Shown: positions 1-62,289 of the stretch, in pieces
How positions within the stretch are numbered: position 1 is the first letter of the stretch
Layout of the letters: each line of letters begins with the position of its first letter
Source: Bacteroidia bacterium
Lineage (GTDB): Bacteria > Bacteroidota > Bacteroidia > Bacteroidales > GCA-2748055
Length of the DNA: 62,289 nt
Reading direction: 5' to 3'
Assembly: GCA_030639005.1 (NCBI GenBank)
Contig: DAOWDN010000165.1
Location: 1-62,289 of the forward strand
The notes under the pieces: model-generated
What the model was told of the DNA's origin: nothing
What the model saw: the letters and a program-made list of their open reading frames with translations, nothing else
Database searches by the model: none
Program-made: the position numbers and the translations under genes

Positions 1-494
1 ATGGAAGCATACCATTTCCCACCACGCCTGGTTACCGTGATATTCTTTATGGTACCCGGGATATCACAACTCTTATGAAAACCTATCCAGCCAATCTTTG
101 GCAGGAAGATCCTGCGGTTATCAATCTTAAAGCCCTGCGGAAACCTTATGCCATCATTCAAGCCTCTCTTCTTAAACACAGGGGTTCGCTTCAAAGGCTG
201 ACTTTTGTCAAAGCAGTCTTTGAAGGCTCTTTCCAGATCCTTCAGCTTTTGCTGCAATACCTGTGATGGACACTCCTTCAAAAAACCGTACTCTTCGGAT
301 CGTTTCCAAACGGTGAGCCAGTATGCCAGTTCATTGTACCAGAGTATCGCTTGCTTCTTCTCTAACCGCTCCAAATTCATGGCCAGACATTTATTCCAGA
401 GAAAGCGTACCGAACCACAATACCTGGAGAGTTTTTCCTCAATATCCCTATTGGTCTTTAACCTTATTTTATATGCTTTTCGTATCTTTGGCAT
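1..494 (-). CDS. tnpB: RNA-guided endonuclease TnpB, 5' part only (runs off the window; absent from the ORF track)
   Basis: Hand translation from the ATG at 494 is open to position 1: MPKIRKAYKIRLKTNRDIEEKLSRYCGSVRFLWNKCL...FLKECPSQVLQQKLKDLERAFKDCF...PVFKKRG..GIRFPQGFKIDNRRIFLPKIGWIGF...IKNITVTRRGGKWYAS. These are typical OrfB HTH and wedge motifs. Confidence 0.92.
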   Translation of the reverse strand, partial: MPKIRKAYKIRLKTNRDIEEKLSRYCGSVRFLWNKCLAMNLERLEKKQAILWYNELAYWLTVWKRSEEYGFLKECPSQVLQQKLKDLERAFKDCFDKSQPLKRTPVFKKRGLNDGIRFPQGFKIDNRRIFLPKIGWIGFHKSCDIPGTIKNITVTRRGGKWYAS

Positions 495-516
495 TATACC
501 TTAATATACGAAATAT

Positions 517-918
517 ATGTATGATATACAAGAGTTACGAACTAAAAGACATGTCGTATATTCACTTCACCTGCATTTGGTCTTTGTAACCAAATACAGA
601 CAGAAAGTCTTTAATGAAAAGATGTACGAAAGACTGCATTTTCACTTTGAAAGGGTGTGTAATGACTTCGGCTGCAAGCTTGTTGAGATCAACGGGGAGA
701 GTGATCATGTACATCTATTGGTTGAACCTCTGCCACATACCACACCATCCAGACTTGTGAACAGCTTGAAAGGGGTTTCCTCCAGGTTTCTGAGACAGGA
801 ATTTCCGGAACTGGAGAAATATTATTGGAAGGGTGGCTTATGGTCCCCGAGTTATTTCGTCGCATCTTGTGGTGGAGCACCTCTTGATGTTATCAAAGAG
901 TATATTGAAAAACAGTAG
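517..918 (+). CDS. tnpA: IS200/IS605 Y1 transposase TnpA
   Basis: HLVFVTKYR, HUH motif DHVHLL, LKGVSS, LWSPSYF, catalytic YIEKQ. Confidence 0.96.
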   Translation: MYDIQELRTKRHVVYSLHLHLVFVTKYRQKVFNEKMYERLHFHFERVCNDFGCKLVEINGESDHVHLLVEPLPHTTPSRLVNSLKGVSSRFLRQEFPELEKYYWKGGLWSPSYFVASCGGAPLDVIKEYIEKQ

Positions 919-920
919 TT

Positions 921-965
921 TTGTGCTTATATCCAGTCCATAAAGCGAACTGGTTTTACGCACAA
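921..965 (-). repeat. IS left-end subterminal imperfect palindrome
   Basis: CCAGT (933-937) pairs with ACTGG (949-953); outer TTGTGC (921-926) pairs with GCACAA (960-965). Confidence 0.8.
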
Positions 966-1013
966 TATGATAAGATTTTGGCTGAACAATTTCTTTCTTT
1001 ACTTTTAACCAGA

Positions 1014-2969
1014 ATGATTGATCAGCAGACCATAAATCAAATCTTCGATACCGCTGATATTGTGGATGTGATATCTGATTTTGTAACCTTGAAAAAAAGC
1101 GGGGCCAACTTCAAGGGGCTGAGTCCGTTCTCCAACGAAAAAACTCCCTCTTTTATGGTCTCGCCCGCCAAAGGTATCTTCAAGGATTTCAGTTCGGGCA
1201 AGGGTGGAAATGTGGTCGGATTTCTCATGGAACATGAAAAACTCTCCTATCCTGAAGCACTCCGGTACCTGGCCAACAAGTACAACATCGCCATTGAAGA
1301 GAAGGAGCTGACCGCCGAAGAGATCCAGCAGAAAAATGAACGGGAAAGTCTGATGGCTGTTACTGCATACGCCACCGGTTATTTTGAGGTCCAGCTGCAG
1401 ACGGAAGAGGGAAAAGCTGTGGGTCACGGCTATTTCAGGAACCGGGGCTTCCGCGATGATATCTTGAAGAAATTTCAGCTCGGTTATAGTCCCGAAAAAC
1501 GCACTGCTTTCTCTGAGGAGGCAGGAAAAAACGGATACAAAAAGGACTACCTGGTAAAAACCGGACTCTCCATTGAGCGTGATCAATACATATTTGACAG
1601 GTTTGCCGGACGGGTCATATTCCCCATTCATTCCCTCTCTGGAAATGTGATTGGATTTGGTGGCCGTACACTAAAATCAGATAAGAACATTGCCAAATAC
1701 CTGAATTCGCCCGAATCGGATATCTACCATAAGAGTAGGGTGCTTTACGGTCTGTTCCAGGCAAAAAAATCGATTGTTTCGGCCGAACAATGCTTCCTGG
1801 TTGAAGGGTATACTGATGTCATTTCCATGCACCAGGCCGGAATTGAGAACGTGGTGGCCTCTTCGGGTACCGCGCTTACCACTGAACAGATTCGGCTGAT
1901 CAAGCGGTTTACGGAAAATATTACCATCCTGTATGATGGAGATGAAGCAGGCATCAAAGCCTCTTTCCGGGGAATCGATATGATTCTGGAAGAGGGTATG
2001 AATGTCAAGGTGGTGATGTTGCCCGCCGGGGAAGATCCTGATTCATATGCACAATCGCACAGCTCATCGGAATTCCTGGAATACATTCAATCCAGCGAAA
2101 AAGATTTTATCTCTTTCAAAACAGAGTTATTGCTGGCCGATGCCCAACACGATCCCATAAGGCGCGCTCAGCTGATCACCGATATCGTTAAGTCTGTGGC
2201 GGTTATTCCGGATGGTATTATGCGCAGTGTATTCCTTAAGGACAGCAGTCTCCTGCTTGGGGTAGAAGAGCAGGTTCTCTACAATGAGGTGAACAGGATC
2301 AGGCAGAGGAAACAGGAACAGCAGTGGCGCCGGGAGCAGTCGGGGCGCAATTTCAGACAGGATCATCCGGTTACTGCCATGCCCATACAACCCGTGGTCC
2401 CGGGATTTGTGGAAAATGTCTTTTCAGAAGTGGAGGAGCGGGAAATTATCTATTTTCTGCTCAAATTCGGCAACCAGCTTCTCCATATGAGCGGTGAAGA
2501 GCATACAGAAATCAGTGTGGCACATTACATCACCAGGGAGATCCAGAACGACGAACTGGAGTTCACCAATCTCATATACAAACAGATTTTTGAGGATGTA
2601 AAAAATCTCATTGAGCGCGGCGAAGAAGTAGCAGAACGCTATTTCGTATATCATGAACATGCTGGTGTGAGAGAGCTGGCGGTGGATATATTTACCTCAC
2701 GCTATGAATTGAGCAAAGTCTGGAAGCGGAAAGAGGCTTACGTTGAACTACCCGGTGAAAACCTTGGTTTTGAGGTTCCCAAAACGCTGCTATCTTATAA
2801 AATGATGGTGGTTGAGAAAGCCCTTTCCCAGCTTCGAGTCTCCCTTGAAAGCACTGAAAAAAGCAGCGATATTGAAGCTCTGAATCAGGTACTTATAAGG
2901 ATACAAAGCCTTGAAGGTATCAAGCGGGAACTCTCTGTTGGATTGGGGGGGCGGACCATCATCCGGTAA
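1014..2969 (+). CDS. dnaG: DNA primase
   Basis: N-terminal Zn-finger-like region (LSPFSNEKTPSF), KYLNSPES, TOPRIM VEGYTDV and YDGDEAG. Start moved to the ATG at 1014 (MIDQQTI) because the upstream extension is IS-end DNA. Confidence 0.97.
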   Translation: MIDQQTINQIFDTADIVDVISDFVTLKKSGANFKGLSPFSNEKTPSFMVSPAKGIFKDFSSGKGGNVVGFLMEHEKLSYPEALRYLANKYNIAIEEKELTAEEIQQKNERESLMAVTAYATGYFEVQLQTEEGKAVGHGYFRNRGFRDDILKKFQLGYSPEKRTAFSEEAGKNGYKKDYLVKTGLSIERDQYIFDRFAGRVIFPIHSLSGNVIGFGGRTLKSDKNIAKYLNSPESDIYHKSRVLYGLFQAKKSIVSAEQCFLVEGYTDVISMHQAGIENVVASSGTALTTEQIRLIKRFTENITILYDGDEAGIKASFRGIDMILEEGMNVKVVMLPAGEDPDSYAQSHSSSEFLEYIQSSEKDFISFKTELLLADAQHDPIRRAQLITDIVKSVAVIPDGIMRSVFLKDSSLLLGVEEQVLYNEVNRIRQRKQEQQWRREQSGRNFRQDHPVTAMPIQPVVPGFVENVFSEVEEREIIYFLLKFGNQLLHMSGEEHTEISVAHYITREIQNDELEFTNLIYKQIFEDVKNLIERGEEVAERYFVYHEHAGVRELAVDIFTSRYELSKVWKRKEAYVELPGENLGFEVPKTLLSYKMMVVEKALSQLRVSLESTEKSSDIEALNQVLIRIQSLEGIKRELSVGLGGRTIIR

Positions 2970-2976
2970 GAAGGTT

Positions 2977-3363
2977 TTACTTCTTGAGCTGTTGTCTCAG
3001 CTTTTCAATTCCCTTTAGGATTCCAGATTCAATGGTATGAAAATCAGCAATTTCTCTTTGGTGATACTGGATAACCAAATTTAATTTCAGATCCGACTGC
3101 AACAGCAAGTCGTACAGCACATGTTTATTCAGCCTGTATGCCTCCCTGATCCGCCGTTTCAACAGATTCCGGTCCACTGCTCTTTTAAACAAGCGTTTGG
3201 GTACAGAAACAGCCATAGCCACAGGATAAGGCCCCTCCCCCTCCTGGTTAAAGATAATCCTCAGCGGAGGAGCATAGATAATCCTGCCTGCATCAAACAG
3301 GGAAGAGATCGCTTTCCTGCTGGAAAGTCGTTCGCTTTTTGAAAATGAAAGCTTTTTTACGAT
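2977..3363 (-). CDS. rnpA: Ribonuclease P protein component (start codon uncertain)
   Basis: SVPKRLFKRAVDRNLLKRRIREAYR motif. The frame stays open upstream through SFSKSERLSSRKAISSLFDAG to an ATC at 3363. Confidence 0.88.
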   Translation of the reverse strand: MVKKLSFSKSERLSSRKAISSLFDAGRIIYAPPLRIIFNQEGEGPYPVAMAVSVPKRLFKRAVDRNLLKRRIREAYRLNKHVLYDLLLQSDLKLNLVIQYHQREIADFHTIESGILKGIEKLRQQLKK

Positions 3364-4118
3364 TTCCCGTTACTCTTGTTGTAATCCTTTATGTAGTTCT
3401 CCAGAGCCATGGTCATGGAGGGAGCGTGCGGTTGTGGTGCAGTGATATCCAGGCGCAACCCGGCTTCTTCCGCAGCTTTTGCTGTCTTGGTGCCGAAGGA
3501 GGCTATTTTGGTGTTGTTTTGTTTGAAATCGGGGAAGTTCTGGAAAAGGGATTTAATACCTGAAGGGCTATAAAACACCAGGATATCATAATTCACATCG
3601 GCCAGGTCAGAAAGATCGCTACATTCGGTCCTGTAGAGGACCGCCTTCGAAAATTCGAAGCTGTTGTTCTTCAATAGCTCAGGAATCTCCTCTTTATGGG
3701 CAGCTGACAAAGGAAGAAGGAATTTTTCATCCTTGTGCTTTCTCATGATCTCAACCAGGTTTGTAATTTTCCCATTGCCATAGAAGATCTTCCTTTTGCG
3801 ATAGACAATGTATTTTTGAAGGTAGTATGCAGTGGCTTCCGAGACACAAAAATACTTCATGGTATCGGGGATGCTGACTCGAGTCTCTTCGGCCATTCTA
3901 AAGTAATGGTCAATGGCTGTTTTGCTATTAAAAATAACCGCTGTATGAGAACCTATATCAACTTTTTCCTGCCTGAAATCTCTAGCCGTTACGCCCTCCA
4001 CATGGATGAAAGGCCTGAAGTCAACTTTTAAATTGTGTTTGCTGGCTAAATCAAAATAGGGTGATTTATTATTCTCAGGCTCAGGCTGAGATACAAGGAT
4101 TTTCCTTATTCTTCCCAT
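3357..4118 (-). CDS. Uroporphyrinogen-III synthase (HemD)-family protein
   Basis: IRKILVSQPEP..KSPYFDL..DFRPFIHVEG, YDILVFYSPSGIKSLF; the Bacteroidota HemD-like family; likely start at the ATG at 4118. Confidence 0.85.
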   Translation of the reverse strand: MGRIRKILVSQPEPENNKSPYFDLASKHNLKVDFRPFIHVEGVTARDFRQEKVDIGSHTAVIFNSKTAIDHYFRMAEETRVSIPDTMKYFCVSEATAYYLQKYIVYRKRKIFYGNGKITNLVEIMRKHKDEKFLLPLSAAHKEEIPELLKNNSFEFSKAVLYRTECSDLSDLADVNYDILVFYSPSGIKSLFQNFPDFKQNNTKIASFGTKTAKAAEEAGLRLDITAPQPHAPSMTMALENYIKDYNKSNGKS

Positions 4119-4144
4119 GGTAATATCCGCTTTAAATTCTCTTC

Positions 4145-4825
4145 TTAAAGGATACCTTCTAACCACCTGTATAATAATACAAGAGGTGCTATTTCAAGGG
4201 CACAAAGGTACAAAAACATATAGAATATTAAAACATCTTTTCTAAAAGAAAATACCACCCCCCTGATCAACCTCATCAGGAAGATGCAACAAACGGTGAA
4301 CAGGGTAAGCCAGAAAAACAGCTCCTGGAGCACTCCCCTGGTATAAACCAGCAGGAAGATCAGGGGCAGAATAGCCATTCCCGTCAGCTTATTAAATATG
4401 AATATGTTATAAAGATACTCCCTCAATATCCTGATGCGGTTGAACACAATTCCAGCGATATTAAGCAATAAAAGCCTTCCCAGAAAAATGCCGGTAAGCA
4501 ATGCAAGATTGAAAAGGAACAACAACCCGCCTTGCAAGCCATAAGGGGTAAGCTCAACCCTTAGTTCAACATAATAGAGCAAAAAGCCCAAGCTTAGAAA
4601 ATAGAATAGGTATAAGATTCTGTCCAATTGATTCTGTAACAGGCTGTTGTCTTTAAACATCCTGTTTGCTACCTGAAAGTTCACAGAGGCTTGAGCTGTT
4701 TGTGTGAGAATGCTGCTGTAGTACATCCTGATCCAGGCAAAGAATCCCAATAGAAGGAACAGGTAGATAAAATACCATGTGGGGTGATGAACTGTTGCTC
4801 TTAAAAGGATCTCCTGGCCCGGCAT
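4145..4825 (-). CDS. DUF4271-like multi-pass membrane protein
   Basis: Several TM segments and a C-terminal FYMFLYLCALEIAP. A TATCTTTG motif at ~4844-4851 (minus) argues for the ATG at 4825. Confidence 0.75.
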   Translation of the reverse strand: MPGQEILLRATVHHPTWYFIYLFLLLGFFAWIRMYYSSILTQTAQASVNFQVANRMFKDNSLLQNQLDRILYLFYFLSLGFLLYYVELRVELTPYGLQGGLLFLFNLALLTGIFLGRLLLLNIAGIVFNRIRILREYLYNIFIFNKLTGMAILPLIFLLVYTRGVLQELFFWLTLFTVCCIFLMRLIRGVVFSFRKDVLIFYMFLYLCALEIAPLVLLYRWLEGIL

Positions 4826-4938
4826 TTGCAGTAAATTTGCCCACAAAGATACTCATCACACTTTCTTAAAAAAAGTTAATATGTTGGGAAGTTCCGAATT
4901 CTTTGTAGTTCCTTTACACCATTAAAAACAGCATTGCC

Positions 4939-6633
4939 ATGAAACGAAAGAAACGCTTCATATACCTGGGGGGATTCCTTATTCTTCTTTTTAGTGTTGG
5001 ATTTTCAACTCTGGGAAACAAGGACCTCGAACTGGTAAAGAACCTGGATATCTACTTTACGCTGTTCCGGGAGCTCAATATGTTCTATGTGGACGAAACA
5101 GACCCTGAAGAGCTGATCACCACCAGCATTGAAGCCATGCTCTCCTCTTTGGATCCCTACACCACTTTTATCCCTGAATCGGATATGGATGAATTTCAAT
5201 TTCAGACCACGGGAGAATATGGTGGCATCGGATCGCTGATTCGCAGATCAGACAATTCCGTAATGATAGCTGAACCTTATGATGGCTTTCCAGCAGCGAA
5301 AGCGGGTATACGCGCAGGTGACCTGATCCTGAAAGTGGATGGGGTTTCCACAATGGAAATGGCCATTGAATCGGTCAGTGATAAGCTGAAGGGGAGTCCT
5401 GGTACCGAACTTACCCTGACCATAGAACGATACGGAGAGGAAGATCCATTGAAGTATACCCTGGTAAGGGAAAAGATCTCTATAAATAATGTCCCCTATT
5501 ATGGCAGGCTTGACCGAAGCACAGGATATATCCGCATATCAAATTTCACTACCGGTGCAAGTAAAGAAGTTGAAGATGCCTTTAAGTCTCTTAAGGAAGA
5601 TCATGAGCTTAAATCGGTAGTGCTGGATCTGAGGGCCAATCCGGGAGGCCTGCTTATCGAAGCGGTCAGGATATGTAATCTTTTTGTGAATAAAGGTGAG
5701 ATGATCGTCAGTACCAGGGGGAAAATGCAACAGTGGGATTCGGATTATTCCACTACACGCGAACCGGTGGATACTGAGATACCCCTTGTGGTAATGGTAA
5801 ACCGGGGATCTGCTTCTGCTTCTGAGATTGTTGCCGGGGCCCTCCAGGACCTGGACCGGGCCGTGGTAATCGGGCAGCGCACTTTCGGGAAAGGACTGGT
5901 GCAAACTTCCAGACCGCTAAAATACAATGCACATTTGAAAGTCACCACCGCAAAATACTATATCCCAAGCGGACGATGCATTCAGGCACTTGATTATTCC
6001 CACCGCAATGAGGATGGCAGTGTTGGATTCATCCCCGATTCATTGATATCAGAGTACACTACCAGAAATGGAAGGCTGGTGTATGATGGGGGTGGAATCC
6101 AGCCCGATTTCAAGGTGGTTCCGGAAATGCTTTCCGAAATATCTATACAACTATTTACTCAGAGTATGTTCTTTGATTTTGCTACCCGATACCGCAATAC
6201 AAATGATGAGATTGAATCACCTGAATCATTCTCATTATCAGATGAAGATTATGCTCTATTTAAAGCATTTATTGAAGAAAGTGATTTTGAATTCCTGACG
6301 GCCAGCGAAAAGGCATTTGCAAATCTGATGCTTACGGCTAAAAGAGAAAAATACTATGAACTGGCAGAAGAGGAGTTCTCCTCGTTGGAAGAGATGCTCG
6401 TCCATAACAACCTGAAAGATCTTGAGACCTTTAAAAAAGAGATCCGGCAGATCCTGCAGGAAGAGATTGTAAACCGTTACTATTTTCAGGCTGGTCGAAT
6501 TTTGGCCCAGATACAGGAGGATATTCAACTCGATAAAGCGCAAGAGATACTGAATGCACCAGGAGTGCTGAAAGAGGTACTTGACGGAAACCAGGGCGCA
6601 CTGGCCAGGGCCAATGCCAGTCAGGAATATTAA
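4939..6633 (+). CDS. S41 family C-terminal processing protease
   Basis: Signal peptide, LDPYT, PDZ domain, DLRANPGG, SASASEIVAGALQD, TFGKGLVQ. Confidence 0.95.
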   Translation: MKRKKRFIYLGGFLILLFSVGFSTLGNKDLELVKNLDIYFTLFRELNMFYVDETDPEELITTSIEAMLSSLDPYTTFIPESDMDEFQFQTTGEYGGIGSLIRRSDNSVMIAEPYDGFPAAKAGIRAGDLILKVDGVSTMEMAIESVSDKLKGSPGTELTLTIERYGEEDPLKYTLVREKISINNVPYYGRLDRSTGYIRISNFTTGASKEVEDAFKSLKEDHELKSVVLDLRANPGGLLIEAVRICNLFVNKGEMIVSTRGKMQQWDSDYSTTREPVDTEIPLVVMVNRGSASASEIVAGALQDLDRAVVIGQRTFGKGLVQTSRPLKYNAHLKVTTAKYYIPSGRCIQALDYSHRNEDGSVGFIPDSLISEYTTRNGRLVYDGGGIQPDFKVVPEMLSEISIQLFTQSMFFDFATRYRNTNDEIESPESFSLSDEDYALFKAFIEESDFEFLTASEKAFANLMLTAKREKYYELAEEEFSSLEEMLVHNNLKDLETFKKEIRQILQEEIVNRYYFQAGRILAQIQEDIQLDKAQEILNAPGVLKEVLDGNQGALARANASQEY

Positions 6634-9407
6634 TGTGCTTCCAGCCAGCTGGCCCCTTCTCCCCAATCCACGGTGAGGGGTACCGACAGAGAGGCCGCAT
6701 TCTCCATCTCTTTCATGGCTGTCTTCTTCACCCGCTCCAGTTCACCGGGTACTACATCAAAGTTTAATTCGTCATGTACCTGTAAAATCATGTGGGATTG
6801 AAGCTGTTCTCGGTCAATTGTATCCTGTATCCGGATCATGGCAATCTTTATAATATCTGCAGCCGATCCCTGAATGGGAGAATTGATGGCATTTCGCTCT
6901 GCATTTCCCCTTACCACTGAATTCCTGGAAAGAATATCGGGCAGGTACCTTCTCCGGCCAAACATGGTCTCCGCAAATCCATTCTCCCGAGCCATCCTGA
7001 TGGATGCATCCATAAACTCCCGGACTCCCGGATAGGTTTCAAAATAGCCATCTATCAATGCGTGTGCTTCACTTCTCGAAATTCTCATTCTCTGAGACAG
7101 TCCAAAGGCTGAGATTCCATAAATAATTCCAAAATTGGCGGTTTTGGCCATGCTTCTCATCTCTCTGCTAACAGCCCGGGGTTCAGTCTTATAAATTTTG
7201 GCAGCTGTGGCGGTATGTATGTCTTCCCCATTTACAAAAGCATCTATCATCTGGCTGTCACCACTTAAGTGAGCCATCAGCCTCAGTTCGATTTGAGAAT
7301 AGTCTGCAGAGAAGAATATGTTCTCTCTCTTTTCTGGTATGAACGCTCTTCTGATCTCGCGTCCACGCTCCTCCCTCACCGGTATGTTTTGCAAGTTGGG
7401 ATTTGTTGATGAGAGCCTTCCGGTGGTGACCAGTGCCTGATTGAAAGAGGTATGTATTTTACCGGTTCCCGGCTTCACCAGCTTTGGTAATGCACTCACA
7501 TAAGTGGTAAGAAGTTTTTTTAATGTTCTGAATTCCAGTACTTTATCAACAACAGGGTGCTTCTCTTTCAATTGTATCAGTACCTCTTCACCCGTGGCAT
7601 ACTGTTTTGTCTTTGTCTTCTTCGGGTCTGAAATAATTTTCAGCCTGTCGAAAAGTATTTCTCCCATTTGCCTGGGTGAATTTATATTAAATTCGGTCCC
7701 TGCCAGAGAAAAAATTTGCTGCTCTACCTCAATAATCTCCTCACGCAATTCTTTAGCAAAAATATCCAGAGCATCTACATCCAGTTTCACTCCCTGATGT
7801 TCCATTTTCATCAATACTGGAATCAGAGGCATCTCAATGTTTTCATACAAATCCCTGAATCCCTGCTGGTGAAGCTCCTTTTTAAATATTTCAGTCAGTT
7901 GCCAGGTTATGTCAGCGTCTTCTCCGGCGTATTCACAAGCTTTTTCTGGAGGAACAGACCTGAACGACGATTGACGTGCCCCTTTTGCCCCGATCAGCGA
8001 CTCGATTTTAACCATGGAATACTCCAGGTATTGTTCTGCCAGCACATTCAAATTATGTTTCTGCTCGGGTTTCAGAATAAAATGTGCAACCATCGTATCA
8101 AATAATCTTCCTTTAACATCTATATCATAGTTTTTTAAGATGTGAAGATCATACTTCAGGTTCTGTCCCGATTTCTCAATGCCGGGATCTAAAAAAGAGG
8201 CTTTAAGCAGACCGGTCCACTCTCTGATTTCTTCGGGGTCATCACCAAAGGCCACATAGACCGCCTGGTTTGTTTCCCAGCTGAATGCGATACCCACCAG
8301 TTCGGCTTCCAGCGGATCGAGCCCGGTGGTTTCTGTGTCAAAACAGAAAGCTTCCAGTCCAGACAACTCCTCTGCCAGCGCTTCTACTCCTTCCCGGCTA
8401 TTGATCAGCCGGTAATGATGCTTCACGGTATCGATGGAGTCCAGTGAAGATTCAGGATCGGGAATCCCCTCAACCGGGTAATCCCCGAACAGAGTGGCCT
8501 GTCCGCCGGCGGGTGAAGGTTTGGGAGGCTCTGGAGATCCAGCCAGTATACGTCCTGCTATGTTTTTGAATTCCAATTCATTAAACAGATTCTGCAGGGC
8601 GTTTCTGTTCATCTCTTTTCGCTTCAGGTCACTTGATGAAATATCTACAGGAACATTTAACGAAATGGTAGCCAGCTCTTTGGAAAGCATCACCTGCTCT
8701 TTAAAATCTATCAGGTTTTCCTTTTGTTTGCCTTTAAGCTGTTCAATATTCTCATAGACTCCTTCCACGGAGTGAAACTGGCCAATCAGCTTTTTAGCAG
8801 TTTTCTCACCGATTCCCGGAGCCCCGGGAATGTTATCCGACGAATCTCCCCATAGTGCCAGGATATCAATCACCTGCTCAGGATGTTCCACAAGGAACTT
8901 TTCACGTATTTCCGCAGGTCCGAGTACTTCCGGTGTTGCGCCACCCCGACCCGGTTTATACATAAATACCCGATCAGACACAAGCTGGGCAAAATCTTTA
9001 TCGGGAGTCATCATATATACAGTAAATCCTTCTTTATCAGCATTTTTGGCCATGGTACCAATAACATCGTCCGCCTCAAAACCCGCCACCTCTACTACCG
9101 GAATATTAAATCCTTCGATGAGTCTCTTAATATAGGGTACCGCAGTCTTTATGTCCTCAGGGGTGGCTTCCCGGTTAGCTTTATAAGAAGGAAACATCTC
9201 ATGCCGGAAGGTGGGCCCAGGGGGATCAAACACCACGGCTATATGGGTAGGATCTTCCTTTCGAAGGATCTCCTCCAGGGCCAGTGTAAAACCAAAGACT
9301 GTTGAAGTCGGCATCCCCTGAGAATTGGTCATGGGGTTTGAAATGAACGCATAATATGCCCTGAAAATAAGTGCATATGCATCCAGAAGGAATAGTTTCT
9401 TCTCCAC
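6630..9407 (-). CDS. polA: DNA polymerase I
   Basis: 5'-3' exonuclease (LLDAYALIFRAYYA, EADD), 3'-5' exonuclease (FDTETTG), polymerase motifs DYSQIELR, KTANFGIIYG, QVHDEL. Confidence 0.98.
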   Translation of the reverse strand: MEKKLFLLDAYALIFRAYYAFISNPMTNSQGMPTSTVFGFTLALEEILRKEDPTHIAVVFDPPGPTFRHEMFPSYKANREATPEDIKTAVPYIKRLIEGFNIPVVEVAGFEADDVIGTMAKNADKEGFTVYMMTPDKDFAQLVSDRVFMYKPGRGGATPEVLGPAEIREKFLVEHPEQVIDILALWGDSSDNIPGAPGIGEKTAKKLIGQFHSVEGVYENIEQLKGKQKENLIDFKEQVMLSKELATISLNVPVDISSSDLKRKEMNRNALQNLFNELEFKNIAGRILAGSPEPPKPSPAGGQATLFGDYPVEGIPDPESSLDSIDTVKHHYRLINSREGVEALAEELSGLEAFCFDTETTGLDPLEAELVGIAFSWETNQAVYVAFGDDPEEIREWTGLLKASFLDPGIEKSGQNLKYDLHILKNYDIDVKGRLFDTMVAHFILKPEQKHNLNVLAEQYLEYSMVKIESLIGAKGARQSSFRSVPPEKACEYAGEDADITWQLTEIFKKELHQQGFRDLYENIEMPLIPVLMKMEHQGVKLDVDALDIFAKELREEIIEVEQQIFSLAGTEFNINSPRQMGEILFDRLKIISDPKKTKTKQYATGEEVLIQLKEKHPVVDKVLEFRTLKKLLTTYVSALPKLVKPGTGKIHTSFNQALVTTGRLSSTNPNLQNIPVREERGREIRRAFIPEKRENIFFSADYSQIELRLMAHLSGDSQMIDAFVNGEDIHTATAAKIYKTEPRAVSREMRSMAKTANFGIIYGISAFGLSQRMRISRSEAHALIDGYFETYPGVREFMDASIRMARENGFAETMFGRRRYLPDILSRNSVVRGNAERNAINSPIQGSAADIIKIAMIRIQDTIDREQLQSHMILQVHDELNFDVVPGELERVKKTAMKEMENAASLSVPLTVDWGEGASWLEAH

Positions 9408-9422
9408 TATTAAAAATATTGT

Positions 9423-9872
9423 TTACTGATTATCAATCGAATACCATTCTGCAAACGAGCTTGCCGTCTCATATAACCTGACGGAATATAACTCTATATT
9501 GGAGGGTAGTCTTAATTCTATTCTATCAACTATAAAAAGCACAAGATTTTCACAGGTTGGCTGAAAATCAACCAGATGCACCTTTCTGTACATCTGGTTA
9601 GAATCGCCCGGAATCTCCTCTCCGGCAGTCCTGTTCAACACCAGCGAATGGTCCAGAAAATCAACCACCGGCCCCTTGATCATTTTCTTTAGGTCGGTAA
9701 AATCGAGTACCATTCCAAGTTTGGGATCGCCGGGATCATTGTTGGGTTCTCCTGCAATCGTTACAAAAAGCTTATAGGAGTGCCCATGAATATGTTTACA
9801 TACACCATCATAATTCCATAAGGCATGAGCCATCTCAAAATGGAACTCCTTGGTTACCCTGATTCGCTTCAT
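9423..9872 (-). CDS. queD: 6-carboxy-5,6,7,8-tetrahydropterin synthase
   Basis: FEMAHAL..C.HIHGHSY, DFTDLK, LDH, PTCENL, LYETA. Confidence 0.9.
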   Translation of the reverse strand: MKRIRVTKEFHFEMAHALWNYDGVCKHIHGHSYKLFVTIAGEPNNDPGDPKLGMVLDFTDLKKMIKGPVVDFLDHSLVLNRTAGEEIPGDSNQMYRKVHLVDFQPTCENLVLFIVDRIELRLPSNIELYSVRLYETASSFAEWYSIDNQ

Positions 9873-9884
9873 AATCTACGACAT

Positions 9885-10184
9885 TCATTCACAAACACAT
9901 TCACTGATACACCGCACCAGCATGCTTAAATTTTTTCTTTTCAAATAGTAGAAGGTGTTTTTACCTTTGCGCACAGAAGCAAGTATGCCCTTGTCCTTAA
10001 GTATGCCCAGGTGATGGGATGCAGTTGATTGTTCAATCCCAAGCAAATTATGTATTTCAGTTACATTCAACTGGTTTTCTTCACCCAGGTGTCCAAGAAT
10101 AGCCAATCGCATGGGATGCGATATGGCTTTGATCATATTGGCTGCACTCTCAACCTCTTCCGGTTTCAGGTCTGAAAATTCCAT
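9885..10184 (-). CDS. ArsR/SmtB family regulator
   Basis: KAISHPMRLAIL..LNVTEI..QSTASHHLGIL; C-terminal CISECVC. Confidence 0.9.
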   Translation of the reverse strand: MEFSDLKPEEVESAANMIKAISHPMRLAILGHLGEENQLNVTEIHNLLGIEQSTASHHLGILKDKGILASVRKGKNTFYYLKRKNLSMLVRCISECVCE

Positions 10185-10210
10185 GATTCAACTGCTTGTT
10201 TTTTGAATAC

Positions 10211-10239
10211 ATATTGAACAAATACAAATATATCAATAT
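10211..10239. promoter_or_regulatory. Inverted repeat overlapping the ArsR promoter (putative operator)
   Basis: ATATTGA-N15-TCAATAT enclosing a minus-strand TATATTTG (-7 box) at 10225-10232. Confidence 0.45.
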
Positions 10240-10303
10240 TTAAGGTATTTAATATGTACTTTTCCCTCCGGCAGACATTATATCAGGTTCTGTTTTCTTT
10301 TTC

Positions 10304-10311
10304 TACCTTTG
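10304..10311 (+). promoter_or_regulatory. Bacteroidota sigma-A -7 promoter element
   Basis: TACCTTTG (TAnnTTTG), 20 nt before the ATG at 10332. Confidence 0.6.
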
Positions 10312-10331
10312 ACAATTCCTATATATAGTAG

Positions 10332-11306
10332 ATGATCAGTTTAGAGGACATCCGGCGGCCGGTGAGCCGCGAAATGAAAGAGTTCAATTCCCGCTTTAAA
10401 TCAGAGGCTTCAAGTAACATTCCCCTGTTGAATGTGGTCACCCGCTATATTTTGCGCCGCAAAGGAAAACAGATGCGGCCCCTCTTTGTTTTTCTCTCCT
10501 CAAGGTTGAATGGAAAAATTACCGAATCGACCTACACCGCTGCTGCTTTGGTTGAGTTGATGCATACCGCCACCCTGGTTCATGATGATGTGGTAGATGA
10601 ATCAAATGAACGCAGGGGTGCATTCTCTATCAATGCCATCTGGAGATCAAAGGTGGCAGTGTTGTTTGGTGATTATCTTCTCGCAAAGGGCCTTCAGCTT
10701 GCCGTTGCAAAAAAGGAGTACGACCTGCTTGAAATTGTCTCAAATACTTCGCGGGAGATGAGCGAGGGGGAGCTGTTGCAGCTCCAGAAATCCAGAAGCC
10801 TGAACATCGATATGGATACCTATTACGAGGTGATTCGGAAAAAAACCGCCAGCCTGATTGCTTCCTGTACTGCCAGTGGGGCAAAAGCTGCCGGGGCCCC
10901 TGACGAGGCGGTGAAACGCATCCACCAGATGGGAATTGAGATAGGTATGGCCTTTCAGATTAAGGATGATCTGTTTGATTATCAACAACACGGCTTAATC
11001 GGAAAGCCCACTGGCAATGACATTAAAGAGAAGAAATTCACTCTGCCGCTTATATATGCCCTGAACCAGGCTGAGCCCGGTAAAAGAAAGGCGATGGTAA
11101 GAAAAATTAAAAACGGAAGCCGCAATCAGAGGGTTGTCAACGAGGTGGTTCAATTTGTCCATGACATGGGTGGAATCGATTTTGCCAGAACCAAAATGAA
11201 TGAGTATAAAACCAGCGCCATGGAAATCCTCTACTCCTTTCCTGAGTCCCCCTCCAGGGATTCACTACGTGACCTGGTTGAATATACAGTCTCCCGAAAA
11301 AAATAG
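10332..11306 (+). CDS. Polyprenyl diphosphate synthase (IspB-like)
   Basis: GKQMRP, LVHDDVVD..RRG (FARM), AFQIKDDLFD (SARM). Confidence 0.93.
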   Translation: MISLEDIRRPVSREMKEFNSRFKSEASSNIPLLNVVTRYILRRKGKQMRPLFVFLSSRLNGKITESTYTAAALVELMHTATLVHDDVVDESNERRGAFSINAIWRSKVAVLFGDYLLAKGLQLAVAKKEYDLLEIVSNTSREMSEGELLQLQKSRSLNIDMDTYYEVIRKKTASLIASCTASGAKAAGAPDEAVKRIHQMGIEIGMAFQIKDDLFDYQQHGLIGKPTGNDIKEKKFTLPLIYALNQAEPGKRKAMVRKIKNGSRNQRVVNEVVQFVHDMGGIDFARTKMNEYKTSAMEILYSFPESPSRDSLRDLVEYTVSRKK

Positions 11307-11307
11307 A

Positions 11308-13116
11308 TTACAGTTTGTTTTTCTGCATGTATTCATGAAGTTTCAGGGCACGCGATTCGCCAAGTTCTTCTGCAAGCAGATCCGGCGATGCATTCTTTAT
11401 TCCTTCCAGAGATTTAAAACGACTGAATAATTTTTCAATTGACCTGGAGCCAATTCCTGGTATCTTCTCCAGAAGAGACCGGGTCATGCTCCCTGAACGC
11501 TTCAACCTGTGAAAAGAAATTCCAAATCTGTGCGCTTCATTTCTTAAGTATTGAATCAACTTAAGTGATTCGGAATTCTTATCAATATAGAGCGGTACAG
11601 GATCATCCGGGAAATAAATCTCTTCCAGTTTTTTAGCTATTCCAATAATAGCTATTCTTCCTCTCAAGTCAAGCTTATTCAGGCTCCCGACGGCCGAATT
11701 TAATTGCCCCTTTCCTCCATCAATAACTATCAGCTGCGGAAGGGGCTGCTTCTCCTCCAACAATCTCCGGTATCTCCTGAACACCACCTCCTCCATAGAA
11801 GCAAAATCATCAATACCCTTCACCTCCCTGATATTGTAATGTCGGTACTCCTTCCTTGCGGGCTTTCCATTCTTGAATACAACGCAGGCTGCTACAGGTT
11901 CACTGCCCTGAATGTTGCTGTTATCAAAGCACTCAATATGTACGGGAATTTCTTTTAACCTAAGATCCAATTGAACAGTAAGCAGGATCCTCTCCCCCGA
12001 ACTCGCCAATTTCTTCGAGGTGGTTTTTTTTATCTTTTCAAATCTGTAACTCCTGGCATTTCTCAGCGAAAGGTCCAGTAGCTTTTTTTTATCACCCCTC
12101 TTGGGAACTGTTAATCTTACATCTGGTAAAAAATCTCCGATATCAACAGGAAGTATCACTTCCCTGGAGTTGCTGTCAATCCTGTTTCTAATATCAATAA
12201 CTGCAAATGCCAGTAGTTCCCGGTCATCTTCATCCAGTTTCTTTTTTAATTCCACAGTATGAGCCTGAATAACCGCTCCTTTTACCACCTTTAAAAAATT
12301 AACAAAAGCCTCCCTTTCATCACTTATAATGCTGTACACCTCCACATCGTGAATTGAAGAATTGACAATAGTAGATTTACTTTGATAACGTGAAAGGATA
12401 TCAATTTTTTCCTTGAATTGATTGGCCTCCTCAAACTGAAAAGCATCCACCCTCTTTCCCATCTCTTTGTTCAGGTAGCTGATTACCTCATTCAGGTTTC
12501 CTTTGATAATTTCCCGAATCTGTGCAATGCCCCCCTCATAGTCATCGACACTTTGCAATCCTGTGCAGGGAGCTTTGCAATTACCAATGTGGTATTCCAG
12601 GCAAACCTTAAACTTTCCACTTCGAATGTTCTCCTCGGTCAGAGCATACTTACATGTTCTTAGCTGGTAAAGCTGCCGGATGAGGGTCAATAACACCTTT
12701 ACTGCATAAGCTGAGGTATAGGGTCCAAAATACTTTGAACCATCATTGATCACAGTCCGTGTGGAGAACACCCTGGGAAATGGTTCATTCTTTATACAAA
12801 TCCAGGGGAAAGTTTTGTCGTCCTTCAATAGAATATTATATCGGGGCTGGTGTTTTTTAATTAGTGTGTTCTCAAGCAGAAGAGCATCCGATTCACTTTC
12901 GACCACAATGTACTTTACGTCGGCAACCCGCCCGACCAAAACCTTGACTTTATAGGAGTCGAACTTTTTTCTGTTGAAATAGGAAGAGACTCTCTTCTTT
13001 AGATTTTTTGCTTTGCCTATATAGATGATGGTCCCCTGCTTATCATAAAACTGATATACACCCGGGTGGCCGGGCAGGCTCTTACTCAAAGTAGAAAAAT
13101 CCAAATCTTGCGTCAT
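11308..13116 (-). CDS. uvrC: Excinuclease ABC subunit C
   Basis: GIY-YIG (PGVYQF..IYIGKAKNL), ECFDNSN, IDGGKGQL, C-terminal HhH; alternative start at 13149. Confidence 0.97.
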   Translation of the reverse strand: MTQDLDFSTLSKSLPGHPGVYQFYDKQGTIIYIGKAKNLKKRVSSYFNRKKFDSYKVKVLVGRVADVKYIVVESESDALLLENTLIKKHQPRYNILLKDDKTFPWICIKNEPFPRVFSTRTVINDGSKYFGPYTSAYAVKVLLTLIRQLYQLRTCKYALTEENIRSGKFKVCLEYHIGNCKAPCTGLQSVDDYEGGIAQIREIIKGNLNEVISYLNKEMGKRVDAFQFEEANQFKEKIDILSRYQSKSTIVNSSIHDVEVYSIISDEREAFVNFLKVVKGAVIQAHTVELKKKLDEDDRELLAFAVIDIRNRIDSNSREVILPVDIGDFLPDVRLTVPKRGDKKKLLDLSLRNARSYRFEKIKKTTSKKLASSGERILLTVQLDLRLKEIPVHIECFDNSNIQGSEPVAACVVFKNGKPARKEYRHYNIREVKGIDDFASMEEVVFRRYRRLLEEKQPLPQLIVIDGGKGQLNSAVGSLNKLDLRGRIAIIGIAKKLEEIYFPDDPVPLYIDKNSESLKLIQYLRNEAHRFGISFHRLKRSGSMTRSLLEKIPGIGSRSIEKLFSRFKSLEGIKNASPDLLAEELGESRALKLHEYMQKNKL

Positions 13117-13299
13117 TTTGGAACGATCGGAAGTGATTATTCCCACCATTGGACACTAATAAATAAAATATGCTGCTCTCAGGGGCTTAAAACTGTTGAT
13201 TTATCGATAATTTTTGATGCTAACAAGCTCATCGCCACGTTCTTTTAAAGGAGTCACTTTCTAATAAACTTATTCGAACCGAACGAGCTTCCAGAAGAA

Positions 13300-13857
13300 T
13301 TAATGGCCCTCAAAAGAGATTATTGAATCAATATCGTAAGCAGATAGTTTTTTCCTTCCTTCCAGCTCCGGAAGCTCAACAAGGAATAAAACCTTCACCA
13401 CTTCACCTCCCAGTTCCTCCACTAACTTACACCCGGCCTCAGCCGTTCCTCCGGTTGCCAGCAAATCATCAACTACTATAATTTTCTCTCCTGGCAAGAT
13501 GGCATCATTATGAACTTCCAGGGCGTCCTCACCATACTCAAGCTTGTACTTGATACTTCTTTTTTCATATGGAAGCTTACCTGCTTTTCTCAACAACACA
13601 ACACCTCCACCAATTTTACCAGCCAGGGCTCCGGCCAGAACAAAACCCCTGGCTTCAATCCCAACCAGTTTATCAAAGGCCACAAAGTCTGAGTCTTCTC
13701 CCTTCAAAGATTCTGTCAATAACTCCAAGGCAATGGAGAAAGCCTCCCCATCCTGGAAAATGGTTGTCAGGTCTCTGAAAACAATTCCTTGTTTCGGATA
13801 ATCCTGAATTGACCTGGTGATTCCTTTTAGGTACTCAACAGCATTCGTGTGATTCAT
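13300..13857 (-). CDS. apt: Adenine phosphoribosyltransferase
   Basis: DYPKQGIVFRDLT, GIEARGF, LRKAGKLP, LEYG, VDDLLATGGT; start moved to the ATG at 13857. Confidence 0.95.
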   Translation of the reverse strand: MNHTNAVEYLKGITRSIQDYPKQGIVFRDLTTIFQDGEAFSIALELLTESLKGEDSDFVAFDKLVGIEARGFVLAGALAGKIGGGVVLLRKAGKLPYEKRSIKYKLEYGEDALEVHNDAILPGEKIIVVDDLLATGGTAEAGCKLVEELGGEVVKVLFLVELPELEGRKKLSAYDIDSIISFEGH

Positions 13858-13877
13858 AATCCAAATTTTTCTAAAAA

Positions 13878-13893
13878 TGTTCCACGTGGAACT
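13878..13893. promoter_or_regulatory. parS: parS (ParB-binding centromere-like site)
   Basis: TGTTCCACGTGGAACT; 15/16 match to the palindrome TGTTCCACGTGGAACA. Confidence 0.8.
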
Positions 13894-15766
13894 ATCTACC
13901 CATATATATGAGCAATACACTAATATCACTTGGCGATACTCCGGAAATCCTCGAAGCCTGCCCGATCGTACCCGGTTTTATTTTTGTGAGCTTTTGCCTC
14001 GCTTCGGTAGATATACTTTTTAATCTTCTATAATCGAAATCTGGGTCAAGCTTGATCTTCTCCAGGCGCTTAATCTTGTCAGCCATCTGCCGCTCTCTTA
14101 CAATATAGCCCTCATACTTGATGGATATCTCAGCAGTCTCTATAATCTCACCTGCCCTCTTTCCACATTCATCCTGGATCTTCTTCAGGCCCGGAACCTC
14201 CTCAATCAATTCGTTCAACCTAACCTGAGGTCGCTTGGCTACCTCTATCAATTTCATTTTTTGTTTCAATGGGGTCGTCCCCACCTTTTCAAGAAATGAA
14301 TTTATATGACCGGGAGCAATGCTATATTTTTTCATGAAATCTATGAACCTTCCCGAGAGTTCTCTTTTTATCTCCAGCAATCCTATCCTATCCTTCCCAA
14401 CCATTCCAAGGGTAGCCCCCAGTTCGGACAGCCGCTCATCTGCATTGTCCTGCCTTAACAGAATTCTGTATTCAGCCCTGGATGTAAACATCCGGTAAGG
14501 CTCATCCACCCCTTTAGTTACCAGGTCGTCTATCAATACACCTATATAGGCCTGGTCTCTGCCCAAAACAAACTCCTGGTTCCCCTGAATTTTCAGACTG
14601 GCGTTGATTCCAGCTATCAAACCCTGTGCTCCGGCTTCTTCATACCCAGTGGTTCCGTTTACCTGACCAGCAAAATATAGGTTCTTAAGCTTCTTTGTCT
14701 CCAGTGTGTGATATAGTTGTGTAGGTGGATAATAGTCATATTCGATGGCATAACCTGGCCTGAATACCTTCACATTCTCCAGCCCCTCTATCTGCAACAT
14801 AGCACTGTATTGAACGTCCCAGGGTAGTGATGATGAAAAACCATTTATATAGTACTCTATGGTTTCACGACCTTCCGGTTCTAGAAACAACTGATGCTGC
14901 TCCTTATCAGAAAATGTTACAATCTTAACTTCTATGCTTGGACAGTAGCGAGGGCCAATGCTTTGGATGGTTCCGTCAAACATTGGGCTCTCTTCAAATC
15001 CTTTCTCCAATTCAGAATGAACAGTAAGATTTGTATAGGCTATATAACAACTCTTGTGTTGGGAATAATCTACTTCTCCATCGAGGTAGCTGAACTTCCT
15101 CATCTCCATATCTCCTGGCTGCTCCTGCAGCTTCTCAAAATCAATGCTTCTTCCGTCTAGCCTTGCTGGGGTACCGGTTTTCATCCGACCCACCTCAAAA
15201 CCATGCTCCTTCAGTTGTTCGCTCAATCCATAGGCAGGGGGTTCACCCATCCGTCCCCCTTTCAACTTTACTTTTCCCACATGCATCAAGCCATTGATAA
15301 AGGTTCCAGCCGTAAGAATTACCTTATTAGAAATAAATTGAATACCCATGAGGGTTTTCACTCCAACAACTTCCTTATTATCTATAATAAGACTGTTAAC
15401 CTGGTCCTGCCAGAATTCCAGGTTTTCAATTCCTTCCAGCACCTTTCGCCACTCAAAAGTAAAGAGAGACCTGTCACACTGCGCCCTGGGGCTCCACATG
15501 GCAGGGCCTTTGCTTCTATTAAGCATTCTGAACTGGATCATCGACCTGTCGGTAACAATCCCTGAAAAGCCCCCAAGTGCATCTATCTCCCTGATTATCT
15601 GCCCCTTAGCCACGCCTCCCATGGCGGGATTACATGACATCTGCGCATACTTGGTCATATCCATGGTAATCAACAAGGTACGGGAACCCATATTGGCAGC
15701 TGCAGCTGCAGCTTCACATCCAGCATGGCCAGCTCCCACCACAATCACGTCATATTGAGAATTCAT
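13892..15766 (-). CDS. mnmG: tRNA U34 carboxymethylaminomethyl modification enzyme MnmG (GidA)
   Basis: VVGAGHAGCEAA, MSCNPAMGG, GPRYCPSIE, AGQVNGTTGYEEA. Confidence 0.98.
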   Translation of the reverse strand: MNSQYDVIVVGAGHAGCEAAAAAANMGSRTLLITMDMTKYAQMSCNPAMGGVAKGQIIREIDALGGFSGIVTDRSMIQFRMLNRSKGPAMWSPRAQCDRSLFTFEWRKVLEGIENLEFWQDQVNSLIIDNKEVVGVKTLMGIQFISNKVILTAGTFINGLMHVGKVKLKGGRMGEPPAYGLSEQLKEHGFEVGRMKTGTPARLDGRSIDFEKLQEQPGDMEMRKFSYLDGEVDYSQHKSCYIAYTNLTVHSELEKGFEESPMFDGTIQSIGPRYCPSIEVKIVTFSDKEQHQLFLEPEGRETIEYYINGFSSSLPWDVQYSAMLQIEGLENVKVFRPGYAIEYDYYPPTQLYHTLETKKLKNLYFAGQVNGTTGYEEAGAQGLIAGINASLKIQGNQEFVLGRDQAYIGVLIDDLVTKGVDEPYRMFTSRAEYRILLRQDNADERLSELGATLGMVGKDRIGLLEIKRELSGRFIDFMKKYSIAPGHINSFLEKVGTTPLKQKMKLIEVAKRPQVRLNELIEEVPGLKKIQDECGKRAGEIIETAEISIKYEGYIVRERQMADKIKRLEKIKLDPDFDYRRLKSISTEARQKLTKIKPGTIGQASRISGVSPSDISVLLIYMGR

Positions 15767-15767
15767 T

Positions 15768-16193
15768 CTAAACCAGTTTCAACCACAAATGTAATGCTTC
15801 ATTTTCCTTTTTGCGCATGATTCTCTTCTCTTCCTCATTTCCATCCTGATAACCGAGCAAATGGGTCACACCATGAATCATGACCCTTCGGAGCTCATCA
15901 TCTATGTCAGCGCCATAATAATCAGCATTCTTTTTCACCTCATCCACACTGATAAATACATCTCCTGAAATGAGATTTCCTTCAGTGTAGTCAAAGGTTA
16001 TAACATCTGTAAGGTAATTGTGGTTTAAATACTCCTGGTTGATGAGCCTGATCCGCTCATTGGAGGTAAAAACAAAAGATAGTATACCGGGATCTTTATA
16101 ATTTGTTGCGATCCACTCCTTGATCCACCTTTTGTGCCGAATTTTTTGCTTAAGATTGAAATTTATCTCTTCGGTATGAAAAGATACTGACAC
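15768..16193 (-). CDS. ybeY: rRNA maturation RNase YbeY
   Basis: LTDVITF, GDVFIS, HGVTHLLGYQD. Confidence 0.93.
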   Translation of the reverse strand: MSVSFHTEEINFNLKQKIRHKRWIKEWIATNYKDPGILSFVFTSNERIRLINQEYLNHNYLTDVITFDYTEGNLISGDVFISVDEVKKNADYYGADIDDELRRVMIHGVTHLLGYQDGNEEEKRIMRKKENEALHLWLKLV

Positions 16194-16588
16194 TACAGCC
16201 TGAACTTAAGCTCAACGATTCTTCCCTCTTCCAGATAGAGGATCTCATCCGATAACCTCTCCATTAGAAAAATCCCCCTGCCATTAATTTTTTCAAGATT
16301 TTCAGGAGCTGTAGGGTCTGGTACGCTCGAAAAATCGAACCCTGTACCCTGGTCTTCGATATGCACTTTTAACTGCTTCTTATCCATTTGGATTTCGATC
16401 TTTACACTTTTTGTCGGATCTGAATTATTGCCATGAATAATGGCGTTGTTAGTGGCTTCCATGGTGGCAACCAGCACATTTCCATAAATTTCATCACTCA
16501 AATCCAGTTCCATCGACAATTCGTCTATGGCTTTTTCAACCAACTGCAGATTTTCGATCTCAGAGGGTATATTCAAATCTTTTTTCAT
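16193..16588 (-). CDS. RsbW-like anti-sigma/Ser kinase (HATPase_c) protein
   Basis: EATNNAIIHGN, IEDQGTGFD, GRGIFLM. Confidence 0.85.
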   Translation of the reverse strand: MKKDLNIPSEIENLQLVEKAIDELSMELDLSDEIYGNVLVATMEATNNAIIHGNNSDPTKSVKIEIQMDKKQLKVHIEDQGTGFDFSSVPDPTAPENLEKINGRGIFLMERLSDEILYLEEGRIVELKFRL

Positions 16589-16647
16589 AATAATTCCAAA
16601 GGACGCTTCTTATACGGTGTCAATTAACCAAAGGTTCCAAAAAATCA

Positions 16648-17835
16648 TTATTTACTTATCCACTCCTCGGGGTTTAGAATGTTTCTTTCCTGCCACACTT
16701 CAAAATGAACTGTAGCCACGTGATCATTTTCATCTGTAAAGGCCTCGCCAAGCTTCTCTTTGGTAAGCACCTTATCGCCGGTTTTCACTCGTACGTTCAC
16801 CAGATTCTGATAAACCGACAGGAACTCCCCATGCCTTACCAATACTGTATAATTAGCACCGAGAATTCCAAAAACTTTGGTCACATCCCCTTCAAATACA
16901 GCCCTCACCTCAGTGTCTGGAGAGCTGGTGATATCGACCCCGTTGTTTTTAACACTGGAACCCCTTAAACCGGGCACTTCGTGATTACCATATCCAATGG
17001 TAATTATGCCCTTTTCTACCGGCCACGGCAGCTTGCCCTTGTTTTTCCTGAAATCATTACCCAGCAGCTCCTGTTCCGGCGTAAGAGCCCCATATATATT
17101 GTCTGAATTCAGTCGCCGAGCTTCCTCTTCAATAATCTCCCTGATCCGGCCTTCCAGCTCTTTGGCAATTCTCTCCTTCTCTCTAATCTCTCTGTTCAGT
17201 TCAGACTCTCTTCTCTTCAGGCTATTTATCATGGAGGTCCTTTTGCTTCTTTGAGCTACCAGTTTTTTCTGTTCGCTCTCCTTATCCTCCATCAGCGACA
17301 GCTTCTCATTCTTCAAAGAATTCAGCGATTTTTTCTGCTGATCCAGCTCTATGATTGAAGCCTCAATTTCAGCTGCTTTTCTGACCCTGTATTTACCAAT
17401 ATACTTCAGGTATTTGTATCGCTGATAGGATTGGGAAATGGTACTCCCTGCAAGGATATACATTAATTTTTCATACTCTGTATGATTCCTGTATGCATAA
17501 TAGATCAACTGTGCATATTCCTCCCTGTTCCTCTTGTTTTCGATGGTCAACTTGTCAATTCTCACCTGGGTATCGCTGATGTTTTGGCTAAGCAGGTTCA
17601 CTTCAGATTCCACTGTTTCAATCACCTTTGACCTTGAGTTGATCCCTTTCTGAAGAATTCTAAGCTGCTGAACCGAACTGGAACGCTGGGCTGCTGTCTT
17701 CTCCATTAATTCACGGGCCAGCTTAAGATCATCAAATGCTTCCCGCTTTTCCCTCTGCAAATCTTCCTTGGACTGTGCCGAAACAACACTTCCCAGAACC
17801 AAACAGATCCATATGACAACAAAACCCCTGATCAT
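16648..17835 (-). CDS. EnvC-like murein hydrolase activator (coiled coil plus M23 domain)
   Basis: Signal peptide, long coiled coil, KGKLPWPV, degenerate M23 domain (NNGVDI, HFEVW). Confidence 0.88.
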   Translation of the reverse strand: MIRGFVVIWICLVLGSVVSAQSKEDLQREKREAFDDLKLARELMEKTAAQRSSSVQQLRILQKGINSRSKVIETVESEVNLLSQNISDTQVRIDKLTIENKRNREEYAQLIYYAYRNHTEYEKLMYILAGSTISQSYQRYKYLKYIGKYRVRKAAEIEASIIELDQQKKSLNSLKNEKLSLMEDKESEQKKLVAQRSKRTSMINSLKRRESELNREIREKERIAKELEGRIREIIEEEARRLNSDNIYGALTPEQELLGNDFRKNKGKLPWPVEKGIITIGYGNHEVPGLRGSSVKNNGVDITSSPDTEVRAVFEGDVTKVFGILGANYTVLVRHGEFLSVYQNLVNVRVKTGDKVLTKEKLGEAFTDENDHVATVHFEVWQERNILNPEEWISK

Positions 17836-18569
17836 CTTAACTCTGTAAAAGTATATCTCCTTGGATTAACATCCATTTTTATTTTAATTTCCCTGTTGTA
17901 GGTGGTAATACCGCCCCACGCCACTATTTCAAACTGCGTAATCATAAAATTTGAGTATATTCTGAATGCATCTTCTACACGCTCTCCCATTAGGTACTTG
18001 TCTGTCTTCTGGTGATAAAACTCGAATGTGTCCATCAGCAACCCCACTCTTTGTAATAGAATCCGTTTTTTCACTAGGTGCTCATCAAATTCAAATACAA
18101 TATGATTCATCTGATCATCGTGAGCAATTTCAAGGTCATTGCATAAATAGTATTGGGCGATCAGGTTCTGAAGATCTCTGAAATTAACAGGGTACTGGTA
18201 CCCAAACCTTCTCTGCAAAGGAGACCTGTAAACTATCTTGTTCAAACGGTTAATCACCCTTATTGAGTCCTTCATTATTGAGGCCCGCAGAATCTCATAT
18301 CCACTGTTTACTGCCGAAAGGTAGATGATTGAATCCTTTTTTGAATAAACCGTTACGCTTACTTCATAACGTTCATCATCAAACGTCAGAATGGCTTCTG
18401 CCTTGCTAATCAGTATGCTCTGGATGGTATCAAGCGCCTGGCACCTTTCCGCTAATCCATCCATACCTTTCAGTTCGGGCTGGGCTGGTTTTGTGATCTC
18501 TTTTACCACACCACACTCCTTCAAAAAGAGCAGGACAATCAGCAATAAAATCCATCGGATCTTATTCAT
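17832..18569 (-). CDS. DUF4292-like exported or lipoprotein
   Basis: Hydrophobic N-terminus followed by Cys; KDSII and DSIRVINRLNK; lies in the usual dut-TPR-DUF4292-EnvC order. Confidence 0.65.
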   Translation of the reverse strand: MNKIRWILLLIVLLFLKECGVVKEITKPAQPELKGMDGLAERCQALDTIQSILISKAEAILTFDDERYEVSVTVYSKKDSIIYLSAVNSGYEILRASIMKDSIRVINRLNKIVYRSPLQRRFGYQYPVNFRDLQNLIAQYYLCNDLEIAHDDQMNHIVFEFDEHLVKKRILLQRVGLLMDTFEFYHQKTDKYLMGERVEDAFRIYSNFMITQFEIVAWGGITTYNREIKIKMDVNPRRYTFTELR

Positions 18570-20271
18570 TCCTGCTGCCTTTTACAGTTTCGATCTTCTT
18601 TTCAAGCCTGGCTTTGTCTCCCCCCAGGATGATGGCTTTCAAATAGTAAGATTGTGCTATTTCGTAACTCTTCAGGGCCAGCTGTATATCTCCTGCATGT
18701 TCATTTACCTCCGGATCATTTTCTCCTCCTTTTTCCAATGCATTTAAAATGTACTTCTCAGCTTCTTCGTAAGCCTCAAGCTTATAAAGCACCCATGCAT
18801 ATGTGTCCAGGAAAGTGGCATTGTCGGGGTTGTTCTTTACCACTGTATAACTCAACTCTTTTGCTTTAGTCAGATGGTCTCCCCGTTCGGCCAGGTAGTA
18901 GCTGTAGTTATTTAGCACCATATAATTGCCTGGATCTTCCTGTATCAGGGATTCAAACAATGAATCTGATTGTGGAAAATCATTGATTCTGTAATACGCT
19001 TCTGCTATAAGCATTTTTGACTGTGAAACATACTCCTCGCTGGAATACTGATCGGCCGAGACATCCTTAAAATTCACGATCAATTCTTTAAAATCTCCTT
19101 TCTCATAAAGTCCCACCCCCCTGAAAAACCGTATATCAGCACTGTCGGGATAATACTCAAGGGCCCTGCCGGTGATCTCTATGAGCTCTTCATCCAGGGA
19201 AGAGGCATTAGCCAGCATAATGGTTTGCATATAGATATTGTAACTGCCCCTGTTTTTCTCCAAATAATGCTTCAGATGGAAATATGAACGATCATACATT
19301 CTGGTTTGTATATAAAAATCGGCAGCAAGCAGTCTCAGATCATTCTCATCGGGCTGGGCCTGTGCAAACTCTTCAATGACCTCTGACAGCTCTGAGGCGT
19401 AGTTTGTAACATATTTCTCTTCGGACAGATAATAGGATAGTATGGCTAGTTTTCTCTTAACATCAACTTGCTCGCTTCTGAATGACATGGCCAGATAGTT
19501 GAAACTCTGACTGTAATCCTCCGTTTTTCTATAGTAGTCGGTCAGGTTTGTCAGGGCAAAAATATTCATGCTATCCACTTCCAGAATCTCCTTATAGTAA
19601 GCGGCGGCTGCTGCCTCCTTACCGTTTTTCATACACAGTTCAGCCGCTACAATCCTGAATTGTATGGCTTCCGGAAAAATAACCATTACCTTCTCTATCT
19701 CCTCCCTGGCCTGCTCATACTTTTCTTCACTTTCATATACAGAAGCTTTCAATAAGGTAATCTTCTCGCTGAAACCTTTCTCCTTTTCTATTTTCTCCAG
19801 TGTTCTGATTGACTTCCCAGATTTTCCCATGGCAAAATAAGCTGAAGCCAGCTGGTATTCCCATTCTACGTTCCCCGGATCATTCTTCATTTTTTCCTTC
19901 AGGATTTCTACCACCTTATCAAAAGCTTCCTGAGCTCCCAGGGCATTTATATATGCAATTGTATACCATTGATTATCAGGGTCTATAATATATGCTTTGG
20001 CCAGGTTTTTTCTGGCCAGCTCCACCTGATTGGTCATCAGGTATATGGTGCCCGCTTCAAAATAGGCCACATCACAATCCGGTTTCTCTTTGATCACCAG
20101 ATTATAAAGCTTTAAAGCCTCTGCCATATGGCCAAGGTTTTTCTGCTTAACAGCTTCAATCAGTGCATATTGATAGTCCTGGTTCTTCTCTCCTTTTTGG
20201 CTCCAACCCACTAAGGTTCCTGAGAACAGCATTCCCAACACCAACAACCCAATAACTGCTCCCTTTTTCAT
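18562..20271 (-). CDS. Exported tetratricopeptide-repeat protein
   Basis: Signal peptide, many TPRs, VLNNYSYYLA, FLDTYAWVLY. Confidence 0.88.
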   Translation of the reverse strand: MKKGAVIGLLVLGMLFSGTLVGWSQKGEKNQDYQYALIEAVKQKNLGHMAEALKLYNLVIKEKPDCDVAYFEAGTIYLMTNQVELARKNLAKAYIIDPDNQWYTIAYINALGAQEAFDKVVEILKEKMKNDPGNVEWEYQLASAYFAMGKSGKSIRTLEKIEKEKGFSEKITLLKASVYESEEKYEQAREEIEKVMVIFPEAIQFRIVAAELCMKNGKEAAAAAYYKEILEVDSMNIFALTNLTDYYRKTEDYSQSFNYLAMSFRSEQVDVKRKLAILSYYLSEEKYVTNYASELSEVIEEFAQAQPDENDLRLLAADFYIQTRMYDRSYFHLKHYLEKNRGSYNIYMQTIMLANASSLDEELIEITGRALEYYPDSADIRFFRGVGLYEKGDFKELIVNFKDVSADQYSSEEYVSQSKMLIAEAYYRINDFPQSDSLFESLIQEDPGNYMVLNNYSYYLAERGDHLTKAKELSYTVVKNNPDNATFLDTYAWVLYKLEAYEEAEKYILNALEKGGENDPEVNEHAGDIQLALKSYEIAQSYYLKAIILGGDKARLEKKIETVKGSRNE

Positions 20272-20278
20272 TTATTCA

Positions 20279-20713
20279 TCAATTTGTTCCTGTATGTCCA
20301 AAACCCCCGGCACCACGATCAGACTCCTCCAGCGAATCGACCGGCGACCATTGAATGGACTCAATTTTATTGATCACCATCTGGCAAATTCTCTCTCCAT
20401 CCTTCACTACAAAATCCTCACCCGACAGGTTGATCAGAATGATTCCAATCTCACCACGGTAATCAGCATCGATGGTGCCCGGAGTATTTACCACAGAAAT
20501 GCCATTTTTCAATGCCAGTCCGCTCCTGGGCCTGATCTGGGCTTCATATCCGGCAGGCAATTCAATAAATAACCCGGTTGGAATAAGCTTACGCTGCAAG
20601 GGTTTTAATGTGACGGGCCGCTCCAGGCTCGCCCTCAGATCCATCCCGGCCGATAAGGGGGTGCTATATCCCGGCAGGGGATTCTCTGAGTTGTTCACAA
20701 TTTTAACTTCCAT
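20279..20713 (-). CDS. dut: dUTP diphosphatase
   Basis: [33 protein letters not shown]; start at the ATG at 20713. Confidence 0.97.
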
Positions 20714-20717
20714 CTGA

Positions 20718-22190
20718 TCAGTCTGGTTTATAATTATTAAATGTAGGACGCTCCTTCCATACAACTATTACACCAAAACCACCCAGTAGCAACAGGGGCC
20801 ACAATTTCCCCCAGCCCTGAATGTCCTGCAAAAATAGTTTATTGCTTACATATATGAACCCTGCCAGGGCGATATATGCCACGATTCTTCCTGTCCGGTA
20901 AGGAATCGGAAAGTGTTTTTTCGACCAGGCATAGGAGAGCGCCACCATAGTACTGTAACACAACAGGTGGGCCCATGCAGATGCCACATAGCCGTACCTG
21001 GGGATAAACAGAAGGTTTACCACTATTGTAATAGCTGCTCCTACCAGGACAAATATGGCACCAAAATGGGTCTTATTTGATAATTTATACCATATGGAGA
21101 GATTGAAGAAGATGCCCATGACCAGGTTGGCCGCAAGCACCACCGGTACGATATGCACTCCTTCTCTGAAACCCGACCCGATAAAAAGTATAAAATAATC
21201 GAGATAAAGAGTGACCAGGAGAAATATAAAGAGTCCGGCCACCACAAAAAATGTCATTACATCCGCATAGAGTTTCCTGGCATTTTTGTCTTCCGATTTT
21301 GAAAAAAAGAAAGGTTCTGCTGCATATCTGAACATTTGAACAAAAAGAGTCATCAAGACGGCCAGTTTGTAATTTGCCCCATAAATCCCCAGTTGTTCCA
21401 TGGGATTTTGTTCCGGTGATATCAAGTGCTTCAACAGGATCCTGTCAAGAGCTTCATTCACTGTTCCGGCCAGTCCCGCAATCAACAAAGGATAGGAGTA
21501 TCTGAGCACCTCCTTCAGCATGCTCCTGTCAAAAGTAGAACGGAAAGCTGCTGCTATTTCCGGCACCAGCAAAAGAAGTTTTAATGATGAAGCTATAAGG
21601 TTGGATATCAACACATATCCCACACCAATGCTTTCATTGTATATCACTGAAACCAGCTCAGAGTCGGTGTGGCGGGGACAGTAAAAGAGGAAAAACAGGT
21701 TCAGGCTTATATTGACTGAAACCTCCACCAGGCGTATCAGGGCATATTTTACAGGCCGGTTAAGCAACCTTATCCTTGCAAAAGGGATGGAAGTAAATGC
21801 ATCGATCCCCACAATAAACGCCAGCCATTTGATATACTCAGGATGCCGGTCATAGCCGATCGCATTGCTGACAGGACCCGACCATACCTGCATGGCGATG
21901 ATAAACAGCAACGAGGTGGCAAACAGAGATCCCAGCACCGTGCTGTACACCTTCTCCTTCTTCTCGGAGTTGCTGGCAAATCTGAAATAGCCGGTCTCCA
22001 TGCCATAAGTAAGAATGACCAGGAGAAATACCACATAAGCATAGAGCTCGGTAATCACACCATAAGAAGCCTTCTCAAAAACCCGGGTATAAAAAGGTGT
22101 AAGCAACAGATAGTTAAGCAGGCGAGGCAAAACAATGCCAAGTCCGTATACGGCGGTCTGCCCGAACAGCTGTTTGATGGGGTTTTTCAA
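20718..22190 (-). CDS. Polysaccharide biosynthesis flippase (MOP/Wzx-like)
   Basis: About 13-14 TM helices; [29 protein letters not shown]. Confidence 0.85.
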
Positions 22191-22236
22191 GTTCTCCGCA
22201 AGATTTCCGTAAAAGTAGCATTATCCGGAGCGATGA

Positions 22237-24531
22237 TCATTCATCTCCAGATTTTTTATTAAACAGGAGATACCCGAAACTGAGTTGAAAAACCCAGGGA
22301 TATTCCTCATCAGTAATATATCCCAGGTGGAGCGATACCGGACCGGCCACCGTCACCATATTCAAAGAGGCGCTAAACATGGTAAGCATGCTTTTAAAAT
22401 AGTTGCCCAGGTACGCCTCATTATTCATATCCCTGAGAATCTCCTGTACCGGGAAAAATGCATATGATTCCAGTTTGGCATGTATCTGTTTTCTGAAATT
22501 GTAGACTGGCATCAGACCCACGGCTATGAACTGATTTGCCCTGTATTGCTCCATAAACAGGCCCTTTGTAATAAGGTTTGGCTGAAATGCCGGAGCCTCA
22601 ATAATGGTTGAAAAATAGTTGTTCAGCAAAGGCTTGAAGCTGGCCTCAGCCTGAAGATGATAACCAAGTGAAAAAGATCCAGTCAGAGGAACATAACCGG
22701 TGTTTTCTACCTTTGCCGAAAACCAGGTATAGTTTGTTCTTTCGTTGAGCTGAGCCTCGGTAGTAGAACCGGGGTAATAGGACTCCATACCATAACCCAC
22801 CCGAATGGAGTGTATCCTGTGTGTCCCCTCTGTTGGAAACTGCTTATTGTTCAGAGTATTTCGATCACTTGCCAGGTACATTGAAATAAGGTTCACATTT
22901 GAAATCTCCGAGGTATCGGTGGAGGAGAAATCCCGGGTCATATAGTAAATCTCTTTGCTCCTCCCAATGCCAAGCCCCCCTTTAATTATCCCGTTGATCT
23001 TATAGGGAATTCCCACATCAAACCGAAAATTTATCTCATCCTCGGTAATGTAGGGAGGTTTCATGTCCTCAAAAAAGAAATTGGTGTTGTAGGTGTTGTA
23101 GCGATAACCGTTGTAGTTGAAATTTATTTTAAAAAAGATCGGGACCCTGGAAGGATAATCGAACCTAATTCCCAAGTTTACACCATTATAGAACCTTCCG
23201 AACTGAATGCTGCCTTTCAGGTGTGTATTGATCTCCGAAATCTGTCTGTAACTTAAGCCAAGGTAGGTCTGGGCCATTCCCGTGGTGGAGAAAAAGAGAC
23301 CAAACCGTGCCTCCAGGGGGGTTTGTGGAACCACCCTTAGTTTCATTGTAAAAAATGTGTCTTGTGGATTGTATACGGCCCGGGGGTAGATATAAGAAAA
23401 ACTCCTGTCGGTGGCCAGTTTGAGGTACTCCGTTTTCATCTCCTCCACCTCCAGAATGGCATCCGATTTCCGGATAGACTGTTCCACATAATACTCTTGC
23501 TTCTCATCGAGACCATCGATCTCTAATTCACTAAACCGAAGTTCCGGAAAGGTATTCACAAATGCCTCTCTCCTTTTTTTCAGGGTGGCTGAATCCTCTG
23601 CCACCCTGTGAACAATCAGTTTGATGCTGTCCATTTTTTCAAGTGTGGTCCTGTAACCGATATCCACAAACTCCTCCAGTTTATCAAAAGCAAGCAGCGA
23701 TTGCTTTTTCAGATCATGATCGAGTAACACACCCTGCCCTGAATCAATTTCATAACTAACGGGTTTCATTACGATATTTTCGATCTGTCCCATGATATCA
23801 AATTCATCGGGAGCTTTATTTCCTTCAGCTGCCTTGCTCCCAATGACCACGTCGGGATTAAATTGCGATTTCACGTGTTTCACCGGAAAGTTATCATAGA
23901 TTCCCCCGTCATACATGATATTTCCCTCCATGACAATGGGGCGGAAGTAGAGGGGAACGGTCATGGATGCCCTGATTGCCTGAGAGAGGTCTCCTTTTCT
24001 GAAAACAACTTCCCTGTTGTTACTGACATCAGCCGCATTGCAAAGAAACGGGACAAAAAGGCTGTCAAAATCATATCCTGCAGCCGCGCTGGCCCTGGCA
24101 AAAATCTCTATAAATGCGAAATCCATCAGGTGGTTGGGAATGACGCTTAAAGGGATTCGGGGTTTGGGTACGGTGTCCTTCAGGTCGATCCCCACATTAA
24201 ACAGATCCGGGGCGGGTTCTTCTTCTTTAAAATAATATTTATACTCCTCCTCTATGATCCCACTCATCCAGTAATAAAATTCGTCCGATTTGATGATGGC
24301 GATTATTTCGTCGGTGCTCATTCCTATGGCATAGCACCCTCCTACAATGGCGCCCATGGATGTACCCCCTATATAATCAATGGGAATCCTGTTCTCCTCC
24401 AAGGCCTTAATCACACCTATATGAGCCAGACCTTTGGACCCGCCACCACTTAAGACAAGGCCCACAGACTGGCCGTTTACCACCAGGTGCAACAAGCCAA
24501 TTAAACCCAGGAAGAAACATTTTTTCAACAT
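22237..24531 (-). CDS. Patatin-like phospholipase with a C-terminal beta-barrel-like region
   Basis: Signal peptide, GGGSKG, GTSMG, DGG; C-terminus of alternating beta strands ending FQLSFGYLLF. Confidence 0.88.
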   Translation of the reverse strand: MLKKCFFLGLIGLLHLVVNGQSVGLVLSGGGSKGLAHIGVIKALEENRIPIDYIGGTSMGAIVGGCYAIGMSTDEIIAIIKSDEFYYWMSGIIEEEYKYYFKEEEPAPDLFNVGIDLKDTVPKPRIPLSVIPNHLMDFAFIEIFARASAAAGYDFDSLFVPFLCNAADVSNNREVVFRKGDLSQAIRASMTVPLYFRPIVMEGNIMYDGGIYDNFPVKHVKSQFNPDVVIGSKAAEGNKAPDEFDIMGQIENIVMKPVSYEIDSGQGVLLDHDLKKQSLLAFDKLEEFVDIGYRTTLEKMDSIKLIVHRVAEDSATLKKRREAFVNTFPELRFSELEIDGLDEKQEYYVEQSIRKSDAILEVEEMKTEYLKLATDRSFSYIYPRAVYNPQDTFFTMKLRVVPQTPLEARFGLFFSTTGMAQTYLGLSYRQISEINTHLKGSIQFGRFYNGVNLGIRFDYPSRVPIFFKINFNYNGYRYNTYNTNFFFEDMKPPYITEDEINFRFDVGIPYKINGIIKGGLGIGRSKEIYYMTRDFSSTDTSEISNVNLISMYLASDRNTLNNKQFPTEGTHRIHSIRVGYGMESYYPGSTTEAQLNERTNYTWFSAKVENTGYVPLTGSFSLGYHLQAEASFKPLLNNYFSTIIEAPAFQPNLITKGLFMEQYRANQFIAVGLMPVYNFRKQIHAKLESYAFFPVQEILRDMNNEAYLGNYFKSMLTMFSASLNMVTVAGPVSLHLGYITDEEYPWVFQLSFGYLLFNKKSGDE

Positions 24532-24537
24532 TCGTTT

Positions 24538-24545
24538 TATCTTTG
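24538..24545 (+). promoter_or_regulatory. Bacteroidota -7 promoter element
   Basis: TATCTTTG upstream of the ATG at 24578. Confidence 0.55.
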
Positions 24546-24577
24546 CAGGGCTATTTCATATTAAAAATACGCCAATT

Positions 24578-25258
24578 ATGATGAAGAAGTATCTGGCCGG
24601 CCCTATTGTTTCACTTGCAATCATGCTCTTTGTACCTTCTTTTCAAGCTGTAGCTCAGGAAACCGGAGAAGAGCGCTTAATTAAATTTGAAACATCACTG
24701 GGGGATATGGTCATCATGCTCTATGATGAAACTCCTGGTCACCGCGACAATATGATCAAACTGATTAAAGAGGGCTTTTATAACGATCAGCTCTTTCACC
24801 GGGTCATCAAAGATTTTATGATCCAGGGCGGAGATCCTCATTCTGTAGGTGCTTCGCGGGGACAGCGCCTGGGTTCAGGGGGGCCTGGTTACACCATCCC
24901 TGCCGAATTTAACAAAGCTCTGATACATAAAAAAGGGGCCCTGGCAGCCGCAAGGAAAGGCGACCAGATCAATCCCGAACAGGCCTCTTCCGGCTCTCAG
25001 TTTTACCTGGTTCAGGGCAGGATCCTCACTCCGGAAGAGATTAATCTCCTTACACAAAGGGGCATGGCAGCCTTCACCGAGGAGAGTGCAGAAATCTATA
25101 CCACCCTGGGCGGAACACCTCACCTCGATGGGGCTTATACCGTTTTTGGTGAAGTGTTGCAGGGCTTGGAGGTACTCGATCTGATCGCAGGTCAGCAAAT
25201 AGATGCCTACAACCGTCCGGTTGAAGATGTAATCTTCTCCGTTTCCATCATCAGATAA
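24578..25258 (+). CDS. Cyclophilin-type peptidyl-prolyl isomerase, exported
   Basis: FHRVIKDFMIQGGDP, SSGSQFY, HLDGAYTVFGEV; signal peptide follows the ATG at 24578. Confidence 0.94.
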   Translation: MMKKYLAGPIVSLAIMLFVPSFQAVAQETGEERLIKFETSLGDMVIMLYDETPGHRDNMIKLIKEGFYNDQLFHRVIKDFMIQGGDPHSVGASRGQRLGSGGPGYTIPAEFNKALIHKKGALAAARKGDQINPEQASSGSQFYLVQGRILTPEEINLLTQRGMAAFTEESAEIYTTLGGTPHLDGAYTVFGEVLQGLEVLDLIAGQQIDAYNRPVEDVIFSVSIIR

Positions 25259-25270
25259 GACACTTTTTTA

Positions 25271-25278
25271 TACTTTTG
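25271..25278 (+). promoter_or_regulatory. Bacteroidota -7 promoter element
   Basis: TACTTTTG, 20 nt before pheS. Confidence 0.55.
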
Positions 25279-25298
25279 TATCTCTAATTCAAACAGAT

Positions 25299-26318
25299 AT
25301 GCTTCAAAATATTGACAGGATCCTTGAGGAGGCCCGACAATTCAAAGCCGAAACAAGGGATGAAATTGAGCAATTCAGGATCAAATACCTGGGGAAAAAG
25401 GGGGTTCTCACAGATTTGTTCCGGAATTTCAAAGAGATTCCTGTGGAGCACAAAAAAGAGACCGGCCAGAAGATTAACCAGCTGAAACAGTTTATTTCAG
25501 AAAAAATTGATTCTCTGTTGGAGGGGGTCACCGATGAAGCCGATGGCCACTCCTCTGATGACCTCACCCTTCCTGGTCCCCCTGTCCAGTCCGGAGCCAG
25601 GCACCCCATCTCAATTGTTCGCAATGAGATCATCTCTATTTTTAGCAGGCTTGGTTATACCATATCAGAAGGTCCCGAGATCGAAGATGACTGGCATGTT
25701 TTTTCATCCCTTAATTTCCCCCCTGAACACCCTGCGCGTGACATGCAGGACACCTTTTTTATTGAGAAGGATCCCGATATCCTGCTTAGAACCCACACCT
25801 CCTCAGTACAGGTCAGAGTTATGGAAAAAGAGTCGCTGCCCATACGTACCATTTCGCCAGGCAGGGTATTCCGCAATGAAGCCATATCGGCCAGGGCACA
25901 CTGTATTTTTCACCAGGTGGAGGGGCTCTATATTGATGAAAATGTCTCCTTTGCCGACCTGAAGCAAACCCTTCTCTATTTTGCACAGGAGATGTTCGGC
26001 AAAGAGGTAGAAATCAGACTTCGGCCCTCCTATTTTCCATTCACCGAACCGTCTGCTGAAATGGATATCAGCTGCCAGATCTGTGGTGGCTTAGGGTGCA
26101 ATGTATGCAAATACACCGGCTGGCTGGAAATTCTTGGTTGTGGTATGGTAGATCCCAATGTGCTTGAATTCAACCATATAGACTCAAACAAGTATACCGG
26201 ATTAGCCTTTGGAATGGGTGTAGAGCGGGTGGCCATGCTGAAATACCAGGTAAAGGACCTCCGGCTCTACTTCGAAAACGATATCCGTTTTCTTGAACAG
26301 TTTGGTGCAGCATGGTAA
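25299..26318 (+). CDS. pheS: Phenylalanine--tRNA ligase alpha subunit
   Basis: HPARDMQDTF, LRTHTS, FHQVEG, YFPFTEPS, AFGMGVER. Confidence 0.98.
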   Translation: MLQNIDRILEEARQFKAETRDEIEQFRIKYLGKKGVLTDLFRNFKEIPVEHKKETGQKINQLKQFISEKIDSLLEGVTDEADGHSSDDLTLPGPPVQSGARHPISIVRNEIISIFSRLGYTISEGPEIEDDWHVFSSLNFPPEHPARDMQDTFFIEKDPDILLRTHTSSVQVRVMEKESLPIRTISPGRVFRNEAISARAHCIFHQVEGLYIDENVSFADLKQTLLYFAQEMFGKEVEIRLRPSYFPFTEPSAEMDISCQICGGLGCNVCKYTGWLEILGCGMVDPNVLEFNHIDSNKYTGLAFGMGVERVAMLKYQVKDLRLYFENDIRFLEQFGAAW

Positions 26319-26333
26319 AGGGGCTTATCCCTC

Positions 26334-26750
26334 TTACTCCTCGATGATAATTTCGTATGTAATGGGAAACGCCTTTAGATAGTTGGCTGAAACCCCGCAA
26401 TATCTTGTAGTGGAAAGATGCACGGCCTTCTCCACGTTTTTCCGGTTGATCCCTTTTCCCTTCAAGCGGTAGATAACCTTCATCCCTGCAAACTTTTTAG
26501 GGTGCTCTTCGGTGATGTCTCCTTCCACCTCCACCGAGAACTCCTCCACTTCTTCTCTCATTTTTTTAAGTATTGCTGCCACATCCATTCCGGTACAACC
26601 CGCCAGAGCCACCATCATCAGAGGCTTGGGCCTGGAACCGGTATTTTTTCCACCGTGCTCCGGGGAGCTATCCATATAGATTTTATGTCCGTCCACTTCA
26701 GCTTCAAAAGCCAGGTCGCTTAGCCATGTTGCTGTGATTGTTTCCCTCAT
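26334..26750 (-). CDS. OsmC family protein
   Basis: ALAGCTGMDV and RYCGVS, the two conserved Cys. Confidence 0.9.
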   Translation of the reverse strand: MRETITATWLSDLAFEAEVDGHKIYMDSSPEHGGKNTGSRPKPLMMVALAGCTGMDVAAILKKMREEVEEFSVEVEGDITEEHPKKFAGMKVIYRLKGKGINRKNVEKAVHLSTTRYCGVSANYLKAFPITYEIIIEE

Positions 26751-26802
26751 TGGTTTAAGTTTTCAAATGATATTTCGTTATTTTTAAAGATTCTTTTGTG
26801 TT

Positions 26803-27507
26803 ATGACTTACGATGAAATATTTGATATAAGTTGTGATTCCTGCATCATCAGGACCTATCCGCTATTTCGCCACCTTGTTCCACAGGAGCTCCACGAAAT
26901 TTCACTCAATAAGATAACAGAAACCTACAAAAGAGGATCGATCATCTACCAGGAAGGAAACCGCATGAAGGGGTTCTATTGTGTCCAAAAGGGCATCATA
27001 AAGATATATAAAACAGGTGTTGATGGAAAGGAACAGATCATCCGCTTTGCAAAACCTGGAGATGTTATCGGATACCGCTCGGTGGTTAGCAATGAACCTG
27101 CCTGTACCACTACCGAGGTGCTGGAAGAGAGCATTCTTTGTCACATCCCTGCAGATATTTTAGTCAATCTTATTCAGAGCAATGGTAATTTTGCGGTAGA
27201 GCTTATGAAACTCACATGTAAGGAGCTGGGTGAGGCAAACTCCTATATTACTGACATTGCGCAGAAGACTGTGAAAGAGAGGCTGGCTGAAATTCTTATC
27301 CAGCTGAATGAAGAGTTTGGTGAAGATTCACAGGGGGTGTTGAAAGTTTCTCTGACCCGGGAGGAGCTCTCCAACATTGTGGGTACGGCCACCGAATCCA
27401 TTATTCGCTTACTTTCTGAATTTAAGTCCCTTGGCTATCTCGAACTAAGCGGTAGAAAAATAAAAATCCTGGACAGGCCAGGATTGAAGCATATTGCCAA
27501 TATATAG
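26803..27507 (+). CDS. Crp/Fnr family transcriptional regulator
   Basis: N-terminal CDSC, cNMP-binding fold, HTH REELSNIVGTATESIIRLLS. Confidence 0.93.
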   Translation: MTYDEIFDISCDSCIIRTYPLFRHLVPQELHEISLNKITETYKRGSIIYQEGNRMKGFYCVQKGIIKIYKTGVDGKEQIIRFAKPGDVIGYRSVVSNEPACTTTEVLEESILCHIPADILVNLIQSNGNFAVELMKLTCKELGEANSYITDIAQKTVKERLAEILIQLNEEFGEDSQGVLKVSLTREELSNIVGTATESIIRLLSEFKSLGYLELSGRKIKILDRPGLKHIANI

Positions 27508-27513
27508 CCGGAC

Positions 27514-27687
27514 TTAGTCCACCAGCTTATTTACCACAATATGACCAAGCAGTCCCACGATAATTAACCCCAGGCTGATTCCAAGGTGTGTATTCGTCTG
27601 CACCTTGGTAAAAACCGCAATTCCCAGAATGATCACCCCGGCCAGTATAACCAGAAGTCCACTATTCTTCAATAAATCTTTTATCAT
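27514..27687 (-). CDS. Small two-TM membrane protein (57 aa), below the ORF-track cutoff
   Basis: MIKDLLKNSGLLVILAGVIILGIAVFTKVQTNTHLGISLGLIIVGLLGHIVVNKLVD. It fills the gap almost exactly and has its own TATATTTG at 27713-27720 (minus). Confidence 0.8.
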   Translation of the reverse strand: MIKDLLKNSGLLVILAGVIILGIAVFTKVQTNTHLGISLGLIIVGLLGHIVVNKLVD

Positions 27688-27729
27688 AACTGCTGACTGT
27701 TTCGATTCCTCACAAATATATACAAAATA

Positions 27730-28749
27730 TCAAAATAAAAAGTTCTGGCTATCTCTATATTTGCCAAGGTGTTCATAGGCATTGGCAGTCACCTCTCTTC
27801 CTCTGGGTGTTCGTTTGATATACCCTTCCTTGATCAGGAAGGGCTCATACACCTCTTCGATGGTCCCCGCCTCCTCGCCAACAGCTGTGGCTATGGTATT
27901 CAAACCCACCGGTCCACCCTGGAATTTATCAATAATGGTGGATAGTATCTTATTGTCCATTTCATCAAGTCCTGAACGATCTATATTCAGAGCATCAAGT
28001 CCATACTGTGTGATCTTCATATCAATCTTTCCATCTCCTTTTACCTGGGCAAAATCCCTGATTCTTCTTAACAACGCGTTGGCAATCCTTGGGGTTCCCC
28101 TGCTTCTGGAAGCAATCTCAACAGCAGCATCGTTATGGGTTTCCACTTTTAGAATACCCGAAGATCTTTTAACAATTCCTGTCAGCACCTCTGCATCATA
28201 ATACTCCAGCAAAGATTTTATCCCGAACCTTGCCCTGAGGGGCCCTGTTAACAATCCAGACCTGGTGGTGGCACCGATAAGCGTAAAAGGTTGAAGCGTA
28301 AGCTGAACAGATCGGGCAGCCGGTCCCTTATCTATCATAATATCAATATAATAATCCTCCATGGCCGAATACAGGTACTCCTCTACAATGGGAGAGAGCC
28401 GGTGGATCTCATCGATAAACAACACATCCCCTTCTTCCAGTCCGGTTAACAATCCGGCAAGGTCGCCCGGTTTATCAAGCACCGGTCCGGAAGTAATCTT
28501 AATACCCACCTCCATCTCGTTGGCAATGATGTGGGCCAGCGTGGTTTTTCCCAGTCCCGGGGGACCATGAAGAAGCACGTGATCAAGAGCTTCATCGCGC
28601 AACCGGGCTGCTTCCACGAAGATTTTCAAATTCTTCACGATTTTTTCCTGACCATCAAAATCAGAAAAGACAGAGGGCCGAAGCCGGGATTCAATTTCCA
28701 CCTCTTTGTCGGACAACTCCTTATCCCTGAATTCAAAATCCTCTTCCAT
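27730..28749 (-). CDS. ruvB: Holliday junction branch-migration helicase RuvB
   Basis: [27 protein letters not shown]. Confidence 0.98.
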
Positions 28750-28756
28750 GCTGTAA

Positions 28757-30334
28757 TCAACGAATTAGTTTAACATCGCTCTCTGGAAGCTTGATTCTGA
28801 CTCCGTTAATTCTCTGCTCCACATTTTGCTTATAGGTAACGGTCATCACCAGATTCCCCTCCTGATCATATTTCTTCCAGTTCTTCTCCCGGATACCCAT
28901 CTGGTAGTATTGTTCCTCCTTAATAGCTCCGTTGGGATAATAATACTTGTGCCTTTTATCCGGATTTCCCTGTGAGTAGAAACCTTCATATTTCAATGTT
29001 CCGTCGTTGAAATAGTATTTCCATATCCCTTCGCGCAGACCGATAACATAACTGCCCCTCTCCTCATGATCTCCTACCTGGTAGATCCACTCACCATCTT
29101 TTTCTCCATTAATATAATCGCCTTTTGTGAGAATATTCCCATGCTCGTCATACTCCACAAATATACCATCCTCCCGGCCATTAAAATAACCCTCCTCTCT
29201 CCACCTGTTTCCGTCCGGATAAAACCAGTTCCAGGTTCCCCGGTACCTTCCACGTTCAAACTTTCCTTTTTGTTCAACTCCTCCTGACCGGAAGTTGAAG
29301 GTCCAGGTTCCGGAGCGCTGGTTATTCAGGTAGGTTCCTGTTGCCCTTGTCTCACCTGTTGTATATAAATCTTTCCACGCTCCTGATTTTCTTCCCTGCT
29401 CATCTATGATACCTTCCGATATAAGCTGTCCTAATTCATTATATAAATAGGCATTTTCAACCACTCCCGCAGTATCGAAAAATCTGTGTATGCCCAATGG
29501 AATGCCCTCTTTGTACCCCCCTGTAAAAATAAGTCTTCCCTCCTGGTCATAGGTGCTTTTCATATCGAGCAGCTCCTTCATGTCTTCGTCAATCTCCTCC
29601 ATAATCTGTCCGCGCTCATAACGCATAGCCAACACCAGCTCTCCGTTCCCGTTAAATTCCCTGTAATATCCATGAAGCTGATCGTCAAGGTAGTGCTCCT
29701 CCTTTTTCATCTTTCCATTCTCAAAATACTCCCTGTGCGTACCCTGCTTTTTTCCCTCCACATCTCTCCTGTTCACACGTTCCCGGTCTACCACATAATT
29801 ATCCTTGTACTGCACTACAGTAACAATCGTGCTGTCTTCAGAAAACTCCCTGGACAATCCCTGTTTCCTTCCATCTTTGAAAAAAACGATCAATTTTAGT
29901 TCACCCGTGGGGTGGTAGTAAAATGAATTGCCCTCTTTTTTTCCTCTTATATACAACTCTTTCGAAATCAGTGTAGGCTGACCGGGATTTTCGGGGTTGT
30001 TGTAGCTGTAACTCTTGGAAAAACCACTCTTCTCTCCGATTTTGTAACTGATCTCCTGGGTCAGCTCCCCAGTTTGATTGTAGAAGTTCCATATGCTGTC
30101 AAGAAGAAAATTGGTTCTTATTCCCTCCGATTTAATCACTCCCGTCACAAAATAGGTTTTCCAGAACCCATCGGGTTTCTCATTCTTCATGACTCCTTCG
30201 CTGGATACCTGTCCGTTTGGATAAAAAAACTGCACAAAAATGCTGTCGGCTGAACTCTCCTGTCCGCTTAGCCGTACATTTACTGACATTACAATCAGGT
30301 TCAGCAATAAACAGAATCTTACCCTTGAGTACAT
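28757..30334 (-). CDS. Exported MORN-variant (YwqK-like) repeat protein
   Basis: Signal-like N-terminus; many ~23-aa repeats of the form G.W..YY..G.L..EG.Y. Confidence 0.82.
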
Positions 30335-30342
30335 GAAGAAAC

Positions 30343-31344
30343 TTATAAATGAAGGCGGTCCGATATTTCAAGCATTCTCGTTATCGATCCCCTGGCTTTG
30401 TTCATCAAATCCTGTTCCAAAGTTATCTCAGGAAGCTCATACTTCAAAGTATTATATATCTTTTTAAGAGATATCAGTTTCATATACTTGCAATCGTTGC
30501 ATGCACAGGTTGAATCCTTCGGGGGCGCAGGAATAAATATTTTATCCGGATTAGCCTTTCTCATCTGATGAAGAATGCCCGATTCTGTAGCCACAATATA
30601 CTTTTTTCCTTTGTCCTTGATGGTATAATTCAACAATGATGTTGTGGATCCTATGTGATCGGCAACTATCAAGATCGGTTTTTCACATTCAGGGTGCGCA
30701 ATGATTTGAGCATCAGGATTTTCTTTCTTAATTTCAAGAATCCTTTCCAGACTGAACTCTTCATGTACATGACAAGCACCATCCCATATTACCATTTCTC
30801 TTCCTGTCATACTCCTTATATAGTTTCCCAGGTTCCTGTCGGGGGCAAAAATGATCTTTTCCTTTTCCGGCAAACTCTTAACAATCTGTAAAGCATTAGT
30901 GGAGGTACAGACTATATCGGTCAAGGCCTTGATTTCAGCAGTGGTATTCACATATGAAATCACTGTATGGTCTGGATATCTCTTTTTAAATTCGGCGAAA
31001 TCATCCGGGGGACAGGAATCGGCCAGGGAACATCCTGCCTGCAGGTCGGGGATCAGCACCTTCTTTTCCGGTGCAAGTATCTTGGCAGTTTCTGCCATAA
31101 AATGAACCCCTGCGAAAAGAATAATATCTGCTTTGGTTGCTGCTGCCTGTTGCGACAGACCCAGGCTATCACCTACAAAATCTGCGATATCCTGTACCTC
31201 GCTCTCCTGGTAAAAATGTGCAAGGATTACAGCATTTTTCTGCTTCCTCATTTTCCTGATCTCTTCAACAATATCCATGGACTTATCCACATCTAGATCA
31301 ATGAATCCTTTTTTTTTGATTTCTGATTTATTCACAATATCCAT
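30343..31344 (-). CDS. nadA: Quinolinate synthase
   Basis: LAHFYQ, GVHFMAE, AGCSLA, YVNT, CHVHE, HPEC, CNDCKYM. Confidence 0.97.
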   Translation of the reverse strand: MDIVNKSEIKKKGFIDLDVDKSMDIVEEIRKMRKQKNAVILAHFYQESEVQDIADFVGDSLGLSQQAAATKADIILFAGVHFMAETAKILAPEKKVLIPDLQAGCSLADSCPPDDFAEFKKRYPDHTVISYVNTTAEIKALTDIVCTSTNALQIVKSLPEKEKIIFAPDRNLGNYIRSMTGREMVIWDGACHVHEEFSLERILEIKKENPDAQIIAHPECEKPILIVADHIGSTTSLLNYTIKDKGKKYIVATESGILHQMRKANPDKIFIPAPPKDSTCACNDCKYMKLISLKKIYNTLKYELPEITLEQDLMNKARGSITRMLEISDRLHL

Positions 31345-31717
31345 AAAATATATATATTATTATATTAAAGATATAAATCTATTAATGATGATGATAGGCG
31401 GTTGATTCTGTTTTAAAAAAAGTGAAAGTATCTTTGCATATTCCATTATTGAAATAATAAACACACTATATTAACAACCGGAACAAGTGTTAAGTTTTGA
31501 ATAGAGGTATGTTACATTCTCAATCAACAGTTGTTGAAACCGGGTGGATTTAATAAAAGGAATCCAGTAGCAAAGATAATGACTGTTGACAATCTGTTTA
31601 TCTTTCATGGTAAAATTAGCATGTTTCCAAAGGAGGAGGGCAACGGCCAGAGAGAGGGGTGATTATTAAAATCAATGAACAACAAATGAACTACAGAATT
31701 GTTAAAAAAGTAGAATA
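31345..31717. other. Putative replication origin (oriC)
   Basis: Largest intergenic gap in the window. AT-rich tract at 31345-31384, trio-like AAT GAT GAT GAT, several degenerate DnaA boxes, and a perfect TTATCCACA at 31283-31291. Apparent C-rich to G-rich switch; parS and mnmG nearby. Confidence 0.6.
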
Positions 31718-32161
31718 ATGAAAGAAATACTGGCAATTGCTTCGGACCATGCCGGCTACCACATGAAGTTGTCCATGAAAGAGTACCTGGAAAAGAAAGG
31801 GTACAGGGTTAAGGATTTTGGAACAGATTCAGAAGAGGTTGTGGATTATCCGGACTTCGGACACCCTCTTGCCGAGGCAGTTGAATCGGGGAGGTGTACG
31901 CTGGGAATCTCCCTATGTGGAAGCGGAAACGGGATAAATATGGTGACCAATAAGCGCCAGGGGATAAGGGGGGCACTATGTTGGAACAGAGAGATCAGCA
32001 TGCTTGCCAGGAGTCACAATGACGCAAACATATGTTCAATTCCCGCAAGATTTGTGGACATGGAGACGGTCAAAGAGATTATTGATGCTTTCCTGGAAAC
32101 AGATTTTGAAGGTGGTAGGCATGTGAAGAGAATCGAAAAAATACCGATAAAAACCATATAA
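31718..32161 (+). CDS. rpiB: Ribose 5-phosphate isomerase B
   Basis: ASDHAG, VDYPD, CGSGNG, ARSHNDAN, FEGGRH. Confidence 0.96.
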   Translation: MKEILAIASDHAGYHMKLSMKEYLEKKGYRVKDFGTDSEEVVDYPDFGHPLAEAVESGRCTLGISLCGSGNGINMVTNKRQGIRGALCWNREISMLARSHNDANICSIPARFVDMETVKEIIDAFLETDFEGGRHVKRIEKIPIKTI

Positions 32162-32593
32162 GTGTTATCCAATACAAGCAAATATGCCATCAGGGCATTG
32201 ATCTACCTGGAGCTCTACTCAACTCCTGAAAAAAAGGCGGGTATCAAGGAGATTTCAGGAGAACTTGATATTCCCTCTCCGTTTCTGGGCAAGATTCTGC
32301 AGGTGCTGGTAAAGCACAATTTTCTGAGTTCAAGCAAGGGACCACACGGAGGCTTTTATCTGAAGAGATCCGCCATAGATATTACCTTAATGGAGGTGAT
32401 TGATGTGATTGACGGAAAAGATTCATTTGAAACCTGTGTGATCAGGAACACCTCGTGTAGCAACGACAATCCATGTAGCATGCATCATAAAATGGCGCCG
32501 CTGTGGAATGAAATGAGAAGGGTGTTTGCTACAGAGACCATTGCCGACCTGGTGTCGGAATTCAGAGAAGACAGGGAGAGGGTCAGGATCTAA
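32162..32593 (+). CDS. Rrf2 family transcriptional regulator
   Basis: YAIRAL, FLGKILQ, KGPHGGFYL; three Cys (CVIRNTSC....C) suggest Fe-S binding. Confidence 0.92.
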   Translation: MLSNTSKYAIRALIYLELYSTPEKKAGIKEISGELDIPSPFLGKILQVLVKHNFLSSSKGPHGGFYLKRSAIDITLMEVIDVIDGKDSFETCVIRNTSCSNDNPCSMHHKMAPLWNEMRRVFATETIADLVSEFREDRERVRI

Positions 32594-32975
32594 GGAATCT
32601 GAAAATTTTCCACCCCCCGATTACCCTATGGGCTATATACCCACCAATCAGCCCTAAAAAATTTGCCATCAAATCGAACCATTCTGCCGAACGGGCAGCA
32701 ATCACGGTGGCCTGCAAGATTTCAATCAATGCACTCAGGGCAAAAATGGAAAACAGCAGGATCATATGAAAACCCAGACGGGGATGCTCATGACGGTCCT
32801 CAGCCAGAGCAACAAAACCAAGAGCTGCATACATGGAAAAATGAATGATTTTATCAAAATGAGGTATTGAAAACAGGAAAGAACCCGGCACGTTATCACC
32901 GGGAATAAGGCTTAACAAGGCAATGGCCATGACCAAAAAAAGGGAAAATTTATATTGGAACACGTAACTTAGCAT
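32583..32975 (-). CDS. VanZ-like membrane protein
   Basis: DKIIHFSMY, IEILQ, RSAEWFDLMANFLG; start at the ATG at 32975. Confidence 0.85.
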   Translation of the reverse strand: MLSYVFQYKFSLFLVMAIALLSLIPGDNVPGSFLFSIPHFDKIIHFSMYAALGFVALAEDRHEHPRLGFHMILLFSIFALSALIEILQATVIAARSAEWFDLMANFLGLIGGYIAHRVIGGWKIFRFLRS

Positions 32976-33021
32976 ATGAGCATGGCATTTGGGCCAGCAC
33001 AAATATGATAAATATTTTGAA

Positions 33022-36000
33022 ATGAAACTTGATGAACTTCTTACTTTCCTGAAAGGGGAGACCATTGATACATGGTTTGATCTGGGGCTTTTCCTGGACA
33101 AGCTTAAGGAAGAGCAACCCTATCCTCATATTAAACTAGACGGATCGTATGATGATTTTAAGGAAGAGTTAAGAACCGGGGGGATTGCATTTCTCACTTT
33201 TCATTATATGGTGGACGGGGTAACTGTGGAAGTGGATAAATATGCTTCCCTGATAAGGCGCAATATACCAGGGATTCCGGTGCACTACATCGCGGGAGAG
33301 ATTCACTCCAAAACCGCCCCGTTTATCCATATGGATTACAAACAAAAAGTAATCCCAGAGCTGACCGGGTTTAATGACTGGGAGCTCTACCGCGATTTCT
33401 ATTTCACCAAACTTGAAAGGGGAAGCGGTGTTTACAACGAACTGATCAGAAAACTATGGAGACAGACCCTGGTCATCATAGAAAAGCTGGGGAGCTACAT
33501 TGAAGATCAGGGGATCAACCTCCTCTATGTGATCAATGTTTGTTCCAATCCGGGGAACGTGGCGTTTGCCCTGGCCACCGTTTTGTTATCTGAATTCCTG
33601 AAAATCCCTGTGATCAACAACAATCATGATTTCTTCTGGGAGGAAGGGATGTGTAGTTCGGACAGGGAGAGAGAGGGGTCCAAACACGGACCCAGAGATT
33701 TCTTTTTTACCAACTGTCAGCTGGGGGAGTTCTTTTCGGTCATAGAGATGTTGTACCCGTGGCAATCGCGCAGCTGGATCAATGTGAACATAAACAGGGG
33801 GCAGTCCGAACACCTGGTCAGGCTTAACGGTCACAACCCTGCCAACGTGATGGAAATAGGAACAGCCGTAGACACCACACAATACTCAAAAAGCGATAAA
33901 CGTAAAAACATTAACACTTTTCTTCAGCTGGAAAAAATTCTCTCCAGGTATCAGCCAAAGCTGGTCAGCTATTCGGCGAAGGATGTCCTGACGGGCGGAC
34001 TGGTGAGAGAGAAAAACCCGAGGCCCATCCTGATTGGAGCGAGGACTGTTGCTGTGGACAGGTTTATCGGAGAGAACATCATCCTTCTGCAACCTACCCG
34101 GATCATCTCAAGGAAAAGGATTGAAACCTCTTTTAACCTGCTGTTAAAAATGTTCCAGGAAGAGGAGATGGTTATGAGGTTCAAAAAAACCTCACACTTG
34201 AAAATGACCCTGCTGATCACAGGGCCCATCGCTGCAAGCCACTATGGCTATTATAAAAAGCTGATAGAAAAATTCGAAGCCCTGTTGAATGAAGCAGCCC
34301 CTGAAATGAAAGACAGGATCTATCTGGCGCTCCTGTTTGGAGAGTTGGACCGGGATTCTTTCAAGGAACGATTTACCCATCCGGCGGGCATTGCCGAACT
34401 TTACAACATATCTTCACTGGTATTGCTGCCCAGCAAGACAGAGGGCCGCGGACTGCCGATCATTGAAGCTACTGCCTGCGGCACACCCATTTTCTGCAGA
34501 CGGTATGAGCCCGAAACGGTCTATTCGGAGGTGATCGGTGAACACTTGGGCGAGAGGGATCGGTTGAAAGTTCTGGAGTTTAAAGGAAAGCGCATTTCCG
34601 ACAACTTGGTTCTGCGAATCATCGATAGGATATTTTTCCCCCACCACTATACCGACGAAGTAAGGCACAACCGGAGGGTGGTGAACAAGCGGTACAGTCT
34701 CGATTCGCTCAATGACAATATCTTCCAGATCATGCACCGCTTGTTTGATCAGCTCAGGGGAGATGAGAAAAACCTGAGAAATGTCAAAGAGAGCCTGGAC
34801 GATTACCGGGAGATGATAAACGTCTCTAACGAACACCTGGAAGCATTGCTGGATACCAGACACAGGCAGTACCTGGCTGGTTTTTCAAAACTATCGTTTA
34901 TGTTCATGCTGAAATCGCTGATCGATCCAAGCTTTTTTCGGGTGGAACAACAACGCATCCGTGGCATGGCATTTCACTTCTCTGGTGCCATTATCAGCAA
35001 CGATCCGGATGCCGGGTATATCCCGGAGAAGATCATCCACCGGTTTTATAATGCGGTGGAAACACTTTTTGAGTACAGAGAGGGTGAATGCACGGTTCAG
35101 CATGACCACTCTATGTCGTACCGGCATCGTAATAAGCACCACTATCCATACCAGGATTATACTTTCCAGGAGCTGACCGGGCTGATCAACCTGCTCTACA
35201 TCGAGATCGTACAACCCACCCCCCTGAATAAGGTGGACCTGAGTCCACAGTTCTTTACCGACTGGAACCTGGCCTTGCTGCAGTTAACCGGCAGCTCCCA
35301 CCTGGCCATAGATGACCGGAAACGGCTGATTGAACAACTCAGGAAAAACCTGCCCATCGCCTATTTCCCCGGGGCCTATATCATGTATGAACTGGAATTT
35401 TTTGCACTTCAGTCGATTCGCTCAAGGATGCACCTGCCCCTGGAGGAGATGATTACGCGTGAAATGCTGGAAAAGGAGACTGTCCGGGTTAAGCCTGTCT
35501 ATATTTTTGCACAGGAGAAAAACCTGGGAAAACAATTAAACAAGGATGAGATCACCGATTATATCATTAACGGCGACTCGGAGGAGTTAAAGCTACTCTA
35601 TGAATTTAAACTGATCCAGATCATTCGTACCAAGCAGGTGTGTGTGGGCATTCATTTTCCGCAGCTTGGAAACCGCGCATTGAAGGTTCTGAGGATGATC
35701 AGGGAGCAAAACGGATGCATTCTGACCAACCGGAGCAACGCTTCCATGATGACTGATATGGTGGATATGGACCGGTTCCACATCGGGAAGGTCCCCAATG
35801 AATTTACGGCCCACATGATGGGCATCCCGGTGCACAGCGGATATATTCAGTTTGTACCGGCAGGAGCGAGGGCGACCCTAAGCTATCCCACGCCCATTCA
35901 GACGGCAAAGGATTTCGAGCGTGCCATGAAAAGCGATCTCTACAGAAAGGTGGTGAAAAGATTGGGAGAGAAGGAGGTGTTGTCGGCCATCAGGGAAGAT

Positions 36001-37179
36001 GCATCACACAGGGGAAGTCCGGTGAAACATGTGCTTGAGACGCTGGAAAAGAGAAAGGACACTCCGGGTCCGGTCTCCTATGAATATCTGAGCGGAACCT
36101 ATCGCGACGGAATGCCTTACAACGGGGTAATTGCGACCCTCAGCTACAATAAGGAAAAGTGGGATTTCGCAGCAGTGACCACCCCAGGGAAACCCAAAAC
36201 AGTACAACAGTTTGTGAGAGCCTTCAAAAGACAAACAGGGAACACGGCACAGATTGCCTGGAACGGCGGATATATTCTGAACCCGGAACTGGTCGGCAAG
36301 CTTGGCTTGCCCGAAACTTATATCGGTTCACCTCTGGGCTTACTGATCTCGGAAGGGAGAATGACCTCTGCACCGTTATTTAATAAACCAGCCTTGCTTG
36401 TGTTCAAAAATGGCTCCATCGATATCAGGAGGGTAAATTGCAGAAGCGGGCTGACCATGGTCTGGAGGAACCGCACCATTTCACTGGAGAGTAGCTCTTA
36501 CAATAAGGAGAGCATCACAGGAGAATCGGCCTATTATGACCTGCTTTATCACCGGGATGCAGTCGACAGCTTTGGCCGTACCGTGGTCAGGTTGTCGGGG
36601 AATGTAGTTAAGGAGATTGTGGAGACAAAGAAGGGAGATTGGGTAACAGTGGTACCGGTGGGTCTGACGCTGGTACTGGATCCACAGGAGATCCCGGAAG
36701 GAGCGAAGGCGGGCGACACTCTCGAACTGAATGTCCCCGGGTTTCATGAGGTTCTGCACGCTGTGGAGGCCGGACCTCTTTTGCTGGAGGGAGGAAAGAG
36801 TTCTATAGACATGGAGATGGAAGGGTGGAAGAGTTCAAATTCCATTCGCACCCAGGCCGCCAGGTTAGATTATACAGAAATGAGAGGCCCAAAAATTGCA
36901 GTGGGAATTAATGAAAAGGAGCAGTTGGCAGTGCTGACCATCAATGGAAGAATCAGAGAATCGGTGGGGGCCACCCATGAAGACATGGCCGAGATTTTGC
37001 TGCAACACGGCATGGAGAGGGCCATGGGATTTGATCCGGGGGGAAGCAGCACAATGGTGGTGGGTGATAAAATATTGAATATATCTCCCTACAATAGCGG
37101 GTATGAAAAAGATGTGTATGCCCTTCCCCCTGAACCAAGGGCGGTATCCAATGCCATTATCGGGTTTATCAACAAGTAA
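33022..37179 (+). CDS. Large fusion protein: GT4 glycosyltransferase, unknown middle region, phosphodiester glycosidase (NAGPA-like) domain
   Basis: GT4 motifs DGVTVEVDKY, NHDFFWE, QPTRIISRKRIE, PSKTEGRGLPIIEA. NAGPA-like motifs WNGGY, AGPLL, PKIAVGI, INGR..SVGAT, FDPGGSSTM, RAVSNAI. Continuous ORF, no signal peptide. Confidence 0.85.
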   Translation: MKLDELLTFLKGETIDTWFDLGLFLDKLKEEQPYPHIKLDGSYDDFKEELRTGGIAFLTFHYMVDGVTVEVDKYASLIRRNIPGIPVHYIAGEIHSKTAPFIHMDYKQKVIPELTGFNDWELYRDFYFTKLERGSGVYNELIRKLWRQTLVIIEKLGSYIEDQGINLLYVINVCSNPGNVAFALATVLLSEFLKIPVINNNHDFFWEEGMCSSDREREGSKHGPRDFFFTNCQLGEFFSVIEMLYPWQSRSWINVNINRGQSEHLVRLNGHNPANVMEIGTAVDTTQYSKSDKRKNINTFLQLEKILSRYQPKLVSYSAKDVLTGGLVREKNPRPILIGARTVAVDRFIGENIILLQPTRIISRKRIETSFNLLLKMFQEEEMVMRFKKTSHLKMTLLITGPIAASHYGYYKKLIEKFEALLNEAAPEMKDRIYLALLFGELDRDSFKERFTHPAGIAELYNISSLVLLPSKTEGRGLPIIEATACGTPIFCRRYEPETVYSEVIGEHLGERDRLKVLEFKGKRISDNLVLRIIDRIFFPHHYTDEVRHNRRVVNKRYSLDSLNDNIFQIMHRLFDQLRGDEKNLRNVKESLDDYREMINVSNEHLEALLDTRHRQYLAGFSKLSFMFMLKSLIDPSFFRVEQQRIRGMAFHFSGAIISNDPDAGYIPEKIIHRFYNAVETLFEYREGECTVQHDHSMSYRHRNKHHYPYQDYTFQELTGLINLLYIEIVQPTPLNKVDLSPQFFTDWNLALLQLTGSSHLAIDDRKRLIEQLRKNLPIAYFPGAYIMYELEFFALQSIRSRMHLPLEEMITREMLEKETVRVKPVYIFAQEKNLGKQLNKDEITDYIINGDSEELKLLYEFKLIQIIRTKQVCVGIHFPQLGNRALKVLRMIREQNGCILTNRSNASMMTDMVDMDRFHIGKVPNEFTAHMMGIPVHSGYIQFVPAGARATLSYPTPIQTAKDFERAMKSDLYRKVVKRLGEKEVLSAIREDASHRGSPVKHVLETLEKRKDTPGPVSYEYLSGTYRDGMPYNGVIATLSYNKEKWDFAAVTTPGKPKTVQQFVRAFKRQTGNTAQIAWNGGYILNPELVGKLGLPETYIGSPLGLLISEGRMTSAPLFNKPALLVFKNGSIDIRRVNCRSGLTMVWRNRTISLESSSYNKESITGESAYYDLLYHRDAVDSFGRTVVRLSGNVVKEIVETKKGDWVTVVPVGLTLVLDPQEIPEGAKAGDTLELNVPGFHEVLHAVEAGPLLLEGGKSSIDMEMEGWKSSNSIRTQAARLDYTEMRGPKIAVGINEKEQLAVLTINGRIRESVGATHEDMAEILLQHGMERAMGFDPGGSSTMVVGDKILNISPYNSGYEKDVYALPPEPRAVSNAIIGFINK

Positions 37180-37201
37180 AGGAGTGACCGGCTACTGACA
37201 C

Positions 37202-38329
37202 ATGCAGGGCATCTATATCCATATTCCATTTTGCAGGCAAGCCTGCAGGTATTGTGATTTTTTTTTCTCTGTGAGTCTTCGATACATGGATGAATATGTG
37301 GAGCGGCTGGTGGAAGAGATTACCCGCAGAAGCAGAGAAAATGGCGGAACGGAGCTGGACACCCTTTACCTGGGCGGGGGAACCCCCTCTCTGCTCACCG
37401 AGGCTCACCTGGAGAAGATTGTGTCGGCTGTTTCCCGCTTTCACTCATTTCGTGAGGGTCCTGAGTGGACCATAGAATGCAATCCCGATGACCTGGAGCC
37501 GGGGCGTCTTAAATATTTGAAAAGCACCGGATTTAACAGGCTGAGTATAGGCATCCAATCTTTTCAGGACAGAGACCTTGAAATCATGCGCAGATCACAC
37601 AATGCCAGGCAGGCAGAAGATTCTGTGCAACTGGCAGCCTCTTCAGGGTTCGGGAATATAAGCATCGACTTAATCTACGGAATTCCCGGACAGATCACCG
37701 GAGAGTGGGAAGAAAACATTGAAAAGGCCCTATCGCTGCCGGTTTCACACCTTTCTGCTTATCACCTGACTTTTGAACCGGGCACCGTATTTGATCACTG
37801 GCGAAAAAAGGGAAGTTTGATTTCTGTTCACGAGGAGGAGAGTGTGAAGCAATACAGGAAGCTGAGAGAAAAGCTGCTGCCGGCCGGATTTGAACATTAT
37901 GAACTATCCAATTTTGGACTGACTGGCCGGATGTCGGAGCACAACATGATCTATTGGTCCGGAAAATCATACCAGGGTTTCGGCCCATCGGCCTACTCCT
38001 ATGACGGAAAAAGAAGGAGCTGGAACCTATCCTCTTTGAAGGGGTACCTGGAAGGAGTTGCCGGGGGAGAGGAGATCAGCGAAACGGAACACCTCACCAC
38101 GGATGAACAGTACCACGATTACCTGATTACTTCGTTGCGGACCAGGTGGGGATGCGATCCCGTTCATATGGAACTGCAGTACGGAAAGAGGTACCTGGAA
38201 CATTTCGAAAACAGGGCCAGACCCTTCCTTGAGAGTGGTTCTCTCTATCACACGGATGACAGGATCGCCATTCACCCAGACAGGTGGCTGATCACCGATC
38301 ACATCCTCAGGGAGTTGTTTGTGGATTAA
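37202..38329 (+). CDS. hemW: Radical SAM heme chaperone HemW
   Basis: IYIHIPFCRQACRYCDF, GGGTPS, YELSNF, HNMIYW. Confidence 0.92.
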   Translation: MQGIYIHIPFCRQACRYCDFFFSVSLRYMDEYVERLVEEITRRSRENGGTELDTLYLGGGTPSLLTEAHLEKIVSAVSRFHSFREGPEWTIECNPDDLEPGRLKYLKSTGFNRLSIGIQSFQDRDLEIMRRSHNARQAEDSVQLAASSGFGNISIDLIYGIPGQITGEWEENIEKALSLPVSHLSAYHLTFEPGTVFDHWRKKGSLISVHEEESVKQYRKLREKLLPAGFEHYELSNFGLTGRMSEHNMIYWSGKSYQGFGPSAYSYDGKRRSWNLSSLKGYLEGVAGGEEISETEHLTTDEQYHDYLITSLRTRWGCDPVHMELQYGKRYLEHFENRARPFLESGSLYHTDDRIAIHPDRWLITDHILRELFVD

Positions 38330-39621
38330 GCACCGGCTGCCGAGATGGCCATGCCGATCAGCAACTCAAGTTTTTCATGAAGAGTATCGTAACTGAAGTA
38401 TTTTTTCCCCAGTTCAAAATTGTAATCTGTAATCTCTTCAGCCAGCTGAGGATTGTAGATTATCTCCGCCATTTGCTTCACACTGTCGTCTGTCAGCTCG
38501 CCATTTTCAATCATTACAGTCCGGAACCCTTTGCTGCCTATATCGGGCTGATAAACAGGCTCATAGTTATTAACAAATATAGGCCGTCTGGCCAGAACCG
38601 CCTCTACGAATGCATTTCCAAACCCCTCATAGGTGCTGAAATAGGTGCAGGCAGTGGCCCTGGCATAAGCATCTGACAGAGAGAAACGTACATCTCCGTT
38701 TCTATTGGAAAGGCCCTTGTTGTGGAAAAGGTCATAGGCAAAACTGACCTGTTCGCCCAGTTTCAGCTCATGGATCTGGTTCACCAGTTCGTTGTAATAG
38801 GAACTACCTGCATCGTCTGCGTAGTTCCCGGTAATAATTAGCTTCACCCTCTTATCGCTCAGCTTATGCAAAAGACTAATGGCCGATTCAATCCCTTTTC
38901 TTCGCACAATTCGAGTGATCTGGAAGAGGAAAAGGTCCTGCTTGCTGAAGCCCATGTGTCTGGCCAGGTAAGCATTTTTCTGGTTCTGAACCCCAAAAGA
39001 GTGATTGAAATTCATCACATTGGGAACGTTGACCGATACGCGGCCGAACCGTTCCTTTAATGTATTGACTGCATGGGTGTTGATTACAGCATGTACTGAA
39101 TTGGGAGAGCGCAATGGAAATATCTCTTCCACGAAATCATTGATCATTTTGTGGGGAGAGAAGTACCGGTCGCCCCGCTCCCAGGCAAAATCATGGTCAT
39201 GAGTAATGGTGGGAATACCGGTTTTGTGTACTGCTTTGTTGATGGCCATGCCCATTTCGAGGTGGGAGGGAAGGGCGGAGGCATTTTCCGAAATAAGCAG
39301 ATCAATCTTTTTCTCCCCGATCCAGTGAATGATCTTTTTATAGATCACCTTTGAATAGAGGTTCAGATGCTCAATTAACTCCTGAGGATTGGTTTCAGGG
39401 TAAAAAAAGGCTTTTTTCTGGCTCCAGAAACTTTCCGGGGAAAAGAAGGACATTTCGGGAACCAGGGTCTCTGTTTCGGGATCCATGGGACGCTCCTGAA
39501 ATTGCCCCGACAAAGTGTAGACACGATGACTCATCGTTTTGAGTACATCAATCCATTTCTCTGTTTCCAGTGCTACACCGTCCACTCCACCGATCCTTCC
39601 GATTATAATACCAATGTTCAT
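38326..39621 (-). CDS. GT4 glycosyltransferase, mannosylglucosylglycerate synthase (MggS)-like
   Basis: GGVDGVALETEKW, HDHDFAWER, TRIVRRKGIE, STYEGFGNAFVEA. Confidence 0.85.
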   Translation of the reverse strand: MNIGIIIGRIGGVDGVALETEKWIDVLKTMSHRVYTLSGQFQERPMDPETETLVPEMSFFSPESFWSQKKAFFYPETNPQELIEHLNLYSKVIYKKIIHWIGEKKIDLLISENASALPSHLEMGMAINKAVHKTGIPTITHDHDFAWERGDRYFSPHKMINDFVEEIFPLRSPNSVHAVINTHAVNTLKERFGRVSVNVPNVMNFNHSFGVQNQKNAYLARHMGFSKQDLFLFQITRIVRRKGIESAISLLHKLSDKRVKLIITGNYADDAGSSYYNELVNQIHELKLGEQVSFAYDLFHNKGLSNRNGDVRFSLSDAYARATACTYFSTYEGFGNAFVEAVLARRPIFVNNYEPVYQPDIGSKGFRTVMIENGELTDDSVKQMAEIIYNPQLAEEITDYNFELGKKYFSYDTLHEKLELLIGMAISAAGA

Positions 39622-39636
39622 GCGGGGAAGAATCTG

Positions 39637-40524
39637 TTATTTTAATACGAATGATGAATAACCGATCATTTTTCCTTCTGAATGAAGCTCCACGAGATGT
39701 TCACCGGGAACAATCTCCCCGTCGTTGGTCCAGAAGATAGAAATCGGCAGGTCCTCGTTTTCGTAATTGATGGTGCGGGAGGAGGAGACCGGGATCTGAT
39801 CTCCCCCGAATTCCACCATCTCCAGTTCGGGCGAACCCAAAACCACCATATCGGGCCGGACAATTCGAAGGGTGATATGTTTCTCTCCGGCCGGAGTTAC
39901 CTGGTTGGCCCTGAGCACAAAATCGACTCGCACTTTCACCGTGGTTCGGATCTTTTCAGTCTTTTTGTCACGTTTGTTAAGCAATACCAGGTTGATCTGA
40001 GAGGCCTTGAGGGTGGAGGCCAGGTCCTTGATCTCTTCCAGCTGGGTTTTGTCCTTCTCCAGCTGCTCCTTCTCTGTGGTGAGACGGCGTTCGGTATTTT
40101 TCAACTGCTTATTTTCAGCCATTAGCTCCTGGTTCATCAGGTTCAGCGAATCGATCTGTACGATGTAGCTTCTCAACACTGAACGAATGGTTTCCATTTC
40201 ACGCCGGTACATTTTAATCTTATAGGCATCATTAGCCTGGATGGAGATCAGCTTGTCGATCTTCTCCTGCTGCTGTTGCATCTCTACCTGAAGCTCCAGG
40301 TTGCTGGTTTCCAGGGTATCGTAGCGGAAGTAGATGTTGCGCAATTCTCCCTCCAGGGAATCCTTTTCAATTAGGAAAAACTCTGTTTTTTCAGCCAGGT
40401 CGGCCGAAACCAGGTTCAGGTTTTTCCTGGTATCTAACAACAAGTATACGGCGATGGCCAGGATCACCACCAGCAGGCCAAGCACCCCGTATAATACACC
40501 CGTATTGGATTTATTTTCAGTCAT
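39637..40524 (-). CDS. Membrane-anchored coiled-coil hypothetical protein
   Basis: N-terminal TM, heptad region, beta-rich C-terminal domain; TATATTTG at 40546-40553 (minus). Confidence 0.75.
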   Translation of the reverse strand: MTENKSNTGVLYGVLGLLVVILAIAVYLLLDTRKNLNLVSADLAEKTEFFLIEKDSLEGELRNIYFRYDTLETSNLELQVEMQQQQEKIDKLISIQANDAYKIKMYRREMETIRSVLRSYIVQIDSLNLMNQELMAENKQLKNTERRLTTEKEQLEKDKTQLEEIKDLASTLKASQINLVLLNKRDKKTEKIRTTVKVRVDFVLRANQVTPAGEKHITLRIVRPDMVVLGSPELEMVEFGGDQIPVSSSRTINYENEDLPISIFWTNDGEIVPGEHLVELHSEGKMIGYSSFVLK

Positions 40525-40557
40525 GATCTATGGATTAAGTTTTAACAAATATACACA

Positions 40558-41172
40558 TTACTGCGCAGGTTTTGAGGTCACTTCTTCAATGGTAATGATG
40601 TTATTTACAATGGCATAAACTGTGAGTCCGGATACAGATTTGATCCCCAGCTTGCCGCTTATGTTTTTTCGGTGGGTCATCACCGTATGTGCCGAGAGGA
40701 AAAGCTTATCGGCAATCTGCCTGTTCGTAAGGCCCATGGAGACCAGCCTGATTATGGTGGTTTCACGGGGAGAGAGTTCAGCGGTGTGAACCTCAATTTT
40801 TTTAGGGGCATTTTGATCCAGCAGGCCCCGGATTTTCCAAACAATCTTTTCTTTCTCCTCCATCAGGTGGATGGAGGTGTAGGCCTGTATGTTTGAATCG
40901 CCCGGAGTCTCCTTTCCGGAGTGCCCCTCTTTGAGAAGAATGGTTTTTTCGAGCAGCCCGGGGTAATTTATGAAAAGATCCGCCGAATTATCAAAGATCG
41001 ACTGACTGATGATGATGAAGTCGACCGACTGGTTTTTGAGGTAACTGATCAGCGGTTCGGCGGTCCCGAACTCTTTCAGGATCGCGATTCCGTTCATGCG
41101 GTTCAGTATGGAAACCATGCCCTTGCGGACCAGGTATGAATCGATAGCCAGTATGAATCCCGACCTTCTCAT
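40558..41172 (-). CDS. LuxR-type HTH regulator with a degenerate receiver-like N-terminus
   Basis: LSPRETTIIRLVSMGLTNRQIADKLFLSAHTVMTHRKNI. Confidence 0.9.
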   Translation of the reverse strand: MRRSGFILAIDSYLVRKGMVSILNRMNGIAILKEFGTAEPLISYLKNQSVDFIIISQSIFDNSADLFINYPGLLEKTILLKEGHSGKETPGDSNIQAYTSIHLMEEKEKIVWKIRGLLDQNAPKKIEVHTAELSPRETTIIRLVSMGLTNRQIADKLFLSAHTVMTHRKNISGKLGIKSVSGLTVYAIVNNIITIEEVTSKPAQ

Positions 41173-41903
41173 CCGGGGAATGGAGTATTAAGTAATTTTT
41201 CTTCAAGTTCGGCAACCCTGGGTATAAGCACTTTATCTTCCACGTCGGCATGATCTACAAGATCCTTTACCAGGGCTGCAAGATCGTTTAGTACCTGGTG
41301 GCACAATTGCAGATCGTCGAAAGGGGGCAGGTATTTAATAATCAGGGTGGAGAGATGCTCCAGGCTGGTTTCCAGCCGGTCATGCTCTTTTTCGAATTCC
41401 CGGATGGAATAGGAGCGGAGTTTCTGAAGAAATTCGGGGTCTGTCCGCTCCAGTGTGGATTGTCTTTCCAGCTCTAAAACATAGGGAAGGATGTGCTGAT
41501 CCTCCTGGGATATATGTGCCAGAAAATCCTTTTTGTAGTCGTTGAAAAAACCAGTCACCAATGCGATCTCCTTCTCAGAAAGAGCAGACCCGTCCATCAA
41601 CAGGTGAATTTTCTCCTCCACCCCGGGCAGGGCAATATCCATGTAGTAGTTGTGGGTGGAGAGGATATAGTTGACCACCGTTCCAAGCGAAAAAAGAGAG
41701 AGACCCTCACCAGGCACATATAATTCGTCGAGATAGGCGTTGGCAATTTCCAGGAAAAAATCAACGTTGACTCCGTGATCTTTACACACCTGTTCCACAC
41801 TCTTTTCGCCAAATCCCAGCTTCAGGTTGAACCGGGGAAAAAGGGGAAGCAGCTGCGGGTGATCTGTTACCACCCGGTACATGGGTAATTGCCTGGTGAT
41901 CAT
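41169..41903 (-). CDS. Hemerythrin-domain protein (ScdA/Ric-like)
   Basis: LGFGEKSVEQVC N-terminal domain; H..Y, HISQED, EHD, HADVEDKVL metal-ligand pattern. Confidence 0.85.
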   Translation of the reverse strand: MITRQLPMYRVVTDHPQLLPLFPRFNLKLGFGEKSVEQVCKDHGVNVDFFLEIANAYLDELYVPGEGLSLFSLGTVVNYILSTHNYYMDIALPGVEEKIHLLMDGSALSEKEIALVTGFFNDYKKDFLAHISQEDQHILPYVLELERQSTLERTDPEFLQKLRSYSIREFEKEHDRLETSLEHLSTLIIKYLPPFDDLQLCHQVLNDLAALVKDLVDHADVEDKVLIPRVAELEEKLLNTPFPG

Positions 41904-41905
41904 CT

Positions 41906-42832
41906 CTATTTTCTTTGTAAGCGGATATCCTTTTCAGTAATGCCGTATTCCTCTTCCTCGCTGTTTCCAAGGGGTTCCACATGAACCATAACATCATAGA
42001 TATTTCTTATGTTCGACTTAATGCTGTTCTCCACGTTCTTGGCAATGTCATGGGCCTCTTTCACCGAAAGGTTGGGGTCCACCTCGATATCGAGGTTTAC
42101 CATGTAATAGTGGCCAATTTTACGGGCACGTACCCGGTGGGGATGGAGGGCTCCCTCTACCGAATGAATCGATTCAAACAGACGACTGTAAACTTCAGTA
42201 TTATCGATACCATCCATCAGGTCGATGTTTGATTTCATAAAGATCCGGAATCCCTCATACATAATAAAAATACTGATAAGAAGAGCAATGACGCGGTCGA
42301 TCACAGGCTCCTTCAGCACCAGTGTAAAGAGCAGGCTGATCAACACACTCAGGGAGAGAAGAATGTCATTGCGCATGTTCCTCGCGTTGGCAATAAGCAT
42401 GGTGCTCTCCACCTTTTTTCCGGTTTTGAAAAGCAACACCGACAGACACACTTTTCCAAAAATGGAGACCAGAGTGACCCAAATGGCCAGAGTGCCGGGT
42501 AAAGCGATTCCGGTTCCTGAGATCAGGACACGAACTGTGGAGTAAGCCAGCTGGGCCCCTGCAAAGAAGATAACAAATGAGAGCACCTTCGTGGCCACGG
42601 TATCAGCCTTTTTATACCCGTAGGGAAATTTGACATTGGGCGGTTTGGCTATGATCCTGGCAGCCAGCAGAACCACCAGGGACGAGGCGATGTCTGAAAC
42701 AGAATCGATTCCATCGGCGATCACTACAAAACTACCGGAAATAAAACCGGCGGCCAGTTTCAGAAAAGCCAGCAGGGCATTGCCGCCAATGGCCCACCAG
42801 GATGCCCGTATGATCTTTTGTTCCCTTGTCAT
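41906..42832 (-). CDS. Cation diffusion facilitator transporter (FieF-like)
   Basis: ADGIDSVSD, FPYGY, cytosolic C-terminal domain EAHDIA..VMVHVEP. Confidence 0.92.
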   Translation of the reverse strand: MTREQKIIRASWWAIGGNALLAFLKLAAGFISGSFVVIADGIDSVSDIASSLVVLLAARIIAKPPNVKFPYGYKKADTVATKVLSFVIFFAGAQLAYSTVRVLISGTGIALPGTLAIWVTLVSIFGKVCLSVLLFKTGKKVESTMLIANARNMRNDILLSLSVLISLLFTLVLKEPVIDRVIALLISIFIMYEGFRIFMKSNIDLMDGIDNTEVYSRLFESIHSVEGALHPHRVRARKIGHYYMVNLDIEVDPNLSVKEAHDIAKNVENSIKSNIRNIYDVMVHVEPLGNSEEEEYGITEKDIRLQRK

Positions 42833-43756
42833 TTACCCGGTATTCGTATGAATCAGGTTTGGGGCGTGGTTCGTTTTGTATTCAAACTGCAGGGTGACAT
42901 GGTGTACCCTGAATCCATTCTTTAGCAACTGCTCGATATCGCGCTGGATGGTTTTCACCTGGCTCAGCTTCAGGTCGCTGTTCAACTCCACATGAGCTTC
43001 CAGGTGGATCTCCCGGTCGGTGAGCATCCAGGCATGCATGTGATGGATGTTCAGTACCTCGGGCATCAGTTCAACCCGGGTTTTAATGGAGGGAAGGTCC
43101 AGATGGTCGGGGGCCGACTGCATCAGGATGTTTACCGAATCTTTGAGGATGATATAACCCGACCGGATGATGTAGAGTGAGATGACCAGGGTGATAAGCG
43201 GATCGATCCAGTAGATATCGAAGAGGGTAATCAGCACCCCGCCAATAATCACCACCACTGAAGAGAGGCTGTCCCCGATCAGGTGCACATAGGCAGCTTT
43301 CACATTGATGCTTTTTCTTGCATCTCTTTTGAGAATGATTAGAGCAAAAATATTGGCCAGCAATCCGATCATTGCCACCACCAGCATGATCAGGGAGTTG
43401 ATGGGAGCAGGATGGTGCCAACGGTGCCAGGCCTCTTTCAGCAGGAAGGCGCTTATGACAATCAGGATCACCGCATTAATCAGGGCTGCCAGGATCTCTA
43501 TACGTTTGTACCCGAAGGTCTTGTTCTGGTCGGCCTCCCGCTTGCCGATCAGGGTGGCCATATAGGCGATAAAGGTGGCAAATGCATCGCTCAGGTTGTG
43601 TAATGCATCTGAAAAAAGGGCCAGGCTGCCCGAAAGGATGCCACCGGCAAATTCGACGATGGCTATCACCAGGTTCAGGAAGGTGGCTGCCAGCAGATTC
43701 TTTTCATTCACCGGGTGCCGGTGCCTGCCTTTGTGTGTATGTTTGGGCTTAGACAT
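42833..43756 (-). CDS. Cation diffusion facilitator transporter (CzcD/ZitB-like)
   Basis: His-rich N-terminus, SDALHNLSD, TFGYKRIE, HLIGD, HHMHAW, HVTLQFE. Confidence 0.92.
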   Translation of the reverse strand: MSKPKHTHKGRHRHPVNEKNLLAATFLNLVIAIVEFAGGILSGSLALFSDALHNLSDAFATFIAYMATLIGKREADQNKTFGYKRIEILAALINAVILIVISAFLLKEAWHRWHHPAPINSLIMLVVAMIGLLANIFALIILKRDARKSINVKAAYVHLIGDSLSSVVVIIGGVLITLFDIYWIDPLITLVISLYIIRSGYIILKDSVNILMQSAPDHLDLPSIKTRVELMPEVLNIHHMHAWMLTDREIHLEAHVELNSDLKLSQVKTIQRDIEQLLKNGFRVHHVTLQFEYKTNHAPNLIHTNTG

Positions 43757-44566
43757 TTAGATAAATAACAGGAGGCTTAAAGCCATGACAGCCATTCCAG
43801 CCACAAATCCATATACTGCATGGTGGTGAAATCCATACTCTCTGGCGGTGGGTAACAGCTCGTCGATGGAGATAAAAACCATGATCCCAGCCACACCTGC
43901 AAAGATAAAACCAAAAAGGTTGTCATTCAGGAACGGCATCAGGATAAACCAGGCGATCAGGGCGCCTACAGGTTCGGCCAGTCCGGACAAGAAAGAGAGA
44001 TAGAATCCTCTTTTTTTGCTCCCTGTTCCATAGGAGATGGGAACCGAAACAGCAATTCCTTCAGGAATATTGTGAATAGCGATGGCCACTGCAATGGGGA
44101 TGGCGATGCTGGTATCGCTCATTCCGGCCATAAATGTAGCAATGCCTTCAGGGAAATTGTGAATGGCTATGGCAAGAGCTGTAAAGAGACCCATCCGGAC
44201 CAGCTTGGGATCTTTATATCCGTTCCTTGCCACATCCTCCACCCTTTTGATTTCGTGCGGATTCTCCTGGGAGGGAATCAGGCGGTCAATCAGGGCAATG
44301 ATCAGTATTCCTACGAAAAAAGCAAGCACCGCATACCATGCCGCCAGTTTTTCGCCATAACCGGGAACCAGTGATTCCCTGGCTTTTTGAAGGATCTCAA
44401 AAAATGAAACATAGATCATTACCCCTGCTGAAAAACCAAGGCTTACCGAAAGGAACCGGGGCTTGGTGCTATTGGTAAAAAAGGCCAGGGCACTCCCTAT
44501 CCCGGTTGATAATCCGGCAAACATGGTGAGTCCGAACGCAAACCAAAAGTTCCCAGCTTCCATCAA
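43757..44566 (-). CDS. zupT: ZIP family metal transporter ZupT
   Basis: GFSAGVMIYVSF, IHNFPEG, IHNIPEG, SGLAEPVG, DELLP. Confidence 0.93.
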   Translation of the reverse strand: MMEAGNFWFAFGLTMFAGLSTGIGSALAFFTNSTKPRFLSVSLGFSAGVMIYVSFFEILQKARESLVPGYGEKLAAWYAVLAFFVGILIIALIDRLIPSQENPHEIKRVEDVARNGYKDPKLVRMGLFTALAIAIHNFPEGIATFMAGMSDTSIAIPIAVAIAIHNIPEGIAVSVPISYGTGSKKRGFYLSFLSGLAEPVGALIAWFILMPFLNDNLFGFIFAGVAGIMVFISIDELLPTAREYGFHHHAVYGFVAGMAVMALSLLLFI

Positions 44567-44575
44567 TGCAAATAT

Positions 44576-45448
44576 TTAACTGGCTTTTCGTCCCTTCTTC
44601 GGAGATTTGGGAATGGGTTCCTTGGAAAAGTATTTAGGCCACTTCCTGGTCAGAAGGATCATCACCACCCCGGCAAAAATAAATGGCAAACTCAACAATT
44701 GTCCCATATTGAACTGCATCCCCGCCTCGAAGGCCACCTGATCATTTTTCACAAATTCGATGAAAAAACGGGCCGAAAACAGCAGGATCATAAATACTCC
44801 AAAGATAAATCCATCCCTCACCTTCAGATATCGTTTGCGATAGAAAATAAAGAGAACCACAAAAATCAGGATGTAACTGAGGGCCTCATAGAGTTGGGTG
44901 GGGTGCCTGGCCACAGTAGGAAGCAATGCACCTGTGTTTGAGTCGTATAGTTTATCCCTTACAAATTCGAAACCCCAGGGAAGTTCGGTGGGTAGTCCGT
45001 ATATCTCAGAATTGAACAGGTTACCCAGCCTGATGAATGCCCCACCCAGAGCCACCACGATTACAATGCGGTCAATGAGCCAGAGAAAGGAGAGTTTATG
45101 CTTCCTGATATAGAGCCAAAGCGACAGCAGTATACCGATGGCTGCTCCGTGACTGGCCAGTCCCCCTTTCCAGATTTTTAGTATCTCCAGCGGATTCTTC
45201 AGGAAGTAATCGGGCTCATAAAAGAAACAGTGTCCCAGCCGTGCACCAAGAACAGTACCCACAGCAATATATATCAGCAATTGGTCCAGCATTTCGGAGG
45301 TCAGCCTTTCGGTGGCGAGGAACCTGGTAAAGACAATATATCCGGAAAGAAATGCAGAAGCAAAAAGCAATCCATACCAGCGGATGCTCAGTTGGCCGAT
45401 GTTGAATATTTCGGGATCTACGTTCCAGGTGATGGCATCAAAGATCAT
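44576..45448 (-). CDS. lgt: Prolipoprotein diacylglyceryl transferase
   Basis: IRWYG, GARLGH, GGLASHG, RLGNLFNSE, RHPTQLYE, RFFIEF. Confidence 0.96.
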   Translation of the reverse strand: MIFDAITWNVDPEIFNIGQLSIRWYGLLFASAFLSGYIVFTRFLATERLTSEMLDQLLIYIAVGTVLGARLGHCFFYEPDYFLKNPLEILKIWKGGLASHGAAIGILLSLWLYIRKHKLSFLWLIDRIVIVVALGGAFIRLGNLFNSEIYGLPTELPWGFEFVRDKLYDSNTGALLPTVARHPTQLYEALSYILIFVVLFIFYRKRYLKVRDGFIFGVFMILLFSARFFIEFVKNDQVAFEAGMQFNMGQLLSLPFIFAGVVMILLTRKWPKYFSKEPIPKSPKKGRKAS

Positions 45449-45477
45449 AACAGGGCATAGGTTTATTGATTAAGCTA

Positions 45478-45524
45478 CAAATATAATAACATTCCGGGGG
45501 TTTCCCCTGAAGCATATATCTTTG
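45478..45524. promoter_or_regulatory. Divergent pair of -7 promoter elements
   Basis: TATATTTG on minus at 45478-45485 (toward lgt) and TATCTTTG on plus at 45517-45524. Confidence 0.55.
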
Positions 45525-45550
45525 TATGTTTGCACTAAATTGAACAAAGC

Positions 45551-47368
45551 GTGTTGCATAAGTACATCTGTTTTCTTCTTTTTGCAGGTTTTTGCCTGAG
45601 CTGCGCCCAGCAGGGTTCTCCTTCCGGGGGTCCGCGCGATGAGGATCCGCCACAAGTGCTGGAGAGCGATCCTCCCAACTATTCAACCCGGTTTGAGGAG
45701 AAAAAAATACTGATCACTTTCGATGAGTACATAGTACTGGACAATGTGAACCAGGAATTGATTGTCTCCCCACCCATGGAGAAGAATCCGGAGGTGAAAC
45801 TGAGAAAGAGGACCCTGATCATCGAATTTGAGGAGTTGCTGAAAGAAAACACTACATATACATTCAACTTTGGCGATGCCATCAAAGATCTGCATGAGGG
45901 AAACAAGCTTCAGAACTTTGAATATGTATTTTCGACCGGTGATGTACTCGATTCAATGTCGATAAAGGGAACACTGAAATATGCCGAAACCCTGGAAAAA
46001 CCCAAGGAACCGATCTCCATCATGCTCTACTCCGACCTGAGGGATTCGGTCCCGCTTACCGAGATCCCCCTCTATGTAGGCAGGTCCAACGACAGCGGGG
46101 TTTTTAGTGTGAATAATCTGCGCCCCGATGAATATAAAATATTCGCCCTCAAGGATGGAAACAACAACTTCCTGTTTGATCTCCCCTCAGAAGAGATTGC
46201 ATTTCTTGATACCAGCCTGACGGTCAACACCGATTTTGTCAGGCAATTGCTGGGGATTGAGGCACCGGATTCAACCGGGATGCCTGTGGATACCCTGTTG
46301 ATGCATGTTGATACCATGTTGATACTTGTGGATTCAATTGCCACAGCTTCAGATACCATCCCCGCCACAGGTCCCGATCTCAACTCCATTTATATCGACC
46401 TGATGCTTTTTACAGAAGCCTCAGAGATTCAGTATATATTTGACTATACCAGGGAAGACAAAAGGAAGCTCCAGATGGTATTTGCCTTGCCCCTGACCGA
46501 TACATTTGAATATGATTTTATACAACGCGGTAGTGAGGAGATCAGGTTTCTGGAGTATTTTTCTGACCGAAGAGACAGTCTGACCCTATGGATAATCGAT
46601 TCGGCTCACTACAAAATGGATTCACTCAGCGTATCGCTAAAGTATACAGTCAAGGACACAAGCGACCAGTACATGGCAGTGGGCGATACCCTGGTCTTTA
46701 CCTATCATGAAAAGAGTAGCAAGAAAAAGAAAAAGAGTGACAGCGAACCTGTAGAGATGCTGACGGTTTCGACCATTCGTAATGGGGGGTTCCAGGATCT
46801 GCATCGCGACCTTAGCCTGAACCTTGATTTTCCGCTTGAAAAGGTCACCGACTCCCTCATCACTCTCTACCACATCCCGGATTCGGTGGAGGTGCCGGTT
46901 CCATTCAGTGCGGAGGCTGATTCAATTCTGTTGAACCGGGTAAAACTCTCGGCCACCTGGGAATCTGACGCTGCTTACAAAATGAAGATATTTCCGGGGG
47001 CCATTGCCAGCATCTATCCCATAGAACATGATACCATTGATATCTCTTTTAAAACGCGTGATACAGAATTTTACGGTCAGATCCTGCTAAGCCTTGAAAA
47101 TGTAAATCACCGGGTACTGGTACAGCTGTTAAACAAACAGAAGGTAATCTCGGTAATGGAGGTGGATGCTGATGGACAATATGTTTTCCCATACCTTGTG
47201 CCACGTGAGTATTCCTTCAAATTTATTCACGATCTCAACAATAACGGCAGGTGGGATACCGGGAATTACCTAAAGAAAGTGCAGCCTGAGCCGGCTGAAT
47301 TACTCCCGGCAACAATTAAGGTCAGGTCCAACTGGGATCACGATGTGACCATGACGCTGGAAAAATAG
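45551..47368 (+). CDS. Ig-like-domain lipoprotein
   Basis: Lipobox LSC followed by AQQGSPSGGPRD; TYTFNFGDAIKD; DLNNNGRWDTG. Confidence 0.82.
   Translation: MLHKYICFLLFAGFCLSCAQQGSPSGGPRDEDPPQVLESDPPNYSTRFEEKKILITFDEYIVLDNVNQELIVSPPMEKNPEVKLRKRTLIIEFEELLKENTTYTFNFGDAIKDLHEGNKLQNFEYVFSTGDVLDSMSIKGTLKYAETLEKPKEPISIMLYSDLRDSVPLTEIPLYVGRSNDSGVFSVNNLRPDEYKIFALKDGNNNFLFDLPSEEIAFLDTSLTVNTDFVRQLLGIEAPDSTGMPVDTLLMHVDTMLILVDSIATASDTIPATGPDLNSIYIDLMLFTEASEIQYIFDYTREDKRKLQMVFALPLTDTFEYDFIQRGSEEIRFLEYFSDRRDSLTLWIIDSAHYKMDSLSVSLKYTVKDTSDQYMAVGDTLVFTYHEKSSKKKKKSDSEPVEMLTVSTIRNGGFQDLHRDLSLNLDFPLEKVTDSLITLYHIPDSVEVPVPFSAEADSILLNRVKLSATWESDAAYKMKIFPGAIASIYPIEHDTIDISFKTRDTEFYGQILLSLENVNHRVLVQLLNKQKVISVMEVDADGQYVFPYLVPREYSFKFIHDLNNNGRWDTGNYLKKVQPEPAELLPATIKVRSNWDHDVTMTLEK
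46265..46369 (+). repeat. Five degenerate 21-nt (7-aa) tandem repeats within the CDS
   Basis: PDSTGMP / VDTLLMH / VDTMLIL / VDSIATA / SDTIPAT. Confidence 0.7.
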
Positions 47369-47374
47369 GAGAGC

Positions 47375-48364
47375 TTACTCCTGGTCTTGGCATGGTTTAC
47401 TCTTGTTGTCGAGCCCCTTCCAGATCAGCGCGGCCGCACCCAGCACAGCAATATTCTTCTTGAGTAGTGCGGAAGGCACAATGTCGATCTTATCCCGGTA
47501 GATGGGAAGGAGGTGCTCTTCCATGCTTTTTTTCGCAGGTTCAATAATCCATTTCCCCGCCTTGGCCAGTCCCCCGAATAGAAAAATCCTTGCAGGACTG
47601 ATATGGGCTACAGTATCGGCCAGCGCCCTGCCCAGAAGGTATCCGGTCCTCTCAAAAGCTTTGATGGCAATAGGATCGCCCGATTCGGCCAGCGCAGTGA
47701 TCAGCTTGGGTTTCAGTTTGGAAAACGGGATCTTCCGGATCTCGCTGTCTTCGTTTTCCTCTGCAAGCAATTCATATACAGTTCGCTTGATACCGGTGGC
47801 TGAAACATAAGCTTCAAGGCACCCTCTTTTACCACACCCGCACTGCCTGCCATGGTCGTACACCAGCACATGTCCCAACTCTCCGGCAAATCCATCGTGA
47901 CCATAAATAATATCGCCGTTCACCACCAGTCCGCTACCCAGCCCGGTTCCCAGAGTAATCATCACAAAATTCTTCAGGTCACCTGCATCCCCAAAGAGCA
48001 TCTCACCCAGGGCGGCAGCGTTGGCATCGTTGGTTACCACGACGGGAAGGTGGAACTGATGTTCCATCAGCTTCACAAATTCGATTTTACCTTTCCATGC
48101 GAGGTTGGGGGCATTTTCAATGGAACCTGAATAGTAATTACCGTTTGGCGCTCCTACACCAATCCCCAGCAGCAGAAATGTGGATTCAAGAGGCTCAAGA
48201 TTCTTCATTACATGGGTATGTAGCGCCACGATAAATTCCTCAATGGTCTCATATCCTCTTGTACTGATCTCATCTTCGAAATGGATGGATCCCGACCTGT
48301 CTACAAGTCCGATTTTGGTGAATGTTCCTCCGATATCAATTCCAAGTACAACTTCCAGGGCCAT
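47375..48364 (-). CDS. ROK family sugar kinase (glucokinase-like)
   Basis: GIDIGGT, NDANAAALGE, GTGLGSG, GELGH..CGCG..GCLE; no HTH; TACTTTTG at 48392-48399 (minus). Confidence 0.92.
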   Translation of the reverse strand: MALEVVLGIDIGGTFTKIGLVDRSGSIHFEDEISTRGYETIEEFIVALHTHVMKNLEPLESTFLLLGIGVGAPNGNYYSGSIENAPNLAWKGKIEFVKLMEHQFHLPVVVTNDANAAALGEMLFGDAGDLKNFVMITLGTGLGSGLVVNGDIIYGHDGFAGELGHVLVYDHGRQCGCGKRGCLEAYVSATGIKRTVYELLAEENEDSEIRKIPFSKLKPKLITALAESGDPIAIKAFERTGYLLGRALADTVAHISPARIFLFGGLAKAGKWIIEPAKKSMEEHLLPIYRDKIDIVPSALLKKNIAVLGAAALIWKGLDNKSKPCQDQE

Positions 48365-48451
48365 ATGTTTGCGGTGTATTGATTATTGTAACAAAAGTAA
48401 TAATTCTAAGCCGATTTGGTTAAATTAGCTGTGAGAACCAAAACAGACGTC

Positions 48452-49303
48452 ATGACTAATTTCGTTGTACCCATTGATTTTTCGGTGGATTCGTTGAAGG
48501 GACTTGAGTGGGCTATTCTTTTTTCAAAAAGGAAAAACGTGAACATACAAATGGTCTACGTTTTGTCTAACAGCTCCAACTTTCAACCCAGTGTGGTGGA
48601 GCTGGAGCAAAAGTATGCTGAGGCCCATTTCAAAAAGCTGATGAAAGAACACGAACCCAGGCTTGGCAATAATTCCAAACTAAGGTACATCATTAAGAAG
48701 GGTAAGATATACAGGGAGGTAGTGAACCAGGTGAACTCCTACAAGAATGCAGTGGTATCTGCGTCCACCCACGGAGCTTCGGGTTTTGAAGAGTTGTTTA
48801 TCGGGAGCAATGCATTGAAGATTATGGCAGCCACAGAACAACCTGTATTTACGGTGCGAACCGTAGTCCCGGAGGAGATCCGAAAAATTGTGGTTCCCAT
48901 AAAGCTACACCTCGATACCAGGCAAAAGGCCCCCATGGTAGCAGACATTGCTGAGCTTTTTGGGGCAGAACTGCATGTTGTATCCATCTCCACCCATAAG
49001 AACAAGCGCGATCTGGAGAGACTTGAATCGTATTCAAATCAGGTAATGAACTATTTTGATACCCGGGGGCTGAAGACCACTAAGAAAAACCTGGTGGGTG
49101 AGAGTCTTCCCAGCCTGACCTGTAATTACAGCGAAGCTGTGGATGCAGACCTGATCACTATCATGTCCAGCGCCATAGATAAATGGAATGTTTTCCTGGG
49201 CAGCTATGCTCAGCAGATGGTAAAAAGCACTCCGGTCCCCCTGCTGAGCATTACACCTAAAGAGAAACAGATACCTGCGGGTTTTAGCACCCTTGGAGGA
49301 TAA
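48452..49303 (+). CDS. Universal stress protein with tandem USP domains
   Basis: VVPIDFS, THGASGFEELFIGSNA, LGSYAQQMV; start at the ATG at 48452. Confidence 0.9.
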   Translation: MTNFVVPIDFSVDSLKGLEWAILFSKRKNVNIQMVYVLSNSSNFQPSVVELEQKYAEAHFKKLMKEHEPRLGNNSKLRYIIKKGKIYREVVNQVNSYKNAVVSASTHGASGFEELFIGSNALKIMAATEQPVFTVRTVVPEEIRKIVVPIKLHLDTRQKAPMVADIAELFGAELHVVSISTHKNKRDLERLESYSNQVMNYFDTRGLKTTKKNLVGESLPSLTCNYSEAVDADLITIMSSAIDKWNVFLGSYAQQMVKSTPVPLLSITPKEKQIPAGFSTLGG

Positions 49304-51201
49304 TGAGTGACAGGCTTGATTCCCAGTTAAGGGCTTTAATGGAGGCCCTGCCTTTTGCTTCCTGGTTTAAGGATAAGAATGGAAACTTTAACCAGGTCAA
49401 TGAAATGCTGTTGTCCCTCCTGGGCAAAGAGGCAAAAGATGTGATTGGCAGGGGAAGCCGGGAGGTGCAGAATGAAGAGGATGCCAGAGAGGGTGAAGAG
49501 GAGGAACGGGATGTGCTTAAAACCGGAAAAATCAGGGAATCCACTTATTCCAGGGAGAAGAGATTTATTAAGTCGGTACACTTCCCGGTGATCGATAGCC
49601 ACGGACAAATTATTGGTACAGGAGGTTACCAGGAGGATATTACCAATCTTTCAGGTTCACTACAGGCTCTGCACCGCGAAAGAGAAACCCTGGAAGTGCT
49701 TCTTGAAAGCCTCCCGTTCTGTATATTTTTTACCGACAGGCACGACAGGTACATTAGGGTAAACCGGATGATGGCCAAGCTTCTTCGGATCGACGAACCA
49801 GGATTAGCCATTGGCAAAACCAATAAGGAGTTCTTTTCAAAGCGTGTGGCCAGAAAGATGAAAGAGGAGGACCGGACCATCATTGAGACCGGGAATCCCA
49901 TCGTTAATAAGATTATCTATTTTGAAGATGAAGGGGTCGAAGGATTCTGGTTGGAGAAGAATAAAATTCCCATCAGGGATGAGCGGGGTGTGATCACCAT
50001 GATCATTGGAATATTTAAAGACGTTTCCGACCTGATGAAGATTGAAAACGAGCTCAAGGAGGCGAGGGACCGGGCCAAGGAGTCGGACCGGCTGAAGACC
50101 TCTTTTCTGGCCAACATGTCCCATGAGATCAGGACCCCCATGAACGGAATCCTCGGTTTTGCAAACCTGTTGAGAGACTCCGAACTGAGCGAAGATATGA
50201 GAGATCTCTATTTAAAGCACATTGATCATTCGTCCCAACAATTGCTGAACATCATTGATGACATCATTGATATTTCGAAAATAGAATCGGAGCAGTTAAA
50301 AATATCCAATAAACCTGTCAGGATCAACGAAATTCTTGATGAGATCTATTCCTCCTTTTTTCATCGCATCAGGGGAGATGCACCCGGACAGAAAAAGGTG
50401 GCATTTAACCTGAAGAAAGGGAATGACTCCAATGATTTCACCATTGTTACCGACGACTTCAGGTTGAGCCAGATATTCAACAATATAATAGGGAACGCTA
50501 TCAAGTTTACCAAGGAGGGCCATATCAACTTTGGATACACCCTGCGGCATAACAGGTATATTGAATTCTTTGTGAGTGACACCGGCGTAGGCATTCCAAA
50601 CAATAAGATCAAACTCATATTTGACAGATTCGGACAGGTGAACCAGGAGTGGTCATTGCAGCCTTCCGGCACCGGTTTGGGATTGCCCATCTCCAAGAGC
50701 CTGGCGAACCTGATGGGTGGAGAAATGTGGGTTGAATCAGTGGTGGGGGAGGGAACTACATTCTATTTTAACCTGCCTCTGGTGGTTGAGGAGCCAGTAG
50801 AAGATACAAGGGTATTGATTTCTAATAAAACCTACAACTGGAGCAACAAAGAGATCCTTGTGGCTGAGGATGAGGAGTTGAACTGGCTTTTTATCAGAGA
50901 GATGCTGAGGCAGACAGGAGCATCCATTCACAGGGCCAGGAATGGACATGAGGTAGTGGAGCTAAGCCGGAAACTGGTTCCCGACGCTATTCTGATGGAT
51001 ATTAAAATGCCTGAAATGAACGGCATTGAAGCGGTCCGGCTTATTAGAGTCTTTAATGAAGAGGTGCCGATTATTGCTCAAACAGCCTTTGTAATGGCCG
51101 AAGAGAAGGAAGAGAGCCTGCTGGCAGGATGTAATCACTTTGTTACCAAACCGCTGGACAGAACCACGATTATGGAACTGATTGATAGTTATTTCAAATG
51201 A
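49303..51201 (+). CDS. Cytoplasmic hybrid histidine kinase (PAS-PAS-HisKA-HATPase-REC)
   Basis: FLANMSHEIRTPMN, NAIKFT, DTGVG, GTGLGL, receiver ILMDIKMP; no TM segment. Confidence 0.94.
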   Translation: MSDRLDSQLRALMEALPFASWFKDKNGNFNQVNEMLLSLLGKEAKDVIGRGSREVQNEEDAREGEEEERDVLKTGKIRESTYSREKRFIKSVHFPVIDSHGQIIGTGGYQEDITNLSGSLQALHRERETLEVLLESLPFCIFFTDRHDRYIRVNRMMAKLLRIDEPGLAIGKTNKEFFSKRVARKMKEEDRTIIETGNPIVNKIIYFEDEGVEGFWLEKNKIPIRDERGVITMIIGIFKDVSDLMKIENELKEARDRAKESDRLKTSFLANMSHEIRTPMNGILGFANLLRDSELSEDMRDLYLKHIDHSSQQLLNIIDDIIDISKIESEQLKISNKPVRINEILDEIYSSFFHRIRGDAPGQKKVAFNLKKGNDSNDFTIVTDDFRLSQIFNNIIGNAIKFTKEGHINFGYTLRHNRYIEFFVSDTGVGIPNNKIKLIFDRFGQVNQEWSLQPSGTGLGLPISKSLANLMGGEMWVESVVGEGTTFYFNLPLVVEEPVEDTRVLISNKTYNWSNKEILVAEDEELNWLFIREMLRQTGASIHRARNGHEVVELSRKLVPDAILMDIKMPEMNGIEAVRLIRVFNEEVPIIAQTAFVMAEEKEESLLAGCNHFVTKPLDRTTIMELIDSYFK

Positions 51202-51872
51202 GAAGAGCAGCAGTCATTGTGGCAGGAGGATCGGGCATCCGCATGGGAGGTGAGGTTCCAAAACAGTACCTGGAGCTTGCCGGAAAACCCCTGATTGTCC
51301 ATGCGCTGGAGAAGTTCCTGCAGTTTGATCCCCGCATGGAAGTGGTGGTGGTGATGGCCTCCTCACGCCGGGAATACTGGGATGCCATAAGTGATAAATA
51401 CCAACTACTATCGGGGATCACCTTGGCCACCGGAGGAGCAAGCAGGTATGATTCTGTAAAAAGCGGGCTGAACCATGTGGAAGAGGGGATGGTTGTGGGA
51501 ATTCACGATGCTGTAAGGCCGTTGGTGAGCCTGAGAACCCTGGAGCGCAGCTACTCTGCTGCAGTCAGGTGGGGCAGCGGAGTCCCTGTAATTGAATTGG
51601 ATGATTCGGTCAGGATGGTTGACACTCAGGGAGGCTCGGTCGGGATGGATCGGACAAAACTCCGAAGAGTACAAACCCCGCAGGTTTTTCAGTCCGGATT
51701 GATAAAACAGGCCTACAATCAGTACACCGATCCGGCATACACCGATGATGCATCGGTGTATGAATCACAATTTGGTGAAGTAAAGCTTGTGGAAGGGAAT
51801 AGGGAAAACATTAAGATCACCACCCTTGCCGATTTAAAACTGGCGACTGCACTTATTCAGTCTGTGGGGTAA
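51198..51872 (+). CDS. ispD: 2-C-methyl-D-erythritol 4-phosphate cytidylyltransferase
   Basis: AGGSGIRMG..PKQY, IHDAVRP, VQTPQ, TDDASV, NIKITT. Confidence 0.94.
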   Translation: MRRAAVIVAGGSGIRMGGEVPKQYLELAGKPLIVHALEKFLQFDPRMEVVVVMASSRREYWDAISDKYQLLSGITLATGGASRYDSVKSGLNHVEEGMVVGIHDAVRPLVSLRTLERSYSAAVRWGSGVPVIELDDSVRMVDTQGGSVGMDRTKLRRVQTPQVFQSGLIKQAYNQYTDPAYTDDASVYESQFGEVKLVEGNRENIKITTLADLKLATALIQSVG

Positions 51873-52533
51873 TCTCTCCTCCAATACTGGTTTTGAACTC
51901 TTTCTTCGCCGGCTCACCCAGGTAGCCGATAAATGCTTTACCGGAAGCATTGGCATTCAGCAGCTGTGTTGTGTTTACTTTCACCTGGGCACCGGTGGCA
52001 GCTTTTACCCAGGCATTTACAGCCAGAAGCTCATAGGCCAGGAAGTTTCCCACGGTGTTGGCATTTACCTGGAGGCTCCGGGTGGTACCTTTCAGAATAA
52101 TATCGGCACCCTGGTTTACCCGGGCACTCAGAGAATCGGTCGCCACAGCAAATTCTGCCTTGCCCCCTGTTTCTACTTTCAGAGACAGGATGTCAGACTG
52201 AAGAGTATCGGCTGTTTGAACAATAGCCCCCCGGCTTATTTCAAGTCCGGTCAGAGAGGTAAGGTGCAGTTTGACCATGATGGCCGGGGTCTGCTTTAAT
52301 TCTGTTTTGGTTCTTAGCGTAAGTTTATTTTTATCCTGTTCAACGCTCAGCGATTCAGGGAATTCCTCCGTTTCAAACTCCAGGAACGCGGTATCGGAAA
52401 CCACCAGCTTAAGGTGGATGTTGCCGCTGACTTTTAACTGTCCGAATGGCTTACTTACGGGATGAATATGGTGTTGTCCGGCTACCGGCAAAAGCAGGAT
52501 GAAAAGGAAGGAAACAAGGATTATTACTCTCAT
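51853..52533 (-). CDS. Exported DUF2807/head-GIN-like beta-solenoid protein
   Basis: Signal peptide after the ATG at 52533; repeated (S/T)G(A/G) beta units; TACTTTTG at 52551-52558 (minus). Confidence 0.72.
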   Translation of the reverse strand: MRVIILVSFLFILLLPVAGQHHIHPVSKPFGQLKVSGNIHLKLVVSDTAFLEFETEEFPESLSVEQDKNKLTLRTKTELKQTPAIMVKLHLTSLTGLEISRGAIVQTADTLQSDILSLKVETGGKAEFAVATDSLSARVNQGADIILKGTTRSLQVNANTVGNFLAYELLAVNAWVKAATGAQVKVNTTQLLNANASGKAFIGYLGEPAKKEFKTSIGGEITPQTE

Positions 52534-52592
52534 AGCACGACTTTTATCTCCAAAAGTACGTTTAAATATTTTATTACCTTGCATCCCTGAGC

Positions 52593-54023
52593 ATGATGCA
52601 TATGGCAAAGGCGTTAAAAGTGATGATGGTCTGTTTTCTGCTGGGTCATGTGTCAGATATTCTGGCTCAGGAAACCCTGGTGATTACCGATGATAAGCTG
52701 GTCATAAACGATATTCAGGTCCAGGGCAATGATGTTACACGCAAACATGTGATTCTGAGGGAACTGGTGTTTTCCGTTGGCGATACTGTATTGAAAATGG
52801 AGCTTTTGCCTTCAATACAGAGAAGCAAAGACAACCTGCTCAACCTGGCCCTGTTCAATTTCGTACATTTTGCGATCACACATTCAGAAGAGAACCGAAT
52901 AGATGTGAATATTACAGTAACTGAGCGCTGGTATATATGGCCGGTTCCGATCCTTGAGTATGCCGACAGGAATTTCAGCACTTTCATTGAGAACAAAGAC
53001 TGGGATAAAATCAATTATGGAGCCTGGTTGAAGTGGAGCAATTTCAGGGGGAGGAACGAACAGCTTATCGCGAAAATCAGGCTGGGGTATATCAAGGAGT
53101 ACTCCCTTGCCTACTCTGTCCCAAACCTGGGGAAGAACCAGCGTCACGGAGCGTCGACAGGTTTCAATATAACTCACCAGAACGAGGCGTACATCGCTAC
53201 CCGGCACAACATGCCGGTGGAGTATCGGCCCCAGGACACTCCGGCGCAGATCAGGTTCAACACCTTTGCCAAATATATTTACAGGCGGAAACACTACACC
53301 ACCCATTCCATGGAGTTTCAGTATTTCGATTACCAGGTATCGGATTCCGTGGCCATCGTCAATTCCAATTACCTGGGAGGAGGCGACACCAGAATGAATT
53401 TTTTTTCCCTGGCATACAAATTCATTTATGACATCAGGGACTCAAAGATCTATCCCCTGGAGGGTTTCTTTGTTAAAATCAAGGCCGAGCAGCTTGGACT
53501 GGGACTGATACCAGACTATGCATTTCCTGCATTCTGGATGACCGGAGTGATGATGTATCACCAGAAACTGGCAAACAGGCTCTATTTCTACAATGCCTCC
53601 AAGTTCAGGTACTCTTCTGAAAAATACATGCCACATATACTAAACCAGGGCCTGGGATATCATGAATTCCTGAGTGGATACGAACCCTACGTAATTGATG
53701 GATCGGACTATGTAATTTCCAAGTACAACCTGAAGATTCAGGTGATCAAACCCTCCACTTACACCCTTCCCCTGATTGGGATGAAACAGTTCAATAAAAT
53801 TCATTATGCGCTCTATTTCAATGTTTTTGCAGATGCCGGGTATGTGAATTACGATTTTCCCGATCCCACCAACACCATGGTAAACAACTGGCAGTTTTCT
53901 GCAGGGGCAGGAATTGATTTAGTAACTTACTACGATCAGGTTTTCAGGATCGATTATGCCATCAACCGGTACGGGGAACATGGCTTTTTCTTTCATGTGG
54001 AGACCCCGTTTTCCAGGTGGTAG
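52593..54023 (+). CDS. Omp85/BamA-TamA family outer membrane protein with one POTRA domain
   Basis: IQVQGNDVTRKHVILREL POTRA, ERWYIWP, NFRGRNE, beta-barrel C-terminus. Confidence 0.82.
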   Translation: MMHMAKALKVMMVCFLLGHVSDILAQETLVITDDKLVINDIQVQGNDVTRKHVILRELVFSVGDTVLKMELLPSIQRSKDNLLNLALFNFVHFAITHSEENRIDVNITVTERWYIWPVPILEYADRNFSTFIENKDWDKINYGAWLKWSNFRGRNEQLIAKIRLGYIKEYSLAYSVPNLGKNQRHGASTGFNITHQNEAYIATRHNMPVEYRPQDTPAQIRFNTFAKYIYRRKHYTTHSMEFQYFDYQVSDSVAIVNSNYLGGGDTRMNFFSLAYKFIYDIRDSKIYPLEGFFVKIKAEQLGLGLIPDYAFPAFWMTGVMMYHQKLANRLYFYNASKFRYSSEKYMPHILNQGLGYHEFLSGYEPYVIDGSDYVISKYNLKIQVIKPSTYTLPLIGMKQFNKIHYALYFNVFADAGYVNYDFPDPTNTMVNNWQFSAGAGIDLVTYYDQVFRIDYAINRYGEHGFFFHVETPFSRW

Positions 54024-54057
54024 ATTGTGCTGATATACCAGAAACTTAAAGCAGCCT

Positions 54058-55092
54058 ATGAAGAGTGCAAGATCATATTCACTGTGGATTACCCTGGTAG
54101 TGATTGTATTCGCGTTGCTTTTGCTGGCGATCGATGAACTGGCTATTTTTAAGCGCCCCTTCATCAAATACGTGGTGCTGGTTGTTGTAGGGATACCAGG
54201 TATATTCCTGATTGTCAGGCTCTTTTTTATCAGGTTTGTAACATTCAGGATCGATCCGATCTTTAAATCGATTCACAGCTACACCATGTCGCAAAAATCG
54301 ATCCGGGACAAAATTGACAAAGGAGATGTGGTCGACGATCTGAAAAGAGAGGTAAAAGTGTGGGCCGAGAACCAGTGGAAAGAGATCAGGAAACTGAAAC
54401 AGATGGAAAAGTACCGGAAAGATTTCCTGGGAAATGTCTCCCATGAACTTAAAACGCCCATCTTCAATATCCAGGGATATATTCTTACCCTCCTCGACGG
54501 CGGCATGAAGGATGCCAACATCAATACGCTCTATCTGAAAAGAGCGGAGCGCAGTACCAACAGACTCATAAGCATTGTGGAGGACCTGGATTCCATTGCC
54601 AGGCTCGAATCGGGAGAGTTTAAACTGAAACTGGAAATCTTTAACCTGGTGAAAGTGGTTGAAGAGGTCATTGAATACCAGGAAATGCAGGCCAAACAAA
54701 AAAACATAAAAATTGGATTTGATGGGAACTACAGCAAAGCGGTGAAGGTGAAAGCAGACCGGAAAAGGATCATGGAGGTGGTTGATAATCTGGTCGGGAA
54801 TACCATCAAGTATGGCCGGCAGGGGGGAAAGACCACCATTGGTTTTATCGATACAGGGGAGAATATCATGGTGGATATCACCGATAACGGAATCGGGATT
54901 GAAGAGCGAAACCTGCCCAGGATCTTTGAACGGTTTTACCGGGTGGACAAAAGCCGTTCGCGTGAATCGGGAGGAACCGGGCTGGGCCTCTCCATTGTGA
55001 AGCACACCATCCAGGCGCATAACCAGACTATTACTGTGAGAAGCAGGGAGGACCAGGGAACTAGCTTTATCTTTTCGCTCGACAAGGCTTGA
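54058..55092 (+). CDS. Membrane sensor histidine kinase (PhoR/RprX-like)
   Basis: Two TM segments, NVSHELKTP, DNGIGI, FERFYRVDKSRSRESGGTGLGL. Confidence 0.93.
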   Translation: MKSARSYSLWITLVVIVFALLLLAIDELAIFKRPFIKYVVLVVVGIPGIFLIVRLFFIRFVTFRIDPIFKSIHSYTMSQKSIRDKIDKGDVVDDLKREVKVWAENQWKEIRKLKQMEKYRKDFLGNVSHELKTPIFNIQGYILTLLDGGMKDANINTLYLKRAERSTNRLISIVEDLDSIARLESGEFKLKLEIFNLVKVVEEVIEYQEMQAKQKNIKIGFDGNYSKAVKVKADRKRIMEVVDNLVGNTIKYGRQGGKTTIGFIDTGENIMVDITDNGIGIEERNLPRIFERFYRVDKSRSRESGGTGLGLSIVKHTIQAHNQTITVRSREDQGTSFIFSLDKA

Positions 55093-55114
55093 CCGGTAAC
55101 GCGGGTACCGGTCA
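55090..55114. terminator. Hairpin between convergent genes (possible bidirectional terminator)
   Basis: TGACCGGTA-acgcggg-TACCGGTCA, a perfect 9-bp stem; no U tract. Confidence 0.4.
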
Positions 55115-56719
55115 GGGATCTACCCAGTCGCCCTCCTTTTTTATTAAATCAATCAGGGCATCCAGAGACTCTTTTTCCGGGATGTTTCGAAGCATGGGCT
55201 GTTTGCCCTTATAGATGCTTACCCTGCCCGGTCCGGCCCCCACATAGCCGTAATCTGCATCGGCCATTTCGCCCGGTCCGTTGACGATGCAGCCCATCAC
55301 CCCGATTTTCAGAGTGGTGAGGTGGGAGGTTGCTCCACGGATCTCCTTAAGACGGGAGAGGATGTCAAAATGGGTGCGCCCGCAGGAGGGACAGGCAATG
55401 TATTCAGTTTTACTGATGCGAGCCCCTGCCGCCTGTAAGATCATCAGCACCGTTTCATTCACCATGGTATGGGAGAAATTGGAATTTTCCACCCATACCC
55501 CGTCCAGGGTACCATCCACCAGCAGGAAACCCAGTTCCCCCGCCAGCTGCAACCGGAAGGTTTCAGGGTCCTCCGCGGTACTGGATGTTTTAAAAAGAAT
55601 AGGGCTAAGGCTGTTCTGCGAACAGAAGTGGTTCAATTGCGCCTTGATCTCATGGAGGGTATTTGAACCCTGTTCGATCAATAAGATTTTGTCTTCCTGG
55701 TCAAGAAGGGAAGGATCCTGTAACCACTCTTTATAAGGGACAGTCAGTTTCTTAATGTGGTTAGGGGTCAGGTCCACCAGTGGATCGGGAGCTTGCTGGC
55801 TGACGATCCTGACCCTGGTTCCATTTCCGATTCCCGCCACAGGGATCGATATTCTCCTGGAAAAACTGAAGGGATCCCAGGCAAGGTCCCGGAAAGGATG
55901 GTAGGGTAGTTGACGGGGTTTTGGGAAAAGAGCAGAGATGGCTGAAGCTACAGGCATCTCCTCTTCCGGGGGTTCTGTAAGTGAAACTCTGATGGTATCG
56001 CCCATTCCTTCCAGCAGGAGGGGAGCCATACCCACAGCCGATTTGATCCGGCCCTCGGGACCATCCCCGGCTTCGGTGACCCCCAGGTGGAGCGGAAATG
56101 AGATTCCCTCTCCGCTCATCTTTTTTACCAGCAGGCGGACCGATTGTACCATGACCCTCGGGTTGCTCGATTTCATAGAGACCACAACTTTATCAAAGGA
56201 GGCATCTTTGCAAATACGAAGAAATTGCATGGCCGATTCGGCCATCCCTTCCGGGGTGTTGCCATATCGGTTCAATATAGACTCGTCCAGGGAGCCGTGG
56301 TTTACCCCAATCCGGATGGCGGTACCGTGAGCCCTGCAAGTCTCCAGCAGCTCCGGGAGCAGTGCATCCGGTGTTAAGCCCCTGAGGTAGTTGCCCGGAT
56401 TGATCCGGATCTTATCGGTGATTTTTGCAGCATCCAGCGCCAGCCCGGGTTTGAAATGGATATCGGCCACCACGGGGGTATCATACCCTGCCTTCTTCAG
56501 CTCAGCACGGATCCTGGCAAGATTCTTCACTTCCCTTTTGCCCTGGGTGGTGAGACGCACCAGGGTGGCACCCTTTATGATCATCCGGATGCATTGATCC
56601 ACCGATGCCGCAACATCATTGGTGTCGGTATTGGTCATGGACTGAATCTGCACAGGCTGATTACCGCCCAGCTTCAGGTTCCCGATGGTAATTTCAGTTG
56701 ATTTCCCAATCGGCACCAT
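55112..56719 (-). CDS. ispG: HMBPP synthase (long form)
   Basis: [50 protein letters not shown]. Confidence 0.95.
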
Positions 56720-58163
56720 CTTTACGGTCCTTTACGGTGATTCCCAGGTTAGAAAGCCTGTCCCGGATGCGATCAGCAGTATTAAAATCGAGGTTTGTCT
56801 TGGCATCGTTTCTCAGCTGCAGGATCATCTCAATCAGCTCGCCGGTGATTTTGTCAGATTGGCCGGAGGCTTCCGGCAGGGTGAGGCCAAGTACGGAGAA
56901 TACCAGGGAATGATACAGGCTTTTTAAGGTTTCCAGATCCGTATCTGTGATGGTCTCCTTTCCTTCCGCCAGGTTATTGATCTGTGTAACCCCGCTTAAG
57001 AGGTGACCAATCAGTTTGGCTGTATTCATGTCATCTTCCATGGCCCTGTTGCAGCGGTCGGCCAGTCCATTCACATCAATGGTGGTGGTGCTTTCCGGTT
57101 TCAGGACATCAAGTTGTGCAATGGCTTTCATCAGGCGCAAGAATCCTTTCTCGGCAGCCTGCATTGCCTCATTGGAGAAATCGAGGGTACTCCGGTAGTG
57201 GGCCTGGAGAATAAAGAACCTGATGGTCATGGGGCCATAAGCTTGTTCCAGCATCTTGTGATCGCCCGCAAAAAGCTGGTAAAGGGTGATGAAGTTTCCC
57301 AGGGAACGGCCCATTTTCTGACCATTGATGGTGATCATGTTGTTGTGCATCCAGTACCGTACTGAAGGTTTTCCGTATCCGGCCACATTCTGTGCAATTT
57401 CGCACTCATGGTGAGGAAAAAGCAGGTCCATGCCTCCTCCATGAATATCAAACTGCATGCCCAGGTACTTGGTGCTCATGGCTGAGCACTCAAGGTGCCA
57501 GCCCGGGAAGCCTTCGCTCCAGCGGGAGGGCCAGCGCATGATGTGGGCAGGATCGGCTTTTTTCCATAGGGCAAAGTCGAGCGGATTCCTTTTTTCCGAT
57601 TGTCCGTCCAATGCCCTGGTATTGGAAAGCAGGTCCTCGACCTTCCTTCCGGAGAGTTGTCCGTAGGGGTGGTTTTCATTGTAGGCGCTTACGTCGAAAT
57701 AGACCGAACCATTTACCTCGTAAGCGTACCCGGCATCCATGATTTTCCCGATCAGCTCCTGCTGCTCAATTATGTGTCCGCTGGCCCTCGGTTCAATACT
57801 GGGCGGCAGCACATTCAGTGAAGACATATTCAGGTGGTAACGGTTCATGTAGTGCTGTACCACCTCCATGGGCTCCAGCGATTCGAGCCTTGCCTTCACC
57901 AGGATCTTATCCTCTCCCTCATCTGCATCATTTTCCAGATGACCCACATCGGTAATGTTACGCACATACCTCACCTTATAGTCCAGGTGCTGCAGGTACC
58001 TGTAGAGCACATCAAATGTAATGGCCTGGCGGGCATGGCCCAGGTGGGCATCGCCGTACACTGTGGGACCGCAAGCATAGAGACCAACAAACGGGGGATT
58101 GATGGGATCGAACCGCTCTTTCTTCCTGGTCAGGGTATTGTATATAAATAGCTTATTGGTCAT
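56694..58163 (-). CDS. cysS: Cysteine--tRNA ligase
   Basis: [30 protein letters not shown]; start at the ATG at 58163. Confidence 0.97.
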
Positions 58164-58234
58164 ATCTATTGCCGGATAATCAGAATGATGGAACAAAATT
58201 AGTAAATTTAGCTCTTACCGGAAATGAAATTATT

Positions 58235-60433
58235 ATGGGGAAGAGCAAACGTACAGGTAAAGATAAACTATCGCGTGACCAGGCCTCCGCACTGATCATG
58301 GGAGTTTTTGGAAGAAATCCAAAAAAGGTATATAACTACAAGCAGATCTCGAAGCTGCTTTTCATCAACGATAAACAGAGAAAAGCCATTGTTACCAGGA
58401 CCCTTGATGAACTGGTAGGAAAGAAACAGCTTGAACAGGTGGAACCCGGCAGGTATCGCCTGCTTAGCAGGGCAGGATATAAAACAGGAACCCTCGATAT
58501 GACCCAGCACGGGTATGCCTTCCTGGTATCAGAAAATTCTGACGACGATGTGTTCATTGCAAGGAACAATCTTAAAACCGCCCTGGATGGCGACCTGGTC
58601 AAAGTATTTGTCTATCCTGCACGGAAGCAGCGGTCCCGCTCAGAAGGGGAGGTGGTGGAAATTCTGGAGAGAGCCAGGGATACGTTTGTTGGGACAGTGG
58701 AGATTTCGCGTAATTATGCCTTTCTTCTCCCCGACAACCGCAAGATGCCTTTCGATATTTTCATCCCGCTGGAGAAACTGAAGGGGGTGGAACACGGTCA
58801 GAAAGCCATTGCCAGGATCATCGACTGGCCGGAAAAAGTAAAAAACCCCTTTGGTGAGATTGTGGATATCCTGGGTTATCCGGGCGAGAACGAAACGGAG
58901 ATGCACTCCATCCTGGCCGAATTTGAACTCCCCATTAAATTTTCTGCGGAGGTGGAGGCGTTTGCCGAAAAGATCCCTGATGCAATTACTCCCCAGGAGA
59001 TTAAAAACCGGAGAGACTTCCGAGAGGTAAGCACCTTTACTATTGATCCGGCCGATGCCAAGGATTTTGACGACGCTCTCTCGCTGCAGCCCCTGGAGAA
59101 GGGATTTTGGGAGGTGGGAATCCACATTGCCGATGTGTCGCACTACGTAAAGACCAAAACCATCCTGGACAGTGACGCGTTTGACCGCGCCACCTCTGTT
59201 TATCTGGTCGACCGGGTGGTGCCCATGCTCCCCGAAAAGCTTTCCAACGGGGTGTGTTCGTTGCGTCCCAATGAGGACAAGCTCACTTTTTCGGCAGTAT
59301 TTAAAATGAACGAACAGGGCGAGGTGCTGGATGAATGGTTTGGCCGCACCGTGATCCACTCAAACCGTCGTTTCAGCTACGAGGAGGCCCAGAAGATTAT
59401 AGAGACCGGCGAGGGAGATATGAAGGAGGAGGTTCTGAAGCTCTACGAAATCTCAAAAACACTGAAAGAGAAGAGGTTCACTAATGGCTCCATCAATTTT
59501 GAAAGGGAGGAAGTCAAGTTCCACCTGGCCGAGGACGGCACGCCCACCGGAGTATATTTCAAGGTGCAAAAAGAGGCCAACTGGCTTATTGAAGAGTTTA
59601 TGTTGTTGGCCAACAAGAGGGTTGCAGCCTACGCCAGCCGGGGCGGGAAATATGAAAAAGAGGTCAGTCCGGCAGAGCCCAAAGGAAAGAAATTGACCGG
59701 CAAGACCTTTGTGTACCGCATCCACGATGTGCCCGATCCAGAAAAAATGGATTCATTTACCCGCTTTATTACCAAGTTTGGACATTCTTTGAATCCACAG
59801 CAGTCGGGCAGACGACTCTCCACGGCCCTGAATACCTTGTTGGATCAGGTGCAGGGAAGCAAGGAGCAGAATGTGATCGAGATGATGGCCTTACGCTCCA
59901 TGGCCAAGGCACGTTATTCTACCAACAACATTGGTCATTATGGTCTCGCTTTTAAAGATTATGCTCATTTTACCTCACCCATCAGGCGCTACCCCGACCT
60001 GATGGTGCACCGGCTGTTGGCGCACTACCTGGAAAAGGGTGAATCGAAAAACGCGGAGACTTATGAAAAGAGGTGCCAGCATGCCTCAGAGATGGAGCGG
60101 AGGGCTGTGGAAGCTGAAAGGGCATCTACCAAATATAAGCAAGTGGAGTTTATGCAGGATAAAGTGGGAAATCATTTCGATGGAGTAGTGTCGGGACTTA
60201 CCGACTGGGGGATCTATGTGGAGATCGTGGAGAATAAATGCGAAGGAATGGTATCTATTAAGAGTATTGCAGATGACTTTTATGAATTTAACGAAGAGGA
60301 GTACATGATCGTGGGTCGCCATTCGGGCAGAAAGTTTGAGATTGGTGATGAGGTAACAATTGAAGTATTGAATGCCAACCTCTCCCGAAGACAGCTTGAT
60401 TATAAGCTTGTGGATATGGAACAAGAACCTTAA
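58235..60433 (+). CDS. rnr: Ribonuclease R
   Basis: Cold-shock domains, TIDPADAKDFDDA, HFTSPIRRYPD, S1 domain; start at the ATG at 58235. Confidence 0.96.
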   Translation: MGKSKRTGKDKLSRDQASALIMGVFGRNPKKVYNYKQISKLLFINDKQRKAIVTRTLDELVGKKQLEQVEPGRYRLLSRAGYKTGTLDMTQHGYAFLVSENSDDDVFIARNNLKTALDGDLVKVFVYPARKQRSRSEGEVVEILERARDTFVGTVEISRNYAFLLPDNRKMPFDIFIPLEKLKGVEHGQKAIARIIDWPEKVKNPFGEIVDILGYPGENETEMHSILAEFELPIKFSAEVEAFAEKIPDAITPQEIKNRRDFREVSTFTIDPADAKDFDDALSLQPLEKGFWEVGIHIADVSHYVKTKTILDSDAFDRATSVYLVDRVVPMLPEKLSNGVCSLRPNEDKLTFSAVFKMNEQGEVLDEWFGRTVIHSNRRFSYEEAQKIIETGEGDMKEEVLKLYEISKTLKEKRFTNGSINFEREEVKFHLAEDGTPTGVYFKVQKEANWLIEEFMLLANKRVAAYASRGGKYEKEVSPAEPKGKKLTGKTFVYRIHDVPDPEKMDSFTRFITKFGHSLNPQQSGRRLSTALNTLLDQVQGSKEQNVIEMMALRSMAKARYSTNNIGHYGLAFKDYAHFTSPIRRYPDLMVHRLLAHYLEKGESKNAETYEKRCQHASEMERRAVEAERASTKYKQVEFMQDKVGNHFDGVVSGLTDWGIYVEIVENKCEGMVSIKSIADDFYEFNEEEYMIVGRHSGRKFEIGDEVTIEVLNANLSRRQLDYKLVDMEQEP

Positions 60434-60464
60434 TTTTATACCGATGCAGTAATACTTTCATCTC

Positions 60465-61052
60465 ATGGTGGTTGTAAAGGAGGAGGTCAGAACACACATT
60501 GTAGGAGTAGCTCGCAAGATCTTTACCAGGTATGGTTTCAGAAAAGCCACCATGGAAGAGATTGCCAGTGTATCCCAGAAGGGAAAGAGCTCCATATATT
60601 ACTATTTTAAAAGCAAGGAGGAGATCTTCAGGGCAGTGGTGGAGAAGGAGGCCCGGGAACTGAAGGAGCGTCTCGACCGGATCATCCAAAAAAACGATTC
60701 TCCTGTGGAAAGGATGAAAGCTTATATGCTTTTCAGGCTTCACTACGTGAAAACACTGGGAAACTTCTATGCAGCACTTAACGAAGAGGCACTTTCCCAT
60801 ATGGATTTTATACTGGAGATCAGGCGCAATTTTGAGGAGGAGGAGCGCCAGATAGTCAGGGAGATCCTGGATGATGGAATAAAAAGAGGATTCTTTAAAC
60901 TAACTAGTTCGGAAATAGGTGCCATAGCCATATCTACCATGATGAAGGGCCTGGAACTTCCCCTGCTACTGAGTGATGAGCACAAAGCCGACCGGGAAGA
61001 GCTGCTGGAGGACATGATCCGCGTGCTCTTTTACGGGATCATCAAACGGTAA
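60465..61052 (+). CDS. TetR/AcrR family regulator
   Basis: GFRKATMEEIA..KSSIYYYFKSKEEIF. Confidence 0.93.
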   Translation: MVVVKEEVRTHIVGVARKIFTRYGFRKATMEEIASVSQKGKSSIYYYFKSKEEIFRAVVEKEARELKERLDRIIQKNDSPVERMKAYMLFRLHYVKTLGNFYAALNEEALSHMDFILEIRRNFEEEERQIVREILDDGIKRGFFKLTSSEIGAIAISTMMKGLELPLLLSDEHKADREELLEDMIRVLFYGIIKR

Positions 61053-61062
61053 AGCTCTCTTC

Positions 61063-61147
61063 ATGTAATACTATACCGGCACTGAAATTTCTCACAAACT
61101 CGGTTGCTCACAAGCTCGAAATTATAGGTACCAGTATAGCATTACAT
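61063..61147 (-). other. Long imperfect inverted repeat; candidate structured RNA
   Basis: Arms of about 30 nt at 61063-61091 and 61118-61147. The outer 20 bp form 17 Watson-Crick pairs plus 3 G-U pairs, on the minus strand only. Confidence 0.6.
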
Positions 61148-61216
61148 TCCGAGAAGAATCTCCAGCTTAATCCTCGTAAAAGGGCACGCGGATCAGTGAA
61201 ATAGAGGGAGGAGGAT

Positions 61217-62289
61217 TTATTCTCCTTTGGCCAGCGCTGCCATCTTGTGGAAGATCTCGGTGTTCTGGTAGATCCCTGTAAACTTATGAGCCCCGGGGCC
61301 ATAAGCAAACACCGGAATCAGGGTGGCAGAATGTCCGCCAGTGGCAAAAACCGGACCTATCTCCGCATAATTTAAGGCCCCGGTCTCTTCGTTATGCAGG
61401 GCACCCAGGGTAAATCCACCGGTTTCGTGATCGGCAGTGACCACCACCAGGGTATTGCCATCTTTTTCAGCATAGTCGAGGGCCGCTGCAATTACCTTTT
61501 CGAAATCGAGCATTTCACCCACCATGTATTCTGTGCTGTTTGCATGACCTGCCCAGTCGATCTGGGAACCCTCCACCATCAGGAAGAATCCATCCTGGTT
61601 TTGTGACAGATGCCCAATGGCCAGGCTTGTGGCGTCGGGAAGGAAATCACCTCTGCCCTGGATCATGGGGGGCATTCCGCCCTGTGCAAGCAAAAAGCCG
61701 TATTTCTGATCCGCTTCCAGTGTTCCGGCTGCCGCCAGTTTGGTGGTGTCTACCAGGAATCCTTTCTCAGCAGCTACCGGCAACAGGTTGGCGGAGTCGG
61801 CTCTGGCGATGAATCTGGCAAGTCCGCCACCAGCAAAAAAGTCAATCTCGGAGCTAAGCAGCTGTGCCGCAATCTCCTCCTCCATGCCCCGCTGTTCCAC
61901 GTGTGCATAAAAGGAGGCAGGGGTGGCGTGACTGATGGTGGACGTGGCCACCACTCCGGTGCTCCAGCCCAGGCTGGCTGTAAGCTCGACAATGCTCTGG
62001 TGTGGTGTAAGGGTGGTATCGACTCCGATGGCACCATTATAGGTTTTGGTTCCTGTGGCCAGGGCTGTACCGCTGGCTGCAGAATCGGTTACCTTTTGTT
62101 TGGCAGAGGAGGTCTGCTGAAGACCGATATGCTGAAAGCGTGTAAATACAGAAGGCTGTTCCCCGTAATAGAAACCGGTGGATACAGCAGAGAGGCCCAT
62201 GCCATCTCCGATCAGGAAAATAATATTGGCTGGTTGTTCAGGTTTGTTTTGCACGTTTTCTGAAGAGGTGCAGGCTACCAGCCCAAGGG
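61217..62289 (-). CDS. Alkaline phosphatase, lipoprotein (5' end outside the window)
   Basis: IGDGMG, catalytic VTDSAA, HATPA, EGSQIDWAGH, TADHETGG. The frame is open to the window edge with lipobox LGLVAC. Confidence 0.93.
   Translation of the reverse strand, partial: LGLVACTSSENVQNKPEQPANIIFLIGDGMGLSAVSTGFYYGEQPSVFTRFQHIGLQQTSSAKQKVTDSAASGTALATGTKTYNGAIGVDTTLTPHQSIVELTASLGWSTGVVATSTISHATPASFYAHVEQRGMEEEIAAQLLSSEIDFFAGGGLARFIARADSANLLPVAAEKGFLVDTTKLAAAGTLEADQKYGFLLAQGGMPPMIQGRGDFLPDATSLAIGHLSQNQDGFFLMVEGSQIDWAGHANSTEYMVGEMLDFEKVIAAALDYAEKDGNTLVVVTADHETGGFTLGALHNEETGALNYAEIGPVFATGGHSATLIPVFAYGPGAHKFTGIYQNTEIFHKMAALAKGE

Follow-up and report, generated by a model that had tools for sequence, protein, structure and literature searches.

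The window, by which we mean the whole 62,289-nucleotide stretch of Bacteroidia DNA that was analysed, contains on its forward strand a gene for a large three-domain protein, named here BIG (33022..37179, stop codon included), as delimited from the ORF list, the translation and the start context. The open frame covers 32989-37179 (+) and counts 1396 aa from a TTG codon, and the ATG at 33022 gives a protein of 1385 aa. The ATG start is supported by P0002, a protein on record of 1385 aa that is 100 % identical to BIG, and by the length of the homologues listed, mostly 1383-1405 aa. Neither a signal peptide nor a membrane helix was seen in BIG when its acidic N-terminus was inspected and its hydropathy scanned after Kyte-Doolittle; the hydropathy peak, a 19-residue mean of 1.96 at residues 180-198, corresponds in the model to a helix and a strand that are buried in the GT-B fold (pLDDT ~92). 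Judged by its sequence, BIG looks like a cytoplasmic protein, in agreement with a sequence-only reading that had described a cytoplasmic enzyme encoded by a ~1385-aa ORF without a signal peptide. Each of the motifs quoted in that reading was located in the translation, where DGVTVEV occupies residues 65-71, NHDFFWE 201-207, TRIISRKRIE 359-368 and EGRGLPIIEA 474-483 in the GT4 part, and PKIAVG lies within 1287-1295, INGR at 1307-1310 and FDPGGS at 1337-1342 in the C-terminal part.

BIG consists of three folded modules (GT4, DUF89-like and NAGPA-like), all of them conserved and without an export signal. When residues were counted by column in 36 diverse members of the family, conservation of at least 90 % was found in 54/515 columns of the GT4 module, 23/365 of the DUF89-like module and 46/373 of the NAGPA-like module. 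A helical extension precedes them (residues 1-50; 33022..33171, +), with helices at 3-11 and 18-31 in model m8450c2ec4955 and nearly invariant W18 and D20, and a helical linker separates the last two modules (residues ~966-1012; 35917..36057, +; helices 362-409 in the fragment numbering of model me96e035329cf). The models bear out the domain limits proposed earlier (GT ~1-576, NAGPA-like domain ~1027-1385); the ~450 residues between these domains, which had been treated as unassigned, form instead a third folded domain.

The first module (residues ~51-565; 33172..34716, +) was identified as a retaining GT-B/GT4 glycosyltransferase with Pfam, NCBIfam, Foldseek and BLASTP. The Pfam model Glycos_transf_1 matched residues 457-496 only (31.7 bits versus a cut-off of 26.4), and the top NCBIfam model was MggS (NF041101, 8.7e-12). 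The top Foldseek matches were the SPS-like 8vrf (2.4e-12), GlgM 6tvp and MshA 3c4q, with BshA also among the top neighbours; further structural neighbours included the polymer or envelope enzymes glycogen synthase, WaaG, PglA and HepE, and the methylmannose-polysaccharide mannosyltransferase 7qsg. Both Glu residues of the E-x7-E motif (EGRGLPIIEA, E474...E482; 34441..34470, +) are kept in 34/36 family members.

The middle module (residues ~601-965; 34822..35916, +) has a DUF89/ARMT1-like phosphatase fold without the catalytic residues, as revealed by Foldseek (2g8l, 1.4e-7; 1xfi, 7e-7), structure comparison with VIA and hhalign. In VIA, 1xfi was matched with Z 20.5 and 2g8l with Z 19.7 (rmsd 2.6 Å, 244/286 residues), compared to Z 7.4 for the best unrelated row, and hhalign aligned residues 713-940 with canonical DUF89 at 95.9 % probability (E 5.7e-9). 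Pfam gave no DUF89 match at threshold for BIG itself, and the distant member P0187 reached 19.6 bits, under the cut-off of 25. According to the available part of PMC9062747, DUF89 catalysis involves an Asp-Asn pair, a third Asp and a Lys. In the hhalign register, FPGAY (35365..35379, +) occupies the position of the G-D-N nucleophile and metal motif, with A785 for Asp and Y786 for Asn; in addition, the third metal Asp has given way to Q838 and the phosphate-binding Lys to N903. The nucleophile column holds Asp in 1/36 members and the Asp-Asn pair occurs in 0/36, although remnants resembling VRE.P...D.T and [KR]GE.N[YF] persist in distant members. By these alignments, the catalytic residues of the module have been lost across the family. 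A family-specific loop modelled with low confidence, HDHSMSYRHRN (35101..35133, +), is well kept in the same 36 members (D695 36/36, R701 34/36, R703 32/36). A canonical DUF89 gene is present elsewhere in the same genome.

The C-terminal module (residues ~1013-1385; 36058..37176, +) has the NAGPA/DUF2233-like phosphodiester-glycosidase fold, as had been proposed. Pfam NAGPA (PF09992) matched residues 1236-1379 with 57.1 bits versus a cut-off of 25 (3.3e-15), PDB sequence matches were Slr0280 (5h3k) and NAGPA (6pku), Foldseek values ranged from 3e-22 to 5e-13, and VIA superposed the domain on 6pku_B (Z 24.8, rmsd 2.4 Å, 239/264 residues), 5h3k (Z 24.0) and 3ohg (Z 23.4). From HMM alignment to 6pku and 6u11, the DPGGS loop D1338-S1342 (37033..37047, +) corresponds to DGGGS in NAGPA. 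The catalytic Asp, D1338, is kept in 32/36 members and the Pro in 30/36; R1373, located 35 residues downstream of D1338, is Arg in 31/36 and Lys in two more, and in the adjacent NGRIRES sequence R1310 (36/36) and S1314 are invariant and R1312 is found in 33/36. The available part of PMC13474241 deals with the role of the DGGGS motif, describes it as strictly invariant, indicates that NAGPA chemistry requires a phosphate leaving group, and attributes the disruption of ER exit by G287A to a folding or trafficking defect rather than to catalysis. The Pro in DPGGS could mean that the site is disabled rather than retuned. The Asp is lost in four of the 36 members (P0132, P0149, P0187 and P0188), in which E-x7-E is retained; therefore, catalysis by the third domain is dispensable in some lineages.

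At least 776 near-full-length homologues of BIG were found at E <= 0.001 among 7999 candidates scored, and a relative is encoded in 391 species genomes. Therefore, the fusion of a GT to a NAGPA-like domain is real and conserved, and not an assembly artefact. Among the 120 matches listed, identity to BIG was 55-100 % and the length mostly 1383-1405 aa; at E <= 1e-30 the family was represented by 95 clusters (50 % identity), with full-length forms down to ~30 % identity and records named Oligoflexia and Candidatus Shapirobacteria. Literature searches found no paper describing a protein with GT4, DUF89-like and NAGPA-like domains, in line with the sequence-only reading, which considered its GT-NAGPA architecture uncharacterised. 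BIG is a real, widely conserved and unstudied protein.

A second gene, missed in that reading, lies on the opposite strand at 38326..39621 (-) and encodes a 431-aa MggS-like GT4, named here GT4s, in which no membrane segment was found. NF041101 matched it over its full length (6e-59), but with 200 bits versus a cut-off of 640, and BLASTP revealed a HDFxWE motif common to GT4s and BIG, as well as two insertions in the GT4 domain of BIG (~209-224 and ~285-345). In a sample of the order (201 genomes, 167 genera), BIG was patchy (12/201) and GT4s was present in 14 genomes, including 12/12 of those with BIG. Among 41 relatives, BIG was found in 20, all of them with GT4s (20/20), and GT4s alone in three more. 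GT4s was also kept in 5/5 genomes in which the two genes are unlinked, two of which also belong to the order sample. In metagenomes, GT4s was directly upstream of BIG on the same strand in 39/80 loci, with a gap of <=30 nt or an overlap in 31 of them, and the arrangement of the window was found in 10 more of the 80. Therefore, BIG and GT4s form a two-gene unit, as every BIG genome examined has GT4s and, in many other lineages, GT4s immediately precedes BIG in the same orientation.

In the lineage of the window, both genes are embedded in a long housekeeping synteny (RuvB, NadA, RpiB, HemW), so their adjacency there carries little weight alone. Three close relatives (96-99 % complete) kept GT4s and cleanly lost BIG from the same syntenic slot; therefore, GT4s works without BIG. 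Outside window-type synteny no other gene family recurred beside the pair, and no sugar-phosphate transferase was among the conserved neighbours. In 3/41 relatives the gene immediately downstream of GT4s encodes a SAM methyltransferase, which is present in 8/41, one of them without BIG and GT4s. In locus L099, a GH76 gene follows BIG.

From the folds and motifs, we tentatively propose that BIG and GT4s constitute a self-contained cassette for a cytoplasmic glycoside, with a glycosyl-1-phosphate bond as the cleavage target of the NAGPA-like domain. With NDP-sugars as donors, both GT4 units would act in the cytoplasm and glycosylate a small acceptor that carries phosphate, such as a sugar-1-phosphate or a phospho-acid, following the logic of SPS, GlgM, MshA and MggA. 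The catalytically dead DUF89 module would bind or pass on the phosphorylated intermediate, and the NAGPA-like module would cut the C1-O bond so that a soluble glycoside is set free together with phosphate or a phosphomonoester, and would thus replace the phosphatase step of classical synthase/phosphatase solute pathways. In NAGPA the N-acetyl group is bound by a backbone NH that is lost with Pro in place of Gly, so the sugar handled by this module is probably not GlcNAc. MggS ranks first among the NCBIfam models for either GT, and the leading structural neighbours are SPS-like, GlgM, MshA and BshA, which suggests a small-molecule logic. With regard to the compatible solute that the earlier reading put forward as a possible product, the genome is 100 % complete, and a search of it for the entry enzymes of glucosylglycerate and mannosylglycerate synthesis (GpgS, MPGS) gave no orthologue above cut-off (TIGR02460, no match; NF010496, at best 59 bits versus 262); therefore, this genome lacks the known MGG/GG route. 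GT4 enzymes make glycosidic linkages rather than phosphodiesters, and the one gene conserved nearby is a second GT4 and not a sugar-phosphate transferase, so the previous suggestion of a product that is a sugar phosphodiester is left without support, whereas its other option, a phosphorylated glycoside, may still apply.

Alternatively, the GT4 units might extend a cytoplasmic oligo- or polysaccharide that the NAGPA-like hydrolase trims or recycles, by analogy with the mycobacterial methylmannose and methylglucose polysaccharides or a glycogen-like store, in a build-and-uncover spirit without a phosphodiester. A transferase and a glycosidase-type fold on one chain would suit synthesis plus recycling, and the structural likeness to 7qsg and glycogen synthases, the three methyltransferase genes directly downstream of GT4s and the GH76 gene at L099 point in the same direction. 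However, genes for primer formation, branching or polymer handling do not recur next to the pair, the methyltransferase is restricted to 8/41 relatives, including the one without BIG or GT4s, and a plain glycan lacks the phosphate leaving group that NAGPA chemistry needs according to the available part of PMC13474241, which makes such a build-and-trim system rather unlikely.

The family-wide loss of the DUF89 catalytic residues would also fit a protein in which the GT4 domain alone is catalytic and the other two are pseudoenzyme modules that regulate it, by sensing a sugar phosphate or scaffolding the partner. Analogies are offered by sucrose-phosphate synthase, with its non-catalytic SPP-like domain, and by the yeast trehalose synthase complex, with its regulatory subunits. 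The alteration in BIG of the otherwise invariant DGGGS loop, the absence of its Asp from 4/36 members and the very short operon gaps, which fit a stoichiometric complex, argue for this role. Nevertheless, it seems doubtful, as no other part is as well conserved among distant members as the NAGPA-like domain, which retains the Asp (32/36), the Arg (31/36) and the invariant R1310 and S1314, a pattern that is seen more typically in a working site than in a scaffold. Polyprenyl-phosphate sugars and NDP-sugars are abundant cytoplasm-facing glycosyl-1-phosphate linkages, and the NAGPA-like domain might act on these existing compounds, in carrier recycling or donor control, rather than on the GT product. 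Such a function in envelope glycan metabolism would be consistent with WaaG and PglA among the GT4 neighbours, but it is quite improbable, given that no membrane segment was detected in BIG or GT4s, that flippase, lipid-carrier and envelope genes are not conserved nearby, and that a cassette present in 12/201 genomes of the order is unlike core envelope functions.

Compared to NAGPA and bacterial DUF2233 proteins (PF09992; 6pku, 6pki, 6u11, 3ohg BACOVA_00430, 5h3k Slr0280, 6ozd BPSS2145), the C-terminal domain of BIG has the same fold (Z 23-24.8, with ~240-250 residues superposed at rmsd 2.4-3.2 Å) and has retained the Asp of the D-x-G-G-S loop along with the Ser that follows and the downstream Arg. 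In contrast, its loop is DPGGS instead of DGGGS, the protein has no signal peptide or membrane anchor, and the domain ends a 1385-aa cytoplasmic chain, after GT4 and DUF89-like domains. In the place of DGQT, which in NAGPA contains a phosphate-binding Thr according to the available part of the NAGPA source, the family carries its own NGRIRES loop and the two Arg in it. With the DUF89/ARMT1 phosphatases (PF01937; 2g8l PH1575, 1xfi At2g17340, 2ffj, yeast 5f13, fission yeast 7t7k), the middle domain shares the two-part fold (Z 18-20.5 against the prokaryotic and plant structures), but the Asp-Asn pair has become A785 and Y786, the third Asp Q838 and the Lys N903, and the family has its own conserved loop, D-H-S-x-x-Y-R-H-R.

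The GT-B fold, E-x7-E and a cytoplasmic location are common to BIG and the small-molecule GT4 synthases (MggS NF041101, sucrose-phosphate synthase, GlgM, MshA, BshA), whereas the N-terminal extension and the two insertions are features of BIG. Both BIG (44.5 bits) and GT4s (200 bits) score far under the MggS cut-off of 640, and no upstream enzyme of the MGG route passed the cut-off in this genome; literature searches found no report of such synthases fused to DUF89-like or NAGPA-like domains. A parallel in layout is SPS with its C-terminal SPP-like domain, a synthase-phosphatase fusion whose GT4 synthase precedes a phosphatase-shaped domain without catalytic residues. The earlier reading had seen the NAGPA domain as the second fold of such a fusion, but this position belongs to the DUF89-type fold at ~601-965, with its catalytic residues lost. 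BIG has likewise a GT4 followed by a phosphatase-shaped domain without catalytic residues, but its phosphatase fold is DUF89 and not HAD, and it has in addition a third, glycosidase-type domain and requires a separate paralogous GT4.

The open frame at 32989-37179 (+) contains an ATG at 33022, from which the ORF list and its translation give a large protein of 1385 residues. As an identical protein (100 %) of 1385 aa is on record (P0002) and most of the listed homologues have 1383-1405 aa, the start at 33022 is supported. All the motifs quoted in the sequence-only reading were found at their positions in this protein, and its observation of a glycosyltransferase joined to an NAGPA-like domain was confirmed as a whole. 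Its interpretation was borne out in part: the NAGPA fold and the GT4 module were both recovered, but the protein consists of three domains and not two, a DUF89-like fold at residues ~601-965 having been missed, as was a second GT4 that is its partner.

Homologues of the large protein were numerous, with at least 776 proteins at E ≤ 0.001 among 7999 scored candidates in a word-indexed search. An exhaustive HMMER search with residues 601-1385 as the query retrieved 1018 representative proteins at E ≤ 0.001 (95 of them at E ≤ 1e-30), in which full-length forms of ~1380-1440 aa reached down to ~30 % identity; the fusion is thus not the assembly artefact that had been considered. The 120 homologues listed were 55-100 % identical, came from Bacteroidota or Bacteroidales MAGs where a source was named, and carried the record names 'phosphodiester glycosidase family protein' or 'glycosyltransferase'; among the named cluster members of the HMMER search, records of Oligoflexia and Candidatus Shapirobacteria were also present. 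When each species was represented by a single genome, the search patterns matched 445 stretches, of which 391 encode a relative. The best 80 of the 391 belonged mostly to Bacteroidales and Marinilabiliales assemblies and included, according to the record titles, the cultured Marinifilum fragile JCM 15579, M. caeruleilacunae, Marinifilum sp. D737 and Ancylomarina longa.

Shorter proteins of 816-1135 aa were considered as split forms of the family and set aside as apparently truncated gene calls, the three sequences read all starting inside the large protein and two of them (P0122 and P0124) beginning without Met. A full-length relative with 50 % identity, adjoining a PD-(D/E)XK nuclease, was found on a 12-kb contig titled Candidatus Woesearchaeota archaeon (L090); its presence in a DPANN bin reflects either horizontal transfer or a binning error. 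On the opposite strand of the window, a VanZ-like ORF at 32583-33101 (-), of 172 aa from a TTG, overlaps the start of the large gene by 80 nt as listed. As the homologous ORFs in related loci have only ~125-145 aa, its true start probably lies further in and the overlap is probably not real.

The large protein looks cytoplasmic from its sequence. Its N-terminus is acidic, no export signal was found by inspection of this end and a Kyte-Doolittle hydropathy scan, and the single hydrophobic peak (1.96, residues 180-198) falls on a segment that is buried inside the GT-B model. At least half of the window's sampled words were present in nine sequencing runs, labelled as cold-seep, marine-sediment or unspecified metagenomes, one of which is possibly the source sample. 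RNA-library contigs from two runs of one study covered parts of the gene at 95-100 % identity (34389-34638, 35143-35373, 35983-36220, 36604-36965 and 37025-37314), a weak hint of transcription, as DNA carry-over is possible in such libraries. The small GT4 was not covered in these two runs, an absence that carries no weight.

Residues 1-640, modelled from an alignment of 34 sequences (pLDDT 79.7, pTM 0.77), adopted a GT-B fold with two Rossmann domains, for which Foldseek returned at least 500 GT-B matches at E ≤ 0.001. The best neighbours were the Leishmania sucrose-phosphate-synthase-like structure 8vrf (2.4e-12), GlgM 6tvp, MshA 3c4q and BshA 6n1x, polymer and envelope enzymes ranking below these. 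With HMMER, the two Pfam families expected from the earlier reading, Glycos_transf_1 and PF09992, both scored above their cut-offs, the former with 31.7 bits against 26.4 over residues 457-496 only. The glutamates of the E-x7-E motif (E474 and E482) were present in 34 of the 36 diverse family members aligned, the two exceptions being variants of 1559-1562 aa. The GT4 module looks intact. Against NF041101, the equivalog model of the mannosylglucosylglycerate synthase MggS, the protein scored 44.5 bits, below the curated cut-off of 640.

The remainder of the protein (residues 601-1385; 34 sequences aligned, pLDDT 76.9, pTM 0.74) resembled two mutually unrelated sets of structures. Residues ~601-965 have the DUF89 fold, a helical domain joined to a Rossmann-like one, and matched DUF89 proteins, namely 1xfi (Z 20.5, 294 residues aligned), 2g8l (Z 19.7, rmsd 2.6 Å, 244/286 residues) and 2ffj (Z 18.2), and the next unrelated structure followed at Z 7.4; a search of the ESM Atlas with residues 601-1012 gave no usable match. 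When the profile of the 36 members was aligned by hhalign with 12 canonical DUF89 proteins of related genomes, residues 713-940 were matched with a probability of 95.9 % and an E value of 5.7e-9. Pfam PF01937 was not detected in the large protein at E ≤ 1, and the distant member P0187 reached 19.6 bits, below the cut-off of 25.

According to PMC9062747, DUF89 chemistry uses an Asp nucleophile that is also a metal ligand, an adjacent Asn, a second Asp that is the third metal Asp and a phosphate-binding Lys. In the hhalign register, A785, Y786, Q838 and N903 occupy these positions; only one of the 36 members has an Asp in the nucleophile column, and the Asp-Asn pair occurs in none. The segment 'LAID[DN]' (761-765) was rejected as the D-N motif, as hhalign places it on the canonical 'ELAIDD', upstream of G-D-N. 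Remnants of the forms VRE.P...D and [KR]GE.N[YF] are kept in distant members. Since the catalytic residues are replaced and the remnants kept, the module descends from a DUF89 phosphatase and is predicted to be unable to use DUF89 chemistry. Conservation of at least 90 % was found in 23 of its 365 columns, and it has a near-invariant loop of its own, D695-H-S-x-x-Y-R701-H-R703, modelled at low confidence, together with a conserved D912. The sole match in a whole-genome scan with PF01937 at E ≤ 10 was a canonical gene located on a different contig (C178:4012-4821), which encodes a 284-aa protein with GDN, IND and KGQGN intact; therefore, the degenerate domain is not the sole DUF89 of the cell.

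For the C-terminal part, the NAGPA fold proposed earlier was recovered by structure prediction and comparison, which revealed a three-subdomain alpha/beta core. Residues ~1013-1385 matched 6pku_B with Z 24.8 (rmsd 2.4 Å, 239/264 residues), as well as 5h3k (Z 24.0) and 3ohg (Z 23.4) of the NAGPA/DUF2233 set, and PF09992 exceeded its cut-off of 25 with 57.1 bits, positions 54-166 of its 169-position profile aligning with residues 1236-1379. In NAGPA itself, the DGGGS loop is described in PMC13474241 as strictly invariant and the catalytic D286 and phosphate-binding R316 of the human enzyme as essential, the backbone NH of G287 contacting GlcNAc and T260 the phosphate.

In HMM alignments with 6pku and 6u11, this loop coincides with D1338-P-G-G-S1342, so that the large protein has DPGGS where NAGPA has the invariant DGGGS. 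Among the 36 members, DPGGS was found in 29 and DPGGA, DGGGS and DGGSS in one each, the canonical loop occurring in an exported-looking variant; the Asp is present in 32/36 and the Pro in 30/36, and four members lack the Asp. R1373, conserved in 31/36, lies 35 residues past D1338 (the spacing is 30 in human NAGPA) and is a candidate counterpart of R316. In place of the DGQT segment of NAGPA, the family carries NGRIRES, whose R1310 and S1314 are invariant. The NAGPA-like site appears modified but largely preserved. As the Gly-to-Pro change removes the NH through which NAGPA recognises the N-acetyl group, GlcNAc is probably not the sugar handled.

Two relatives of 1559-1562 aa, P0202 and P0204, lack the GT4 motifs in the alignment and keep the pair of DUF89-like and NAGPA-like modules. 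P0202 has a signal-peptide-like N-terminus, an N-terminal region of ~700 aa and a canonical LDGGGS loop, and the loop of P0204 is DGGSS. The two modules therefore also exist without the transferase, in an exported-looking protein.

The partner is an MggS-like GT4 of 431 aa encoded at 38326-39621 (-), which matches NF041101 over its full length (6e-59, 199.9 bits, below the cut-off of 640). Its HDFxWE motif recurs in the GT domain of the large protein, and the window's genome contains no match to the MggS model other than these two. The gene for the large protein was present in 20 of 41 relatives, all 20 of which also encode the small GT4. A further three genomes, 96-99 % complete, encode the small GT4 alone, the large gene being cleanly absent from the corresponding position in the synteny. 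An even sample of the order (201 genomes, 167 genera) contained 12 genomes with the large protein and 14 with the small GT4, and these 14 include all 12 of the former. In five genomes with the genes unlinked, two of which overlap the order sample, the small GT4 was present in 5/5. All of these are plain counts over related, hence non-independent, genomes.

The small GT4 was encoded within the fetched flanks in 47 of the best 80 of the 391 species-genome loci, a count that leaves out two 22 %-identity matches on the large protein's own GT domain. In a further 80 metagenome loci, fetched with distant family members, it lay directly upstream on the same strand in 39 (with a gap of at most 30 nt or an overlap in 31 of these) and in the window's arrangement in 10; in nine it was missing from flanks that extend at least 1.5 kb on the upstream and 4 kb on the downstream side, 20 loci were too short to judge, and in two the gene for the large protein had not been called. 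Clustering of all flanking ORFs revealed no other recurrent family outside the window-type synteny. The large protein and its paralogous small GT4 form a self-contained two-gene unit, in which the small GT4 is the obligate partner. A complex prediction for residues 1-565 and the small GT4, both given as alignments, scored 0.01, 0.36 and 0.02 in its runs against a mark of 0.32, values that speak neither for nor against binding.

Other neighbours were considered as partners and rejected. The radical-SAM protein HemW (37202-38329) lies between both genes in 63/80 genome loci, stays when the large gene is lost and is absent from the GT4-large gene operons of other lineages; we treat it as a housekeeping neighbour. 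A 295-aa protein encoded at 39637-40524 (-), with a single membrane helix at its N-terminus, a long coiled coil, a beta-rich C-terminal part and no Pfam family, follows the small GT4 only in the window-type synteny (32/80 genome loci) and is likewise absent from the operons of other lineages; a homologue is found ~1.6 kb from the unlinked small GT4 in the Marinifilum fragile record. A gene for a 311-aa SAM-dependent methyltransferase follows the small GT4 at a distance of 3 nt in two relatives without the large protein (L197:11964-12899 in G017 and L198:12029-12964 in G021) and adjoins it also in G010, which has the large protein. As an alternative partner it was dismissed, being present in 8/41 relatives with no complementary pattern.

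Some further observations were made around the small GT4. In an assembly labelled Flavobacteriaceae (L099:338-7069), the small GT4, the large protein and a gene of GH76, the alpha-1,6-mannanase family, follow each other on one strand, which may hint at mannose chemistry. In four of the five unlinked genomes, a pair of genes for ~300-aa and ~150-aa proteins without Pfam family lies divergently beside the small GT4 (L108:8442-9819, L109:227-1636, L110:6295-7727 and L112:2652-4094); as several copies exist elsewhere in the window's genome (contigs C130 and C13), the pair probably represents a common, unrelated family. In two genomes that carry the large protein, the small GT4 contains one in-frame stop, TGA in one and TAA in the other (G022:C408:1041-2330 and G194:C28:9942-11189), possibly owing to an error in sequencing or to decay of the copy.

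What the pair may do can be outlined conditionally. Starting from a small phosphorylated acceptor, the two proteins would produce a soluble glycoside in the cytoplasm, the NAGPA-like module would cleave a glycosyl-1-phosphate bond in the place that the phosphatase has in synthase/phosphatase pathways, and the DUF89 relic would bind the phosphorylated intermediate. As a whole we regard this reading as tentative, falling somewhat short of an even chance. Against it stand the loss of the loop Asp in 4/36 members, the persistence of the small GT4 where the large protein is missing, and the lack of any GpgS or MPGS above cut-off in the window's genome, which is 100 % complete; of the models searched for a glucosylglycerate supply, NF010496 gave at best 59 bits against 262 and TIGR02460 no match. 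The same missing Asp would suit a pseudoenzyme that regulates the GT, an explanation we consider improbable, the site being largely preserved in most members. It is also unlikely that the pair builds and trims an intracellular glycan. Action on lipid-linked or nucleotide sugars seems very improbable.

A more far-reaching proposal, which we regard as a long shot, is that the NAGPA-like domain is a glycosyl-phosphate-dependent transglycosylase of a new kind and not a hydrolase, within a new cytoplasmic glycan or glycoside pathway. The GT4 units would build a di- or oligosaccharide-1-phosphate (GlgM makes maltose-1-phosphate), and the NAGPA-like domain would pass the glycosyl unit on to an acceptor while phosphate is released, by the same retaining front-face mechanism that has been proposed for NAGPA. 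The dead DUF89 domain would serve as a channel for the phosphorylated intermediate from one site to the other, and the pathway would have spread by horizontal transfer among marine-sediment bacteria. Such an enzyme would follow the logic of GlgE on a fold unrelated to GlgE.

The pair could lead to a new soluble sugar compound, or else to an intracellular glycan, in the abundant Bacteroidales of cold seeps and marine sediments. To our knowledge, structures of bacterial NAGPA family members have been solved and none has a known substrate; the large protein and the small GT4 offer a tractable two-gene system for finding one. As the record titles point to cultured carriers (Marinifilum fragile JCM 15579, Marinifilum caeruleilacunae and Ancylomarina longa), this can be tested directly.

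Full-text searches, with supplementary proteomic and transcriptomic tables and most subscription journals outside their scope, found no paper on this architecture, in agreement with the sequence-only reading, which knew of no characterised protein of this kind. The large protein is an uncharacterised variant built of known folds, with an obligate partner, and represents a clear case of a catalytic domain, DUF89, retained as a conserved non-catalytic module. The characterised NAGPA family members named in the accessible text of PMC13474241 are all lumenal or exported; the family described here puts the NAGPA fold in the cytoplasm, on the same chain as a GT that looks functional and the relic of a phosphatase, and couples it to a second GT.
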